DNA of 64,000 nt, taken from Arcobacteraceae bacterium. Its GTDB lineage: Bacteria > Campylobacterota > Campylobacteria > Campylobacterales > Arcobacteraceae. Position 1 is the stretch's first letter, and every line of letters begins with the position of its first letter. The notes under the pieces are model-generated. The model saw only the letters and a program-made list of their open reading frames with translations. It was not told where the DNA came from and ran no database searches. The stretch is from assembly GCA_963662945.1 (NCBI GenBank), contig OY759974.1:1056001-1120000 (forward strand), written 5' to 3'. A program made the position numbers and the translations under genes. Below are positions 1 to 64,000 of this stretch, one piece after another.

Positions 1-513
1 AGAATCTCTGATTGCTTCATTTAATATATTTTCAAAATCACTAGCATCTGAAACCATCATCTTATAAGCAGTTTGATGAATATTTATATTTGAAGTTTTT
101 GTTGTATTTCCTTGTTTTATAACTAACTCTAAAGCGATTGAAACTTGCATATTTTTTTTATCTAATTTATCTTTTTTATATGTTGCTTCTATTTTTTTTA
201 TATTTACTTCGACATTGTACATAGCACCGTTTTGTTCATACATATCTGTAGTTTTCAACTCTCGAATAAAAGCTTCTCTATACCAAATTTTTAGATTGTT
301 GCTTACATTGTACTGTTCAACTACAACACCCTCATCTAAAACTGTAGAGACCATTTGATTAACCCTTTGATCTTCTACACCTAAAAAATTTATTTTTGTA
401 TTTTGTTTTTCATTTTGATTGAGTGTTACATAAGGTTTGAGATTTGATTCAAACTTTTTTGTACAACCTAAGAACACAATTCCTGCTAATAAAACTAATA
501 TTACTTTTTTCAT
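1..513 (-). CDS. Lipoprotein, probably YajG-like (partial, runs off the left edge)
   Basis: Translated by hand: MKKVILVLLAGIVFLGCTKK... has a lipobox (FLGC), then GVEDQR and WYREAFIREL. AAGGA SD precedes the ATG. The frame is open to base 1. Confidence 0.7.
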   Translation of the reverse strand, partial: MKKVILVLLAGIVFLGCTKKFESNLKPYVTLNQNEKQNTKINFLGVEDQRVNQMVSTVLDEGVVVEQYNVSNNLKIWYREAFIRELKTTDMYEQNGAMYNVEVNIKKIEATYKKDKLDKKNMQVSIALELVIKQGNTTKTSNINIHQTAYKMMVSDASDFENILNEAIRDS

Positions 514-569
514 ATTCATTCCTTTTTATATTTTTAAAAATCTCTTCATTATAACAAAATGTTTACCAA

Positions 570-2936
570 TTAATCTCTTTGACATATTGTGGCATAGCTG
601 CAAAACTGGCAATTTGAAATCTTATCAGTACATTCAAAATTTACACTTGTAGTTTTTAATCTTTGAAGATGCATATCAAGGTATTCTAACTTTTCATTTA
701 ACATAACTTCACTTTTTATGGAACTATCATTTAAGTCATAATACCCAACACTTTTTATCATCTTATCTCTTTGACTTAAGTAGTAAAACTCTAGTTGAAA
801 GTCTGTTGATTCTTCGTAAGTTTTTGGTGTATCTATTTTTAAACTGGAAGATGTTTTATAATCAAGTATCTCAAAAGTTCCATCACTATGTTTATCTATT
901 CTATCAATTTTTCCTTTGATTGAAATGCCATTATAACTTAAGTGAAATGGCTGTTCAACACTCTTTATCTTAATCCCATTTGCAACTCTTACTTTTTCAA
1001 ACTCTACTAATCTTTCAAGTTTTTTCTTCCAAAGTTCAAGTTCTAATACAAGATATGGATTTGATTTTTGAAAAGTTACTAGATAGTTATGGATAAACTC
1101 GTTTGTTAAGTTGTTGTTTTTTACAGCCTCTTCAAGACAATTATGGATGATACTTCCCACTTCAAAGTTTTGTGGTTTTATACTGATTGTATGCTCTTTT
1201 ATTTTTGCAATATAGTTAAAGTAATATTGTCTTTTACAAGTAAGATATGACTTCAAACTTGTAGCTGACCAACTCTCTTTTGATAAATCTATATCAAGGA
1301 TAATATCACTACTAAAGTGTTGCAATTGTTTTGGTGTATAAAGAATAGTTTTATACTCTTTTTTTACTAAATACTCTTTGTAGTTTTCAAAAAGTTGCAC
1401 TATAAATCTACTCATCACACTTTGCTCATCATCTATAAAACAAATAGCTATCTGTTGTGCTTTATCAAAAACTCTTTTGTAATAATATCTTTGGAGATTT
1501 TCCCTATCAGTAATAGTTGGAAGACCTGAAAGTTCTTTTATTTTTGTTGAGATAAATTTATCTTTGATACTGAGTTTTGGGATTTTATCATCATTAAAAT
1601 CACAGACGATAACTCCATCGAACTCAACTGCTCTTGTTTCAAGTATCCCTAAAACTGTGATTTTTCCACCACTTACATCATCAATTGTTATATTTGATAA
1701 TTCATTCGAAAGAAGTTTAATAAACTCTTTTGTTTTTAGATGTAAGCTATTTGCCCCTATATTAGTAAAAAGTAAAATATCCAATGATATTTTTAAATAC
1801 TCTAGTTTTTCTAAAACCTCTTCATCTTCCTCAAAAGAAAAAAGATACTGCATCACTTGTTCAAAAATCTCTTTTGTAAAAACTTTATTCCAATTATCTC
1901 GAAAAATAGTTACGAAATCTTCCTCTTTTATCTGCAAAAAATTAAACTTTTCTAAATCTTTTGGTTCAAAATCTATCAATATTTTGTTGATTATTCGCAA
2001 TACTTTTACTATTTTTCTCTCATTTATTCCTCTTCCCATAGCAAAGTTAAAATAGTGCTCTTCATCAAAAAGTTCAAGAGAAGATGCAAACTGTTCATTT
2101 GGGATAATAACAGCAATTTTTTCAGGCTCAATTCCATTTTGTACCATTTGGATAATATGATATTTTATAAATGCAATCTGCTCTAAACTACTAGAAAGTG
2201 GGGATATTACTATATTTTGTTTCTGTTTTATTATCTCTTTGGCTTTTACTATTTTCATATTTGTTAAATCTATCTTATAACTATAATCTATTTCTAAATC
2301 ATTTTTTAACGCACCAAACAGCTCTTTGTTTTTTTGATTGTATTGATTAAAAGTGATATTGATATAGATTTGACACACTTTTGAAATTTCACTTATAATT
2401 GTAAATTCAAAAGAGGATAAATATCCCTCAAGATTAATTGTAATAGTTTCAAACTGCTCTATATAGTCAAGATTTAACTGATAATTTTGTGGCAATAAAA
2501 TTGTATCTGTATAACCATTTTTTTCTAATATCTCCACATAGTTTTTGTGAATAGTTTTTAGTATCTCAATATGGTCACTATATAAAGCATAAGTATCAAA
2601 CTCTAGTAAAGTATCAAAATCAATATACTCATTTGCCGTTTCAGTAAAAAACCGAAAAATATAATCACTTTGTTTTAAAAAAGTACTAAAATCTCCACTA
2701 AAACCTAAAGCTTCTATATCCATAGAACTAATAGCTTCTTTGAGATAAAGTATTTTAAGATTTTTATCACAAAAATTTTTATTCTCTTTTTCAAGTGTTA
2801 CTAAAGAGAAAAACTCCCCTATTGCAATATTTTTATTTAAAAGTTGATTTTGATTTTTTAAAGAGCTAAGGTGATACCTAATAGCTCTTGATGTAGGAAA
2901 AACTACAAGAGAGTTTTTAAGACTCTTTTTTAGCAT
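570..2936 (-). CDS. addB: AddB-like PD-(D/E)XK nuclease subunit of AddAB
   Basis: N-terminal VFPTSRA. C-terminal WSATSLKSYLTC, GSIIH, GKIDRID, LDYKT, QLEFY and Fe-S-type cysteines (CQFC...C). Confidence 0.85.
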   Translation of the reverse strand: MLKKSLKNSLVVFPTSRAIRYHLSSLKNQNQLLNKNIAIGEFFSLVTLEKENKNFCDKNLKILYLKEAISSMDIEALGFSGDFSTFLKQSDYIFRFFTETANEYIDFDTLLEFDTYALYSDHIEILKTIHKNYVEILEKNGYTDTILLPQNYQLNLDYIEQFETITINLEGYLSSFEFTIISEISKVCQIYINITFNQYNQKNKELFGALKNDLEIDYSYKIDLTNMKIVKAKEIIKQKQNIVISPLSSSLEQIAFIKYHIIQMVQNGIEPEKIAVIIPNEQFASSLELFDEEHYFNFAMGRGINERKIVKVLRIINKILIDFEPKDLEKFNFLQIKEEDFVTIFRDNWNKVFTKEIFEQVMQYLFSFEEDEEVLEKLEYLKISLDILLFTNIGANSLHLKTKEFIKLLSNELSNITIDDVSGGKITVLGILETRAVEFDGVIVCDFNDDKIPKLSIKDKFISTKIKELSGLPTITDRENLQRYYYKRVFDKAQQIAICFIDDEQSVMSRFIVQLFENYKEYLVKKEYKTILYTPKQLQHFSSDIILDIDLSKESWSATSLKSYLTCKRQYYFNYIAKIKEHTISIKPQNFEVGSIIHNCLEEAVKNNNLTNEFIHNYLVTFQKSNPYLVLELELWKKKLERLVEFEKVRVANGIKIKSVEQPFHLSYNGISIKGKIDRIDKHSDGTFEILDYKTSSSLKIDTPKTYEESTDFQLEFYYLSQRDKMIKSVGYYDLNDSSIKSEVMLNEKLEYLDMHLQRLKTTSVNFECTDKISNCQFCSYATICQRD

Positions 2937-3498
2937 TTGTTTTTATATAAAAGAACCCTTTTTCACCTTGAATATCTATAGTTCCTGTAATATTCCAGTA
3001 TCCTATAGAATTGATTTTGAACTCTTTTGTATCTTCATTTTGAAATTCTAATTTTACATCTTCTGCATGTGTAGTATTTTTTGTTACTACTAGATGAACA
3101 GTTTTATTAGTAATCTCTTTTCCATCTTTGTCTTGTACTAATATTGTGAATTTATTCTCTCCAACATTAATCATATCTTTTCTTTCTTTCCTCGCTTGAA
3201 TAGAACGTTGTGCTAAAAAAACATCTTCAAGAGAAAGACCTACGATTTCTTGTTCATTAAATACAAATTTTACATTGTATTTATTGGCAAATAAATGATT
3301 TGATTTAACCATATCATTATAATTTTTATCAACTTCATGATAGGTAGTTAAAAAAGCATTATCTGCATCTTTTCCAACATCTGATTTCATAGTTGTTGCT
3401 ACTGTCCAGTATATTAAAGCAAGCCCCAATAAAAATTTCAAAGTAAAAAGAGCATAAACATACTCTTTTCTCATAAATCGTTTATCTTCTTTTACCAT
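2917..3498 (-). CDS. Membrane-anchored FixH/CcoH-like protein (cco accessory cluster)
   Basis: One N-terminal TM helix followed by a beta-rich domain ending GYWNITG. Position between the TPM gene and addB matches recalled Campylobacterota gene order. Confidence 0.55.
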   Translation of the reverse strand: MVKEDKRFMRKEYVYALFTLKFLLGLALIYWTVATTMKSDVGKDADNAFLTTYHEVDKNYNDMVKSNHLFANKYNVKFVFNEQEIVGLSLEDVFLAQRSIQARKERKDMINVGENKFTILVQDKDGKEITNKTVHLVVTKNTTHAEDVKLEFQNEDTKEFKINSIGYWNITGTIDIQGEKGFFYIKTNAKKES

Positions 3499-4133
3499 TA
3501 TTTTTGTGCCTCTTTTCTATATTTTCGTTCACGCATAACAATAATTGCATATAAAATAATTCCACCTAGAACTAACGTATACATAAACATTTTCCAAATT
3601 GTACTTGCAACTTTTCCTTCACTTCCTATACTAGAATCAAGTTTTATATTTTTTGCTTTTGCTACGCTATCTGCCATTTGCGCAAAACCATTTAAACAAG
3701 CAGCACTAGTTTTTGCAAAAAGTGTATTCTTATCTTTAGAAGCCAAAAGAGGGATAACATAACCATCTAAAATATCATCTTTATCTATTATTGTTTTTAG
3801 ATCATCTGACATTAAAATACTTGCATATGTTTGTTCAACTGCGATAGTTAAAACAGCATATGGTTGAGGCAAATCTTTAACTAAATTTGCCTCAATATTT
3901 TTCATCATCTCTAGTCTTTGTTTTCTCTCAATCTTTCTATCAATACCGTTATTTTCTTTAACATCAATATATAAATTTATTCCAAGCTTTTGTTTTGCTT
4001 CATTTCCAATTTCTAATATCTTATCTTGTGCTCTTTGATCAATAAGATCATCGTGCGTTATAATATATGGATTTTGATTTGCTACTAATGTTGTTAGAAA
4101 CAATGTAACTAAAAAAAGTAATCTAATTTTCAC
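3498..4133 (-). CDS. TPM-domain membrane protein
   Basis: Signal peptide, EAKQKLGINLYI, ILDGYVIPLLASKDKN, LNGFAQMAD and a C-terminal TM helix. GTG start with SD. Confidence 0.7.
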   Translation of the reverse strand: MKIRLLFLVTLFLTTLVANQNPYIITHDDLIDQRAQDKILEIGNEAKQKLGINLYIDVKENNGIDRKIERKQRLEMMKNIEANLVKDLPQPYAVLTIAVEQTYASILMSDDLKTIIDKDDILDGYVIPLLASKDKNTLFAKTSAACLNGFAQMADSVAKAKNIKLDSSIGSEGKVASTIWKMFMYTLVLGGIILYAIIVMRERKYRKEAQK

Positions 4134-4218
4134 CTATCTTCCTTTGTATAAACTAATGTTGTATGCTACCATATTGTACTTAAATTATAATGAATAATAT
4201 ATATTATAAGCTCACATT

Positions 4219-4950
4219 TTAACTAAAAAACAATATCTTGAAAGATAAAAGATACAATACAATACCTAGTATTTTTTTTATAGTTTTTGATGATACTTTA
4301 AAGTATAAAATATAGTTCCCAACTATACCGCCAATATATGCACCCAATCCAACTACCAAAAGCAATAAATAGTCTATATCTATCACTGTTGCATAACTTG
4401 TAAATGCTACCAATGAAGAAAATGGTATCACAAAAGATATACTAATAGCTATCTTTTTTGCATCATATCCACATAGTATCAGAATAGGAGAAATGATTGA
4501 CCCACCTCCAACTCCTAAAAATCCTGAAAAAAATCCCCCAATTGAACCCACCACATAAAGTATTATTTTATTTGTTTGTTTTTCTACATTATTTGAACTT
4601 GTACCAAATATCATCAAAGTTGCTATAAAAACAAGTGTTGTTGCAAATACATTTTTAACAATTTCAGCATCAATACTTAATGAGATTTTTGCACCAACAT
4701 AGGCAAATATTATAGAACTTATAACCAATGGTAAAATAAACTCTTTATCAAAAAGCTTTTTTTTAAAATTCAAATAACTTGTTGTAACAGTTGTCACAAA
4801 GTTTACAAATAAACCGCTAGCACGAGAGATATCAAAAGAGAGTCCAGCAAAATTTAATGTTGGAACCAATGCAATTGCAGAACCTACTCCTGCAATTGCA
4901 AATATTGTTGAGAGAATTACAGTAAGTACAAAATAAAGTAAATATTCCAT
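4219..4950 (-). CDS. TauE/SafE family sulfite exporter-like membrane protein
   Basis: About 8 TM helices with the repeated motifs AGVGSAIALVP and SGFLGVGGGSIISP. Confidence 0.85.
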   Translation of the reverse strand: MEYLLYFVLTVILSTIFAIAGVGSAIALVPTLNFAGLSFDISRASGLFVNFVTTVTTSYLNFKKKLFDKEFILPLVISSIIFAYVGAKISLSIDAEIVKNVFATTLVFIATLMIFGTSSNNVEKQTNKIILYVVGSIGGFFSGFLGVGGGSIISPILILCGYDAKKIAISISFVIPFSSLVAFTSYATVIDIDYLLLLVVGLGAYIGGIVGNYILYFKVSSKTIKKILGIVLYLLSFKILFFS

Positions 4951-4953
4951 CGG

Positions 4954-6255
4954 TTATTTTAACCTTTGTCTTGAAATTTCTCGTACATAATCCATCCCTA
5001 TATAAAACTCTTTCATTAGTATCAAAAGTAAATATTTCCCAAATGGCGTAGTTTTAGAATAATCTTTTTCCAGTATTCCAAAATATTTTAAGAGTAAAAA
5101 TAAAAATTTATGTTTTTTGTATTTTTCAAGATTAATGTTATTTGAAAATAAATCTAACATCAGTTGATATTTTAAAATATCTGTGTTTTTGTATTTTTTA
5201 AATCTTTCCTGGGAAAGTTCCCCTTGTATGATTTTTTCTTTATATTTTTCTAAGGAGAAAGTATTGATATACAAAGTGTCTTTTATAAAGCTAAAAGAAC
5301 CTGAACCTAAGCCTATATATTCATTATATTCTACTACATATTCATCAAAAGTATGAATATCTTTTTTTGCAAAAGTCCAAGATGAGATTTGATTGTATTT
5401 TTCTTTTAAAGTATCTACAATCATATTATAAAATTTTGCCTCATTATCAGTATCCAATTTTCCTAAATTTTTTTCAATTCTTTTTTTTACAGAAGGAGAA
5501 TACATCAAAGGATAAAAAGATATTTGTTCTGAATTCATTTTTAAAATCATTTTTAAATCATTTTGTAAAATCTCTTCTGTTTGACTAGGAAGATTAAAAA
5601 TAAAATCAAGATTTACAATTGGAAATTGTCCTATTGCTTTAGAGACATTTTCTAATTGCATTTTTGATGATCCAAATTTTTTATATCGTTTTATTTTTTT
5701 AAGCATCTCATCATTTGTTGTTTGAATTCCTACAGATAATCTATCCACTTTTTTTGATAATAATGTAACTAACTTTTCATCTATTAAAGGATCACCTTCA
5801 CAAGAAACATCTTTGATACTAAAAAGCTCTTTTGCATAGTCTATGGTTTTTACTAATTCATCTGGCAATATTGTAGTAGTTCCACCACCTATGTATAATG
5901 ACACAAAATCATATCCCAAAGATTGAATGATTTCCATCTCTTTTCGTAAATAGTAAAAATATTCTCTAGCTTGTTCTTCTTGAAATTTAAACTTATGAAA
6001 AGAACAATAAGGACATAAAGTTTTACAAAAAGGAATATGTAAATACAATAAATAATTTTTATTTTTCTCTGGTTTTGGAGGAATAATTTTTTGTGTTGTA
6101 TATTGAAAATCTAAGAACTTTTTCGTTTTTCTTTTCATATAAAATGATGCAACTTTTACGATAAATTTTTGAAAAAAACTATACTTAAAAGTTACATTAT
6201 TATCTAAAATTTCAACACTATTACCTACACAGTGATTTGGGTCTATTTGATTCAT
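4954..6255 (-). CDS. HemN-like class C radical SAM enzyme, probable menaquinone methyltransferase (MqnK/MenK type)
   Basis: YLHIPFCKTLCPYCSF (CxxxCxxC), YIGGGT, DRLSVGIQ, QISFYPLM, DEYVVEYNEYIGLGSGSFS. Start placed at ATG 6255; uncertain. Confidence 0.75.
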   Translation of the reverse strand: MNQIDPNHCVGNSVEILDNNVTFKYSFFQKFIVKVASFYMKRKTKKFLDFQYTTQKIIPPKPEKNKNYLLYLHIPFCKTLCPYCSFHKFKFQEEQAREYFYYLRKEMEIIQSLGYDFVSLYIGGGTTTILPDELVKTIDYAKELFSIKDVSCEGDPLIDEKLVTLLSKKVDRLSVGIQTTNDEMLKKIKRYKKFGSSKMQLENVSKAIGQFPIVNLDFIFNLPSQTEEILQNDLKMILKMNSEQISFYPLMYSPSVKKRIEKNLGKLDTDNEAKFYNMIVDTLKEKYNQISSWTFAKKDIHTFDEYVVEYNEYIGLGSGSFSFIKDTLYINTFSLEKYKEKIIQGELSQERFKKYKNTDILKYQLMLDLFSNNINLEKYKKHKFLFLLLKYFGILEKDYSKTTPFGKYLLLILMKEFYIGMDYVREISRQRLK

Positions 6256-6295
6256 AGTAAAGATTATATACAATAATCATTGTATATCCACTTAT

Positions 6296-6661
6296 TTAGT
6301 GGCTACTGCAAGTCCCTTTTGCACCAATTATTTCTAATTTATTTGCCAAAAAGCTCTTGCAAGAGTCATGAACTGTTTTTGAATCTTTATCAAAATATAC
6401 ACTTAATCCTGCATTATGAAATCCTTTTGCAGGAGAACCACCTATTCCACTTACTATTAGTGCATCTGGTGTTAATGACATAATATTTGATATTGCATCT
6501 CCACAACCATTTTGATCATGTCCTGGATTTTTCACAACTTCAACATCAATTACTTCTTCATTTTCTATTGTTACGATAGTGTAAAAATTTGCTTTTCCAA
6601 AGTGTGCACCTCTTTTTGATAACAATCCATCTGCTTCATTTGTTGGTAATATTATTCTCAT
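6296..6661 (-). CDS. NifB/NifX family (FeMo-cofactor-binding-like) protein
   Basis: HFGKANFY, NPGH..GC, LIVSGIGG and a C-terminal TCSSH. Confidence 0.85.
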   Translation of the reverse strand: MRIILPTNEADGLLSKRGAHFGKANFYTIVTIENEEVIDVEVVKNPGHDQNGCGDAISNIMSLTPDALIVSGIGGSPAKGFHNAGLSVYFDKDSKTVHDSCKSFLANKLEIIGAKGTCSSH

Positions 6662-6681
6662 AATTATTCTCCTTTTTTTGA

Positions 6682-7098
6682 TTAATGATGATGGTGATGG
6701 TCATGATTGTGATCGTGATCATGTTCTTTATGACCTCCACCATTATGCATATTGCCTTGTTCTACAAACTGAGCCATATTTGTTCCATCTACTTTTATTA
6801 ATTGTCCATTTTTGAACTTTTCAAGAACTTCTTGCAGTAAAATTCTCTCTTCTCCTGCATGATAACATTCTACGTTTCCTTTTTGGAGTAACATAAAAGG
6901 ATTACCACCCATATGACGAAATATTACTTTATCTATCCCTCTTGCTACAAAACTATCAACGACAGCTCGTCCACTTTCTGTCTCATTTTTTTCTATAGTT
7001 ATCTTATCTCCATCTACAATTGCAAACCATTTTGCTTTACCAAAAAGTGTTGTTACTGCTGGATTTTCTTTATTTGTTTTTACAGGTATCGCTATCAT
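6682..7098 (-). CDS. NifB/NifX family protein with a His-rich C-terminus
   Basis: MIAIPV, LFGKAKWF, HMGGNPF and the tail HKEHDHDHNHDHHHHH. Confidence 0.85.
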   Translation of the reverse strand: MIAIPVKTNKENPAVTTLFGKAKWFAIVDGDKITIEKNETESGRAVVDSFVARGIDKVIFRHMGGNPFMLLQKGNVECYHAGEERILLQEVLEKFKNGQLIKVDGTNMAQFVEQGNMHNGGGHKEHDHDHNHDHHHHH

Positions 7099-7150
7099 TT
7101 ATTATCCTTTTCAAATTTCAAAACATTTCTCATACTTAATTTCAAGCTTA

Positions 7151-7178
7151 AATATATTACAACTGGCCATAATGTCAA
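7151..7178 (-). promoter_or_regulatory. Putative sigma70 promoter for the NifX-family pair
   Basis: TTGACA (7173-7178), 16 nt spacer, TATATT (7151-7156) on the minus strand. Confidence 0.5.
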
Positions 7179-7214
7179 CCACGCTAATTCATACATATAT
7201 TCCATTATTACTCC

Positions 7215-8348
7215 TTAATAATTGTGAGCATCTGGTGCTTCAATCTCTTCTTTTGTGATTTTTACTTTATCCATACTATACCAAGCATATGCAATATAGG
7301 CTAATACAAAAGGTACCATCAATGACACATATGACATCACCATAAGGGTATAGTGACTTCCTGAACTATTTACTATAGTTAAACTACTTTGTAAATCTGT
7401 TGTTGAGGGATAATAAGATGTACCATTCAATCCAACATTCAGTAACAATGCCATTACAGTTAGTACAATTCCTACACCTCCTGTTTTAATACAACAAGTT
7501 TTTCTAAAAGTGATTGCTGTAAATACAGCACCAAGAACCATCAAAACTCCTGCTAAAAACATTGAAATAACAATTGGTAACTCAAGGAAATTTATAAAAT
7601 ATTTATACGGTTGTATAAAGACTACTCCATTAGAATCATAAGCATAGCCATCTTTGAGTAATATCCAAGCTAGAAATCCCAAGAAAAAGAATAAAAATAG
7701 CATCATATTGTATTTAATAGATTCAACTGCTTTATCAACTATTGGTTTAGAATCAATATTGTTCATAAAATATAATGCGCCACTTATTTTTGCTAAGAAT
7801 ACTAAAGCAAATCCAAGAAGATAATTATATGGATTTAAAAGTGCTTCTAAACCTCTTAAATCATTTTGCCATAAAACAAAATTATTAGAAGTTAAAACAA
7901 ATTCACTTCCACTAAAAAAAGTACTTATTGCAACACCTAATAAAAATGTCCCGATATTTCCATTGATTTTTAAAAATATCTCATAAGTCCTTTTCCCTAA
8001 AAAGTTATTTGGTTTTGTTCTATACTCATAACTTACAGCTTGAATAATAAAACAAAATAAAATAGCCAACCATACCCAATAAGCACCACCAAAACTAGTA
8101 GCATAAAATAATGGAAAAGCAGCAAATAATGCCCCTCCAAAAAGAACTAAAGTGGTAAATCCAAGTTCCCATTTTCTTCCAATACTATTTATAAGCATCG
8201 TTTTTTCAGTTTCATTTTCACTTAGAGTATCAATCAACGTTTGCCCACCTTGAACAAACATAATAAACACAAATAATCCACCCAAAAGTGATATGATGAT
8301 CCACCAATATTGTTGTAGTGTTATAAGTTCTAAAGATTCAAATCCCAT
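7215..8348 (-). CDS. cydB: Cytochrome bd quinol oxidase subunit II
   Basis: FVQGGQ, GRKWELGFTTLVLFGGALFAAFP, YEYR and SLTIVNSS. Directly downstream of cydA. Confidence 0.95.
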   Translation of the reverse strand: MGFESLELITLQQYWWIIISLLGGLFVFIMFVQGGQTLIDTLSENETEKTMLINSIGRKWELGFTTLVLFGGALFAAFPLFYATSFGGAYWVWLAILFCFIIQAVSYEYRTKPNNFLGKRTYEIFLKINGNIGTFLLGVAISTFFSGSEFVLTSNNFVLWQNDLRGLEALLNPYNYLLGFALVFLAKISGALYFMNNIDSKPIVDKAVESIKYNMMLFLFFFLGFLAWILLKDGYAYDSNGVVFIQPYKYFINFLELPIVISMFLAGVLMVLGAVFTAITFRKTCCIKTGGVGIVLTVMALLLNVGLNGTSYYPSTTDLQSSLTIVNSSGSHYTLMVMSYVSLMVPFVLAYIAYAWYSMDKVKITKEEIEAPDAHNY

Positions 8349-8349
8349 T

Positions 8350-9876
8350 CTAGTGTCCCCCTTCCGGACCGATTTTGATTTGCTTTGTCATAATTTTAAT
8401 CTCAGCAATCAATAAAATTGTAAATAATGTGGCAAACATATAGAAACTAATCATTACATTTGTTGTTGCTATTTTAGTTGCAGCAATCCCCACAGGCATC
8501 AAATCTTGTATCGCCCAAGGTTGTCTTCCGACTTCTGCAACAACCCATCCAGCTTCACTTGCAATATATCCCAAAGGGATACTAAAAACGGCACTTTTTA
8601 ATAATAATCTATAATCACTTACATCTTTTTTTAAACTTAAATATAAAATCAATGCAAAAAGTAGAGTGAACCAACCGCCAAGGAGAACCATTATATGAAA
8701 AGAATAAAATGTAATAGCCACAGGTGGTATTACATCTTCTGGTGATTGTAAATACCCATATCCAAAATATTTCATATTTGTCTCTAATATATTTTTAGCT
8801 TCTATAGCTTTTACCATATCATTTGCTTTTTTAGCTTCTTTATATTCTTCAAGTGCTTTAATAGCCAATTTTCCTTTCTCTATCTTGTCTTTGGCACTTA
8901 CTATTCCTCTTGTTGTATTTCCATAAACTAAATCTTTTAAACCAGGAACATATGCTGTTGTATCGTGATATCCTAAGAGTGCTAATGCATATGGAATTTC
9001 TACTTCAAATTTATAAGTTTCTTCGTCATTAGTTAGTGTTTTTTTATTATTTAAAATTCCTAATGCAACTATTCCTGCACTTTCTTTTCCTTCATATAAT
9101 CCTTCCATTGCAGCTAATTTTACAGGCTGTTTCAAGGCAACTTGATGTGCTGACTCATCTCCACTTAGTATTAAAAATAAACTTGTAATTAAACCAAAAG
9201 TTGCTCCTATAATCATTGACTTTTTTGCAAAGATTGTATCTCTACCTTTGAGTAAGTACCAAGCAGATACTCCAACTACAAATAAAGATGCCAAAACATA
9301 CCCACTTCCAATGGTATGTAAAAACTTACTCACTGCAACTGGACTTAAAATTACATCCCAAAAATTCATCATCTCATTTCTAACTGTATCTGGATTAAAC
9401 TCCATCCCAACAGGATACTGCATCCAGCCATTAGCAACAAGTATCCAAAGAGCAGAAAGGTTTGAACCTATTGCTACTAGCCAAGTTGAAAGTAGATGGA
9501 ATTTTTTTCCAACTTTTTCCCAACCAAAAAACATAACAGCAAAAAATGTGCTTTCCATAAAAAAAGCTAAAATACCCTCAATAGCAAGTGGTGCACCAAA
9601 AATATCTCCCACAAACCAACTATAATTTGCCCAGTTTGTACCAAATTCAAATTCCATTATAATTCCAGTAGCTACACCTATTGCAAAATTTATTGCAAAT
9701 AATGTCATCCAAAACTTTGTAGTGTTTTTCCAAAACTCACTATTTGTTTTCACATAAATAGTTTCCATAATCGCTACAATAAAACCTAGCCCTAATGTTA
9801 AGGGTACAAAAATCCAATGATACATTGCAGTTAAAGCAAACTGTGCCCTACTCCAATCAACTAAATGTTCTTCCAT
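8350..9876 (-). CDS. cydA: Cytochrome bd quinol oxidase subunit I
   Basis: SRAQFALTAMYHWIFVPLTLG, EFEFGTNW, QPVKLAAMEG and EVGRQPW. Confidence 0.97.
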   Translation of the reverse strand: MEEHLVDWSRAQFALTAMYHWIFVPLTLGLGFIVAIMETIYVKTNSEFWKNTTKFWMTLFAINFAIGVATGIIMEFEFGTNWANYSWFVGDIFGAPLAIEGILAFFMESTFFAVMFFGWEKVGKKFHLLSTWLVAIGSNLSALWILVANGWMQYPVGMEFNPDTVRNEMMNFWDVILSPVAVSKFLHTIGSGYVLASLFVVGVSAWYLLKGRDTIFAKKSMIIGATFGLITSLFLILSGDESAHQVALKQPVKLAAMEGLYEGKESAGIVALGILNNKKTLTNDEETYKFEVEIPYALALLGYHDTTAYVPGLKDLVYGNTTRGIVSAKDKIEKGKLAIKALEEYKEAKKANDMVKAIEAKNILETNMKYFGYGYLQSPEDVIPPVAITFYSFHIMVLLGGWFTLLFALILYLSLKKDVSDYRLLLKSAVFSIPLGYIASEAGWVVAEVGRQPWAIQDLMPVGIAATKIATTNVMISFYMFATLFTILLIAEIKIMTKQIKIGPEGGH

Positions 9877-10086
9877 CTATTTTCCTTTCAAATTTTCATA
9901 AACAAAGTTACTCTTTGCTTCATCTGTTTTATATTCCGTTTTTATTGATTTATCGTGAATAAATATATTAAGAAATAATAAAATAACTGCAAGTTTTATA
10001 ATGATTATTTTCCATAATGTTTTTCCAACTTTCATATTTTTAAAACCATCAATATAAAACTCTAAAATATTTCTCATATTTACCAA
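9877..10086 (-). CDS. DUF4492 small membrane protein upstream of cydA
   Basis: FYIDGFKNMKVGKTLWKIIIIKL, one TM helix. This family is typically found before cydA. Confidence 0.85.
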   Translation of the reverse strand: MVNMRNILEFYIDGFKNMKVGKTLWKIIIIKLAVILLFLNIFIHDKSIKTEYKTDEAKSNFVYENLKGK

Positions 10087-10102
10087 CTTAAATCCTTAAT
10101 TA

Positions 10103-10146
10103 TGAACATATGTCATAATGATACAACCATTTTGCACATATGTCAA
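10103..10146 (-). promoter_or_regulatory. Sigma70 promoter of DUF4492-cydAB overlapped by two palindromic boxes
   Basis: TTGACA (10141-10146), 17 nt spacer, TATCAT (10118-10123). Boxes TGAACATATGTCA at 10103-10115 and TGCACATATGTCA at 10133-10145. Confidence 0.7.
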
Positions 10147-10195
10147 GTTTTATTAAATAAAATTTAGCTAAAATTTTTATATTAAAGGAAATATT

Positions 10196-10780
10196 ATGGC
10201 AAGATTAAAAAATAAAAGAACACTAAACTTCAAACCCTTTGTGAAAAGTTATATACCCGAAGCAAAAGAGTACACTGGCATTACACATATTTTACATGAA
10301 GAGATTGAAGCTATACATTTAATGGATGTTTTAGGTTTATATCAAGAAGATGCTGCAAAAAAAATGGAAGTATCAAGAACAACATTTACAAGAATTATCA
10401 AAAATGCTAGACAAAAATTGGCCAATGGACTTATTAGTGGACATAAAATTGATATCCAAGATAGTAAAAACAATTATATTGTAGCTATTTGCAGTGATAG
10501 TCAAAGTCTATTAACTAATATATCCCCAAATGAAAAACTTATTTTATATTTCAATTGTGAAAATGATAAAGTCACTCTTATAAAAACAATGAACAATCCA
10601 GTCAATCAAGATGATCAAAAACCTGCAATAGTATTACCAAACTTATTTATGGAAAACAATGTTAATTTTTTTATAAGCTCAAAAATTGGAGAAGGATTAA
10701 AAAATAGTTTAATCTCCAAAGGTATTTATCCTATAGAAAAGAAAGAAGTTACAACAAATGATTTAATTAGTTTAATATAA
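10196..10780 (+). CDS. DUF134 HTH protein fused to a C-terminal NifB/NifX-like domain, putative regulator
   Basis: MARLK, EEIEAIHLMD..GLYQEDAAKKMEVSRTTFTRII..ARQKLA (DUF134), then VAICSD...SSKIGEG. Confidence 0.85.
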   Translation: MARLKNKRTLNFKPFVKSYIPEAKEYTGITHILHEEIEAIHLMDVLGLYQEDAAKKMEVSRTTFTRIIKNARQKLANGLISGHKIDIQDSKNNYIVAICSDSQSLLTNISPNEKLILYFNCENDKVTLIKTMNNPVNQDDQKPAIVLPNLFMENNVNFFISSKIGEGLKNSLISKGIYPIEKKEVTTNDLISLI

Positions 10781-10831
10781 TAGTATAAATACTTTTAAAG
10801 AGTATTCAACTATTTGTTTTTTTAATTCCAT

Positions 10832-10868
10832 AAAAAAAGGGGAAGATATCTAAATCTTCCCCTTTTTT
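10832..10868. terminator. Bidirectional intrinsic terminator
   Basis: AAAAAAGGGGAAGAT-loop-ATCTTCCCCTTTTTT between the convergent DUF134 gene and cco operon. Confidence 0.85.
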
Positions 10869-10888
10869 ATTTTCAATATTTTTAAATA

Positions 10889-10981
10889 TTAACCTACAAA
10901 CACTCTTGAAGAATCTAAAAATGATAACATAATAGTTACAACAGCTGTTATAGCTAATAAAATTCCAATTACTTTATCCAT
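10889..10981 (-). CDS. 30-aa single-TM protein at the end of the cco operon (not in the ORF track)
   Basis: MDKVIGILLAITAVVTIMLSFLDSSRVFVG*. Starts 2 nt after the DUF4006 stop with an AGGAG SD and ends before the terminator. Confidence 0.7.
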   Translation of the reverse strand: MDKVIGILLAITAVVTIMLSFLDSSRVFVG

Positions 10982-10983
10982 CT

Positions 10984-11223
10984 CTATTCTCCTTTATTTT
11001 TCCACATTTTATGATTTTCAGGACTATTCATTTTTAATGCATTTAAGTCTTGATTAATCTCATAAAAGTTTTCGGCATTTGCTTGCTGAGTTGTTATTGC
11101 AAAGAAAGTTAATGTACCAAGAATAGACAATAATAAAACAGTAGCTATTAACATACCTGTAATACCATGTACTAAACTAAATAAACCTCTTTCAGAGTCA
11201 TTCATTTGTGTATTTCCTGCCAT
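10984..11223 (-). CDS. DUF4006 family protein (cbb3 cluster)
   Basis: ERGLFSLVHGITGMLIATVLLLSIL, immediately after ccoP. Confidence 0.85.
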   Translation of the reverse strand: MAGNTQMNDSERGLFSLVHGITGMLIATVLLLSILGTLTFFAITTQQANAENFYEINQDLNALKMNSPENHKMWKNKGE

Positions 11224-11224
11224 A

Positions 11225-12175
11225 CTATTCTCCTATACTTCTTAAATAAGTAGCAACTGCTTTATCTTGAGTTTCAGTTAATCTTCCTTCAAAACTTGGC
11301 ATTGTACCTATCATACCTTTTTTACCATGTTTTAACACATTGATAACTAAAGTATTATCATATTGAGTAAGGTTTGGTGACATACCATCCATTCCTTTAC
11401 CATCCATTCCATGACATGAAGCACAAACACCTGCAAAAATATCTGCACCAGCACCTGCACCTTTCATACCATTTGCAACAAAGTTAGAAACAGCTTCTAT
11501 TTCTGAATCAGAAATAGGCATACCTGTATTAACATTAATTAAAGCTTCTTTAGCTGGCATAACACCCATACCATAACCTAAGTTACCTGCTGGATTTGCA
11601 CCTAAAGCTGCTGAACCTTTAGTAATAACATCTTTAACTTGCTCAACACTAATTCTTTTAGTTAAGTTATGAGCTTTACCTTGAATACCTTCACCATCAA
11701 CACCATGACAAGGAGCACATTGTACTAAGAATACAGATTGACCCATACCAGCAAGCTCTTGCTCTGTAATATTTGCCCATTTTGATTCAAATTTTGCATT
11801 GTACTCTAATGTCTCTTCATTGTACTGACCAATTTGTGAAAATTGACTTGTAGGATATCCTACAAAGAAATACCATAATTGCCAAACTAAAGTTGCAATA
11901 AATAGCATTCCCCAACCTACTGGAATGTTATTTTTGTATTCACCAATACCATCCCATTTTTCCTCAGCTAACTCACCAGTTGCTGTATCATTTTTAATTT
12001 GATTTACATACTTCAGTGCAACAAATACTGTAATACCAATAATTGCAACTCCACCAAGCATTGTAAGGTCGTTGATATAATCTTCACCTAGCGCGAATGA
12101 GTCACCTGCCATGAAGTAAGTTCCTGTCATAAGTGCTATGATAAGAATAATCCCACCTATTACCATAGATTTCAT
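11225..12175 (-). CDS. ccoP: cbb3-type cytochrome c oxidase subunit III
   Basis: WDGIGEYKNNIP and two heme c motifs, CAPCH and CASCH. Confidence 0.95.
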   Translation of the reverse strand: MKSMVIGGIILIIALMTGTYFMAGDSFALGEDYINDLTMLGGVAIIGITVFVALKYVNQIKNDTATGELAEEKWDGIGEYKNNIPVGWGMLFIATLVWQLWYFFVGYPTSQFSQIGQYNEETLEYNAKFESKWANITEQELAGMGQSVFLVQCAPCHGVDGEGIQGKAHNLTKRISVEQVKDVITKGSAALGANPAGNLGYGMGVMPAKEALINVNTGMPISDSEIEAVSNFVANGMKGAGAGADIFAGVCASCHGMDGKGMDGMSPNLTQYDNTLVINVLKHGKKGMIGTMPSFEGRLTETQDKAVATYLRSIGE

Positions 12176-12221
12176 ATTAGCAATCTCCTTTTAATTTTTT
12201 AAATTAGTCTAAAAAATACAA

Positions 12222-12452
12222 CTATTTGTTGTCTTTTTTATCCTCTGTTTTTTTTCTCTCTTCTAAAGGCTTAGATTCTATACTATCATCTAAAACAAGA
12301 TTTGAATATTTTTCAAAATCTCGGTAATTTTTATCACCTTTTCTGTTTCTTTTGTAGATAGAAAATGCATAACTATAGAATACGATACAAACAAGTGCAA
12401 GTAGTGCAAATTTTGCATATCCTTGTATTGTCAATAGTGTTTCGTATTCCAT
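12222..12452 (-). CDS. ccoQ: cbb3-type oxidase subunit CcoQ
   Basis: Small TM protein with EKYSNLVLDD, between ccoO and ccoP. Confidence 0.9.
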   Translation of the reverse strand: MEYETLLTIQGYAKFALLALVCIVFYSYAFSIYKRNRKGDKNYRDFEKYSNLVLDDSIESKPLEERKKTEDKKDNK

Positions 12453-12461
12453 ATGTGACCT

Positions 12462-13127
12462 TTATTTTAGAGAATTTAAATATGCAATTAATGCAACTAT
12501 TTCTGGAATCTCACCAGCTGCAACTGCATCTTTTACGCTTTGGTTTTTCATATCAGCAGCAATAACTTTTGCATCTTCTAATGCAGCAGCTTTTGCTTCA
12601 TCCCATGAACCTAATTTTGGCATACCTTCTTTATCATATGGAACACTAAATACATGTTTTTGTGTATTAGCATTTGCATACGCTGTAGCAACATCTGCTT
12701 TATTTGTAAACATATGAGGATACGCAGGCATGATTGAACCTGGAACAACTTCAGCAGGAGCCATCATATGGTTTTCATGCCAATCTGTTGTTCTGTAATT
12801 TCCAACTCTTTGTAAATCTGGACCTGTTCTTTTTGATCCCCATAAAAATGGTCTATCATAAGCATATTCACCAGATAGTGAGTACATACCATATCTATCA
12901 GTTTCTGATTTAAATGGTCTAATTAATTGTGAATGACAAGCATTACAACTATCTTTTATATAAACTTGTCTACCAGCTAATTCTAAAACAGAGTATGGTT
13001 TAGTATTAACTAAAGGTTGAGAAGCTTTAGCAAAATCTGGTAAAACTTCAACAAGTCCTGCAAATGCAACTGTTAAAAATAAAACTACCGTAAAGAAAAA
13101 CGGTCTTTGTTCTAACCAATGAAACAT
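12462..13127 (-). CDS. ccoO: cbb3-type oxidase subunit II
   Basis: CNACHSQLIRP, WGSKRTGPDL and SIMPAY. Confidence 0.97.
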   Translation of the reverse strand: MFHWLEQRPFFFTVVLFLTVAFAGLVEVLPDFAKASQPLVNTKPYSVLELAGRQVYIKDSCNACHSQLIRPFKSETDRYGMYSLSGEYAYDRPFLWGSKRTGPDLQRVGNYRTTDWHENHMMAPAEVVPGSIMPAYPHMFTNKADVATAYANANTQKHVFSVPYDKEGMPKLGSWDEAKAAALEDAKVIAADMKNQSVKDAVAAGEIPEIVALIAYLNSLK

Positions 13128-13142
13128 AATAACCCCCTTCTC

Positions 13143-14618
13143 TTAAGCGCCCATAGGCGATGCATTTGTAGGTTCTTTATCAAGAATTCTACCTGCAGTA
13201 GCTGTTTTATACATATTGTATGCAAACATAAAGAAACCAATTAAGTATAATAATCCACCAACTGCTCTAATTGTGTAGTAAGGGTGAAGTACTGTAACTG
13301 TATCAATAAATGAGTATAATAAAGAACCATATTCATCATATGCTCTCCACATCATACCTTGTGTAATACCTGCAATCCACATAGATGTAAAGTATAATAC
13401 AATAGCTGTTGTTTGTAACCAGAATTGTGTTTCCATTAATGACTTAGAGTAAATTTCTCTTCCGTACATTCTTGGCGCCATATGGAATAATGCTGCCATT
13501 ACCATAAATACAACCCATCCTAATACACCATCATGTACGTGTCCTGGAATCCAGTCAGTAAAGTGTGCAATAGCATTAACAGATTTAATAGCTTGGATTG
13601 GACCTTCTATTGTTGATAACATATAGAATGTAGAAGCCATAACCATAAATTTAATTAATGGAGATGATTGTAATTGACCCCACTCACCTTTCATAGTTAA
13701 AAGCATATTAATAGCAGAACCCCATGATGGTAAAATAAGTACAACTGACATTACAGAACCCATAGTTTGCATCCAATCAGGAACAGTAGAGTACACTAAG
13801 TGGTGCCCACCAGCCCATAAGTAAACAAACATTAATCCCCAGAATGCAAGAATAGAAAGTTTATAAGAATAAACATTTTGTCCAGATTCTTTTGGTAAGA
13901 AGTAATAAATCATCGCAATAATTGGTGTAGTAAATACGAATGCAACAGCATTGTGTCCAAACCACCATTGTACTAGCGCATCATTTGTACCTGCATACAT
14001 AGATATAGAGTGAATCCAACTACTTGGAGCACCGTTTGCGAATAACATTGTTGGAACTTCCATGTTGTTAAATAAATATAACATTGCAACAGCAACGAAA
14101 CATGCAATAAAGTACCATAAAGAGATATATAATGTTCTCTCTCTTCTAATACCAATTAATCCAAAAATTGAAATACCGAATAAAACCCACCAAACTACAA
14201 CTAGTAAATCTATTGGCCATTCTAATTCAGCATACTCTTTTGATGTAGTAATACCAGAAATTAGTGTTACAACAGCTAAAAGAATTGTAATGAAATATAA
14301 AGCAAAATGTAATTTTGCTACACCCATTAAAAATGGTGACTCTTTTAAAGACACCTTTAATACTCTTTGCCCGATATAGTACCAAGAAGCAAAAATACCA
14401 CTTAAAGTAAATCCATACGCTACACCATTTGTGTGTAAAGGTCTTAATCTACTGAAAGTACCATATTCTCCAGCTAAATTACTTAAGCTTGGAAATGCTA
14501 ATTGGAACGCTAGTATAACACCTACTGTCATACCAATAATACCAAACAAAATTGTTGCAAAAGTAAAAGCTTTTGTTATCGAGTAATCGTACTCAATTGG
14601 TTGTGCATTGTCTTGCAT
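13143..14618 (-). CDS. ccoN: cbb3-type oxidase subunit I
   Basis: RLRPLHTN, QWWFGHNAV, WAGGHH and GHVH. AGGAGG SD before ATG 14618. Confidence 0.98.
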   Translation of the reverse strand: MQDNAQPIEYDYSITKAFTFATILFGIIGMTVGVILAFQLAFPSLSNLAGEYGTFSRLRPLHTNGVAYGFTLSGIFASWYYIGQRVLKVSLKESPFLMGVAKLHFALYFITILLAVVTLISGITTSKEYAELEWPIDLLVVVWWVLFGISIFGLIGIRRERTLYISLWYFIACFVAVAMLYLFNNMEVPTMLFANGAPSSWIHSISMYAGTNDALVQWWFGHNAVAFVFTTPIIAMIYYFLPKESGQNVYSYKLSILAFWGLMFVYLWAGGHHLVYSTVPDWMQTMGSVMSVVLILPSWGSAINMLLTMKGEWGQLQSSPLIKFMVMASTFYMLSTIEGPIQAIKSVNAIAHFTDWIPGHVHDGVLGWVVFMVMAALFHMAPRMYGREIYSKSLMETQFWLQTTAIVLYFTSMWIAGITQGMMWRAYDEYGSLLYSFIDTVTVLHPYYTIRAVGGLLYLIGFFMFAYNMYKTATAGRILDKEPTNASPMGA

Positions 14619-14831
14619 CAATCTCCTCCTAAAGTTTAAAATAAAGTCACGAATTCGCCACTTATGATGGCATTTTAACAGATTAAAATTTAAATCAATC
14701 TGAATTAGTTAATTGTTTGTTAATTTATTTTAATTAAATTAAATATTTAATTTTTATTTAAGATATAATTTAATCTAGAATTAAGAATTGGTAATGTATA
14801 GTTCTATCATAAGTTATTTAAAGGAGATGCA

Positions 14832-15581
14832 ATGAGTAGCAAAATAACAAAAGGAATTATATCATTCTTAAGTATGGTTTTCATTATTGGTTCTGCATAT
14901 GCAGATGAAAAAAAAGTTGTAGATCCTATGCTGGCTATACCTACAGCCCAAGCACATCAAACAATTGATAAAACAATACAAGATTTGGCAAATAGGTTAT
15001 TCTCAAGCAGTAAAATATCAAAAGAAGCTATTAATGATATTGCTATCACATCTTTTGTTGATTTACACCAATTTGATAAAACTACTCATTTCGGACGAAC
15101 TTTATCAGAGGGATTTTTTGATGAACTCTTCATACGAGGATTTCATGTAAGTGATTTTAGAGGGCAAGGGACTCTTTCTATTAATAAAGAAGGAGAATAT
15201 TTTCTTACACGAGATGTAAAGTTACTTAATAAAGATGTACAAAGTGATTATGTTCTAGTAGGAACATACACTATATTTGAAAATAAAGTTTTAATCAATG
15301 CTAGAATTATGGATAATCAGAATGGAAGAATTTTAGCAAGTGCAAGAGCAAATTATATTACAAATGATTGTAATGTATTACAAAACTGTAAAAAACCTCG
15401 AATAATCAACATTGTTTCAGATGCATATAAAAAGAATAGCTCAAGAGAAAATGTAAGTGTTGTTGATAAAAAAGAGATAAGTTTAAAACAACATTTTGTA
15501 AAAAAACAATTAGATGAACAAGAAGAAGTTATGGAAGTAAAAACAAAAACACCATTTCCTCTTGTGAACCTTATTAAATAA
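14832..15581 (+). CDS. FlgO-domain exported protein (paralogue 1)
   Basis: Signal peptide ending SAYA, IAITSFVDL, FGRTLSE, GEYFLTRD, VLVGTY and INARI. Confidence 0.85.
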   Translation: MSSKITKGIISFLSMVFIIGSAYADEKKVVDPMLAIPTAQAHQTIDKTIQDLANRLFSSSKISKEAINDIAITSFVDLHQFDKTTHFGRTLSEGFFDELFIRGFHVSDFRGQGTLSINKEGEYFLTRDVKLLNKDVQSDYVLVGTYTIFENKVLINARIMDNQNGRILASARANYITNDCNVLQNCKKPRIINIVSDAYKKNSSRENVSVVDKKEISLKQHFVKKQLDEQEEVMEVKTKTPFPLVNLIK

Positions 15582-15591
15582 AGGATAAATA

Positions 15592-16797
15592 ATGTTAAAA
15601 AATATACTCAAACTAACTTCTGTTGCAATTTTATCAACAACTAGTTTAGTTGCAGACAAAGTAACTATATCAAATGATGGAACGGGCGATTTTCTTATAT
15701 CACCTTTATATATAGCAAAAGGGGATATTTGTAGCGAAGTTAAAATTTTCAATACAAATGAAACTAGTTCAATTTTAGCAAAAGTTGTATTCAGAGAAAA
15801 AATTGCTTCACACGAAGTTGATTTACCAATATTTTTGTCTCCTGGTGATGTTTGGGCTGGAAAAGTATGTGAGATAGATAATAAAATTATTTTAAAAAGT
15901 GATGATGACTCAAATCATCCAGCAGCATTAGAAACTCTTGCTAAAGGTAAAGATTTAACTGAACATAGTAAAAATGCAGGTTACAGAAATGTAGATGTTG
16001 CACGAGGATATGTAGAAATAAATGGTAAATCTTTTGAAATCAAAGAACAAGAAAAAGATAATCTTGATTTTTCAAGAGGTTATGTAGAAGTTTATCCTAT
16101 TGCACAATATTATGAAGGTAGTAGAAAAAAGGTTCCAAAGAACTTTTTAGTTGACAGATGGGATAGATTAATTGATAAAGATAAATCAAATCCAAAACTC
16201 AGTAAATTTGGTATTGATAGTTTTAGCTTAAGTGGACTAGTTTCATTTCAAACAGAAAATCAAGAAACAGCATCAATTCCTATGACTGCATTTAAAGGTG
16301 CGCATGATAAATTAGTTCTTGGAGAGGCAATTAATTACAGCAGTCAAGCAAAACCTGAAGAACTTTTAGGGAAAGATAAAGTAAAAGAAATATTGACACT
16401 TTTACAAAATGAAAGATTTTCATTTACTTATGATAATGCAGGTGATTGTCAATATATTAATATTGTTTTTCCTTTCAGCCATAAAGAGAAACAGTCAAGA
16501 AAGTTCAAATTTACTATTAGAGATATGAATGAAAATAAATATACTATGATATTTTCACCTCGATCTAATATCGTAAATGAGGTTGGATATATTCCTGTAA
16601 GTGATTTAATTAAACTTACAAGAGACACTGTTAAATATAATAAAGGAATGGTGCAAATCACAGCTTTAACAAATAATGATGAAGTACAATTAGGACAAAA
16701 TCAAACAGCATCAATTATTCCAACTATTTCAAGAATAAAACCAATAGGTGGAAAAGACATTATGATTAATGCAAGTTATTTACCAACTAGAAAATAA
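15592..16797 (+). CDS. Sec-exported 401-aa protein resembling proteobacterial cell-surface/S-layer proteins
   Basis: Signal peptide, DGTGDFLISPLY, NTN, AKVVFRE, IFLSPGDVW and RGYVEV. The family resemblance is from memory, not from a search. Confidence 0.55.
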   Translation: MLKNILKLTSVAILSTTSLVADKVTISNDGTGDFLISPLYIAKGDICSEVKIFNTNETSSILAKVVFREKIASHEVDLPIFLSPGDVWAGKVCEIDNKIILKSDDDSNHPAALETLAKGKDLTEHSKNAGYRNVDVARGYVEINGKSFEIKEQEKDNLDFSRGYVEVYPIAQYYEGSRKKVPKNFLVDRWDRLIDKDKSNPKLSKFGIDSFSLSGLVSFQTENQETASIPMTAFKGAHDKLVLGEAINYSSQAKPEELLGKDKVKEILTLLQNERFSFTYDNAGDCQYINIVFPFSHKEKQSRKFKFTIRDMNENKYTMIFSPRSNIVNEVGYIPVSDLIKLTRDTVKYNKGMVQITALTNNDEVQLGQNQTASIIPTISRIKPIGGKDIMINASYLPTRK

Positions 16798-16835
16798 CTT
16801 GCTTTAACTTTTCTTAAATAAAAAAACAATATAAT

Positions 16836-16865
16836 CTCTCAGTAAATTTATACTGAGAGGTTTTT
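16836..16865 (+). terminator. Terminator-like hairpin overlapping the SD of the next gene
   Basis: CTCTCAGTA-aattta-TACTGAGAG followed by GTTTTT and the ATG. Confidence 0.55.
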
Positions 16866-17594
16866 ATGAAATATATTCTATCAATTGCATTCGTAACTTT
16901 ATTCTTTAGTGGTTGTTTTCAAAATACACCGTTTAATAATGAACCAAAAACATACAAAGAGAAAGTTATTCAAGAGGTAAGAAGTGCGGATTATAACCAA
17001 CCTTATGCTAAAACACACAATATCTATCAAGATTTAAATGGTGCCATTGTATCTATAGGTGATCAGCTATTTACATCAAATATATTTTCAGAAAAAGAAC
17101 CAACAAGTATTATCCTAACATCATTTGTTAACCTAAATGAGCTTGAAAGAACAAGTACTTTTGGACGAGTATTAAGTGAAAGTATGTTTAATGAACTTCA
17201 TATTCGACACTTTAAAGTAACAGATTTTAGAGGTCAAGATGCAGTATCAGTAAATGCAAATGGTGAGTTTCACATAACAAGAGATGTAGATAGATTAAAA
17301 GATCATATTAGTGCAACAGAATACATAGTTGTAGGTACATATGTAAAATTTGAAAATGATAGTGTATTATTAAATGCTAGAATTTTAGATTCTGAGAATG
17401 GTGCAATTATTTCAACTGCAAGAGTTATTTATACGCCAAAAGATTGTAAGCTTTATAATCTATGTAATATAAAAGAAGCTGATATTAAACCAGCTGATTT
17501 TGGTATTAATATCGTTAAAGACAAATGTTCAGGTGATAATTGTCCAGCAAAAAAATGTAAAGATGGAATATGCGACGAATCAGCATTATATTAA
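16866..17594 (+). CDS. FlgO-domain lipoprotein (paralogue 2) with a Cys-rich tail
   Basis: Lipobox FSGC, ILTSFVNL, FGRVLSE, GEFHITRD, VVGTY and LNARI. Confidence 0.88.
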   Translation: MKYILSIAFVTLFFSGCFQNTPFNNEPKTYKEKVIQEVRSADYNQPYAKTHNIYQDLNGAIVSIGDQLFTSNIFSEKEPTSIILTSFVNLNELERTSTFGRVLSESMFNELHIRHFKVTDFRGQDAVSVNANGEFHITRDVDRLKDHISATEYIVVGTYVKFENDSVLLNARILDSENGAIISTARVIYTPKDCKLYNLCNIKEADIKPADFGINIVKDKCSGDNCPAKKCKDGICDESALY

Positions 17595-18169
17595 TACTAT
17601 CGTTTCTATTCAATGGGTGTACCCTTATTAAAGAGGGTGAAGATTCTTTTAAATTTAAGTATTTACATCTTACAACAACAACAAATTTTGATACATTAAC
17701 AAAAAATTTATTGCAACAACTTTGTCCAACAATTTCTAGTGTTAACAAAAGTAAAACTCCGCTATATGTAGTTGATTTTGTAAATTTACAAGATTTACAA
17801 AATAATTCAGAATTAGGTTTTATGTTATCGGATGAATTAAAAACACAAGTTACGCAAGTATGTAATATGCCTATTTATGCTATAGAATATTCAAAATATC
17901 TTAAAATTGGTCCAAATGGTACGAAGTTTTTATCAAGAGATTTAGATGAGTTAAATAATCAAAAAATCAATCGAAATACCTATGCGCTTGTTGGAACATA
18001 TGCATTTACACAAAGACAACTTATCTTATACCTAAAACTTATTGATTTAAATACTGGTGTTATAATAAAGTCTGCAACTCAAAAAACACTTATAACAGAT
18101 GAAATTATACATTTAGAAAAGAAAAGCAAAGCTTCTCAAAACACTATTTACGCTCCAGTAGTTCTTTAA
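17570..18169 (+). CDS. FlgO-domain lipoprotein (paralogue 3, divergent)
   Basis: Lipobox FNGC, YVVDFVNL, LGFMLSDE, FLSRD, LVGTY and LKLIDL.TG.I. Confidence 0.8.
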   Translation: MRRISIILILSFLFNGCTLIKEGEDSFKFKYLHLTTTTNFDTLTKNLLQQLCPTISSVNKSKTPLYVVDFVNLQDLQNNSELGFMLSDELKTQVTQVCNMPIYAIEYSKYLKIGPNGTKFLSRDLDELNNQKINRNTYALVGTYAFTQRQLILYLKLIDLNTGVIIKSATQKTLITDEIIHLEKKSKASQNTIYAPVVL

Positions 18170-18181
18170 AAAATTAAAGAG

Positions 18182-19126
18182 TTATAATAACTCTTTAATT
18201 GCATCGATAAATGTCTCATTATCATTAATACATTTACAAACTCTGTATTCTTTTATACCTAATTCTTTTGCAAGTTCTCTATATTCTATATCAAGTTCAA
18301 AAACTGTTTCACTGTTATCAATTATAAAAGAGATAGGATAAATAATCACTTTTTCCCCTTTAAAATGTTTTAGCATCTCTTCTAAACTAGGTCTTAACCA
18401 CTTCATTGGTCCTACTTTTGATTGGTATGCTAAATTAATTGATTTTATTTTTGTTGCATAATGTGTTAATTTTTCTTTTAAAATTTCAACATGCTCTTCA
18501 ACTTGTTTTTGATAAGGATCTCCATTATTTACAATTTTCTGTGGCAACCCATGTGCTGAAAAAATAATATGAAAATCATTATATTTTCCTTGAACTCTAA
18601 TAATCTCATCACAAATGGCTTTATTGTAAAGTTCTTTTTTATAAAAAGGTTCTATCACTGTAATATTAAACTCTTCCTCTTGAGCTTTTAACATAAAATC
18701 ATCAATACTAGATTTTACAGTAGTTGTAGAATATTGGGGATACAGTGGAAGTAAAATCACATCTTTAATATTTTGTTCTTTAATTCTTGCAATAGCAGTT
18801 TGTGAAAAAGGTGAAGTATATCTCATTGCATCTGTTATAAAATACTCTGGTAATTCTTTTTCTAATTTTTCTATTAGTTTATTCGTCAATTCATGTAAAG
18901 GAGAAGCTCCCCCAATCTCTTCATAGTTTTTCCAAGCTTTATTTAATCTAAATGTTACAATCAAAGAAGCTAACATGGAACGTATTGTTGTATTTTTTAA
19001 TGTTAATATATTTTCATCATTAAACATATTTGTTAAAAATACTTCTAGTTCATCTTTGCTTCTAGCTGCACCCATATTTAATAATACTAACGCTTTTTTA
19101 TAAATCAAATTCTTCGAATGTGTCAT
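18182..19126 (-). CDS. hemH: Ferrochelatase
   Basis: LLNMG, GGASPL, AMRY, PLYPQYS, FSAHGLP, GDPY, YQSKVGP and DNSET. Confidence 0.96.
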   Translation of the reverse strand: MTHSKNLIYKKALVLLNMGAARSKDELEVFLTNMFNDENILTLKNTTIRSMLASLIVTFRLNKAWKNYEEIGGASPLHELTNKLIEKLEKELPEYFITDAMRYTSPFSQTAIARIKEQNIKDVILLPLYPQYSTTTVKSSIDDFMLKAQEEEFNITVIEPFYKKELYNKAICDEIIRVQGKYNDFHIIFSAHGLPQKIVNNGDPYQKQVEEHVEILKEKLTHYATKIKSINLAYQSKVGPMKWLRPSLEEMLKHFKGEKVIIYPISFIIDNSETVFELDIEYRELAKELGIKEYRVCKCINDNETFIDAIKELL

Positions 19127-19133
19127 TTATATC

Positions 19134-19727
19134 CTATTTATTGTCTATATTTATTATTGTGTCACTACACCAAGAAGCCAATGCTTTGTCGTGCGTAATT
19201 AAAAGAATACCAAACCTATCTAAAAAAGAGATTAACATCTTCATAGTCTCTAATGCTGTAATATTATCTAAAGCACTTGTAGGTTCATCGGCAAGCAGTA
19301 AATCTGGTTTTATTAATACAGCTCGTAAAATACTACAACGTTGTAATTGACCACCACTAAGTTCATGTGGTTTTTTATAAATTAATTCTTTTTGTAAATC
19401 TAATTTTTGCAAAATTTCGTATAATTCTGTAGTTGTATAACTTTCAACTACATCATTTATTTGTTCGATTATACTGTATGTTGGATGAAAGGAACTATAC
19501 GGATCTTGATAAATAGAAGCTACTTTTTTTGTTTTTATTTCACCTTGAAAAGGCTGTAAATTATTCGTTATTAATTCAAATAAAGTTGACTTACCACTTC
19601 CACTTACCCCTACTATAGAGATTATTTCATTCTTATTTAATTTTAAAGAGAAGTCATTATATATAAGTTTTTCTTTTTTATATCCAAAACTGATACTTTT
19701 AATCTCTAGTACACTATTATTTTTCAT
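19134..19727 (-). CDS. Orphan ABC ATP-binding protein
   Basis: GVSGSGKS, LSGGQ, LLADEPT and ITHD. No permease adjacent. Confidence 0.9.
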   Translation of the reverse strand: MKNNSVLEIKSISFGYKKEKLIYNDFSLKLNKNEIISIVGVSGSGKSTLFELITNNLQPFQGEIKTKKVASIYQDPYSSFHPTYSIIEQINDVVESYTTTELYEILQKLDLQKELIYKKPHELSGGQLQRCSILRAVLIKPDLLLADEPTSALDNITALETMKMLISFLDRFGILLITHDKALASWCSDTIINIDNK

Positions 19728-19813
19728 AAATGACATTCTATCTTAATTTTTATAAGATAAGTTAAAGTAAATTACTTGTATTATTTGTGAAACAAAAATT
19801 TAGGAGATATAAT

Positions 19814-20086
19814 ATGAAAAAAATCGTATTAGGAACATTAGTATGTAGTGTTGCTGCATTCGCTGCAGTTAATTTAGGAGCATGTAAAGGTTGTCACGGT
19901 GCAAACTTTGAAAAAGCTGCTTTAGGAAAATCTAAAATCGTTTCAGACATGACTAAAGATGAAGTTTCTGCTGCACTTGTTGGGTACAAAAATGGTACTT
20001 ACGGTGGGGCTATGAAAGGTGTAATGAAAGGTCAAGTTGCTAGATATAGTGAGGCTGAATTAAAATCTACTGGTCTTGGTAAATAA
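19814..20086 (+). CDS. Monoheme cytochrome c553-like
   Basis: Signal peptide, CKGCH and YGGAMKGVM. AGGAG SD before ATG 19814. Confidence 0.93.
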   Translation: MKKIVLGTLVCSVAAFAAVNLGACKGCHGANFEKAALGKSKIVSDMTKDEVSAALVGYKNGTYGGAMKGVMKGQVARYSEAELKSTGLGK

Positions 20087-20113
20087 TTAAACTATTTTTA
20101 AATAGCAGATTTT

Positions 20114-20154
20114 AAAAGCCAATCACTTAATTTTAAGTGGTTGGCTTTTTTTTT
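20114..20154 (+). terminator. Intrinsic terminator after cytochrome c553
   Basis: AAAAGCCAATCACTTAA / TTAAGTGGTTGGCTTTT stem followed by a T-run. Confidence 0.85.
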
Positions 20155-20189
20155 AGATTAAGTTAGATTATTTACACTGGGAGATTAAT

Positions 20190-20966
20190 ATGAGAAAAAT
20201 TACTTTAGGGATTTTAGCGTGTACAACAATACTTCTATGTGATGTAAATATTGAATCATGTAAAAGTTGTCATGGTGCTGATTTTGAAAAAGCAGCTCTT
20301 GGGAAGTCAAAAATCGTAAAAGATATGACAAAAAGTGAAGTTTCTGCTGCTCTAATTGGATACAAGAACGGTACATATGGTGATTCAATGAAAGGGATTA
20401 TGTACAATAACGTTAAGATGTACACCAATAAAGAATTAAGTACCACAGGTATTGGTTCAAGCACAAAAATTATGAAACAAGGTCTAAAAAGTTCTATTGA
20501 TCTTACTTCTTGTAAAGGATGTCATGGAGTTGATTTTGAAAAAGCAGCTCTTGGTAAATCTAAAATAGTAAGAGATATGACAAAAAGTGAAGTCTCTGCT
20601 GCTTTAATTGGATATAAACATGGTACTTATGGTGGAAGTATGAAAGGTATTATGTATAATAATGTCAAAATGTACACCAACAAAGAGTTAAGTACGACAG
20701 GTATAGGTGTAAATAATGTCATTCATAAAGAGCCAATTAAGAGTTCTATTGATTTGACTTCATGTAAAGAATGTCATGGGGTTGACTTTGAAAAAGCATC
20801 ACTTGGTTCTTCAAAAATTGTAAGAGATATGACTAAAGAAGAAGTTATAGAAGCACTTCTTGGATACAAAAATGGTACCTATGGTGGAAGTATGAAAGGT
20901 GTTATGATAGAAAAAGTGAAAGCTTACAGTGAAGAAGAATTAAGAACAACTGGATTAGGTAAATAA
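20190..20966 (+). CDS. Triheme cytochrome c made of three tandem c553 domains
   Basis: CKSCH, CKGCH and CKECH, each followed by FEKA.LG.SKIV.DM and SMKG.M. Confidence 0.9.
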   Translation: MRKITLGILACTTILLCDVNIESCKSCHGADFEKAALGKSKIVKDMTKSEVSAALIGYKNGTYGDSMKGIMYNNVKMYTNKELSTTGIGSSTKIMKQGLKSSIDLTSCKGCHGVDFEKAALGKSKIVRDMTKSEVSAALIGYKHGTYGGSMKGIMYNNVKMYTNKELSTTGIGVNNVIHKEPIKSSIDLTSCKECHGVDFEKASLGSSKIVRDMTKEEVIEALLGYKNGTYGGSMKGVMIEKVKAYSEEELRTTGLGK

Positions 20967-20970
20967 TAAA

Positions 20971-21192
20971 TTATTTATCTAATTCTTTTGCTTTCTTTTC
21001 TTTCATTGCTTTAACTTTTTCTTCTTTTTTAACCGCATCTTGCAAATCTTCTGTTGAATCGTTTAAAAGCCCATTCATCATCTTTTTCCCATCGTCAAAC
21101 TGCCCTTGTTTAACACCCCATATAAAAATACCTAAAAGTGTAAAACTTACAATAATTCCGACAATCAATTCTAACCATAATATGCCAGTCAT
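20971..21192 (-). CDS. ccoS: cbb3 oxidase assembly protein CcoS
   Basis: TM helix followed by FIWGVKQGQFDD. Directly after ccoI. Confidence 0.92.
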   Translation of the reverse strand: MTGILWLELIVGIIVSFTLLGIFIWGVKQGQFDDGKKMMNGLLNDSTEDLQDAVKKEEKVKAMKEKKAKELDK

Positions 21193-23610
21193 CTAATTTC
21201 CTTTATATTTATTATTATTTATTCTCATACTATTCCCAACTACTAGTAAAGAACTTAAACTCATAGATAAAGCAGCAACTAAAGGTATTACATATCCAGC
21301 CATTGCTATTGGAACTGTTAATACATTATATACCAATGATATAGCTAAATTTTGTTTGATGAAATTAAAAGTTCTTTTTGAGATATAGATACTTTTTTCT
21401 AATCCTTTTAAACTGTCGTTTAAAATAACCACATCACTTATTGCAATTGAAATATCAGCACCATTTCCCATAGAAATAGCAATAGAAGCTCTACTTAATG
21501 CTAATGCATCATTGACACCATCTCCTGCCATTACAACAATTTTTCCTTCATCTTTTAATTTTGAAATATAATTTGCTTTATCAATAGGTGACATTTTTGC
21601 CTTATAATTCGATATTCCAACTTGTGAAGCAACTTTTGAAACAATTTGTTCATTATCCCCACTGCACATAATCACTTCTATATTTTGTGACTTCAGATAC
21701 TCTATAGTTTCCTTCGCATCTTCTTTTATAGTATCTTCTAACTCAAAAGTAGCCATTAATTTATCATCTATTGCAAAGTGATATATTGTAGAATGATACT
21801 CCTTATCCACTAGAATATCTTGATTTATCAATAACTCTTTATTCCCACCATAAATATTTTTTCCATTATATTTAGACTGTAATCCTTGTGCATGAACTTG
21901 TTCCGTATTTTCTAACTCAACATGTAAAATATTTTCAAAATTTTCTTCTAAATACTTTTTTATTGCTTTACTAATAGGGTGTGTAGAACTATCTACCAGA
22001 CTATATAAAATATTTAATTGTTCATTATTTAATTTTTGACAATCTGTATGCGTCACAGATAATTTTCCAGAGGTAATAGTTCCCGTTTTATCCAAAACAA
22101 TCGTATCTGTTTTTGCAAATGTTTCTATAAATTTTGCTTCTTTAAATAATAATCCTTCACGAGCAAGCCAACTAACTCCAATAAGGCTTGCTATAGGTGT
22201 TGCTAATGCTAAAGCACAAGGACAAGCAATTATAATTACAGAAATTGCTATAATTAATGACTTTTCAAAACTTCCATCATAAAAATACCATCCAGCAAAT
22301 GTAGCAAGGGCAAGAGATAATATTACAATAGAAAAATATTTTGAAAGTTCATTTGTCACATCTTCTATTTTTGGTTTTGAATTTAATGAATCTTCAAGTA
22401 ATTCAACAATACTATTTAAAGTAGAATTTGCATAATTTTTTACTGCTTTATATCGAATAACTTGATTTAAATTAACAGTTCCACTATATATTTTATCTCC
22501 AAGTTTTTTTAAAACAGGTAGTGATTCTCCACTAATACTACTCTCATCAAATGTAGTTTCACCACTTATTAACTCTCCATCTACACTTGCTTTCTCACCA
22601 TTTTTGACTTCAATGATATCCCCAATTTCTATTTTATCTAAAGGAACTACTTTTTTTCCACCATCGACAATAATGGTAGCTTCCAAGGGAATCGTTGATT
22701 TAATTTTATCCATAGTATCAACTGCACCTTTTTTCCCAATAACTTCAAGATATTTACCTACAAGAACAAAAGTAATAATCATAGCTGCACTATCAAAATA
22801 GCTGTGTCCATTTCCACCAAATAAAACATACAGTGAATAGATATAAATTAATGTAGCACCTGAACTAACAAGAAAATCCATATTTAATATTTTATTTTTT
22901 AGACCATAATATGCCCCTCGGAAAAATATCCATCCACTGTAAAAAACAACAGGTGTTGCAAAAATAAATTCAGCCATATGAATAAGTCTAAGCATATCTT
23001 CTTCCATACCAGTAAAAAAACCAGTATATTTAGCAACGCCTATCATCATAATATTCATCGAAGCAAAAATTGCCACACTCATCCGTAAAAAATAATCTCT
23101 TTTATTTTTTGTGGCTTTTTTTTCACTCTCACTTCTATCATAAGGATATGCGTTATATCCTATACTTCTAATTTTATCAATTATTGCAGATAATTTTATT
23201 GTATTTTCATCCCAAATTATTTTGGCCTTATTATTTGTAAAGTTTATACTCGCTTCTACTATTCCTGGTGTTTGTGCTAATACTTTTTCATTTAACCAAA
23301 TACAAGCTGCACAATGAATACCTTCAATAATCAAATCAACTCGACTAAATCCTTCGTTAGTAGTTTTAATATATCTAGTTTTAAAACTCTCCATATCAAA
23401 GTTACTACTATCAGCCCCAAGTGCAACTGGCGGTGCAATACTATTTTTACCCATTTTCTCGTAAAAACTATCTAACCCATCATCTTTTAAAAGATGATAC
23501 ACACCTTGACACCCATTACAACAAAAATTTAATTCTGGATTATCAGACTCCTTTATCATCACTTTTTCATCAAATTCTAAATGACAGTGTGTACATTTTA
23601 CTAATGACAT
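21193..23610 (-). CDS. ccoI: P1B-type Cu ATPase, CcoI/FixI type
   Basis: CTHC, FCCNGC, HCAAC, CPCALALATP, DKTGT, HP and GDGVND. Adjacent to ccoS. Confidence 0.9.
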   Translation of the reverse strand: MSLVKCTHCHLEFDEKVMIKESDNPELNFCCNGCQGVYHLLKDDGLDSFYEKMGKNSIAPPVALGADSSNFDMESFKTRYIKTTNEGFSRVDLIIEGIHCAACIWLNEKVLAQTPGIVEASINFTNNKAKIIWDENTIKLSAIIDKIRSIGYNAYPYDRSESEKKATKNKRDYFLRMSVAIFASMNIMMIGVAKYTGFFTGMEEDMLRLIHMAEFIFATPVVFYSGWIFFRGAYYGLKNKILNMDFLVSSGATLIYIYSLYVLFGGNGHSYFDSAAMIITFVLVGKYLEVIGKKGAVDTMDKIKSTIPLEATIIVDGGKKVVPLDKIEIGDIIEVKNGEKASVDGELISGETTFDESSISGESLPVLKKLGDKIYSGTVNLNQVIRYKAVKNYANSTLNSIVELLEDSLNSKPKIEDVTNELSKYFSIVILSLALATFAGWYFYDGSFEKSLIIAISVIIIACPCALALATPIASLIGVSWLAREGLLFKEAKFIETFAKTDTIVLDKTGTITSGKLSVTHTDCQKLNNEQLNILYSLVDSSTHPISKAIKKYLEENFENILHVELENTEQVHAQGLQSKYNGKNIYGGNKELLINQDILVDKEYHSTIYHFAIDDKLMATFELEDTIKEDAKETIEYLKSQNIEVIMCSGDNEQIVSKVASQVGISNYKAKMSPIDKANYISKLKDEGKIVVMAGDGVNDALALSRASIAISMGNGADISIAISDVVILNDSLKGLEKSIYISKRTFNFIKQNLAISLVYNVLTVPIAMAGYVIPLVAALSMSLSSLLVVGNSMRINNNKYKGN

Positions 23611-24116
23611 TCAAACAATCCTAATTCTCTATTTTTTTTAATCTTTTTATATTTTTCGACCATTCCATGCATTGATATAAATACTCCACTTTTTTTATGT
23701 GATAAAAGGTATCCATATCCCATCATCATATTTGCAACTGCTTCAACTTTATTGATACTATAAGGTACCATAGCACCAGTTAATATTATTTGTTTATCTT
23801 TAAGATTTTGATCTAAAAATAAAGCAGTTTGATCCATCGTATCTGTTCCGTGAATAATTAAAATTTTTTTATATTTAGATTTATTGATAAACTCTACTAA
23901 TAACTTTCTATCTTCATTTGTCATATCTAAACTATCTTTATAAATAATACCTTTTACTTCAATATTATCTATTTTAGATTTATTCAATATTTCTTTTACT
24001 AAATCATTATTCTTCTTAATTACTAAACTTCCATTAAGTTCATTATACTGTTTATTAAATGTTCCACCAGTATTTATTAAGAGAATATTTTTATTATTTT
24101 TCATTTTATTATTCAC
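23601..24116 (-). CDS. Short asparaginase N-terminal-domain protein
   Basis: TGGTFNK, DSLDM, HGTDTM and LTGAM. Confidence 0.85.
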   Translation of the reverse strand: MNNKMKNNKNILLINTGGTFNKQYNELNGSLVIKKNNDLVKEILNKSKIDNIEVKGIIYKDSLDMTNEDRKLLVEFINKSKYKKILIIHGTDTMDQTALFLDQNLKDKQIILTGAMVPYSINKVEAVANMMMGYGYLLSHKKSGVFISMHGMVEKYKKIKKNRELGLFECH

Positions 24117-24169
24117 TATTTATTAAATTTGTTGTATTATATAAAAAGTATTATAAATAAAGAGAGATT

Positions 24170-25792
24170 ATGAACAACGATGTTTCAAGATTAAAAGATA
24201 TTACAGTTTTGTATTGTGAAGATGAACAATATCTTAGAGATGTAACTAAAGGTATTTTAGAAACATTTACTAAAAAACAATTTATTGCAGAAGATGGTGC
24301 AATAGGTTTAGAACTCTTTAAAAAATATGAAGACGAGATTGATTTAATTATTACTGATGTTAATATGCCAAATATGAATGGTTTAGATATGACAAAAGAG
24401 ATTAAAGCAATCAACCCAAATATTCCGATTGTTGTGGCAACAGCATTTTCAAACTCTGAATATCTTCTTGAAGCTATTGAATTAGGTGTTGATAAATATG
24501 TGTTAAAACCTATCAATATCAAAAAATTACTTGATACTATGAATCAATCTTTAATGTATCATGAACTAAGAGATTTATACAAAGATTCTTTAACACATGT
24601 AGCTAACAGAAATGCACTTATTAAAGATATATCAAAACTTTCAAAGTCTACTATTGCATTAATAGATATTGATAAATTTTCTGTATTAAATGACTTGTAT
24701 GGTGAACAAAATGGTGATGAGATTCTTATACAATTTACTGCTCTTTTAAATCAACATTTTAACAAAGAGACTTTTAAAATTTATAGAGTGGGTTCTGACC
24801 GATTTGTAATACTCTCAAATGACCCTAATTTAGACGTAGAAACATTAAAACAAGAATGTACACAATTTGCTCTAAAAATAGACACTGATGGTGTAGATGT
24901 TAAAGATACAAATATTGATGTTAATATTACAATAGGACTAGCACAATCTGAAGATAAACATGCTTTTGAATATGCACAACGAGCTATCCAAAAAGCAAGA
25001 AAAAAATATCTTCAAATTTTAGAATATGATGAATCATTATTTGAACAAAAGAAAGATTTTCAAGAAAATATTACTTGGATTAAAAAAATAAAAAGTGGTA
25101 TTGCTGATAATAGTTTTCACTCATATCTACAACCAATTGTTGATGCCCATACACAACAGGTATACAAATATGAAGCCCTTATACGATATATAGGTGAAGA
25201 TGGAAAAGAAGTTGCCCCATTTTACTTTCTTCCAATTGCAAAAAAAGCAAAACTTTTCCCTATTATTATTAAAATTATGCTTACAAATGTAATTGAAATA
25301 ATAAAAGAAAGAGGGGTAAGAATTGCTGTAAATCTTTCTTTTGATGATATAGTAAATAAAGAAACTTCACATTTTATATACTCAACCTTAGAAAACCATC
25401 CAGAAGAAGCTAAACTTTTAGAATTTGAAATTTTAGAAAGTGAAGAGATTGAAGATTTTGACATCGTAAGAGAATTTATTGCAAAAATACGAGAGTTAGG
25501 TTGTCAAATTGGTGTAGATGACTTTGGTGCTGGATATTCTAACTTTAATATGTTAGAAGCTTTAAATATTGATTATGTAAAAATTGATGGTTCTTTAATT
25601 AAAGAGATAGATCACTTACCAAAACAAGCTTTAATCGTTGAAACCATTGCTCAATTTTGTAAAAAACTTGGTATTAAAACCGTTGCTGAATTTGTTTGTA
25701 GTGAAGAGATATATAATACTGCAAAAAAACTAGGAATTGATTATATGCAAGGTTACCATTTTGGTAAACCAGTCAATAAAAATGATATCTAA
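24170..25792 (+). CDS. REC-GGDEF(degenerate)-EAL protein, probable c-di-GMP phosphodiesterase
   Basis: REC domain (CEDE, TDVNMP, KP), GSDRF in place of GGDEF, and YEALIR, DDFGAGYS, KIDG, AEFV, QGY. Confidence 0.9.
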   Translation: MNNDVSRLKDITVLYCEDEQYLRDVTKGILETFTKKQFIAEDGAIGLELFKKYEDEIDLIITDVNMPNMNGLDMTKEIKAINPNIPIVVATAFSNSEYLLEAIELGVDKYVLKPINIKKLLDTMNQSLMYHELRDLYKDSLTHVANRNALIKDISKLSKSTIALIDIDKFSVLNDLYGEQNGDEILIQFTALLNQHFNKETFKIYRVGSDRFVILSNDPNLDVETLKQECTQFALKIDTDGVDVKDTNIDVNITIGLAQSEDKHAFEYAQRAIQKARKKYLQILEYDESLFEQKKDFQENITWIKKIKSGIADNSFHSYLQPIVDAHTQQVYKYEALIRYIGEDGKEVAPFYFLPIAKKAKLFPIIIKIMLTNVIEIIKERGVRIAVNLSFDDIVNKETSHFIYSTLENHPEEAKLLEFEILESEEIEDFDIVREFIAKIRELGCQIGVDDFGAGYSNFNMLEALNIDYVKIDGSLIKEIDHLPKQALIVETIAQFCKKLGIKTVAEFVCSEEIYNTAKKLGIDYMQGYHFGKPVNKNDI

Positions 25793-25793
25793 T

Positions 25794-26408
25794 CTAACTA
25801 TTCCATATTTTTACTAAAGTTTCATTATCAAACATTTTAGATTTTATAAGTGCACTTTTTGCAACTGATATTAATTTATCAGCTGCTTCGTCTAAATCAT
25901 CATTAATAATTAAATAATCATATTCTTGAGTATATTTTATCTCAATTTGTGCATTTTTAATTCTTTTTTCTATTACTTCAATAGAGTCTGTACCTCTTGA
26001 AGTTAATCTATGTTCTAACTCTTTCAATGTTGGAGTTGTTATAAAAACTGTTGTAGTAATATCTCGTAGCTTTTCTATTACTTGTTCAAAACCTTGAACA
26101 TCAATATCAAATATAACGAGTTTCCCCTTATCTAATGCCTCTTGCATAGGTTTTAAAGATGTACCATAATAATTCCCATGAACTTCTGCCCATTCTAAAA
26201 AATTACCTTCTGCAACATCTTTTAAAAACTCTTCTTTTGTAACAAAATAATAATCAACACCATCTTGTTCTCCAACCCTTGGAGCACGTGTAGTTGTTGA
26301 AATAGAAAAATAATAATTATCAATAACTTGATAAAGTTTTTTTAAAAGAGAACTTTTTCCACAACCGCTAGGGCCTGATAGAAGAAGAACTGCACCTTTA
26401 TCAAACAT
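25794..26408 (-). CDS. gmk: Guanylate kinase
   Basis: SGPSGCGKS, SISTTTRAPR.GEQDGVDYYF and GNYYGT. Confidence 0.97.
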   Translation of the reverse strand: MFDKGAVLLLSGPSGCGKSSLLKKLYQVIDNYYFSISTTTRAPRVGEQDGVDYYFVTKEEFLKDVAEGNFLEWAEVHGNYYGTSLKPMQEALDKGKLVIFDIDVQGFEQVIEKLRDITTTVFITTPTLKELEHRLTSRGTDSIEVIEKRIKNAQIEIKYTQEYDYLIINDDLDEAADKLISVAKSALIKSKMFDNETLVKIWNS

Positions 26409-26409
26409 A

Positions 26410-27258
26410 TTATTTAGCATTTGTATCCAGTTTTAAAAGTAAACTAACTTCATTTCCATCAGCTAATGAATCTATTATTTCTTGATCTAACATACTTAGA
26501 AGTGGTTTTAATTCATCTAGTTCATAATTATTTAAAAGTAATTTAATTGGATTATTATCCACTCTGTCATAAATATGATCAACAGTATTTACTTCATCAA
26601 TTGCTTGATCTATTATAGAAGATAAATCAATCCACTGTTCCTCTGATTCTTCATCTGCATCAACAAAATTATTTGGTGTATTATATGCTGTTTGTTCACC
26701 TATAATACTCTCAATCATCGAGAGTTCATTTCTATCTAAAACGCCACCTTGATTGACAGAACTTCTTGAAACAACACTATCGTCTACTTCTTCTTTCATA
26801 TCATCTGCAATATCGTCAGCTAAACTTTCTAGATATTCAATTGAAACAGTAGGATCGTCTTTTTGTAATGTGTCGATGGCAAATTCATCAAAATCTTCAT
26901 CTTCAACTTCAATATTTGATACGTATGTTTTAGAATTTATTCTTTTATTCAATATCTCAATTTGTTTTTCTAAAATATCTTGTAATGATGAAGGTAAAAA
27001 TGGCATAGGAATGATAAAATCATTTGCAAATTCAAATGGTAAATCTTCTTTTGAAATTGCACCGATTAATTTTGAATATGTTTTTATGATATTAAATCTA
27101 TCATTAATAAACTCATTATCTAGTACTATCAAATCTACTTTATGATCTATTTGAGCATCATGTAAAATCTCCAAAGAGATATTTAATTTTTTACAAACTA
27201 ATGTAAATATTTGAATAACAATAGGTTTTTTTGAAACTAAAACTAAATTTTTATTCAT
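26410..27258 (-). CDS. Highly acidic hypothetical protein with a receiver-like N-terminus
   Basis: D/E-rich. N-terminus ends in MPFLPS. Sits upstream of gmk like the C. jejuni 'highly acidic protein' (recalled). Confidence 0.6.
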   Translation of the reverse strand: MNKNLVLVSKKPIVIQIFTLVCKKLNISLEILHDAQIDHKVDLIVLDNEFINDRFNIIKTYSKLIGAISKEDLPFEFANDFIIPMPFLPSSLQDILEKQIEILNKRINSKTYVSNIEVEDEDFDEFAIDTLQKDDPTVSIEYLESLADDIADDMKEEVDDSVVSRSSVNQGGVLDRNELSMIESIIGEQTAYNTPNNFVDADEESEEQWIDLSSIIDQAIDEVNTVDHIYDRVDNNPIKLLLNNYELDELKPLLSMLDQEIIDSLADGNEVSLLLKLDTNAK

Positions 27259-27276
27259 CTAGTGCTCTTTTTAATC

Positions 27277-27954
27277 TCATTTTAATTGCTCCAATCTATA
27301 ATCATTGAGTTTGTAAACTTTATTACACTTAAATGCTATCTCTTCTTCATGTGTAACTATTATCAATCCAGCACTATTTTTTTCAATATAATCAAACAAA
27401 ACATTTATAACTTCATTTGCTGTTTCATGATCCAAATTTCCAGTTGGTTCATCAGCAAAAATAATTTTAGGTTTTTTAGTAAGAACCCTTGCACACGACA
27501 AACGCTGCTGTTGTCCTCCACTTAATTCACCAATACCTTGTGTCATTACATGATCAATTTTTAAAGATTTTAATAAATCTTCATTAATAGTTTCTTGACT
27601 TAAAAACTCCGATATTTTTAAATTTTCTAATGCACTAAATCCACGAAATAAATAGTGTGCTTGAAAAATTATACCAAAATCATTTCGTCTGATTTGTAAT
27701 AGTTCATTTTTAGATAAATTAAAAATATTCTCACTATTGTAGTATACTTCACCTTTATTTGGAATCAATAAAGAAGAAAATATGTTCAGTAAAGTAGATT
27801 TTCCGCTACCACTTACACCAATAATAGCAATAGTTTCTTTTTTTTCTAATGTTAAATTAATATCTTCAAAAAGTGGATAGTCAAAGTTATGAGACACTCC
27901 CCTTACTTGAAGTAAGGGGGTTTCTGTAGTTTTAGTGTTACTAGTATCTTTCAT
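27277..27954 (-). CDS. ABC ATP-binding protein (LolD-like)
   Basis: GVSGSGKS, LSGGQQQR and ADEPTGNLD. Confidence 0.9.
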   Translation of the reverse strand: MKDTSNTKTTETPLLQVRGVSHNFDYPLFEDINLTLEKKETIAIIGVSGSGKSTLLNIFSSLLIPNKGEVYYNSENIFNLSKNELLQIRRNDFGIIFQAHYLFRGFSALENLKISEFLSQETINEDLLKSLKIDHVMTQGIGELSGGQQQRLSCARVLTKKPKIIFADEPTGNLDHETANEVINVLFDYIEKNSAGLIIVTHEEEIAFKCNKVYKLNDYRLEQLK

Positions 27955-27987
27955 CTATATTAACACTAGGTTTTGTAACTATTGTTA

Positions 27988-29037
27988 CTATTTACCCATT
28001 TGTGCAGCTACTTCTGCTGCGAAATCTTCTTCTTTTTTCTCAATTCCATCACCAAGTTCAAATCTTACATATTCTACGATTTTAATTGATGCATCACATT
28101 CTTTTATAGCTTCTTCTACAGTTTTAGAATCATCCATAACATAAGTTTGACTTAATAATGCGTGTGTTTTATCTAATTGAGTATTATCTTCAATCCATCT
28201 AGCTACTTTACCAACTAAAATATTGTCAATAATTTTTTCAGGTTTCCCTTCAGCTATTAATTCTTCTTTCATTTTAGCTCGTGCAGCTTCAATTGCTTCT
28301 TCTGTTAATTGAACTCTTGAAACATACTCTGGAATGTTTTTTAATGGTTTTCCAAGTCTTACATACTCTTCATTTAATTTTTCAATATCTGCAATAATTG
28401 CTTTATTTTCTGATTCAATAAAATCAGCATCTAAATCTTGGTAAGAGATAACTGTTGGTTTCATAGAAGCAGCATGCATTGCAATTTTCTTTAATAAATC
28501 AATTGTTTTTTCTTTTGCAGAAGCGTCACAAGTTGCTGAAAGTAAAACACCAACTTTTCCTAAATGTACATAACCATTTACTACACCATTATCAGTCGAA
28601 ATAGTTACCATTTTTCTTGCAACAAGATTTTCACCAATAGTAGCAATATTTGAATTTAAGTATTCTTCGAAATTAACACCATTAATTTCTGTTTTATTTA
28701 ACTCTTCAGTACAAGTTACACCTGTAGTTTGTACGTGTGCTGTAATTGCATCTTTAAGTGCTAAAAAGTTTGCATTTTTAGCAACAAAGTCAGTTTGAGA
28801 GTTAATCTCTGTCATTGTAGCTTTTGTATAGTCATCATTTACTAAAATAGATACTAAACCTTCAGCTGCAACATTTGAAGATTTTTTAGCAGCTTTAGAA
28901 AGTCCAGCTTCTCTTAAAAACTTCATAGCTTCGTCAAGATCACCATTACATTCATTTAAAGCATTTTTACAATCAAGCATTCCTGCACCAGATTTTTCTC
29001 TAAGTTCTTTAATTAATTTTGGTGTTGCTCCTGCCAT
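27988..29037 (-). CDS. tsf: Elongation factor Ts
   Basis: KELREKSGAGMLDCK, AAEG, TDFVAKN and EDFAAEV. Confidence 0.98.
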   Translation of the reverse strand: MAGATPKLIKELREKSGAGMLDCKNALNECNGDLDEAMKFLREAGLSKAAKKSSNVAAEGLVSILVNDDYTKATMTEINSQTDFVAKNANFLALKDAITAHVQTTGVTCTEELNKTEINGVNFEEYLNSNIATIGENLVARKMVTISTDNGVVNGYVHLGKVGVLLSATCDASAKEKTIDLLKKIAMHAASMKPTVISYQDLDADFIESENKAIIADIEKLNEEYVRLGKPLKNIPEYVSRVQLTEEAIEAARAKMKEELIAEGKPEKIIDNILVGKVARWIEDNTQLDKTHALLSQTYVMDDSKTVEEAIKECDASIKIVEYVRFELGDGIEKKEEDFAAEVAAQMGK

Positions 29038-29039
29038 AA

Positions 29040-29837
29040 TTATTTTTCCTCTTCCATTGCAAATTCTTCAGAAAAATCTTCAGCTTCTGCTGCTACTTCT
29101 TCTTTAACTTCTGACATTTCTGCTTCTGTTACTGGTGACTCTTCACCATTAGCTTCAGCGTAAGCTGCTCTACCTTCGTTCATAGCTGCTGCAAATTCTG
29201 TACAGAATAATTGTACTGATCTAATTGCATCATCATTTCCTGGGATTGGGAAATCAACTAAATCTGGATCACAGTTTGTATCTAATGGAGCGAATACTTT
29301 AATTCCAAGTCTTCTAGCTTCTAAAATAGCAATTTTTTCTTTAACAGCATCAATAACAAACATCATATCTGGAAGTTGTTTCATATCTTTGATACCACCA
29401 AGGTAATCTTCTAGTTTTTTCTCTTTTCTAGTAAGCATTAAAGCTTCTTTTTTAGTTAAAAGATCAAGTTGACCTTCTTCTCTCATTTTTTTGATAATTT
29501 CAAGTTTTCTAATTGATTTTTTCATTGTTGGGTAGTTTGTTAACATACCACCTAACCATCTGTGGTTTACGTATGGCATACCACAAGATTCTGCTGCATC
29601 TTTAATAGCTTGAGTTGCTTGTTTTTTAGTACCTACGAAAATCATTGTTTGACCTTCAGCTGCCATATCTCTAACAACAGTATATGTGTATCTGAAGTAT
29701 CTTAATGTTTTTTGTAAGTCAATAATATAAATATTTTTTCTTACACCGAAAATGAATTTTTTCATTTTTGGATTCCATCTTCTTGTTTGGTGACCGAAAT
29801 GTACACCACACTCTAATAAGTCTTTCATTGTAACCAT
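29040..29837 (-). CDS. rpsB: 30S ribosomal protein S2
   Basis: [26 protein letters not shown] and [15 protein letters not shown] before ATG 29837. Confidence 0.98.
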
Positions 29838-29876
29838 AGTTTTGTTCCTTCTTTTGCCATTTTGGCGGATTATTTT

Positions 29877-29949
29877 AGGGGTTTTGTCCTCTGTAGTCAT
29901 TCACATCAATATTTTGATGCAACCCTTTTAAAGAATTACTACATGTGAG
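29877..29949 (-). ncRNA. rpsB leader (t44/S2 autoregulatory element)
   Basis: Minus strand reads CACA-TGTAGT...GGGTTGC...ACTACA-GAGG...AAAACCCC in the long rpsB 5' UTR, matching the recalled t44 layout. Confidence 0.7.
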
Positions 29950-30021
29950 ATTTCACGGTAATTCAAACAAAATTTGAATTAAAGGATTGCGATTTTATCT
30001 AAATAAACTTTAAACTACTCT

Positions 30022-30732
30022 TTAAAGAACTTTAAAAGCTTCTTCTAAATCCAAAGTTCCTTCATAAAATGCTTTTCCAACAATTACACCAGCAATATTT
30101 CCATTTGCTTTACATGATGTAATATCGTTGATATCTTTCACTCCACCTGATGCTATTGTATCAACTCCACTAGCTTTTGCAATTGATTCTGTAAACTCTA
30201 CATTTACACCACAAAGCATCCCATCTTTAGAAATATCAGTACAAATAATGGCTTCTACTCCCGCATTTGCAAATTCACGTGCAAGATCTGTTGCTTTCAT
30301 TGTAGATACTTCTGCCCAACCCTCAACTGCAACCATTCCATTCATAGCATCAATACCAACAGCAATTGGATATTTAGCTGCCATATCTTTTACAAACTGT
30401 GGATTTTTTACAGCGATACTTCCAAGAATCAGTCTATCAACACCAAGTTCCACATACATCTTGATAGTCTCTTCATCTCGAATACCACCACCAAGTTCAA
30501 TTTTTAGATTACAGTTTTCTCGTATTTTTTTAATCTGCTCTAAATTTGCTGGCTCCCCTGCAAAAGCACCATTTAAATCAACAATATGAAGCCACTTACT
30601 TCCAAGTTCTTCAAATCGCTTCGCAACCTGCCAAGGCTCATCACTATAAATCTTTGCACTTTCCATAAGTCCTTTACTAAGTCTTACAGCTTTCCCATCT
30701 TTTAAATCTATTGCTGGTAGTATATCCATCAT
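30022..30732 (-). CDS. hisA: ProFAR isomerase
   Basis: [26 protein letters not shown] and ASGGV. Confidence 0.96.
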
Positions 30733-30748
30733 TTCCTCTTTAGTATTT

Positions 30749-31357
30749 TTATAATTTCATAAAGTTTTTTAGTATTTGAATCCCATTATCATGAGATTTT
30801 TCTGGATGTGGTTGAAATCCATAAATATTATCCTTTTGTACTGCACTTACAAAATCATATCCATAGTGTGTAGTTCCTATAACATACTTCTCATCACAAA
30901 CAGCATGAAAAGAGTGTACAAAATATAAATATGGATTTTCTAATCCTTCAAAAAGTTTGTTTGGTTTATTGAATATTTTATTCCATCCTACATGTGGTAC
31001 TTTATGGTCATCCATATCCATTCTTGATTTATCAAATGCCACTACACGCCCAGGAATCAATCCTAAACCCTCAGTATTTCCAAACTCTTCACTGCTATCA
31101 AATAAAAGTTGCATACCTAAACAAATACCAATAATTGGTTTTCCACTTTTAGCAAACTCTTTTACAGCATCATACATACCTGTTGCTTTTAAATGTTCTA
31201 TTGCATCACCAAATGCTCCAACACCAGGAAGTATAACCCTATTAAAATCTTTTAATTTCGCTGGATCTTTTACAATTGTAGCATCGGCATCTATTAACCT
31301 ACATGCATTAAATACACTTGCTAAATTTCCCATATTATAATCAACTATTGCAACCAA
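30749..31357 (-). CDS. hisH: Imidazole glycerol phosphate synthase glutaminase subunit
   Basis: DYNMGNL, LPGVG, GICLGMQ, YFVHS and QPHPEKS. TTG start inferred at 31357. Confidence 0.95.
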
Positions 31358-31549
31358 TATATCAACCTTATATTTTATTGTTGGGATTATACTATAAAAA
31401 TACATCGTATTTGGTTAAGTCAAATAAAGAAAATATATGCATAAATAACTTTAATACTTTCTTATAAATAGATTAAATTTAACTTAACTTGAAAAATTTC
31501 TGAATATTTTGTATAATTAGGTATAGAAAATTTAAAAAAGGAGGCCATC

Positions 31550-31843
31550 ATGACTATAAATTTAACACCTGCCATTCAAAACCAAATTTATATGGATAAA
31601 AAAGATGGTTATCTTATCAATATGGTTGATAAATTAACTCCTAAAGTTGATTATGAACCTAAAGAAAAAACAGCGGAGAAGGATGATGAAAAAAAATCTT
31701 ATGAGAAAAAGGAACCTTTCTTTAAAGATAGTGATTTTGGATTTAATTCATACATGACAAAAAAATCTCTTAATAAATCATTTTCAACACAAGGTTTTTT
31801 TGATACATTAGGTTCTGGTGGGAATGTAAAAAAGGCTAGTTAG
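31550..31843 (+). CDS. Hypothetical protein
   Basis: Strong AGGAGG SD, upstream TTGAAA...TATAAT promoter-like sequence, 97 aa. Confidence 0.7.
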   Translation: MTINLTPAIQNQIYMDKKDGYLINMVDKLTPKVDYEPKEKTAEKDDEKKSYEKKEPFFKDSDFGFNSYMTKKSLNKSFSTQGFFDTLGSGGNVKKAS

Positions 31844-32414
31844 CAGTTTTAGCATCACTTAAAGTAAGTGCAAAGAGTACTTCACAACCATTTTTTTCTA
31901 AACATTCTTTTGCCTCTAAAATAGTAAGTCCTGTTGTAACTAAATCATCTACTAAAATAACTTGAATATTATGTTTTCCATTATAAACAAATTTTCGTTT
32001 ATTTTTTCTCCTAAATTCTAAATCTTTTCCTGCATATTTAATCCTGTTTGTAGCTTTTAGTGTATTAAATATAGGTTGGATAAAATCTGATTCTAGTGAC
32101 TTAGTTAAGATGGCTGTTTGTGAAAACTGATGTAAAGTATGATCATCTATAGGTATAGCAAAGACCTTATCTGTAAATGTAAAATTTGTAGTAAACTTTT
32201 GTAATGATAAGTGGGAAAGAATTTTGAAAATTCTATCTCCATAAAACTGATATTTTGTATTTATAAATTCTTTTATCTCTTCAAAGTTATAAAAGCTATA
32301 CACATAAAAATCTTTTTCTAATTCACGTTTATAAAAAGATGCTTTTAAAAAGTTTTCTTGACAATCTTTACATATAGCTTGTAATGATAAAGATTGACAA
32401 GTAAAACACCTCAT
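31836..32414 (-). CDS. comF: ComF family phosphoribosyltransferase-like protein
   Basis: CxxC...CxxC N-terminus and ILVDDLVTTGLT. Confidence 0.9.
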   Translation of the reverse strand: MRCFTCQSLSLQAICKDCQENFLKASFYKRELEKDFYVYSFYNFEEIKEFINTKYQFYGDRIFKILSHLSLQKFTTNFTFTDKVFAIPIDDHTLHQFSQTAILTKSLESDFIQPIFNTLKATNRIKYAGKDLEFRRKNKRKFVYNGKHNIQVILVDDLVTTGLTILEAKECLEKNGCEVLFALTLSDAKTAN

Positions 32415-32419
32415 ACTTT

Positions 32420-34117
32420 TTAAACAGCTTTTGAATTATCCATTAATACTGGTATAAATATGAGTGAAACTACTACTGCTGCAACTGTTCCAGATATTAA
32501 AGCAACACCAAGTCCACCAAATACAGGATCAGATGCAAGAAGTGCTGAACCTAAAATAATAGCAATAGCTGTCAATAAAATTGGTTTTGCTCTTGTCGCA
32601 CTTGCTATTGCAATTGCTCTTTTCTTCTCAATACCTTTCTCTTCCATTAGTGATTTTGCAAAATCTATTAATAAAAGAGAATTTCTTGAACTTATTCCCA
32701 TTAAAGCAATAAATCCTATCAATGAAGTTGCTGTTAAAAAGAAAGTTTCACGAGTAACCAAATCAGCAACAAAATGTCCAACAATAACTCCAATAATAGA
32801 TAAAAAACTTCCACCTAAAATAATTCCACTAATTGCAAATGATTTATAATATACAACTAAAAGTAAAAATATCAAAATAAGTGCCGCTATAAATGCAGCC
32901 CCCAAATCTCTAAATGTATCAAGGGTAACTTTCATCTCTCCATCCCATCGTAAAAGATATTGTTCACCGGTATTTTTATCTTTTAAATGTAAATCAAACA
33001 TATATGTACTCATACCGGGTTCTTTAGTTACTTCATAATCATTACTAAACTGTTCAATCATCTTCTCTCTAGCATCAAGAAGTGGATAGACTTGACTTAC
33101 CATTTTTGTTTCAGCTAAAACATTTACCATAGTTTTTAAATTTTTATGAAAAATTGTAGGATTTGAAAAACCTCTCTCTATATTAACAACTTCCGTTAAA
33201 GGTATCATTGCCCCTTTGTTATTCATTAGACTTAAAGAACTTAATTTATTTTGTAAATATTCTTTTTCATTTTTATCTACTTTTTGTGTTTCTTCACTTA
33301 ACACTACAAAAATACCTATTTGATCATTATTAGTAATTGTATTTTTTACACCTGTAACCATACCTTCAAATGCCAAATAGAGTATTTTATTTACTTGATC
33401 TACTGTTAGTCCAGCCCTTGCAATTTTATCTGTTAATGGTACAAGTTCATATTTTTTATAAACCTCATCACTCATAACATCTACATCAACTAAACCATCT
33501 GTTTGACTTAAAACTTGAGCCACTTTTTTTGATAAATCTACCACTTTAGTATTATTATCTCCATAAACTTCTACAACTATTGAAGCCAATGTTGGAGGAC
33601 CTGCTGGCATCTCTATTAGTTTAATATTTGTATCTTTGTAAAGAGTTGCACACTCATTTTGTAAAATAGGTCTTAACCTAGTAACCATATTAAAAGATTT
33701 TTCATCCCTTTCATGTTTATCTGTTAAATTTACAACTATTTCACTATACTCTTCACCCTGCTTCATACCACTCCCTTTTACAAGACCGGCATAATCAAGA
33801 GGTGAACCTTGGGCTAAATAAAGTTCTAAATCTGTTACTGCTTCCTCTTTTTGAAGAATATTAATTACACATTGGGATACCTCTTTTGTTTGTTCTACTG
33901 AACTCCCTGTTGGTGTGTCAATATAGATTGAAAATGTATTTGTACTTTTCCCTGGTAACATCTTTGCTAATACTAATTTGGTAGGTAACATCATAAGAGA
34001 AGCCACTAAAGCCCCCATAACTATGAGTATAACCATCAATTTTTTTGACTTGTCTACTAAAATATTATGAATAAACTCTTCAAATTTTGTCGTTACATGT
34101 GTATTATGATTATCCAT
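32420..34117 (-). CDS. RND permease, C-terminal half (split gene)
   Basis: PAGPPT, DGEMKVT, SLIGFIALMGISSRNSLLLIDF and TRAKPILLT. Has its own SD and ATG at 34117. Confidence 0.85.
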   Translation of the reverse strand: MDNHNTHVTTKFEEFIHNILVDKSKKLMVILIVMGALVASLMMLPTKLVLAKMLPGKSTNTFSIYIDTPTGSSVEQTKEVSQCVINILQKEEAVTDLELYLAQGSPLDYAGLVKGSGMKQGEEYSEIVVNLTDKHERDEKSFNMVTRLRPILQNECATLYKDTNIKLIEMPAGPPTLASIVVEVYGDNNTKVVDLSKKVAQVLSQTDGLVDVDVMSDEVYKKYELVPLTDKIARAGLTVDQVNKILYLAFEGMVTGVKNTITNNDQIGIFVVLSEETQKVDKNEKEYLQNKLSSLSLMNNKGAMIPLTEVVNIERGFSNPTIFHKNLKTMVNVLAETKMVSQVYPLLDAREKMIEQFSNDYEVTKEPGMSTYMFDLHLKDKNTGEQYLLRWDGEMKVTLDTFRDLGAAFIAALILIFLLLVVYYKSFAISGIILGGSFLSIIGVIVGHFVADLVTRETFFLTATSLIGFIALMGISSRNSLLLIDFAKSLMEEKGIEKKRAIAIASATRAKPILLTAIAIILGSALLASDPVFGGLGVALISGTVAAVVVSLIFIPVLMDNSKAV

Positions 34118-34118
34118 T

Positions 34119-35723
34119 TTAGTTGCCTTTATCCATATGATGATGTGCACCATCGTCATTTTTCTTAATCAATTTTTTACTTAAATATGGTGTAAAAATA
34201 TATGCTATTACTAATGAAGCTAGTAATGCAACTGGAACATTGTAAGGAATTGGCTTCATAAATTCACCCATCATCCCTCCAACAAAAGCCATAGGTACCA
34301 TTGTAAGAATAATTGCTAAAGTTGCAACATTTGTAGGTGCTCCAATCTCATCTGTTGCTTTTACTAATAACTCATCCATATCTTTAAACTCACTATTATG
34401 GTCATGGAGATGTCTATGAATATTTTCGATTACGATAATTGCCGCATCCACAAGTAATCCAAGGGAGAGTAAAAATGCAAAAAGTGTGATACGGTTAATT
34501 GTCTGATCACTTAAATAAGCAACAAAAAGAGTTACTGCAAGAATTGCTGGAACTGTAAAAGTTACTATTAAAGATTCTTTCCAACCAAGGAAGAATATAA
34601 GCATAACAGCTATTATTATAATAGTAATAACCAAATGATGTACTAGCTCATTTACAGCCTCATTTGCTCTTTTCCCATAATTTCTTGTAATTGTATATCC
34701 AATACCTTGACTTTGTAATTCCTCTTTATGCTCTTCAAGTAAAGCTACCACATCATCTGCTACAAAAACTGCATTTGTTCCACCAAGTTTTGCTACAGTT
34801 AAAGTAACTTGATCATAACTTTTTAAACCATTATCTTCTTTTAAAACGATTGATGCACTTTGTTTATTTTGATTATCAAAACTATCTTTTACAGTTGCAA
34901 CATCTTTTAAATATATTGGACTTCCCATGTATTGAGCTACTATTATATTTTGTACATCTTGGATACTATCAATTGCATTTTTTACACCAAATACAACTAA
35001 TTCATTAGTTGCTGTTTTTGATTTTACATCAGGGACATTAATTGTTAAAGATTTAATAGCTTGTACAATTTGACCTAATGAAAGATGATAACCTTTAAGT
35101 TTTGCTAAATCAACTTCTACATTATACTGTTCTTTTTTAGCACCTTTAAGTTGTGTTTTTGATACACTATCTATCTCACTTATTTTATGTTTTAAATCTT
35201 GAATAGTTTTTACAAAAGTATTGTAATCAATAGTTTTATTTTTTTGATAAAAAGCAATATTCACTATTGGGATATCAATATCTATATCAAATGGTTTTAC
35301 CAATGGCTGCATTACCTCTTTTGGAAGTTGATCCATATTTTGCATCACTTTATCATAAAGTTTTAGATTTGATACTTCTCTATTTTGCCCTATATAGTAC
35401 ATAACATTTACAATAGCCACACTATTTGAACTCATAGAATAAATATGTTCAACACCTTTTATCTCACGAAGACGCTGTTCAAGTGGTTCAACTATCACTT
35501 TCTCTATTTGTTTAGGACTAAGACCAGGGGCTGGGATAATAATACTTCCACCACTAATTGCAATTTGGGGATCTTCCTCTCTTGGCATAATCTCTAAAGA
35601 AAGGTAACCAATAGAGAGTAAAAAGATTGCCAATACAGAAGTTAATGGACTATATAAAAAAGCTTTTGCTAACTTTCCTGCATAATCTTTCACACTTATA
35701 TGTGATAAGTTTTTCTCTTCCAT
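34119..35723 (-). CDS. RND permease, N-terminal half (split gene)
   Basis: PREEDPQI, VEPLE, LGLLVDAAIIVIENIHR and EFMKPIP. Confidence 0.9.
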   Translation of the reverse strand: MEEKNLSHISVKDYAGKLAKAFLYSPLTSVLAIFLLSIGYLSLEIMPREEDPQIAISGGSIIIPAPGLSPKQIEKVIVEPLEQRLREIKGVEHIYSMSSNSVAIVNVMYYIGQNREVSNLKLYDKVMQNMDQLPKEVMQPLVKPFDIDIDIPIVNIAFYQKNKTIDYNTFVKTIQDLKHKISEIDSVSKTQLKGAKKEQYNVEVDLAKLKGYHLSLGQIVQAIKSLTINVPDVKSKTATNELVVFGVKNAIDSIQDVQNIIVAQYMGSPIYLKDVATVKDSFDNQNKQSASIVLKEDNGLKSYDQVTLTVAKLGGTNAVFVADDVVALLEEHKEELQSQGIGYTITRNYGKRANEAVNELVHHLVITIIIIAVMLIFFLGWKESLIVTFTVPAILAVTLFVAYLSDQTINRITLFAFLLSLGLLVDAAIIVIENIHRHLHDHNSEFKDMDELLVKATDEIGAPTNVATLAIILTMVPMAFVGGMMGEFMKPIPYNVPVALLASLVIAYIFTPYLSKKLIKKNDDGAHHHMDKGN

Positions 35724-36478
35724 TATTTAGCCTCTATAAAAACTTTTGCATACATTCCAGGATATACTTTTGGATTTGGAGTAAATGAAACTTTTATCAT
35801 AAATGTATGTGTCATAGGATTTGAACTTGGAATTATAGATTCTATTTTACCTTTTGTTTCATAATTTAAAGAAGGAATTACTACATTTACTTCATCTTTT
35901 AATTTGACTTTATATAAATCACTCTCTGCAATTTCAGCAGTAATTTTTAAACTACTTAAATCCGTAAGTACGAGTGCTGGCATACCTGGTATTGCCATCT
36001 CACCAGCTTTAATGTTTTTTCTTATTACAACTCCATCATTTGGAGCTTTTATTGTAAGATATTGGTATTGATTTTCTACCTCTTTTACTTGTGCTTTACT
36101 TACAGTTACCATATCTTCAAGATTTTTTGTTCCAAGTTCTAATTGTTCAACTTCAAATTTTGATACTAATCCTTTCTCAAATAATCTTTTATATCTTTCA
36201 TAATTTCTTTTCATAGTTTGATATTGATTTTCATACATTTGAACACCCATTAGTGCTTGTTGTTTTTTACTATCAATTTCTGTTGAATCTATAGCATAAA
36301 GAATTTGTCCTTTTTTTACCATACTCCCTTCACTCACATTGACACTTTTTATAAATCCCATAAATCTACTTGTAATAAATTTTTCATTATCTGAGATAAC
36401 AGTTGAACTTAATTCTATTGTTTGTCCAAAAGATATATTTACTAAAATAAATAGTGCTATTAAACTTTTTTTTATCAT
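35723..36478 (-). CDS. RND periplasmic adaptor (MFP)
   Basis: VSEGSMVKKGQ, IKAPNDGVV and YPGMYA. Confidence 0.92.
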   Translation of the reverse strand: MIKKSLIALFILVNISFGQTIELSSTVISDNEKFITSRFMGFIKSVNVSEGSMVKKGQILYAIDSTEIDSKKQQALMGVQMYENQYQTMKRNYERYKRLFEKGLVSKFEVEQLELGTKNLEDMVTVSKAQVKEVENQYQYLTIKAPNDGVVIRKNIKAGEMAIPGMPALVLTDLSSLKITAEIAESDLYKVKLKDEVNVVIPSLNYETKGKIESIIPSSNPMTHTFMIKVSFTPNPKVYPGMYAKVFIEAK

Positions 36479-37857
36479 TTTAAACTCTCCCCTAAAGATA
36501 TTTTTAATTTAGCTGCTGCTAATGATTTTTCATATTTTGCCATAATTGTTTCGGCACTTGCTTTTTGTTGATTTGCTTGTTGCATAAGTAAATTACTCAT
36601 ATTTATCAAATGATTTTTATACATTTGAGAAGATTGTTCTAATACTTCATCTGAAAGTTTTTGTGCTTTTATTTTTTGATTTAATACTTTTTCTTTTGCT
36701 TTGAGTGTTAAAATATTTTTTTCAACTTCAAGTTTAATCCCATCTTTCATATATTCAAAATTATTTACAATTTGATTATATTCTATCTTGGCTTTTTGTG
36801 ATTTTTTACTTGTCACACCACCATCAAAAAGTGTATATGAGATACCAATTGCTCCTAAATAATAATCTTTGTCTTCAATATCACTTGTTTTTAAAGTATT
36901 ATCGTTATACCCATATTCTGCTTGTATTCCAATAGTTGGATATTTTGCCGAACTATCAAAATCTATTTTTGATTTTAATGTTTGTGTATTATATTTCATC
37001 CATTGATAATCATCTCTATTTTCATAAATAGTCTCTTGTAATGCTGTTATTGTTATTGTATCAATATCAATTACTTTAAAATCTGCAACATTGCTAATAG
37101 TGTCATCTGAAGTTAAAAATCGTAAATATGCAATTGCTAACTCAAATCTATTTTCCGCTTCTATTTTTTGAGCCTCAACACCCATATCATAAACTTTAGC
37201 TTGTTTAACATCTATATTTGTTACAAGACCTTCATTGTATAATTCACTTGCAAACTCTACAAAAGAATTTGTTGCTTCTTTTGCTTTTTGTGTTGCTTTA
37301 ATAAACTCTTTTGATGCTACTGCACCATTATAAGCTTTAATAACTTCTAATGCTAATGTTTTCTCATCATATAAGTATTTTGCTTTTTGTGCAAGTAATT
37401 GCAACTGTGCCATTTTTTTAGCACTATCAAGTTTAAATCCAGTAAATATAGGTGCTTGATAAACTACTTTTGTTTCATAATTTGTTCTGTATCCAGGATA
37501 ATTTAAATCAGTTGGTTGTGTTTTTAAAATTGCATCACCACCACCTGGCATACCAGACATTTGCCAATTTAAAAAATCTTTAAAACCAAAAGCACCAAAA
37601 TCAGCTTCTCTTGAAGCAAGTTTCATACCAAAAACATAACCTGCATTATTTGTTCTACTAATATTTTCATTAAAAACCAAATTACCATAGTTGTATCCTG
37701 ACGCTTCATCTACCGAAAGTTTAGCTTTTTCAATCTCTAATTTTTTTGCTTTTAAGCCTTTATTATTTTCAAGTGTCTTATCTAATGATTTATCAAAATC
37801 TATAGTATAAGCCTGTAAAAATATTGGAATAACTAATAATGTAAAAAATACTTTCAT
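36475..37857 (-). CDS. TolC family outer-membrane factor
   Basis: Signal peptide, APIFTGF, YTLFDGG, coiled-coil repeats and operon context. Confidence 0.9.
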   Translation of the reverse strand: MKVFFTLLVIPIFLQAYTIDFDKSLDKTLENNKGLKAKKLEIEKAKLSVDEASGYNYGNLVFNENISRTNNAGYVFGMKLASREADFGAFGFKDFLNWQMSGMPGGGDAILKTQPTDLNYPGYRTNYETKVVYQAPIFTGFKLDSAKKMAQLQLLAQKAKYLYDEKTLALEVIKAYNGAVASKEFIKATQKAKEATNSFVEFASELYNEGLVTNIDVKQAKVYDMGVEAQKIEAENRFELAIAYLRFLTSDDTISNVADFKVIDIDTITITALQETIYENRDDYQWMKYNTQTLKSKIDFDSSAKYPTIGIQAEYGYNDNTLKTSDIEDKDYYLGAIGISYTLFDGGVTSKKSQKAKIEYNQIVNNFEYMKDGIKLEVEKNILTLKAKEKVLNQKIKAQKLSDEVLEQSSQMYKNHLINMSNLLMQQANQQKASAETIMAKYEKSLAAAKLKISLGESLK

Positions 37858-38441
37858 TGTGTATCCTCTTTCTTTAATAATTGAGATAAATTATCAATAT
37901 ATTCTATAATTACTTGTTTTGATTTTCTTGCAATAAAAAAGCCATCTAGCGTAGCAAAAATACTTGGAATAAAATTAATAGCTTCTTCTTTTAATTCCCT
38001 GTTTTTAATACCATCTTGAATAATATCCATCAAAATTGTTGTATATTTTTCCATCATATTATTTTGATATTCGATTATTTCTAAACTTGGATTATTTAAT
38101 GTAATTGCTAGAAATTCTTTGTATATTGCACGTTGAGTTTGTACCACTGGTTCATCACTAATATATAATGAAAATAAATCTTTGATTTTCTCTTGTGTTG
38201 AATTACTTGCTTCAAGATTTTCTTTTAGTTTTGGATCATAATCTTCTTGTAAACAACTCATAAGTTCAAAAATTATATCTTCTTTATTGGTAAAGTATTC
38301 ATATATAGTACCTTTTCCAATACCTGCAACTTTTGCGATTTCACTAATGGAAATATTTACAAATCCTTTTGTAATAAATAAATCACAAGTAGACTTTGCA
38401 ATTGCTTTTCTTTTATTAAGTTTTTTCAATAATCTTGACAT
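37854..38441 (-). CDS. TetR/AcrR family regulator
   Basis: ISEIAKVAGIGKGTIYEYFTNKEDI. Confidence 0.95.
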   Translation of the reverse strand: MSRLLKKLNKRKAIAKSTCDLFITKGFVNISISEIAKVAGIGKGTIYEYFTNKEDIIFELMSCLQEDYDPKLKENLEASNSTQEKIKDLFSLYISDEPVVQTQRAIYKEFLAITLNNPSLEIIEYQNNMMEKYTTILMDIIQDGIKNRELKEEAINFIPSIFATLDGFFIARKSKQVIIEYIDNLSQLLKKEDTQ

Positions 38442-38454
38442 TTAATACCTTTTC

Positions 38455-38486
38455 TGACCAATGGTCAATTTTTTAATGGTATTATA
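38455..38486 (-). promoter_or_regulatory. -10 box and palindromic TetR operator candidate
   Basis: TATAAT at 38481-38486 (minus strand). TGACCA-A-TGGTCA at 38455-38467, just before the SD. Confidence 0.7.
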
Positions 38487-38517
38487 ATTTTTCTTAATAA
38501 TTTATAAATTTTAAATA

Positions 38518-39396
38518 TTATTTTGCGATTATATGTCTATTGAGATATTTTGATAATAATTCACTTAAATTATTTTTGATTTTTTCATCAAAACTATTTA
38601 AGCTTTTTTCACATTTTTTAGATAATTCATTGGCACTGTCTATCGCACCTTTTAAGCCTAAAAGATTTACAAATGAATTTTTATTAGCGTCATTTGATGT
38701 AGTTTTACCGGCTTCATCTTCACTTTGTACTTCATCAATAATATCATCTTGTATCTGAAAGAGTAATCCTATATCAATACCAAATTGATATAATTTTTCT
38801 TGTTCTTCATAAGATAAATTTACTATAATAGCACCCATTTTTAGACTTGCTGCTATAAGTTTTGCTGTTTTATGAATATGTAAAAACTCTAATTTTTCCA
38901 ATTCTATTTTTTGATTTTCAAAGTAACAATCAATAGCTTGACCAATAATCATTCCATCAATTCCACCATCATTACTCAATGTTTTAATCAATTCAATTTT
39001 TACATCATTACTTAATGATGCATTAGCTAAGAGATTAAAACTATGTGTATTTAGAGCATCTCCAACTAGTATAGCTGTAACTTCATCATAAGTTTTATGT
39101 AAAGTTGGGTTTCCCCGTCGTAAATCAGCGTTATCCATAGCTGGCAAATCATCATGAATTAGTGAATAAGTATGTAAAAACTCTATAGCTAAAGCAACAG
39201 GTAAACTGTTTTTAATAAGTAAAGGTTCTAAAGAATTTACTATAGTAAGTATAAGCATTGGTCGAAATCTTTTTCCACCTGCTTGAAGCATATCTTGCAA
39301 TGCATTTTCAAATATAGGGTGAAATGTTTTAGATACAGGAAGATTTTCTAATAAATATTGTTCAAACTGCTCTAATAACTTTTCACTTTGTAACAC
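38518..39396 (-). CDS. ispA: Farnesyl diphosphate synthase / polyprenyl synthetase
   Basis: GGKRFRP, SLIHDDLPAMD, RRG and FQIQDD. Confidence 0.92.
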   Translation of the reverse strand: MLQSEKLLEQFEQYLLENLPVSKTFHPIFENALQDMLQAGGKRFRPMLILTIVNSLEPLLIKNSLPVALAIEFLHTYSLIHDDLPAMDNADLRRGNPTLHKTYDEVTAILVGDALNTHSFNLLANASLSNDVKIELIKTLSNDGGIDGMIIGQAIDCYFENQKIELEKLEFLHIHKTAKLIAASLKMGAIIVNLSYEEQEKLYQFGIDIGLLFQIQDDIIDEVQSEDEAGKTTSNDANKNSFVNLLGLKGAIDSANELSKKCEKSLNSFDEKIKNNLSELLSKYLNRHIIAK

Positions 39397-39405
39397 TGTT
39401 ACTAC

Positions 39406-39723
39406 CTACTTTGCAAAAGGGTTTATACCACCCATCATATTCATTGCCATTGTTTTTTTTGCTTCATCACTTTGCTTCATCACATCATTCATAGCACTTA
39501 TTAGTAATATTTGCAAAGCGTCTTTATCATCAAGAAGAGAATCATCTATTTGTAGATCAGTTACTTCTGAATTACCATTAATTGATAATTCAATCATTCC
39601 TCCACCTACTTTAGAAGTGAAAATTTGTTTTGCACCCTCAATTTTTGCTTTTTGAGTCATCTCTTGTACTTGACCCATCATCTCATTGAGATTTAATTTA
39701 CTTAAATCAATCCCTTCAAACAT
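39406..39723 (-). CDS. YbaB/EbfC nucleoid-associated protein
   Basis: GGGMIE..ING, IDDSLL and LLISAMND. Confidence 0.9.
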   Translation of the reverse strand: MFEGIDLSKLNLNEMMGQVQEMTQKAKIEGAKQIFTSKVGGGMIELSINGNSEVTDLQIDDSLLDDKDALQILLISAMNDVMKQSDEAKKTMAMNMMGGINPFAK

Positions 39724-40103
39724 TAACGATCACTTCCTATAAGTTCATTTGTAATTTCAATTATATTATTTTTTTCATCTACATGAACTACTATTGGTTT
39801 ATAGTTTTCTAACTCATCATTATGGTATGAACCATAAGCAATTACTATAATTTTATCACCTATTTCAACTTTTCTAGCTGCAGCACCATTAAGACACATA
39901 TCTTTACTTCCTCGTGCACCTTTTATAACATAAGTTGAAAATCGTTCACCATTATTTATATTTACTATTTCAACTTTTTGCCCAACTCTTAAAGCTGCAG
40001 CATCTAGTAAATCTTCATCAACAGTAATAGAACCTACATAATTTAGATTTGCATCTGTTACTGTGGCTCTATGTATTTTACTATATAACATATCAAATGT
40101 CAT
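39723..40103 (-). CDS. panD: Aspartate 1-decarboxylase
   Basis: [22 protein letters not shown] and LNGAAAR. Confidence 0.97.
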
Positions 40104-40111
40104 TCTTATCC

Positions 40112-40474
40112 TTATTTTGCTAAAGATAGAGGCTCACCCCAAAATTGCTCAGGGATAATATACTCTTGTACTGGATTTCCACCAATTAAATGTTCATCTA
40201 TAATTCTATCTAATTTCTCTTTAGTTAATTGTACATACATATGATGACCTGGTTCTACTAACATAACTGGTCCCATTTGACATCTTCCAAGACAGCTTGT
40301 TCTTATAGGTTGAACTGGTCCCATTAAACCTTTTTGCATCATACTTTGTGCAAGATGATTAAATAAATCTCTTGTTTGTTCTGTCACACATGATGGTTTT
40401 GGCATCCCAGGAGGTGCACTTTGTTCACATTTAAATATGTAAAATGTTGGCTGCGGTATTTGTGGCATTTCCAT
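40112..40474 (-). CDS. Thioredoxin-like [2Fe-2S] ferredoxin
   Basis: Four Cys (KCE, PSC, TSCLGRC) followed by GP, and EHLIGG.PV. Confidence 0.9.
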
Positions 40475-40557
40475 TATTTTTCCTTTATTTTTGTTTAACT
40501 TTTATTTTATTCGCGAATTTTATCCGAGATTACTTAAAACTATCTAAAATGAGATTT

Positions 40558-42273
40558 TTAGTAATCTTCACCTCCACTATGCATTGAAACTTCAAACTCA
40601 ACCACTTTATCTCGTCCATTATTCTTTGCATGATAAAGTGCATCATCAGCATATTTTATCGCTTTCCACAGTGTATCCGCATCATTTGGATAATATGCTA
40701 TTCCTACACTTAATGTCTTTGTAAATGTAATATGATTTGCATTAAAAATCTCTGATTTAAACTTTTCATTAATCATTTTTGCAATTTCTAAACTTTTTAT
40801 TTTTGTGGTATTTTGTAACAATATTAGAAACTCTTCACCACCATATCTTACTGCTACATCAGAATTTCGTGTTGATTCTTTCATTATTTTTGCTAAACGT
40901 TTAATCACTTCATCACCAACATCATGTCCATAAGTATCATTTACTTTTTTAAAAAAATCAACATCTATCATCAAAACTGCATGAAGATTGTCATCTATTA
41001 TTCTATTAGTTACATTGGAATCTAAAAGTTCATTTAAAAATCGTCTGTTATATAAACCTGTCATCGGATCTCTAAGGGTAGTTTCTTTTAAAATATCCAT
41101 TAAAATTTTACTTTCTATAACAGGTTTTGCCATATCAAAATAATTACTTATTACAGGTATTTCATCTTTAATTCTTTTTATCTCATCACGTGAAGATGAT
41201 TGTATATGTAATACTAAAGAATTATCTTCATCAATATCAAAATTTAAACATATATATTCACTTACTTTTTGTTTACAATGTAAACATAAGTCATCAAAAT
41301 CACTTGAATATACATGACTTGAAGTTCTAAATGCTCTACATAAAGTTGCATTCTCATCCAATTCAATATCATTTAAATCAGCTGAGTCAAATATTATTTC
41401 TCTTATTTTATTTTTATTATTAATCTCAAAAAATATAAATTTATTTATTTTAAACTTACTTTGAAGTATATGTACAATTCTATGATAAATAACCATCTTA
41501 TTTTCATCTAACTCAATAGTCTTTTTAAACCTATATATTTCTGAAAGTTCATTTAATCTATTAGCTACTTTTCCAGCTTCATTTTGAAGTTTTGTATCAA
41601 TGATATAAGAAAAATCACCTCTATATGCTTTCAATATTCCATTTTCTAAATCATCAAATAATTTGATATAAGGTCTAATAAAATAATTTGCTACAAAAAT
41701 TGAAATAATTAAAATAACTAATACAATAAATAAAATTTTAGCTGCTATTAAAACCCCTTCTATTCTTGTTGAACTTACTTCTAAATCCATACTAATAACA
41801 CCTAAAACATCACCCTCATTTGCAGTATGACATTCTAAACAATTTGGATTTGTATTCGCTGTAGCAATATATGGGATACTCACTTTTAATATAACATTAT
41901 CCACAGTTTCTATAAGTTTTGTTTGTAACTTAGCTGTATCCACTACTTTTTTTTCAAGTGGTGTGATTCTCGTTTCTCCATAAAAACCTACACCATATTG
42001 TTTTACTACAGAAGGAGCTCTTAAAAGATGGAAGTTTTCAATTTTTTGATTTACAGCAATGTTGTTTAAAAAAAATGCTCTTTTATCCATGGTGCCGTTT
42101 ACCATATGTGCAGTTAATCCATCCCGAACATTTTGTGCTATACTAATGGCTTTATCCGTTGTATTTTTTATACTAAAAGCTTTGAAATTGTAAATAAAAA
42201 CCATTATACTTACTAAAGAAACACTTAATAGCATAGCAATAACAATTGTTAGAACTTTTTTATTTGTACTCAT
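40558..42273 (-). CDS. Membrane diguanylate cyclase with a periplasmic CxxCH sensor
   Basis: Two TM helices with CLECH between them, a HAMP-like linker, DPMTGLYNRR, RNSD and RYGGEEF. Confidence 0.9.
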   Translation of the reverse strand: MSTNKKVLTIVIAMLLSVSLVSIMVFIYNFKAFSIKNTTDKAISIAQNVRDGLTAHMVNGTMDKRAFFLNNIAVNQKIENFHLLRAPSVVKQYGVGFYGETRITPLEKKVVDTAKLQTKLIETVDNVILKVSIPYIATANTNPNCLECHTANEGDVLGVISMDLEVSSTRIEGVLIAAKILFIVLVILIISIFVANYFIRPYIKLFDDLENGILKAYRGDFSYIIDTKLQNEAGKVANRLNELSEIYRFKKTIELDENKMVIYHRIVHILQSKFKINKFIFFEINNKNKIREIIFDSADLNDIELDENATLCRAFRTSSHVYSSDFDDLCLHCKQKVSEYICLNFDIDEDNSLVLHIQSSSRDEIKRIKDEIPVISNYFDMAKPVIESKILMDILKETTLRDPMTGLYNRRFLNELLDSNVTNRIIDDNLHAVLMIDVDFFKKVNDTYGHDVGDEVIKRLAKIMKESTRNSDVAVRYGGEEFLILLQNTTKIKSLEIAKMINEKFKSEIFNANHITFTKTLSVGIAYYPNDADTLWKAIKYADDALYHAKNNGRDKVVEFEVSMHSGGEDY

Positions 42274-43558
42274 TTAATATCGCTAAAATCATTGTTTTAT
42301 CATTTTGTGGGAGTTTTTTATCATATATTATTTGATATTCTTCATCACCTTTTCCAAGAACCAATACTACAGGATTTTTATAATTTTTTGATTTTTCTAA
42401 AGCTATTTTAATAGCTTCTTTTCTATTAAGTTCTACTGTAACATTTTCTTGTTTCTCAATACCTTTTAGAATATCTTCACATATTAAATCAGGATCTTCA
42501 AATCTTGGATTATCTGCTGTTATAATTATCTCTTTACTAAATTGTTCTGCAACTTTACCCATCAATGGTCTTTTTGTTGTATCTCTGTCTCCACCTGCAC
42601 CAAATACACTTATAATATCATAATCTTGAAAACTGCTAAATACTTCTTTCATACCATCATGTGTATGTGCAAAATCTACTACAATTAAAGGATTACTAGA
42701 TACAACTTCCATCCTTCCTGCAACTCCACCAAAATATTCTACAACATCACAAATTTCTTGAAGTGGCTTTTTTGTCAAAAGATTTACACTAGCAATTGCT
42801 GCGGTCAAATTATATACATTAAATAAACCCATCATTGGAGAACTAAAATGTACCATATTTGCAAAATGTTGTAATGCAACATGAAGTCCATTTTTCAAAC
42901 TATAAGCAGTTACTCTATAAGTTGCTGGATTTTCTAAACCATAGGCAAAAGCATTTTTTATATTAAATTTTATAAGAGCATCATCTTTATTTATAAGTTT
43001 CATACTTTCATCAGCAAAAAAGCTATTTTTTACACTAATATATTCTTCAATTGTTTTATGATAATCAAGATGATCTTGAGTTATGTTTGTATGAATTTTA
43101 AGAGCAAAATCAAGTCCCTCAATCCTATTTTGTTCAATAGCATGTGAACTAACTTCCATCACAAAAAAATCACAATTATTTTCTAAAGCTTGTTGAATAT
43201 GAAGAAAATTTGAGATTTGTACAGGTGTCGTTAAACTATAATCTTCTATTTTTTTATCATTAATAAAAAAACCACGTGTTCCCTGTAAAGCTACTTTATA
43301 CCCTAAATCTAAAAGAATAGAATATATAGCTGCTGCAGTAGTTGTTTTCCCATTAGTTCCAGTTATACCAACAATTTTGATAGATGAAAAATCAAAATAC
43401 TCTTTCAGTGCACTACTATTGATAAATTCTGTACAACCATTGTCTTTTGCACTTTGAATAAATCGTTCGTTCTGCTTTGATGTTACAAAAATAATTTCAC
43501 TTGTGACTTCATTTGAATTATCTGTAAAAACCCTACCATCATTAGTGGTTATTTTCAA
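42260..43558 (-). CDS. murE: UDP-MurNAc-dipeptide:meso-DAP ligase
   Basis: GITGTNGKTTT, MEVSSH, DHLDYH, DFAHT and DNPR. Confidence 0.96.
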   Translation of the reverse strand: MKITTNDGRVFTDNSNEVTSEIIFVTSKQNERFIQSAKDNGCTEFINSSALKEYFDFSSIKIVGITGTNGKTTTAAAIYSILLDLGYKVALQGTRGFFINDKKIEDYSLTTPVQISNFLHIQQALENNCDFFVMEVSSHAIEQNRIEGLDFALKIHTNITQDHLDYHKTIEEYISVKNSFFADESMKLINKDDALIKFNIKNAFAYGLENPATYRVTAYSLKNGLHVALQHFANMVHFSSPMMGLFNVYNLTAAIASVNLLTKKPLQEICDVVEYFGGVAGRMEVVSSNPLIVVDFAHTHDGMKEVFSSFQDYDIISVFGAGGDRDTTKRPLMGKVAEQFSKEIIITADNPRFEDPDLICEDILKGIEKQENVTVELNRKEAIKIALEKSKNYKNPVVLVLGKGDEEYQIIYDKKLPQNDKTMILAILNEYK

Positions 43559-44132
43559 TATTTTTTCTCTCTAATTTTTTATACAATGCAGTAAGTTCCT
43601 CATCATAAGAAAAAAACTCGTTAAATCCATCTAAATATGTATATGCCGTATTACTAAAATTATTTTCTATTAATTTATCAATAAAATCTATTAAATCATC
43701 TTTTGAAGTAATAGCAACTTTTGTACTGAACATAATATCTTGATATGCTTCTTTAAATGAACCACGACTTTGCACTAATTCTTGAAAATCTTTATATTCA
43801 ATCGCATCTAATGCTTCAACGTTTGTATGAGACATATCTTTTAGGACATTCATCATTTTTTCATTATCCCCATCATAAGCTGAAATTACATCTTGAACAT
43901 GCGTAACTGCATCATTAAAGTTTTCATCTTTTGCTACTATAAAATAGTCAAATAAACTTTGTGCTTTTTTATCATTTTCAAATCCTAAATCAGATAATAA
44001 ACAGTATATCTGATACTCTATATTTTTTGGATCTGTTGATGAAACTTGTGCATATAAAAATAATGCCTTATCATATTGCTTTGCACTAAAATAGGAATGA
44101 GCTTGTTTTAATAATTCTTCAATTCTAATCAT
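43542..44132 (-). CDS. TPR-like hypothetical protein
   Basis: Helical N-terminal TPR-like repeat and RGSFKEAYQDIMFSTKV. Start MIRIEE overlaps the NifU-domain gene stop. Confidence 0.7.
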   Translation of the reverse strand: MIRIEELLKQAHSYFSAKQYDKALFLYAQVSSTDPKNIEYQIYCLLSDLGFENDKKAQSLFDYFIVAKDENFNDAVTHVQDVISAYDGDNEKMMNVLKDMSHTNVEALDAIEYKDFQELVQSRGSFKEAYQDIMFSTKVAITSKDDLIDFIDKLIENNFSNTAYTYLDGFNEFFSYDEELTALYKKLERKNIENNH

Positions 44133-44404
44133 TTTATCTCTTCTTCCATACCTAAAGGTACATTTACTATTTCTAAATCTGGATGTATCGCTGCTTTTAA
44201 TTCTTTTTCTACTATAAATTTTAATGTACTTCCACTTGCAGCACACCCCACACAGGCACCCTGTAACTGTACATATATTTTACCATCTTTTATTTTAAGT
44301 AATACTATTGCACCACCATCTTTAGCCAACATTGGAGCAATCTTATTTTGAATAATATTACTTACAGGTTGTTCTAAATCTTCATCTGTAAATGGCATAC
44401 TCAT
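44129..44404 (-). CDS. NifU/Nfu-domain Fe-S carrier
   Basis: PMLAKDGG and LQGACVGC..S..TLK. Confidence 0.92.
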   Translation of the reverse strand: MSMPFTDEDLEQPVSNIIQNKIAPMLAKDGGAIVLLKIKDGKIYVQLQGACVGCAASGSTLKFIVEKELKAAIHPDLEIVNVPLGMEEEIK

Positions 44405-44415
44405 TAAAAATCCTT

Positions 44416-44520
44416 TTAATTTTTACTTTTATACTTAACTAGTACTATACCAATAGCAGTAACTACTAAAATCACGGCTATGGTTTCAAATATAAATTCT
44501 AATGTAACAGGCTCACTCAT
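44416..44520 (-). CDS. 34-aa single-TM protein (not in the ORF track)
   Basis: MSEPVTLEFIFETIAVILVVTAIGIVLVKYKSKN*. Starts 1 nt after the ileS stop and fills the intergenic gap. Confidence 0.6.
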   Translation of the reverse strand: MSEPVTLEFIFETIAVILVVTAIGIVLVKYKSKN

Positions 44521-44521
44521 A

Positions 44522-47272
44522 TTAAGAGTTTACAACCTCATCACATCTTTTACATAATGTATCTTCAGCTGATGCTCTAAATTTCCAACATCTAGGACAT
44601 TTATGCTCAACAGCTTTATAAACTTCAAAAGTTTTTCCATCAACTTCAAAACTACCTAAACTTTCTTCTTGTTTTTCAGCTATTACTTGACTCACAACAA
44701 ACCAATCTTCAGCCAATGTACTATCCATAGCTAAAACATCTTCACTATTTGTATAAATAACTAACTCTAAAGTTGATTTTATAACTTTCTCTTTGTTAAG
44801 TTTATCTTTTATTTCTGCAAATTTACTTTTTGCATCTAATAAATGTATTTCATTAAGATTTGTTTTAACTTCAGGTAAATAATATTTTTTCATATCAAAA
44901 ATTGAAGTTACTCCATCTGTTATCACTTTTGGTGCATGTTGTATTAATTCATCCATTGTGTATGTCAATACCGGAGCTAACATTGTAATAAATGCACGTG
45001 CTATCATAGCCATAGCACTTGCACTCGCAACTCTTGTAATTGAATTTTTTCCATCACAATACATTTTATCTTTACATACATCAATATAAACATTTGATAA
45101 TTCTGCTACTAGAAAATGATTTAATTTATTTAAACCTCTACTATAATCGTAAGCTCTAAAACTATCATCAACTTCTTTAAATACTTTTTGTGCTTTATCT
45201 AAAATCCATAAATCTACTTCACTCATAGTTTCAATTGAAGCAATCTCTTCTAAGTCATTTACATTCCCTAAAAGTATTTTTCCTGTATTTCTTATTTTTC
45301 TGTATTGTTCCGCCATCTGTTTTAAAATACCATCAGATATTTTTAAATCTGACTGATAATCAGACATAGCAACCCACATTCTAAGTATCTCAGAACCATA
45401 CTCTTTTAAAACTTTATCAGGTGCCACAACATTACCTTTAGATTTTGACATCTTTTCACCCTTAGCATCAACAGTAAATCCATGAGTTAAAATTGATTTA
45501 TAAGGTGCTTGTTCATTTGAAGCTAATGAAGTTAAAAGTGAAGATTGGAACCAACCTCTATGTTGATCACTTCCTTCAAGATACATATCAGCAGGATAAG
45601 TACCAGCATCATAATTTCTACTTCTTAAAACTGCATGTTGTGTTGAACCACTATCAAACCATACATCTAAAATATCCATTGTTTTTTCTAAATCATCAGG
45701 ATTTAATCCGCTTCCAGGATATAATAAATCTTTTATATCTAAATCATACCAAGCATCGGCACCTTTTTGTTCAAAAATCATTGCAACATAATTTAAAACC
45801 TGCTCATCATAGATAATCTCATCAGTTAATTTGTTTCTAAAAAATGCAATAGGTACACCCCAATCTCTTTGTCTTGAGATACACCAATCTGGTCGACCTT
45901 CAATCATAGTTTTTAATCTATTTTTTCCATGTGCTGGATAAAACTTTACATCTTCAATAGCTTCTAAAGCATTTTCTCTTAGAGTTTTTCCTTTTTTCCC
46001 ATAAGGCTCATCCATAGCAATAAACCATTGTTTTGTTGCTCTAAAAATAACTGGTTTATGTGTTCTCCAACAATGAGGATATGAGTGTGTAATATCAACC
46101 CTTTTTATCAAAGCACTACCTAAAAGCTCAAGTATTCTCTCATTTGCAGTAAATACATTTACATTAACAAACTCTTCTGGATTTGGAAGTAAATTTTCTC
46201 TTACAATGGTATTGTCGTATGCACCATTTGCCCCAACTGGCATAATAACTTCTAAATCATATTTTAATCCAACTTTATAGTCATCTTCACCATGACCAGG
46301 TGCTGTATGAACTGCACCTGTTCCTGAATCCATCATTACATGATCACCTAGAACAATTGTTGATGTTCTTCCGTTTAATGGATTGATAGCAAATGTATTT
46401 TCTAAAGTTTTTGGATCAATATCTTCTACAATATCACCTTTTACCACTTCATTTTCTATACAAAAATTATAAAGTTTTTTCGCAACTATAAAACCATCAC
46501 TTGTTTTTACATACATCTCTTCACCATTTAAAGCAATTCCTGTATTTGCAGGAAGTGTCCAAGGTGTTGTTGTCCAAATAATTACACTTTCATCTCTATT
46601 TTGTAATTTAAATGCTACATAAATTGATGGAGATACTTTATCTTCATATTCAACTTCTGCTTCAGCCAATGCTGTTTGTGCTGCCCATGACCAATATACA
46701 GGCTTACTTCTTTGGATTAATAATCCTTGTTTTGCAATAGCAATCAATTCTCTATAAATATTTGCCTCAAATTTAAAATCCATCGTTAAGTATGGATTGT
46801 CCCAATCACCTATTACACCTAATGCTTTAAATTCATCTCTTTGAATATCAATAAATTTACTTGCATGGTTTCTACAAAGTTCTCTTAATTTTGATTTTGC
46901 TAACTCTTTTTTCTTTGCACCACCAATTTTTTCTTCTACTTTTTGCTCAATTGGTAAACCATGACAGTCCCAACCTGGAGTGTATCTAGTTGATTTCCCA
47001 TCAAAGTAATGATATTTCACAATAATATCTTTTAATACTTTATTGAGTGCGTGCCCTATATGTGTATTTCCATTTGCATAAGGAGGTCCATCATGAAGTG
47101 TAAAAGTTTCGCATCCCACTCTATTTTGTTTCATCTTTTCATACACTTTTTCATCATCCCAAAGTTTATATTGCTTTGGTTCATTATGTGGTAAGCTTCC
47201 TCTCATTGGAAAACTTGTTGTTGGTAATTGTAAGGTATTTTTATAATCTATTGGTTCTGTAACTTGTGACAT
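44522..47272 (-). CDS. ileS: Isoleucyl-tRNA synthetase
   Basis: HDGPPYANG, HIGH, WTTTPWTLP, KMSKS and a C-terminal Zn finger CPRCW...CKRC. Confidence 0.98.
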   Translation of the reverse strand: MSQVTEPIDYKNTLQLPTTSFPMRGSLPHNEPKQYKLWDDEKVYEKMKQNRVGCETFTLHDGPPYANGNTHIGHALNKVLKDIIVKYHYFDGKSTRYTPGWDCHGLPIEQKVEEKIGGAKKKELAKSKLRELCRNHASKFIDIQRDEFKALGVIGDWDNPYLTMDFKFEANIYRELIAIAKQGLLIQRSKPVYWSWAAQTALAEAEVEYEDKVSPSIYVAFKLQNRDESVIIWTTTPWTLPANTGIALNGEEMYVKTSDGFIVAKKLYNFCIENEVVKGDIVEDIDPKTLENTFAINPLNGRTSTIVLGDHVMMDSGTGAVHTAPGHGEDDYKVGLKYDLEVIMPVGANGAYDNTIVRENLLPNPEEFVNVNVFTANERILELLGSALIKRVDITHSYPHCWRTHKPVIFRATKQWFIAMDEPYGKKGKTLRENALEAIEDVKFYPAHGKNRLKTMIEGRPDWCISRQRDWGVPIAFFRNKLTDEIIYDEQVLNYVAMIFEQKGADAWYDLDIKDLLYPGSGLNPDDLEKTMDILDVWFDSGSTQHAVLRSRNYDAGTYPADMYLEGSDQHRGWFQSSLLTSLASNEQAPYKSILTHGFTVDAKGEKMSKSKGNVVAPDKVLKEYGSEILRMWVAMSDYQSDLKISDGILKQMAEQYRKIRNTGKILLGNVNDLEEIASIETMSEVDLWILDKAQKVFKEVDDSFRAYDYSRGLNKLNHFLVAELSNVYIDVCKDKMYCDGKNSITRVASASAMAMIARAFITMLAPVLTYTMDELIQHAPKVITDGVTSIFDMKKYYLPEVKTNLNEIHLLDAKSKFAEIKDKLNKEKVIKSTLELVIYTNSEDVLAMDSTLAEDWFVVSQVIAEKQEESLGSFEVDGKTFEVYKAVEHKCPRCWKFRASAEDTLCKRCDEVVNS

Positions 47273-47340
47273 ATTTTTTAATAATCCTGTAATTTAAAAT
47301 AGGCTAAAGTGTACCAAAATAAGATTTAAAAGGTGTTTAA

Positions 47341-47841
47341 ATGTTTAACAATATCTTTAACCAAGAAAAAATGTTATTGCTACAAGAGTTACTCATTAAA
47401 AAAAATGAAACTATTACTTGTGCAGAAAGTTGTACAGGAGGATTAGTAGCTTCATATATTACACAAAACTCTGGTTCATCTTCTATTTTTAGAGGCTCAG
47501 TAGTAACTTACTGTAATGAAATAAAAGAACAAGAATTAAATGTAAGAAAAGAAACTATGATTAAATTTGGTGTAGTAAGTTGTGAAGTAGTTGAAGAGAT
47601 GTGTATAGGTGTTTTAAAAAAATTTGATGCAGATTATGCCATATCAATAAGTGGTGTAGCTGGTCCAACTGGTGGTACAAAAAATAAGCCTGTTGGTACT
47701 GTAGCGATAGGAATAATAAGTAAAGAGAAGATTCTAGATATAAGAATATATAATTTTTCAGGCAATAGAAATGAGATACAAATTCAAGCAGCCAAAACTG
47801 CTCTAAATACAATTTTTGAAATTTTATCAAAAAACTCTTGA
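47341..47841 (+). CDS. cinA: CinA C-terminal/PncC family protein
   Basis: AESCTGG, GVVS and SGVAGPTGG..KPVGTV. Confidence 0.9.
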   Translation: MFNNIFNQEKMLLLQELLIKKNETITCAESCTGGLVASYITQNSGSSSIFRGSVVTYCNEIKEQELNVRKETMIKFGVVSCEVVEEMCIGVLKKFDADYAISISGVAGPTGGTKNKPVGTVAIGIISKEKILDIRIYNFSGNRNEIQIQAAKTALNTIFEILSKNS

Positions 47842-47866
47842 CAAAAAAAATATATTTCACTATAAT
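47838..47866 (+). promoter_or_regulatory. Consensus sigma70 promoter of the tRNA operon
   Basis: TTGACA-17 nt-TATAAT. Confidence 0.9.
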
Positions 47867-47887
47867 TCCACTCCATTTAACAAATAT

Positions 47888-47963
47888 GACCCGTTAGCTC
47901 AGCCGGTAGAGCATCTCCCTTTTAAGGAGGTGGCCGATGGTTCGAATCCATCACGGGTCACCA
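47888..47963 (+). tRNA. tRNA-Lys(TTT)
   Basis: Cloverleaf, anticodon loop CTTTTAA, GTTCGAA and CCA end. Confidence 0.96.
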
Positions 47964-47975
47964 TAAATGTTATTT

Positions 47976-48051
47976 GGTCGATTAGCTCAGTTGGTAGAGC
48001 GCTACCCTTACAAGGTAGATGTCAGTGGTTCGAGTCCACTATCGACCACCA
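47976..48051 (+). tRNA. tRNA-Val(TAC)
   Basis: Anticodon loop CTTACAA, CCA end. Confidence 0.96.
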
Positions 48052-48067
48052 TAAAAAATTTAATGTT

Positions 48068-48142
48068 GGCCCCATCGTCTAGTGGTTAGGATCCATGGTT
48101 TTCATCCATGTTACAGGAGTTCGAGTCTCCTTGGGGTCACCA
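48068..48142 (+). tRNA. tRNA-Glu(TTC)
   Basis: Anticodon loop TTTTCAT, CCA end. Confidence 0.95.
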
Positions 48143-48170
48143 ACATTTAGTTTTACATTAATTTAAAAGT

Positions 48171-48247
48171 GCGGTTGTAGTTCAGTTGGTTAGAATACCT
48201 GCCTGTCACGCAGGGGGCCGCGAGTTCGAGTCTCGTCAACCGCGCCA
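48171..48247 (+). tRNA. tRNA-Asp(GTC)
   Basis: Anticodon loop CTGTCAC, CCA end. Confidence 0.96.
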
Positions 48248-48266
48248 CTTTTAAAATTTTATAGAT

Positions 48267-48342
48267 GACCCGTTAGCTCAGCCGGTAGAGCATCTCCCTT
48301 TTAAGGAGGTGGCCGATGGTTCGAATCCATCACGGGTCACCA
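48267..48342 (+). tRNA. tRNA-Lys(TTT), copy 2
   Basis: Same sequence as 47888-47963. Confidence 0.96.
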
Positions 48343-48356
48343 TTTTTATAATTGTT

Positions 48357-48431
48357 GGCCCCATCGTCTAGTGGTTAGGATCCATGGTTTTCATCCATGT
48401 TACAGGAGTTCGAGTCTCCTTGGGGTCACCA
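48357..48431 (+). tRNA. tRNA-Glu(TTC), copy 2
   Basis: Same sequence as 48068-48142. Confidence 0.95.
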
Positions 48432-48440
48432 ACAATTTTT

Positions 48441-48516
48441 GGTCGATTAGCTCAGTTGGTAGAGCGCTACCCTTACAAGGTAGATGTCAGTGGTTCGAGT
48501 CCACTATCGACCACCA
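48441..48516 (+). tRNA. tRNA-Val(TAC), copy 2
   Basis: Same sequence as 47976-48051. Confidence 0.96.
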
Positions 48517-48609
48517 TAAGTATAAGATTGTAATATTTATACAATTAAAATACATCTCTCTTAAGTTATACAAATAGCTTCAGTCAGAATTTCAATTTTT
48601 ATTTGGTGT

Positions 48610-48686
48610 GCGGTTGTAGTTCAGTTGGTTAGAATACCTGCCTGTCACGCAGGGGGCCGCGAGTTCGAGTCTCGTCAACCGCGCCA
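48610..48686 (+). tRNA. tRNA-Asp(GTC), copy 2
   Basis: Same sequence as 48171-48247. Confidence 0.96.
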
Positions 48687-48704
48687 CTTTTCATTTAAAT
48701 CAAA

Positions 48705-49319
48705 TTACTTCTTATATAAAATTGATTGTCCAGAAGATACTTTATCTCCAATTTTAACTAATAAGTTATTGTTATTTTTTACAGTAATAATGGCTAAACC
48801 ATCTATAAAAAATGATACAACATCTCCTTGAGACAAGACTTTATCTTCACATTTTTCTATACCTATATTAAAAAATCCACTTATTAACTTTAATTTTAAA
48901 CTTACTTGATCATCATATGAAATAAATTTATAAACAATTTGTTCATTTAAAGTTTTTGCTTTTAAAGTATTAGGATCTAAATTTAATCCTTTATGATATT
49001 TTTTAACTTTTATTTCACCACTAAAAGGTGCCCGTACTGAATGATTATCACAAAGAGACACTTTACAATAGATTTTTAAATTTTCTCCAACACTATCAAT
49101 AGCTATTATCTTACCATCCACAGGAGATAAAACACTATCACTATTCTCATAAATATATCTCTTTGTATCTCTAAAAACATATAAAGTAAAAAGTGTAATT
49201 ACAAAAAATATGCATCCTAAAAAATCTGAAATAACACTTGCTAATATTGTTAATAAAGCTAAAACAAATAAAGGTTTAATACCTTTATTTGATATAAATC
49301 CTATGCTATTCATTTTCAT
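48705..49319 (-). CDS. Phosphatidylserine decarboxylase-related protein (lacks the cleavage motif)
   Basis: VFRD, LSPVDGKI, HSVRAPFSG and VKIGDKV. Follows ftsH. Confidence 0.75.
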   Translation of the reverse strand: MKMNSIGFISNKGIKPLFVLALLTILASVISDFLGCIFFVITLFTLYVFRDTKRYIYENSDSVLSPVDGKIIAIDSVGENLKIYCKVSLCDNHSVRAPFSGEIKVKKYHKGLNLDPNTLKAKTLNEQIVYKFISYDDQVSLKLKLISGFFNIGIEKCEDKVLSQGDVVSFFIDGLAIITVKNNNNLLVKIGDKVSSGQSILYKK

Positions 49320-51282
49320 TACTTTCATCGTGCTTTAAATCTTCATCATCATGAAGTTCTTCACCTTTATAAACTTCACCACCATTTTCTATAATAATCT
49401 CTTGAACTCTTTTCCCAGAAATCACCTCTTTATCTAATAATTCAGCTGTCATTTGTTCCATTGCTGCACTATTGTCTTTTAAAGTTTGAATAACTGCTTG
49501 ATATCTCTCTTCAAGTGTTCTTTTAATATAATCATCAAGTTTATGTGCCATTTCATCACTGTAATCTTTACTTGATTGTCCACCACCTAAAAATTGATTG
49601 TGTTGTTTATGTAATACCATAAGTCCTGCAATTTCAATATCACTCATACCATAGATTGTTGCCATAGATTTTATTATATCTGTCGCTCTGTCTAAATCAT
49701 TTCCAGCGCCCGTACTAATTTCACCTATAAAAACTTCTTCAGCTGCTCGTCCACCAAGTAAAGTATCAACTTCTGCTATTAATTCATGTTTTTGCATTAA
49801 ATATTTATTTTCTTCTGGAGTATTTAATGTGTATCCAAGTGCTGCTAAACCTCTTGGAACTATAGAAACTTTATTAACTTTTTTCGCACCTTTAGTAATC
49901 TCTGCAATAATAGCATGACCTGATTCATGGTAAGCTACAATTTCTCTTTCTTTTGGAGAAATTCGTCTACTTTTTTTCTCTAATCCAGCAATTTGTCTTT
50001 CAACTGCTTCTTTAAAATGATCTGGTCTAACCTCGTTATCTTCAGCTCTACCTGCAAGAAGTGCAGCTTCATTAATAACATTTGCTAAATCAGCTCCTGC
50101 CAATCCAGCTGTCATAACAGCAATCTCTCGCAAATCAACATCTTTTGCTATTTTTACATCTTTGATATGAACATTTAAAATTTCAATTCTACCTTCTAAA
50201 TCTGGCTTATCAACTAGAACTTGTCTATCAAATCTTCCAGGTCTTAAAAGAGCTGGGTCTAATACTTCTGGTCTATTTGTTGCAGCTAACACAATAACAG
50301 GTGCCCCAGCACTTGAAAATCCATCCATTTCTGCTAAAAGTTGATTTAATGTTTGCTCTCTTTCATCATTTCCACCCATACTTCCAGCACTAGCACGACT
50401 TTTACCAATAGCATCAATCTCATCTATAAAGATAATAGCAGGTGCTACTTTTTTAGCCTGTTCAAATAGATCTCTAACTCTACTTGCCCCAACTCCAACA
50501 AACATCTCTATGAAGCTTGAACCAGTTACACTTAAAAACTCAACATCAGCTTCACCTGCCACTGCTTTTGCTAAAAGTGTTTTTCCAGTTCCTGGAGGTC
50601 CTACAAGTAAAACACCTTTTGGAATTTGAGCTCCCAAATTCACATATCTATCAGGATTTCGTAAAAATTCCACAATCTCAGTAACTTCTTCTTTTGCTTC
50701 TTTGTTTCCTGCCATATCTTCAAATTTTACTTTAGGTTTTTCACTATTAATCATTTTTTTAGCGCCACCCATACCTAAAATTCCACCGGCACCACCACCA
50801 AGTGATTTTGACATTCTTCGTGCTAAAAACATCCAAATTGCAAAAAAGAAAAATAGTGGAAGAACCCAACCAAATAACATATCAGCTAGTAAATTTTGTT
50901 CGTTTACACCACCATAATCTATTCCCATTTTTTCTAATGTAGGGATTAAAGTATCATCATTTCCTACTTTCCTTGCTCTATATGTTGTGACTATGCCACC
51001 TACAGGTTTTGAAATAGCTTTGATATTGGTATCACCAATTCCAACATATTCTATTTCGCCATTGTTAATAAGTTTTTTAACATCAGAATATGCTACATTT
51101 TTACTAACACTTTGCCCATACGCTGGTTGACCAGAATTCACACTCATATCATCTGTTGGGAAAAAGCTTTTAAAAGCCATTATCGTTACGACTGAAAAAA
51201 TTACAAATACTATAATTGGGTTTTTATCAAAAAATCCATTTGAGTTATTGTTTTCATTTTTATTATTTTGCTTGTTATCCAT
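49306..51282 (-). CDS. ftsH: ATP-dependent zinc metalloprotease FtsH
   Basis: [17 protein letters not shown] motif and HESGH. Confidence 0.98.
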
Positions 51283-51291
51283 TTTTTTCCT

Positions 51292-52128
51292 TTAATTCAC
51301 TAACTTTTTAACTACAAGTGTTACCCACTCATTTTCTTGTAATTCTTCTACAATCTCACATTGTTTATTAAATTTATTTATTACTTTTTGTTTATGTTGT
51401 TCCATTATACCTGATAATATAATCATTCCATTTTCTTTTGTAATTTTTATTAAATCTTTTGATATCATTGTTAAAACGTCTGCAACAATATTTGCAATCA
51501 CTACATCATAACTTTCAGACGTACTATTTGCTGAACCTTCCCAAGACTTATTTACTGCTACATCATTTTGTGCAAAGTTTTTAATCGCATCTTCAACTGC
51601 AACTATATCTGTATCACAAATATCAACAATAGCACCTAATTTTGCAGCAGCAATACCTAAAATACCACTTCCACTTCCTACATCACAAACAGTCATATCT
51701 GCTTTTACATATTGTTCTACTGCTTTTAAACATCTATTTGTAGTTTCATGATGTCCTGAACCAAAAGCTAAAGTTGGATCTATAATAATATTTATTTTTT
51801 TGTCTTCTGGCTCACACCAACTTGGATGAATATAAAAATTTCCAACTTCTATTGGTTGTACACTTTGTTGATATGCTTGTATCCAATCAATATTTTCTTT
51901 TTTAGTTAAAGTTGTTTTACATTCTATTTGTGTATCAAATGCCAAACTTAATTCTTTTGCAAATGCAATAATTCCAGCTTCAATATCATCAAGTGTATCT
52001 TCACTTCGTATAATTATTGTTTCTTCATACTCTTCTATTGCATCTTCTGTTAGGCTTGATGCTAAATCTAAAAATAATTCATAGTATAAACTTGGCTGTA
52101 TTTGCAGCTCATAATAATATTTTTCCAA
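51292..52128 (-). CDS. prmA: Ribosomal protein L11 methyltransferase
   Basis: DPTLAFGSGHHETT, DVGSGSGIL, ANIVAD and LSGI. Confidence 0.95.
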   Translation of the reverse strand: MEKYYYELQIQPSLYYELFLDLASSLTEDAIEEYEETIIIRSEDTLDDIEAGIIAFAKELSLAFDTQIECKTTLTKKENIDWIQAYQQSVQPIEVGNFYIHPSWCEPEDKKINIIIDPTLAFGSGHHETTNRCLKAVEQYVKADMTVCDVGSGSGILGIAAAKLGAIVDICDTDIVAVEDAIKNFAQNDVAVNKSWEGSANSTSESYDVVIANIVADVLTMISKDLIKITKENGMIILSGIMEQHKQKVINKFNKQCEIVEELQENEWVTLVVKKLVN

Positions 52129-52229
52129 ATATCTACCTTATATAATTTTTTATAAATAGTGTAGATTTTATCTAAATTGATGTTTAAAATAGTTTAAATT
52201 TTATTTTTAAACGCAACTCATAATGATTG

Positions 52230-53228
52230 TTATTTTTTTAAAAATATTATTGTATCATCTTCATTGATTTCATATCTATAAACTTCTTGAAATCCAAACT
52301 GATTTATATCTATTTTTTTATCTGATTTTGTTTTTTTTGACAAAAATACTACAAGATAATCTATCTGTGTTTTTACATGGTCTAATAAATTATATCCACC
52401 TTCTATCATAACAAACTTTTTTGTTTTCAACAGTTCTAAACTATTTGAAATTTCTACTATTCTATTAGGAATATTAAATAGAGGTATTGTTGTATCAAAA
52501 TCATCTTTATTTGAATAAATTAAAATATCAGGGGAATTATTCAAATCACTAAATCTTGTATCTAGTGTTGGTCTATCTACTCTTACTGTTTGTCCACCTA
52601 TAACTAAGAGATCTAAATTATTTCTTATATTATGTACTAATTTTAAAGAATCTTTTGTGGTAATATACCCTCCATCAATTGTCCCATCAGCTCTCATTGC
52701 TAATTTAAAAAATACAAAATTTCCCTCTTGCCATTTTTTAAAAGGATAGAGTAACTCATCTGTTTGTTCTTTACAAATATCTATTTCAACTTCAATATTT
52801 GCATCTCTTAGTCTTTGCAAGCCACCTGCTGCATCAATGTTACAATCCATTGTACCAATATATACTTTTTTTATTTTAACAGCTTTTAATAACATTGCAC
52901 AAGCTGGTGTTTTGCCGATATGATTACAAGGTTCTAAAGTAACATATATTTCACAATCTTTAAAAAAGTCATTATGATTTTTGATTAAATAATTATGTAT
53001 ATCTAAAGAATCTTCTAAATCTTTCAGTTCAGAATCACTATAGTATTTTAAATAGGCAACTTTCAGTGCTAAAACTTCTGCATGTGGAGAACCTGCTTTT
53101 TTATGAGCTTCAACAGATATCACTTCTCCATTCTTTACAACAGTGGCACCAACGGCAGGATTTGGATAAGTTAAAAATTGATATTTCCACGCTTCTTGGA
53201 TAGCTAATTGCATAAATTTCTTATTCAT
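52230..53228 (-). CDS. ribD: Bifunctional riboflavin biosynthesis deaminase/reductase
   Basis: PNPAVG, HAE, TLEPCNH.GKTPAC and IEGG. Confidence 0.95.
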   Translation of the reverse strand: MNKKFMQLAIQEAWKYQFLTYPNPAVGATVVKNGEVISVEAHKKAGSPHAEVLALKVAYLKYYSDSELKDLEDSLDIHNYLIKNHNDFFKDCEIYVTLEPCNHIGKTPACAMLLKAVKIKKVYIGTMDCNIDAAGGLQRLRDANIEVEIDICKEQTDELLYPFKKWQEGNFVFFKLAMRADGTIDGGYITTKDSLKLVHNIRNNLDLLVIGGQTVRVDRPTLDTRFSDLNNSPDILIYSNKDDFDTTIPLFNIPNRIVEISNSLELLKTKKFVMIEGGYNLLDHVKTQIDYLVVFLSKKTKSDKKIDINQFGFQEVYRYEINEDDTIIFLKK

Positions 53229-53285
53229 CGATTGTATTCTTTTTGATTTATTGATTTGTAGTGTAGCAAATTTTGGTTGAATTGT

Positions 53286-53317
53286 AAAAGAGTTGAAAAG
53301 GAATACAACTCTTTTTT
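53286..53317. terminator. Intrinsic terminator hairpin
   Basis: AAAAGAGTTG-10 nt loop-CAACTCTTTT(TT). Confidence 0.8.
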
Positions 53318-53348
53318 ATCTTATGTATATATCTCTTGTTAAATTTCG
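53286..53348 (-). ncRNA. Candidate ~60-nt sRNA
   Basis: Lies between a TACAAT box (53355-53360) and the terminator. No usable ORF. Loop reads UAUUCCUUUU. Confidence 0.4.
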
Positions 53349-53365
53349 TACCTAATTGTAATAAG

Positions 53366-53387
53366 TGAAAATGAAATGAAAATGAAA
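53366..53387 (-). promoter_or_regulatory. 11-bp tandem direct repeat, candidate OmpR/PhoB-family box
   Basis: TTTCATTTTCA twice, 5 nt upstream of TACAAT, next to an OmpR-type two-component system. Confidence 0.55.
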
Positions 53388-53410
53388 TAGTATGCAAGAA
53401 TAAAAAGAAT

Positions 53411-54751
53411 TTAAAAAATAATCTCTACTTTTGTCCATTTTCCTATTTCTGATTCTATATTAATTGAAGCATTATGAAGTTCTACACTATTTTTTACAAT
53501 ACTTAAACCCAAACCAAATCCCTTTATTTTTTTATTTCTAGATTCTTCAACTCTATAAAATCGATTCATAACTTTCTCTAATTGTTCTTGAGATATACCA
53601 ATACCTTCATCCTCAACGACAAAATGAATTTTCTCTTGTTTTGTAAACAAAGATATAAAAATATTTTTATCTTTAGGTGTATACTTTATTGCATTATCTA
53701 TAATATTAGAAAATATTGTACTTAATAATAATTGATTTCCATGAAATGTTATAGATTCAAATCGTTTTAAATGTAATTTAATATTTTTATCTTTTAGTTG
53801 TTTATTATATTTATTTACAATTTCTAATAAAATAGAATCTAAACTACAAGAAGTAAAAGTATGTTCTATATTTTCTTTAGTGTATTTTGTTAACATTAAA
53901 AGATTATCAACTATTGTTTGAATTTGATTAGCTTCACTTTGAATTGTTTCTAAACTTTTTATATAATATTCAGGTTCTCTTATTTTATTAAGTGTAATCT
54001 CAATTTCTCCCCTTATAACTGTAAGTGGAGTTTTTAATTCATGGGATACATCACTATTAAATTGCTCTAACAGTTCCACTCCACTTTTTAACCTTTGAAT
54101 CATTTTATTAAAAGAATCAACTAAATCTTTTATCTCATCATCGTATTTTGGTTGTGGTATCTGCTGTGATAAATCTGTTACATATATTGTATTTGCTGTT
54201 TGAGTAATATTTTTAATAGATTTAAGAATTTTATCTGTTAATTTACTTGCTATAAAAATTAACAAAAAGAATAATATTGGTTCTAAAACCATTAATATCT
54301 CTTTTATTTTTTGTGTATCTTTACTAATTTCTGCATTAATATTTTGTTCTAAGAAAAAAATCGCACCATCAAAAGGTTCAGTAATTTTAAAAATATATAA
54401 TCCATTTAACACTCTTCCTTCATTAAAAACAAAAAATGATTTTTTTTCTTTTGAAAAAGGCAATAAATGTGTAAAATCAATATTACCTTTTTTAAATATT
54501 ATTTTATCTTCTTTAACAATTGCCACTTCAAATGATTTTAATTCTTGATTTTCAAGGAGATCCTCAATTGATTTTTTTGCTTTTATACTATCATTGATAA
54601 ATACAGCTTTATTGTAAAGTTTATTTTGAATACTTAATTTTGTATTTTGTTCTAAAAAATGATATATTGCTACATTAAAAAATACAAGAATAAGAATAGT
54701 TGCTGCTCCAAACCAAAATAAAACTTTAGTTTTTAAACTTTTAAACTTCAA
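53411..54751 (-). CDS. Sensor histidine kinase (HAMP-HisKA-HATPase)
   Basis: SHELKTPL, NIIDNAIKY, DEGIGI and GFGLGLSI. Confidence 0.95.
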   Translation of the reverse strand: MKFKSLKTKVLFWFGAATILILVFFNVAIYHFLEQNTKLSIQNKLYNKAVFINDSIKAKKSIEDLLENQELKSFEVAIVKEDKIIFKKGNIDFTHLLPFSKEKKSFFVFNEGRVLNGLYIFKITEPFDGAIFFLEQNINAEISKDTQKIKEILMVLEPILFFLLIFIASKLTDKILKSIKNITQTANTIYVTDLSQQIPQPKYDDEIKDLVDSFNKMIQRLKSGVELLEQFNSDVSHELKTPLTVIRGEIEITLNKIREPEYYIKSLETIQSEANQIQTIVDNLLMLTKYTKENIEHTFTSCSLDSILLEIVNKYNKQLKDKNIKLHLKRFESITFHGNQLLLSTIFSNIIDNAIKYTPKDKNIFISLFTKQEKIHFVVEDEGIGISQEQLEKVMNRFYRVEESRNKKIKGFGLGLSIVKNSVELHNASINIESEIGKWTKVEIIF

Positions 54752-55397
54752 TTTTATAACCTAAACCACGTGAACTTTTAATAAAATCTTTCGATATTTT
54801 TTTTCGCAAGTTATAAATAGTTACCTGAATTACATTACTATTAATATATTCTTCATTTCCCCATAATTGCTCTTCTATCATTGCATTTGATACTGTTTTA
54901 TTTTTATTTTTAATTAAAAATAATAAAAGCTCATACTCTTTTTGAGTTAAAAGTATATCAACATCGTCTTTCTTGACACTTTTTGCATCTAAATCAATAG
55001 TAAGATCTTTTATGTGTATTATATTTGTATTAGAAGAGATTGATCTTCTATAAAGTGCTATAGCTCGTGCTTGTAGTTCCTTAAAACTAAAAGGTTTACA
55101 CATATAATCATCTGCACCACTTGTTAATCCTAAAACCCTATTATCAATTTCATCTTTTGCAGTAAGCATAATGACAGGTGTAGAAACATTTTGTTCCCTA
55201 ATTGATTTAAGAATCTCTATTCCATTTTTACTTGGAAGCATCCAATCAAGTATTATGATATCATAACTATTTGTTGTAATAAGATATTCTGCTTCTTCTC
55301 CATCACTGGAGCTATCTATTATGTATCCCTCTTCTTCAAAACCTCTTTTTAATAAAGAGAGAATATTTTCATCATCTTCAACTATTAAAATTTTCAT
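54741..55397 (-). CDS. OmpR-family response regulator
   Basis: VEDD, LDWMLP, GADDY..KPF and a wHTH domain ending RGLGY. Confidence 0.96.
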   Translation of the reverse strand: MKILIVEDDENILSLLKRGFEEEGYIIDSSSDGEEAEYLITTNSYDIIILDWMLPSKNGIEILKSIREQNVSTPVIMLTAKDEIDNRVLGLTSGADDYMCKPFSFKELQARAIALYRRSISSNTNIIHIKDLTIDLDAKSVKKDDVDILLTQKEYELLLFLIKNKNKTVSNAMIEEQLWGNEEYINSNVIQVTIYNLRKKISKDFIKSSRGLGYKIEV

Positions 55398-55450
55398 TTT
55401 TACCTCATTGAAAATAAAATATTAGATATTTAGTTTTCTTCTATTTTTTA

Positions 55451-55894
55451 TTAATTCCAGTCAAAATAAGTGGCTGCAGATAATATATCATCAAATTGTA
55501 TCTCAATTTTATTGTTATCGCAATCATTTATAACTATTAATCCATCATCAGATACTTCAAGAAGTTTTCCTTTATGTACTTCAGTTGAATAAAGTTTAAT
55601 TTTTACATCAGATCCAATTGAACATTTAAAATGATGTAATGTTTTTAATTTTCTTTCAATTCCAGGACTACTTACCTCTAAATTATACTTCCCATTCATC
55701 GGTTCATGAATATCTAGAAGTGGAGATATCATTCGACTGACATGAGCACATTGATCAAGATTCACTCCATCTTTTGATGTAATATATACCCTTAAAATAT
55801 TTGTTTTATGTTCTTTGGTCATTTGAATATCGTAAAGATCGACACCACAACCTTCAACTGCTAATTTTATAGATTCTTCTAATTGTTGTTCCAT
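55451..55894 (-). CDS. rimP: Ribosome maturation factor RimP
   Basis: YNLEVSSPGIERKL. Confidence 0.95.
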   Translation of the reverse strand: MEQQLEESIKLAVEGCGVDLYDIQMTKEHKTNILRVYITSKDGVNLDQCAHVSRMISPLLDIHEPMNGKYNLEVSSPGIERKLKTLHHFKCSIGSDVKIKLYSTEVHKGKLLEVSDDGLIVINDCDNNKIEIQFDDILSAATYFDWN

Positions 55895-55897
55895 AAA

Positions 55898-56278
55898 TTA
55901 ATTTCCTTCTGTAGAAGTATTATCTTCTTTTTTCGTTGCAATTTGAGCAAATAAATCTTCCAATCTTTTACTTCTTTCAATATCTTCATCTTTAATGAAC
56001 TCAAAATTTGGACATTTATACCAACCTGTTGCATTTAATATATATGACTTTAATCTGCCATTTACTTTTCTTAATGTTGCTCTTATAACTTTAAGTTCAG
56101 CATTGTCAAAATCACTTCCATCAAAATAAACTTTTGCATCATATTTACCATTTTTACAATCTACATCTGTAATTGTTAAAGATTTAACATATGGATCATT
56201 TAAACTGCTAAGTGCTTCAGGGATAAGCTCCATCAAAAGTGATTGAGTTCGTTGTAAGTTTATACTTTTTTCTTTCAT
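55898..56278 (-). CDS. rbfA: Ribosome-binding factor A
   Basis: ITDVDC..GKYDAKVY and GWYKCP. Follows infB. Confidence 0.92.
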   Translation of the reverse strand: MKEKSINLQRTQSLLMELIPEALSSLNDPYVKSLTITDVDCKNGKYDAKVYFDGSDFDNAELKVIRATLRKVNGRLKSYILNATGWYKCPNFEFIKDEDIERSKRLEDLFAQIATKKEDNTSTEGN

Positions 56279-56303
56279 ATTCTTTCCATTATTGATCATC
56301 TAA

Positions 56304-56406
56304 AAAAGTTCATAGATGTATAAGATTTTGCAAAACTCTGTATGAAAATGTACTTTAGTACCTCAAATGCAGAGTTTTGTGAAAGATTGTGCATCTATGC
56401 ACTTTT
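56304..56406 (+). repeat. 103-bp imperfect palindrome (REP/MITE-like hairpin)
   Basis: Outer 20-bp and inner 15-bp stems with G-T wobbles. Centre GTACTTTAGTAC. Confidence 0.75.
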
Positions 56407-56407
56407 C

Positions 56408-59125
56408 TTAATCTATTGTTTGTTCTTCTTTATGTTCTATAAATGTTTCGATGTAGTCATTAACTCTAATATCATTATAACTCTCAAAGATAATACCACA
56501 CTCATAACCATTAGATACTTCTTTAACATCATCTTTAAATCGTTTAAGAGATTTAATTGCACCTGTGTACACAACTACACCATCTCTAATAATTCTAGCC
56601 AATCCACCTCGTACAACTTTACCATCAGTAACTCTACATCCAGCAACTGTACCAACTTTTGGTACAACAAATGTATCAAGTACATTTGCTTGACCAGTAT
56701 TTTCTTCAATAACAATTGTACTCATCATACCTGAAAGTGTAGCTTTAATGTCATCTAAAAGTGCATAAATTATACTGTATGTTTTTATCTCAATACCTTC
56801 AGCTTTTGCTTTAGTTTTTACACTTCCTGTAGGTCTTACATTGAATCCTAAAATAATACAATCATCACTAGCACTAGCCATCGCTACGTCTGCTTCAGTT
56901 ATTCCACCAACACCTGCAGAGATAATTTTTACTTTTACCTCGTCATTTTTAATTGCTTCTAAACTAGCTTTAATCGCTTCTAGACTTCCACCTGCATCAG
57001 CTTTTAAAATTACTGGTAATGCTTTAATTTTACCCTCAGCAATAAGTCCAGCCATCTCATCTAAACTTACTTTTGTAGAAGCACTTAATTCTTTTGCTCT
57101 TGCATGGTCAGCTCTTGTAGTTGCAATCTCTTTTGCTTCTGCAGCACTATTTTGGGCAACAAGATGAGAACCTGTTGGTGGTACATCATTAAGCCCAACA
57201 ACTTGTCCTGTTCTACTTAAACCTAATTCTTTTACTGGTTGACCTTGATCATCAAGTAAAGCTTTTACTCTACCAAATGTTGTATCAGCAACAACATTAT
57301 CACCAATTTTTAGTGTACCACTTTGTACAATAACTGTAGCAACTGGACCTCTTCCTTTAACTTGTAAAGATTCAATTACAGTTGCTTTAGCCAATGCACT
57401 TGGATCAGCTTGAAGTTCTAATAGTTCAGCTTGAATTAAAATATTTTCTAATAGATCTTCAATACCTTCTCCTGTATGTGCAGAAACTGGAATAAACTCA
57501 AAATCTCCACCCCAATCAACAGGACTCATCCCTTGTTCTGCCATACCAGCTTTTACCATATCCATATTTGCTGATTCTTTATCTATTTTATTTACCGCAA
57601 CTATAATTGGTGCACCACTTTCACGTGCTGCTTTAATAGACTCTACTGTTTGTGGTTTTACACCATCATCAGCAGCAACTACTAAAATAATAATATCCGT
57701 AACACTTGCGCCTCTTTGTCTCATTGCACTAAATGCCTCATGTCCTGGAGTATCTACAAAAGTGATATCTTGACCATTTTTATTGATTGTGTATGCACTA
57801 ATATGTTGTGTAATTCCACCAGCTTCTCCAGCTGCAACTCTACTACTTCTTATTTTATCTAAAAGTGATGTTTTACCATGGTCAACATGTCCCATAATTG
57901 TAACAACTGGTGGTCTTGTTACAAAATTAGATTTATCTATTTCTTCTTCATGGTAATCTTCAACATAGTTTACATCTTCTAACTCATCCTTGATTGTAAT
58001 ATCTATTCCATACTCTTCACCAAGAATTTCTATTTCGTCATTTCCTAAAAAGTCATTTTTTGTAACCATCATACCTAGCATGAAAAGTTTACCGATTACA
58101 TCACCTGCAGACTTTCCAATTTTTTCTGCAAATTCATAAACTCTACACTCTTCAGGTATTGTAACTTCTGTTATCTCTACCTCTTCTGCAACTTTTTTAT
58201 ACTTTTTCTTTTTCTTTCCTCTTTTAAGACCTCGAGGTTGATTTCCAAATGCACTAGGTTTAGTTGTTCTTATATTTTTTGGTTTTGGCGTTTCTTGTAA
58301 AAATTTTGATGTTTCCATTAAACCTAAGTCAAGTAAAACAACCTCTTCACCCATTAATGACTCATCTGGTTCTTTAAACTCATCACGCTCAGGTTCTACC
58401 ATAAGTTTTTTACCGTGGTCATGTGCTTTTGCTGCAGTTTTTGGTTTTGCTTTTTTCGGTTTTGGAGAATATTCTTCCTGTAAATCAGCACTTGCACCAA
58501 ATAACTCACTCATAGAAGCCATTTTTTGCTTTTTAGACTGAGGTTCAGCTGGAATATGAGATATTACTGGTTTTTTCTTTTTAACAATTGTAAGTCCTCT
58601 TTTTTTCAGAACTACTTTATCATTATCTTTACCAGACATAATATCATCTTCTTCAGCACTTGTTACCTCTTCAACAGGCTTTTCTTTAGCAATAGGTGTT
58701 ACAACAGGCTTCTCTTCTTCTTTAGCTTTAACTTCAACTGTAACTTTAGCCTCTTTTTCTACTTCTGACTCAATTTCAGATTCAGCAGTTTTCTTTTGAA
58801 CAATTTTTAATTCTTTTCGCTTAGGTAACTCTTTAGCTTTAGAAACTTTCTTTTCTTCTTTTTCTGTCTCTTGAGATTTTGTTTCTTGTACTTTTTCTTC
58901 TTTTTTAGCTTCAGTTTTTTTCTTTGATGCTGTTTCTTTTTTAGGTTTTAATAACTTACTTGTTCCAGTCATTATATACCCTGCTATCTCTTCTGCTTCT
59001 TCAAAAGAAACTGAGCTTTGTGGTGATTTTAAAACTATTGCTAAATCTGCTGCTTTTTTTATTACTTCTGCACTTGTAGAACCAGCTTCTTCTGCTATTT
59101 CAAAAACCCTAACTTTGTCATCCAT
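56408..59125 (-). CDS. infB: Translation initiation factor IF-2
   Basis: GHVDHGKT, DTPGH, NKID and SLKRFKDDV.EV. Confidence 0.98.
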   Translation of the reverse strand: MDDKVRVFEIAEEAGSTSAEVIKKAADLAIVLKSPQSSVSFEEAEEIAGYIMTGTSKLLKPKKETASKKKTEAKKEEKVQETKSQETEKEEKKVSKAKELPKRKELKIVQKKTAESEIESEVEKEAKVTVEVKAKEEEKPVVTPIAKEKPVEEVTSAEEDDIMSGKDNDKVVLKKRGLTIVKKKKPVISHIPAEPQSKKQKMASMSELFGASADLQEEYSPKPKKAKPKTAAKAHDHGKKLMVEPERDEFKEPDESLMGEEVVLLDLGLMETSKFLQETPKPKNIRTTKPSAFGNQPRGLKRGKKKKKYKKVAEEVEITEVTIPEECRVYEFAEKIGKSAGDVIGKLFMLGMMVTKNDFLGNDEIEILGEEYGIDITIKDELEDVNYVEDYHEEEIDKSNFVTRPPVVTIMGHVDHGKTSLLDKIRSSRVAAGEAGGITQHISAYTINKNGQDITFVDTPGHEAFSAMRQRGASVTDIIILVVAADDGVKPQTVESIKAARESGAPIIVAVNKIDKESANMDMVKAGMAEQGMSPVDWGGDFEFIPVSAHTGEGIEDLLENILIQAELLELQADPSALAKATVIESLQVKGRGPVATVIVQSGTLKIGDNVVADTTFGRVKALLDDQGQPVKELGLSRTGQVVGLNDVPPTGSHLVAQNSAAEAKEIATTRADHARAKELSASTKVSLDEMAGLIAEGKIKALPVILKADAGGSLEAIKASLEAIKNDEVKVKIISAGVGGITEADVAMASASDDCIILGFNVRPTGSVKTKAKAEGIEIKTYSIIYALLDDIKATLSGMMSTIVIEENTGQANVLDTFVVPKVGTVAGCRVTDGKVVRGGLARIIRDGVVVYTGAIKSLKRFKDDVKEVSNGYECGIIFESYNDIRVNDYIETFIEHKEEQTID

Positions 59126-59357
59126 TCGCGAATATCTCCCTTAATTGTACGATATAATTATCTTTATTTTTACAAATTCTATACAATGATTTTTCTAATT
59201 TCTTTTCATCTTTTAAACAATCATCGCATATATAAAAACTTCTCCCTATTCCAGTGAATGGACTAAGCTTTTTTTCATTACATTGCAATCTATTTAATAA
59301 TTTTTGTGAAAATTTTAATCTACAAACTACACAAGTTCTTATCGTTATTTTCAACAT
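59118..59357 (-). CDS. ylxR: YlxR/DUF448 protein
   Basis: IRTCVVCR and GRSFYIC..C. Upstream of infB. Confidence 0.85.
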   Translation of the reverse strand: MLKITIRTCVVCRLKFSQKLLNRLQCNEKKLSPFTGIGRSFYICDDCLKDEKKLEKSLYRICKNKDNYIVQLREIFANG

Positions 59358-59373
59358 TTTATCTAAATTGCCC

Positions 59374-60255
59374 TTAATCTTCTACAATGATACCATTATT
59401 ATCAAAATCACAAATAAGAATCTTAAAATGTGGAAAGTTCTCTTCAAGTTTTTTTACCAATCGCGGTGCATCTTTATTATACGCCATATTAAAAAATGTT
59501 GAACCACTTCCAGAAAGAGTACTCATCAAAGCACCATTACGTAAAGCTACTTTTTGTACTGCAAATAATTCTGGCATCTGCTTCATTCTATAGTATTGAT
59601 GAAATCTATCTTTTGAAGCTTTTTTCAACATTCGCCAATCTTCAGACATAAATGCTGCTGTTAAAAGAGAACTATGTGAAATATTAAATATTGCATCTTC
59701 TTTACTATATTTAAAAGGCAATGCTTTTCTTGAAAGATTTGTTGAAATTGGTCTGTTTGGTATGACAACTACGGCTTTTAATGTATTTGGAATATCTTTT
59801 TTTATAAAATAAACCTCATTCTCATGTATGGTTGCCACTGTAAAACCACCCATAACTGCTGGTGTGATATTATCAGGATGAGACTCATAACTTAATGCCA
59901 AATTTAAAAGCTTTTTATCTTGTAACTCAATACCTTCAATAGCATAAGCTGAAGCAATTGCACTAATAATAACAGCACTACTACTTCCTAAACCTCTTGA
60001 CAATGGTATTGCATTTTGAAATTCAAATCGAAACTGTTGTTTATTACTTGATAAATTTTGATGAAAATCATTAAAAGTTGAGATAAACATATTGTTATCT
60101 TTTAATTTTGGATTATTTGCGCCTTCTCCTTTTAATGATACACTATGAAATTTAGCTGGTTTAATAACAACTTCATTTCTAATGTCTAACGCCAATCCTA
60201 AGGTATCAAAACCTGGTCCTAAATTAGCACTTGTAGCTGGTACACTTATTTTCAT
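59374..60255 (-). CDS. thrB: Homoserine kinase
   Basis: [26 protein letters not shown] and LSGSG. Confidence 0.97.
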
Positions 60256-60277
60256 TTTATTCCTTAAATTTTATTAT

Positions 60278-60748
60278 TTATACTGCAGGTAGATGATAAT
60301 TAGGTAAAGTATCTTCACTAAATGATATGTTAGATATATCATTTGGGAGTTTAAAATCTTTTAACTCTTCTAAATCTTCTATAAAATCTATAGTTATTTT
60401 ATCATCTTGTCCATTAAAAAAATATTTTTTGCCTAAAGCCTTAATTGGACTATTATCATTAAATACAAATCCACTCACTGCTTTTAATGGTATTTTTTTC
60501 GTAATTGATAATGTTTTTAAAAAGATATATGATATTTTAATAGCCATATAACTTCCTGGTCCATTTGCATAATAAATATTTGAAATAGTATATTTTTGTA
60601 ATAATTCATCAAAAATTAAAGGAAGTACATCACTTGTTTTTCCTTCATTTTGAATTGAATCAATTAAGACATTATTTTCATAAATTCCAATTAGTATTGG
60701 AGATGAAATTGATACAACAACAATAGATACAGTCACTTTATTTTCCAA
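60278..60748 (-). CDS. tsaB: Short TsaB-like t6A biosynthesis protein
   Basis: YANGPGSYMAIK, C-terminal LPNY.LPAV and conserved position. Confidence 0.75.
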   Translation of the reverse strand: MENKVTVSIVVVSISSPILIGIYENNVLIDSIQNEGKTSDVLPLIFDELLQKYTISNIYYANGPGSYMAIKISYIFLKTLSITKKIPLKAVSGFVFNDNSPIKALGKKYFFNGQDDKITIDFIEDLEELKDFKLPNDISNISFSEDTLPNYHLPAV

Positions 60749-60754
60749 ACTCTC

Positions 60755-61654
60755 TTATACTGTCGCGTACGCTTTTTGAATAGCTTTTACTTGATCTTTT
60801 TCCTCTTCTAAATCAACAATCTCATAATTTTCTGTTGACTCTAAAAGCTTTTTCGTTAAAAGATGATTTAAATGATGACTGCCTGCATGAGCGTTATATT
60901 CGCCTATCATCGTATACCCTAGTAATGACATATCTCCAATAGCATCAAGAATTTTATGTCTTACAAATTCATCATCATATCTCAATCCTTCAGGATTAAT
61001 TATTTTTTGATCATCAAGTACAATTGCATTATCTAAGCTTCCACCTTGTGCTAAACCAATACTACGTAAATATTGTACTTCATGTAAAAAACCAAATGTT
61101 CTTGCACGACTTATATTCTCTTTATACTCTTCAACAGAATAGTCAAAATTAAAATGTTGTTCTCCAATGGCAGGATGTTCAAAATTGATAGAGAAATCAT
61201 ATATTATATGGTTTGAAGGTTTAAGTTTCACAAATTTATTATCAACTTTTACCTCAATCTCTTTTTTTACACGAATTGCTTTTTTGCTTTTTTCTTGTTC
61301 ACGAATTCCTACTTCATCTAAAAGCATACAAAAACCACTGCTACTTCCATCTAAAATTGGTATCTCATCATTGTCAAGAACTACTCTTAGATTATCAATA
61401 CCATAAGCATAAATAGCAGATAAAAGATGTTCAATAGTTGAAATTACAACATTATCTTTCCCTATTACTGTTGCCATTTTTGTATCTATTACATTCTCTG
61501 GTTTTAAAGGAATAGATATAGCTTCATCAGATCTATAAAAAACTATTCCCATATCATCATCAAGTGGCTCTAGTCTCATTTTTACAGGTACACCTTTGTG
61601 CAAACCTATACCAACAATCTCAACCTCTTTTTTTATTGTTCTTTGTTTCATCAT
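60755..61654 (-). CDS. lpxC: UDP-3-O-acyl-GlcNAc deacetylase
   Basis: KQRT, GIGLH, TIEHLLSA, ARTFGF and HKILDAIGD. Confidence 0.97.
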   Translation of the reverse strand: MMKQRTIKKEVEIVGIGLHKGVPVKMRLEPLDDDMGIVFYRSDEAISIPLKPENVIDTKMATVIGKDNVVISTIEHLLSAIYAYGIDNLRVVLDNDEIPILDGSSSGFCMLLDEVGIREQEKSKKAIRVKKEIEVKVDNKFVKLKPSNHIIYDFSINFEHPAIGEQHFNFDYSVEEYKENISRARTFGFLHEVQYLRSIGLAQGGSLDNAIVLDDQKIINPEGLRYDDEFVRHKILDAIGDMSLLGYTMIGEYNAHAGSHHLNHLLTKKLLESTENYEIVDLEEEKDQVKAIQKAYATV

Positions 61655-63030
61655 TTACCATCTATTAATTTTTTAGCACTTGCCAATACATCTGTAATTC
61701 GTACTTTAATCCAATGATTATCCATCCATTCAATTGGATTTACTTCTACACCTTGTACTAAGGTTCCAAAATGAAGATGATCTCCAAATACAGCACCAGT
61801 TGATCCTGTATTCGCTATTTTTTGATTTGTAACTACCTGATCACCCAATCTAACACTTTGTGAACTTGTATGTGCGTATAATGTAGCTAACCCCATTCCA
61901 TGATCAACAATTAATGTATTTCCATATAATCCTAAATAACCATTAAAAATAACTGTTCCATTATTTGATATTCTTATTGGTGCTTTTTTGACACTTGCCC
62001 AATCAATTCCTAAATGCCAAGCTTCATTTATTTTTTCACCATCTAAATAATAATGTCTTCGCTCCCCATAACCAGCAACTGTTTTAGAACCTCGTAATCT
62101 ATCAAAAGAGTTAATTTTAAAATTATCTATAAATTGGTTATCCAAATATTTTTGAACTGTTTCTTCTATAGTTTTTACATTTTTAGCTCTTAAATCACTA
62201 TTTGAATATAAAAATATATCTCTTACATTTTGTGGTATTGGTTCAAAACTTTGCTCCAATACACTTGCACTAATATTTTTAATAAAGTTTTCACTTAATG
62301 TTATATTGTCAACTTTAATTTTTTTCTTTTGTATATAAAAAGGCACTTTCGTAATTGTTTTATTATTTGCTTTATCTACAGCTACAAGATTTACTCTACT
62401 AAATTCTTCAAAATCTATAGGCCAAGCAATTAGTGCCACATAATAATCTTCTTTATAATATGGAATCAATTTAAACTTTTTTTCATCATTAAATGTTATA
62501 TATGCTTCTTTTAAATTAGCATCTTTTACTTTTACAACTACAACGGCACTTCCACCTCTTTGAATATATCGTGAATTATCAATTACATTTGCAATTGGTT
62601 TTAAAGTATCTATTTTTACATCAATTATTTTAAGAGCTTTATTTCCCTCTAGTAAATTCCATTTACTATTATCAACAACTTCTACTTCTAAACTTGTATC
62701 AATACCCTTATAAAACATATCTAATTTTGGAGGAATAACTTCAATAGACAAATCTTTTTTCACATCAGCTAAAACTTCTTGATTTAAAACAATACTTTTT
62801 TGTCCATCTCTAAAAGTGACTTTATAATATTTAATTCCACTTTCATCTCTTAAATCTATTTTTATAGGTGATTTTAAATTCCAGTAAATACTATCAGCAG
62901 AGATAATTTGTGGCTTATTTTGTTCAAAAGCAGGAGAAAGGTACACATATCCTCCAGCAACTAATACAACAATCAATAATAAACCAAATATAATACCGAA
63001 TGGCCCTCTTTTTTTCTCTTTAAATTTCAA
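61651..63030 (-). CDS. M23 family metallopeptidase
   Basis: HLGID, YGN, LYAH and GDHLHF. Confidence 0.92.
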   Translation of the reverse strand: MKFKEKKRGPFGIIFGLLLIVVLVAGGYVYLSPAFEQNKPQIISADSIYWNLKSPIKIDLRDESGIKYYKVTFRDGQKSIVLNQEVLADVKKDLSIEVIPPKLDMFYKGIDTSLEVEVVDNSKWNLLEGNKALKIIDVKIDTLKPIANVIDNSRYIQRGGSAVVVVKVKDANLKEAYITFNDEKKFKLIPYYKEDYYVALIAWPIDFEEFSRVNLVAVDKANNKTITKVPFYIQKKKIKVDNITLSENFIKNISASVLEQSFEPIPQNVRDIFLYSNSDLRAKNVKTIEETVQKYLDNQFIDNFKINSFDRLRGSKTVAGYGERRHYYLDGEKINEAWHLGIDWASVKKAPIRISNNGTVIFNGYLGLYGNTLIVDHGMGLATLYAHTSSQSVRLGDQVVTNQKIANTGSTGAVFGDHLHFGTLVQGVEVNPIEWMDNHWIKVRITDVLASAKKLIDGK

Positions 63031-63078
63031 TTTTATTCCTTCATAATTTATAATATTTGATTCATTTTACCATAATTA

Positions 63079-64000
63079 TCATTTAGACTTTATATAGTGT
63101 AATTGTTTGTAACCATCTTTTCTTTTTTTATAGCTACTTAAAGCAAAAGGATTTTGAATATCTAGAATATCTATTGCTAAACAATCACTCCCACCTCTTC
63201 CTATTCTTCCAAGATATTGCACGAGTCTTCCATAATATGATATAGGTGTTGCAAATATGATTGTATCTAAATGTGGAAAATCAATTCCTTCTCCAAAATA
63301 AGAAGTTGTAGCTATTACTAAAGATGCATTATTCACTTTTTCCATATTTTCTTTTTGATCATTTTTATTCAAACTTCCATGAATAGATATATACTCTATT
63401 TTTTTTGATTTTAATAACAATTCTAAATTATCAATATGTTCTATTCTATCTGTTAAAACTAGTATTTTTCTATTTTTATATTGTATAATTTGCTCTATAA
63501 TAAGATTATTCCGTTTATCATCATTCACTATTTCATTGAGTAAGTCTGAAAAATTATCCGCATTACTCACAAAGTCTGTTTCTACTATTTTTAATTTATT
63601 TGTATATACTTTTTGACTTTTTACTTCATACGCTATTGAACCTAACTGTTGATAAATCAAAGGCTCCATTCCATCTTTTCTATTTGGTGTAGCACTCAAT
63701 CCTAAAATATATTTTCCACAGAATTGCTTAATGATTTTTTCAAAGGTTAATGCTGGTATATGGTGACATTCATCTACTATGACAAATGAATAGTTTTTAA
63801 TTACTTCTAAATTGTTTTTCAAACTTTGCATTGTTGCCACATCAATAGAGTTATTTAGTTTATTTTGTCCTTTTCCTAAATATCCAATATCTTTTTTTGA
63901 ATATCCAAAATAATTCACAAATCTTTCAATCCATTGATCTAGCAACATATTTTTATTTACTATTACAAGAGTATTTGCTTTTCGAATCTCAATCATTTTT
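63079..64000 (-). CDS. SF2 DEAD/DEAH-box helicase (ResIII/XPB-like), partial
   Basis: VDECHH, GLSATP.RKDG, GEGID and QYLGRIGR. The N-terminus lies beyond the window. Confidence 0.85.
   Translation of the reverse strand, partial: KMIEIRKANTLVIVNKNMLLDQWIERFVNYFGYSKKDIGYLGKGQNKLNNSIDVATMQSLKNNLEVIKNYSFVIVDECHHIPALTFEKIIKQFCGKYILGLSATPNRKDGMEPLIYQQLGSIAYEVKSQKVYTNKLKIVETDFVSNADNFSDLLNEIVNDDKRNNLIIEQIIQYKNRKILVLTDRIEHIDNLELLLKSKKIEYISIHGSLNKNDQKENMEKVNNASLVIATTSYFGEGIDFPHLDTIIFATPISYYGRLVQYLGRIGRGGSDCLAIDILDIQNPFALSSYKKRKDGYKQLHYIKSK

Follow-up and report, generated by a model that had tools for sequence, protein, structure and literature searches.

A probable FlgO/FlgO′ pair with a third FlgO paralogue and an inserted exported protein in an uncultured Arcobacteraceae genus

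Four co-oriented genes in the window (i.e. the whole stretch of 64,000 nucleotides that was analysed, positions 1,056,001 to 1,120,000 of contig OY759974.1) encode three FlgO-domain proteins, referred to as FlgO1, FlgO2 and FlgO3, and a 401-aa exported protein, referred to as P401. FlgO2 and FlgO3 are most likely the counterparts of the FlgO and FlgO′ proteins of Arcobacter, FlgO1 is a third paralogue at the genus level that has lost its lipid anchor, and P401 is a member of a separate, widespread and uncharacterised family of exported two-domain beta-sandwich proteins. The locus does not add a further class to the known secretion or S-layer systems. The original prediction that this module had not been described holds as far as the third FlgO paralogue and the inserted P401 are concerned, for which the literature searched gave no description, but not for the FlgO/FlgO′ pair, which has already been published. 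That the locus as a whole combines a FlgO/FlgO′ disk pair with a non-lipidated FlgO1 and with P401 recruited as an add-on is a reading to which we give even chances. Its features, in window coordinates, are as follows.

14832-15581, + strand: FlgO1, an exported, non-lipidated FlgO-domain protein of 249 aa (PF17680, E 1.3e-34)
15417..15578, + strand: C-terminal tail of FlgO1, approximately residues 196-249, delimited by orthologue alignment
15592-16797, + strand: P401, a Sec-exported protein of 401 aa with no Pfam or NCBIfam family
16836..16859, + strand: hairpin with a 9-bp stem, then GTTTTT, directly 5′ of the FlgO2 ATG (terminator-like site scan)
16866-17594, + strand: FlgO2, a FlgO-family lipoprotein of 242 aa with a Cys-rich C-terminal tail (PF17680, E 3.7e-31)
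17570-18169, + strand: FlgO3, a diverged FlgO-family lipoprotein of 199 aa (PF17680, E 1.3e-20)

The ORF list bore out the four predicted + strand ORFs, together with their signal types and operon-like packing. An AAGGAG ribosome-binding site lies 7 nt upstream of the FlgO1 ATG, the gap from FlgO1 to P401 measures 10 nt, and FlgO2 and FlgO3 overlap by 25 nt. Judging the signal sequences by eye from the translated ORFs, we could read lipoboxes in FlgO2 (..FFSGC) and FlgO3 (..LFNGC), while the leaders of FlgO1 and P401 appeared to be of the signal-peptidase-I type without a lipobox cysteine (the FlgO1 leader having no cysteine). The 3′ arm of the hairpin includes the GAGAGG ribosome-binding site of FlgO2, and a hairpin at this position might act as an attenuator of transcription or translation from P401 into FlgO2; being palindromic, it was listed on the – strand in a scan that found 5 terminator-like sites versus 0.7 expected. 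A scan for sigma-70-like promoters was uninformative (28 sites versus 26.1 expected). In a wastewater metatranscriptome, one 277-nt contig aligned to FlgO1 (14951-15227) with one mismatch, the remaining locus being uncovered; such a single match does not establish transcription.

All three FlgO proteins scored above the curated cut-off of 22.6 bits for the FlgO family (Pfam PF17680), with 119.3 bits for FlgO1, 108.1 bits for FlgO2 and 74.0 bits for FlgO3, and their genes are the sole FlgO-domain genes in the whole genome. A Pfam search of the source genome for LPP20, a family that we take to be linked to FlgP and used as its proxy, gave 0 matches, the controls likewise giving 0. The FlgO domain of FlgO1 spans residues 51-173 and is followed by a conserved Cys-x5-Cys. 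FlgO of the Vibrio cholerae H-ring (PDB 9YDS/9YFG) was matched by FlgO1 over residues 42-174 (E 2e-20) and by FlgO3 (E 0.0047). The likeness to this H-ring protein lies in the homologous FlgO domain and in the lipid anchor of FlgO2 and FlgO3, whereas FlgO1 differs from it in being non-lipidated: the lipobox cysteine expected of the FlgO family is, by eye, present in FlgO2 and FlgO3 and absent in FlgO1.

In the original prediction, the three FlgO proteins were envisaged as building a channel of the CsgG type in the outer membrane, through which P401, as a Sec-dependent and S-layer-like surface protein, would be exported. Such a channel would accord with the export signals on P401 and on all three FlgO proteins and with the operon-like packing, and the CsgG curli channel resembles FlgO in being a ring-forming lipoprotein under or in the outer membrane; the original prediction further took the two to belong to one fold class. 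However, no CsgG Pfam match was obtained at E ≤ 1 for FlgO1, FlgO2 or FlgO3, whose sole Pfam matches above the cut-off were to FlgO, and the solved V. cholerae FlgO, a lipoprotein in a C58 ring of the H-ring, is anchored at the outer membrane with no pore in the available portion of its description. The FlgO trio moreover occurs without P401 in genomes of the genus and P401 occurs without FlgO elsewhere (see below), and P401, with its two invariant cysteines, matched no S-layer family. These findings speak against a secretion pore, and we consider export of P401 through a FlgO channel highly improbable. The hetero-oligomeric FlgO rings that were predicted alongside it would nevertheless be plausible by analogy with V. 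cholerae, where two concentric rings of 58-fold symmetry are built from FlgO and FlgP.

The source genome encodes FlgH, FlgI, FliF, FlhA and flagellins, and counts as a flagellated genome. The earlier observation that no flagellar genes lie nearby held for the six flagellar families searched in this genome: flagellar genes were found at 1.32-1.545 Mb and at 0.115 Mb, at least 246 kb away from the FlgO locus at 1.071-1.074 Mb. This distance counts against a flagellar role, the flagellar genes of Arcobacter being reported as clustered for the most part (PMC6477937). In a phyletic survey of a 301-genome sample of the order, FlgO was found in 45 genomes and FlgH in 257, with FlgH present in 45/45 FlgO-positive genomes and FlgO in 0/44 FlgH-negative genomes; since flagellated genomes make up 85% of the sample and one whole non-flagellate family (0/24) gives most of the negatives, this co-distribution rests on approximately one informative loss. 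That loss was seen in G227, a reduced genome of 1.3 Mb (99% complete) without FlgO, FlgH, FlgI or flagellin, which is the one genome lacking both proteins among the sampled Arcobacteraceae (FlgO in 23/24 and FlgH in 23/24). The FlgO pair was likewise kept in 23/24 genomes of the Arcobacteraceae sample, with the same overlap or adjacency at other loci.

The available portions of two earlier papers bear on the role of this pair. The motor of Arcobacter butzleri is described there as having neither FlgP nor FlgQ and as carrying, closely applied to the outer membrane, a disk made up of 5-6 concentric rings that 'likely' contains the FlgO homologue, no other candidate protein being named in that portion (Chaban et al. 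2018, PMC5758724). Arcobacter FlgO and its paralogue FlgO′ are, in turn, presented as a likely operon and as suspected components of the outer-membrane disk (Mo et al. 2022, PMC9321776). Our locus resembles this operon in family, in its adjacent and co-oriented genes for FlgO-family lipoproteins (one conserved and one diverged), and in its occurrence in a flagellated Arcobacteraceae genome. It differs in that this genus adds the third, non-lipidated FlgO1 and that one clade carries P401 between FlgO1 and FlgO2 together with a FlgO1 tail. The surroundings differ as well, with ccoN/hemH beside the locus here and, by eye, pyrG and recJ-like ORFs beside the pair in three other genera.

The FlgO paralogues might instead assemble, beneath the outer membrane, into a periplasmic scaffold unrelated to flagella and with P401 among its clients, which would preserve the predicted 'anchor' without a pore. 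The remoteness of the FlgO genes from the flagellar genes fits this possibility, as do neighbouring ORFs that appear housekeeping-like by eye: at 10 fetched FlgO loci, the flanking ORFs matched none of the queries, and their first residues read as housekeeping (pyrG, recJ-like, ilvE-like). A scaffold would also be in line with a FlgO copy number that varies from 1 to 7 per genome, some loci having a fourth, divergently transcribed copy. Against it stand the presence of FlgH in every FlgO-positive genome and the lack of flagellar markers in the FlgO-less Arcobacteraceae genome. In the portions of the literature cited above, furthermore, the sole characterised homologue is a flagellar H-ring protein, and no protein other than FlgO is named as a candidate for the Vibrio-like disk of the A. 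butzleri motor. We therefore regard a non-flagellar scaffold as decidedly unlikely; the published suspicion that FlgO/FlgO′ are disk parts and the FlgO/FlgH phyletic pattern both run counter to the non-flagellar role that had been predicted. The FlgO genes of this locus are instead probably flagellar-disk components, and from homology, gene order and phyletic patterns we infer that their products would form rings in the disk.

As components of an Arcobacter-type flagellar motor, the FlgO2 and FlgO3 lipoproteins would correspond to the FlgO/FlgO′ pair and would polymerise under the outer membrane into a concentric-ring disk around the L/P-rings. Their overlapping frames suggest synthesis at approximately 1:1, and FlgO3 may take the place held by FlgP in Vibrio. 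In the V. cholerae H-ring, a second small lipoprotein accompanies FlgO at a 1:1 ratio, and FlgT (~380 aa, Sec-exported) is part of the same structure. For Arcobacter, the corresponding portions of PMC6477937 and PMC5758724 report neither a FlgP nor a FlgT homologue.

At E ≤ 1, P401 matched nothing in Pfam or NCBIfam, and no solved relative of it was found by sequence. Its AF2 model (pLDDT 84, pTM 0.83) predicts a two-domain beta-sandwich protein, with an N-terminal jelly-roll beta-sandwich (~22-222) and a C-terminal TM1070/ASRT-like beta-sandwich (~267-401). With VIA-align, the best fold match was that of the C-terminal domain to TM1070 (1nc7; Z 8.9-9.0, rmsd 3.2, 105 aligned), while the N-terminal domain gave SPRY/lectin-like matches (Z about 5) that indicate a generic beta-sandwich only. 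No match to the PDB was obtained with Foldseek at E ≤ 0.001, and no FlgT, TasA or S-layer entries were among the fold matches listed. The description of P401 as S-layer-like gained nothing from the Pfam, sequence and fold searches, which brought up neither an S-layer family nor a solved relative; given the diversity of S-layer proteins, however, such negative results do not exclude one. We found no support for P401 being either an S-layer protein or the cargo of a FlgO pore.

The superfamily of P401 comprises 1345 clusters at 50% identity, and none of the 10 distant relatives that were scanned with Pfam, out of 150 listed, was assigned a family; the nearest clusters in the ESM Atlas are Acidobacteriota hypotheticals. 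Full-length orthologues that are 43-51% identical and share its signal peptide and invariant residues (the invariant cysteines being C47 and C93 in the orthologue alignment) occur in other Campylobacterota, i.e. Poseidonibacter, Sulfurimonas and Nautiliaceae. At the P401 loci outside the clade, a FlgO gene was present in the flank in 0/12, and the next gene encoded an exported Sel1/TPR protein (375-517 aa, repeats C-terminal) in 11/12. The AF2 model of this partner (pLDDT 79, pTM 0.50) gave a list of fold matches that the Sel1/TPR repeats took up, none of them informative on its N-terminal beta domain, and a profile-profile comparison of the partner family with the FlgO family detected no relation (probability 0.3%). 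In the source genome, the partner was not found, the search giving only repeat-level matches (E about 0.007). Two Nautiliaceae genomes (G119 and G229, each 99% complete) have P401 and lack both FlgO and flagellar markers, and in G301 P401 and FlgO lie on different contigs. In other Campylobacterota, P401 is thus paired with an exported Sel1/TPR protein, independently of flagella, and its linkage to FlgO does not extend beyond the clade, an outcome that the original prediction had itself named as counting against it.

Inside the genus, at least one FlgO gene lies directly beside P401 in 11/11 loci from other genomes, with the full four-gene order in 8/11, so that the arrangement is not due to chance. 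FlgO genes flank P401 in 11/11 clade loci taken from named records, and the FlgO1-P401 spacing remains at 9-17 nt among the clade loci while P401 has diverged to ~54% identity. The FlgO module persists independently of P401: FlgO was found in 23/24 genus genomes versus P401 in 11/24, and in the P401-less genomes FlgO1, FlgO2 and FlgO3 are contiguous and lie beside ccoN. FlgO1 orthologues from P401-bearing loci carry a Lys/Glu-rich C-terminal tail with a conserved short end motif (..PLVNLIK here) in 8/8 cases, versus 0/4 from P401-less genus genomes; outside the motif, the tail ranges from ~45 to 130 residues in length. Because both P401 and the tail map to one clade (support 88/84), they point to a single evolutionary event, and one insertion or deletion could explain both without a functional link; conservation of the end motif while the tail varies in length suggests, in turn, selection on that motif.

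These observations leave two ways of viewing P401. It may be a passenger, i.e. a functionally unrelated exported protein whose gene ended up between flgO1 and flgO2 with nothing in common but the promoter, the tail being a by-product of the same event. This is what the 12/12 FlgO-free loci elsewhere, the separate contigs of G301, the P401 of the flagellar-marker-free G119, the single-clade origin of P401 and tail, and the terminator-like hairpin between P401 and FlgO2 would argue for. The arrangement and spacing kept through the divergence of P401, the conserved end motif on a tail of variable length and the failure to find the usual Sel1/TPR partner in the source genome weigh against it, and we consider a mere passenger unlikely, if still a serious contender. 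Recruitment of P401 by FlgO1 is the alternative that we tentatively entertain, at somewhat less than even chances. In this view, a single clade of the uncultured genus would have acquired P401 at the flgO1/flgO2 junction; P401 would be co-expressed with the FlgO proteins, and the FlgO1 tail would retain it in the periplasm, making it a disk accessory particular to this lineage. The predicted tether accordingly survives in part, as a possible FlgO1-P401 link that the co-occurrence of tail and P401 favours and the single-clade origin weakens. Complex prediction with mature FlgO1 (25-249) and mature P401 (22-401), run without controls, scored 0.00 in both runs and is no evidence either way.

A more far-reaching version of recruitment, which we hold to be rather unlikely, is that the disk of this clade has gained a new ring, in which FlgO1 and P401 would jointly do what the three-domain FlgT does in Vibrio, with the tail inserting its end motif as a strand into a P401 sandwich. 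The likeness of P401 to FlgT would be one of role only. If true, this would be a caught-in-the-act recruitment by the flagellar motor of an unrelated periplasmic family that is normally partnered with Sel1/TPR proteins.

What the Arcobacter-type disk is made of is so far a matter of suspicion. The family-wide FlgO/FlgO′ pair and its co-loss with flagellar genes offer concrete deletion targets. P401 also points to a large exported family without a Pfam model or known function, and its clade-specific insertion represents a small natural experiment in how motors gain periplasmic parts.

Four co-oriented ORFs lie between ccoNOQP (minus strand, ending at 14621) and hemH (minus strand, 18182-19126), with a G+C content of about 28% across the whole locus:

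14832-15581, plus strand, FlgO1, ORF of 249 aa
15592-16797, plus strand, P401, ORF of 401 aa
16836-16859, hairpin with a perfect 9-bp stem followed by GTTTTT, directly before the FlgO2 start codon, its 3′ arm holding the ribosome-binding site
16866-17594, plus strand, FlgO2, ORF of 242 aa
17570-18169, plus strand, FlgO3, ORF of 199 aa

FlgO1 (E 1.3e-34), FlgO2 (E 3.7e-31) and FlgO3 (E 1.3e-20) all passed the Pfam FlgO cut-off, and P401, the exported protein encoded between FlgO1 and FlgO2, had no match in Pfam or NCBIfam. Leaders read by eye were of the lipoprotein type in FlgO2 and FlgO3 and ordinary signal peptides in FlgO1 and P401. ORF coordinates, Pfam matches and leaders thus bear out the four-gene arrangement with export signals. 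As judged from its sequence, the hairpin could set the level of FlgO2/FlgO3 lower than that of FlgO1/P401. One wastewater metatranscriptome contig of 277 nt matched FlgO1 at 14951-15227 with one mismatch, a match that could also come from DNA in the RNA library. Beyond hemH, at 19787-20966, two adjacent exported proteins of 99 aa and 258 aa contain one and three copies, respectively, of a module of about 85 residues with a C-x-x-C-H haem-binding motif, and resemble tandem repeats of a mono-haem cytochrome c.

The locus was assigned to an uncultured Arcobacteraceae genus known solely from metagenome bins (named records). P401 was present in 11 of 24 other genomes of this genus, and at least one FlgO gene directly adjoined it in all 11 fetched loci. 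The order FlgO1-P401-FlgO2-FlgO3 was found in eight of these; two were cut by contig ends, and in one (L011) FlgO3 was absent from the fetched stretch. Eleven named-record loci of the clade had the same gene order, with a FlgO1-P401 gap of 9-17 nt. Some loci carried further genes. The close relatives L026 (6665-7962) and L027 (6667-7967) encode an exported FecR-domain protein (E 1.6e-10) and a 180-aa lipoprotein between FlgO3 and hemH, an insert absent from the window, and a fourth FlgO-family lipoprotein gene lies just upstream of FlgO1 in L031 (2442-3158), L032 (107-835) and L035 (2117-2872), divergently transcribed in the first two. Two genus genomes had seven FlgO matches each.

The FlgO module predates P401 and is more widespread. 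FlgO genes were found in 23 of 24 genus genomes, and in those without P401 the three genes were still contiguous beside ccoN, with the exception of G008 (L052, L053), where the ccoN/hemH site holds FlgO1 only and the FlgO2-FlgO3 pair is found some 440 kb off, next to a recJ-like gene, the position of the pair in other Arcobacteraceae genera. In a P401-less genome, FlgO2 and FlgO3 are separated by an inserted gene for a 142-aa lipoprotein that has no family (L051, 4927-5355). Across the order, 45 of 301 genomes encoded FlgO (the window's own genome included). Among sampled Arcobacteraceae the count was 23/24, mostly with two neighbouring copies, one conserved and the other diverged. In the three further genera examined, this pair adjoins ORFs that were taken by eye for pyrG and a recJ-like gene.

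According to Mo et al. [quoted passage not shown] Chaban et al. 2018 (PMC5758724) describe Arcobacter-type motors with PflA/PflB and a FlgO homologue, without FlgP/FlgQ, and with a disk, 'strikingly similar' to that of Vibrio, whose 5-6 concentric rings lie tightly against the outer membrane. V. cholerae FlgO was solved in situ in a 2025 preprint (10.64898/2025.12.02.691832), and this chain was matched by FlgO1 (E 2e-20) and FlgO3 (E 0.0047).

FlgH, FlgI, FliF, FlhA and several flagellins are encoded in the window's genome, none of them closer than 246 kb to the locus. In the 301-genome sample, FlgH was present in 257 genomes, including all 45 FlgO-positive ones, and FlgO was found in none of the 44 FlgH-negative ones. 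Among the sampled Arcobacteraceae, FlgO was absent from G227 (1.3 Mb, 99% complete) alone, and so was FlgH; FlgI and flagellin were not found in it either. Two FlgO-positive genus genomes without FlgH were 84% and 61% complete, with flagellin matches in both. This co-distribution fits a flagellar role, weakly so because flagellated genomes make up 85% of the sample, most of the negatives come from one non-flagellate family (0/24), and the informative co-loss happened once, in a reduced genome. Against such a role, the FlgO genes lie outside flagellar regions, and Arcobacter flagellar genes are described as mostly clustered (PMC6477937).

Outside the clade, full-length P401 orthologues occurred in Poseidonibacter, Sulfurimonas, a Helicobacteraceae bin, another Arcobacteraceae bin and Nautiliaceae. 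No FlgO gene was found in the flanks of these 12 loci, some of them cut by contig ends. In 11 of the 12, P401 was followed by an exported protein of 375-517 aa; ten of these partners align as one family, and all five scanned with Pfam carried C-terminal Sel1/TPR repeats. The partner had no detectable relation to FlgO, and a search of the window's genome did not find it. P401 is also encoded in two Nautiliaceae genomes of 99% completeness, G119 and G229, which lack FlgH and FlgO, with FlgI and flagellin not found in G119 either; the P401 family thus depends neither on FlgO nor, apparently, on flagella. Of the original prediction, a FlgO pore exporting an S-layer-like surface protein was not supported.

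The AlphaFold2 model of P401 (30 homologues; pLDDT 84, pTM 0.83) is confident and comprises two domains, the first a jelly-roll sandwich at the N-terminus that matched SPRY, galectin and lectin-like structures at Z values near 5, the second a C-terminal sandwich resembling TM1070 (Z 8.9) and the Anabaena sensory rhodopsin transducer (Z 6.8). Foldseek returned nothing significant for this model, nor were any PDB sequences retrieved in a profile search. Two cysteines are invariant. A wider profile search yielded 1345 clusters at E <= 0.001, 332 at 1e-10 and 39 at 1e-30, most of the 1345 aligning over the first ~110 positions only; Pfam assigned no family to the ten clusters scanned. Distant relatives share the N-terminal domain only and sit in a different type of locus, with a PPIase-like gene, a small lipoprotein gene, the P401-like gene, a gene for a large exported protein and sometimes one for a subtilase. 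At L014 and L015 (one 35-kb contig of G040) and L021-L024, such modules are repeated (two copies on one small contig), with lipoproteins of ~150 aa, P401-like proteins of 400-500 aa and exported proteins of 580-956 aa, and sometimes add subtilase and prepilin-like genes. This module might constitute a separate, uncharacterised assembly of the surface or periplasm.

The FlgO1 tail is the one sign that P401 and the FlgO proteins might work together. An extension of 45-130 residues follows the FlgO domain in all eight aligned FlgO1 from P401-bearing loci, ending in a common short motif (..PLVNLIK, ..SLIN, ..SLID, ..FSLIK or ..LDLIK), and FlgO1 ends right after the domain in all four P401-less genus genomes. 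In the FlgO2 tree (15 rows, two of them outgroups with very long branches; L026, L027 and L029, near-identical to the window, and L048, whose contig has no FlgO2, were left out), the nine P401-bearing rows form one clade (support 88/84) with the four P401-less rows outside; the co-occurrence of tail and P401 therefore counts as one event, and could stem from a single insertion or deletion. P401 is possibly a mere passenger in the FlgO operon. A joint function is favoured by the conservation of the end motif in an otherwise variable tail and by the tight gene spacing, kept despite P401 divergence to ~54% identity. The middle domain of Vibrio FlgT resembles TolB, and the Vibrio gene order is flgT-flgO-flgP; on these bases, a more speculative and less probable reading takes FlgO1 and P401 as an added ring in the role of FlgT.

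The FlgO pair is already known from the literature; for the third paralogue, the P401 insert and the FlgO1 tail, no description was found in the portions of the literature consulted, supplements aside. Most likely, FlgO2 and FlgO3 correspond to FlgO and FlgO′, lipoproteins of the Arcobacter flagellar disk, with FlgO1 as a soluble paralogue specific to the lineage. P401 is an insert confined to this clade and drawn from an unrelated family of exported beta-sandwich proteins; the FlgO1 tail possibly tethers it as an accessory of the disk.
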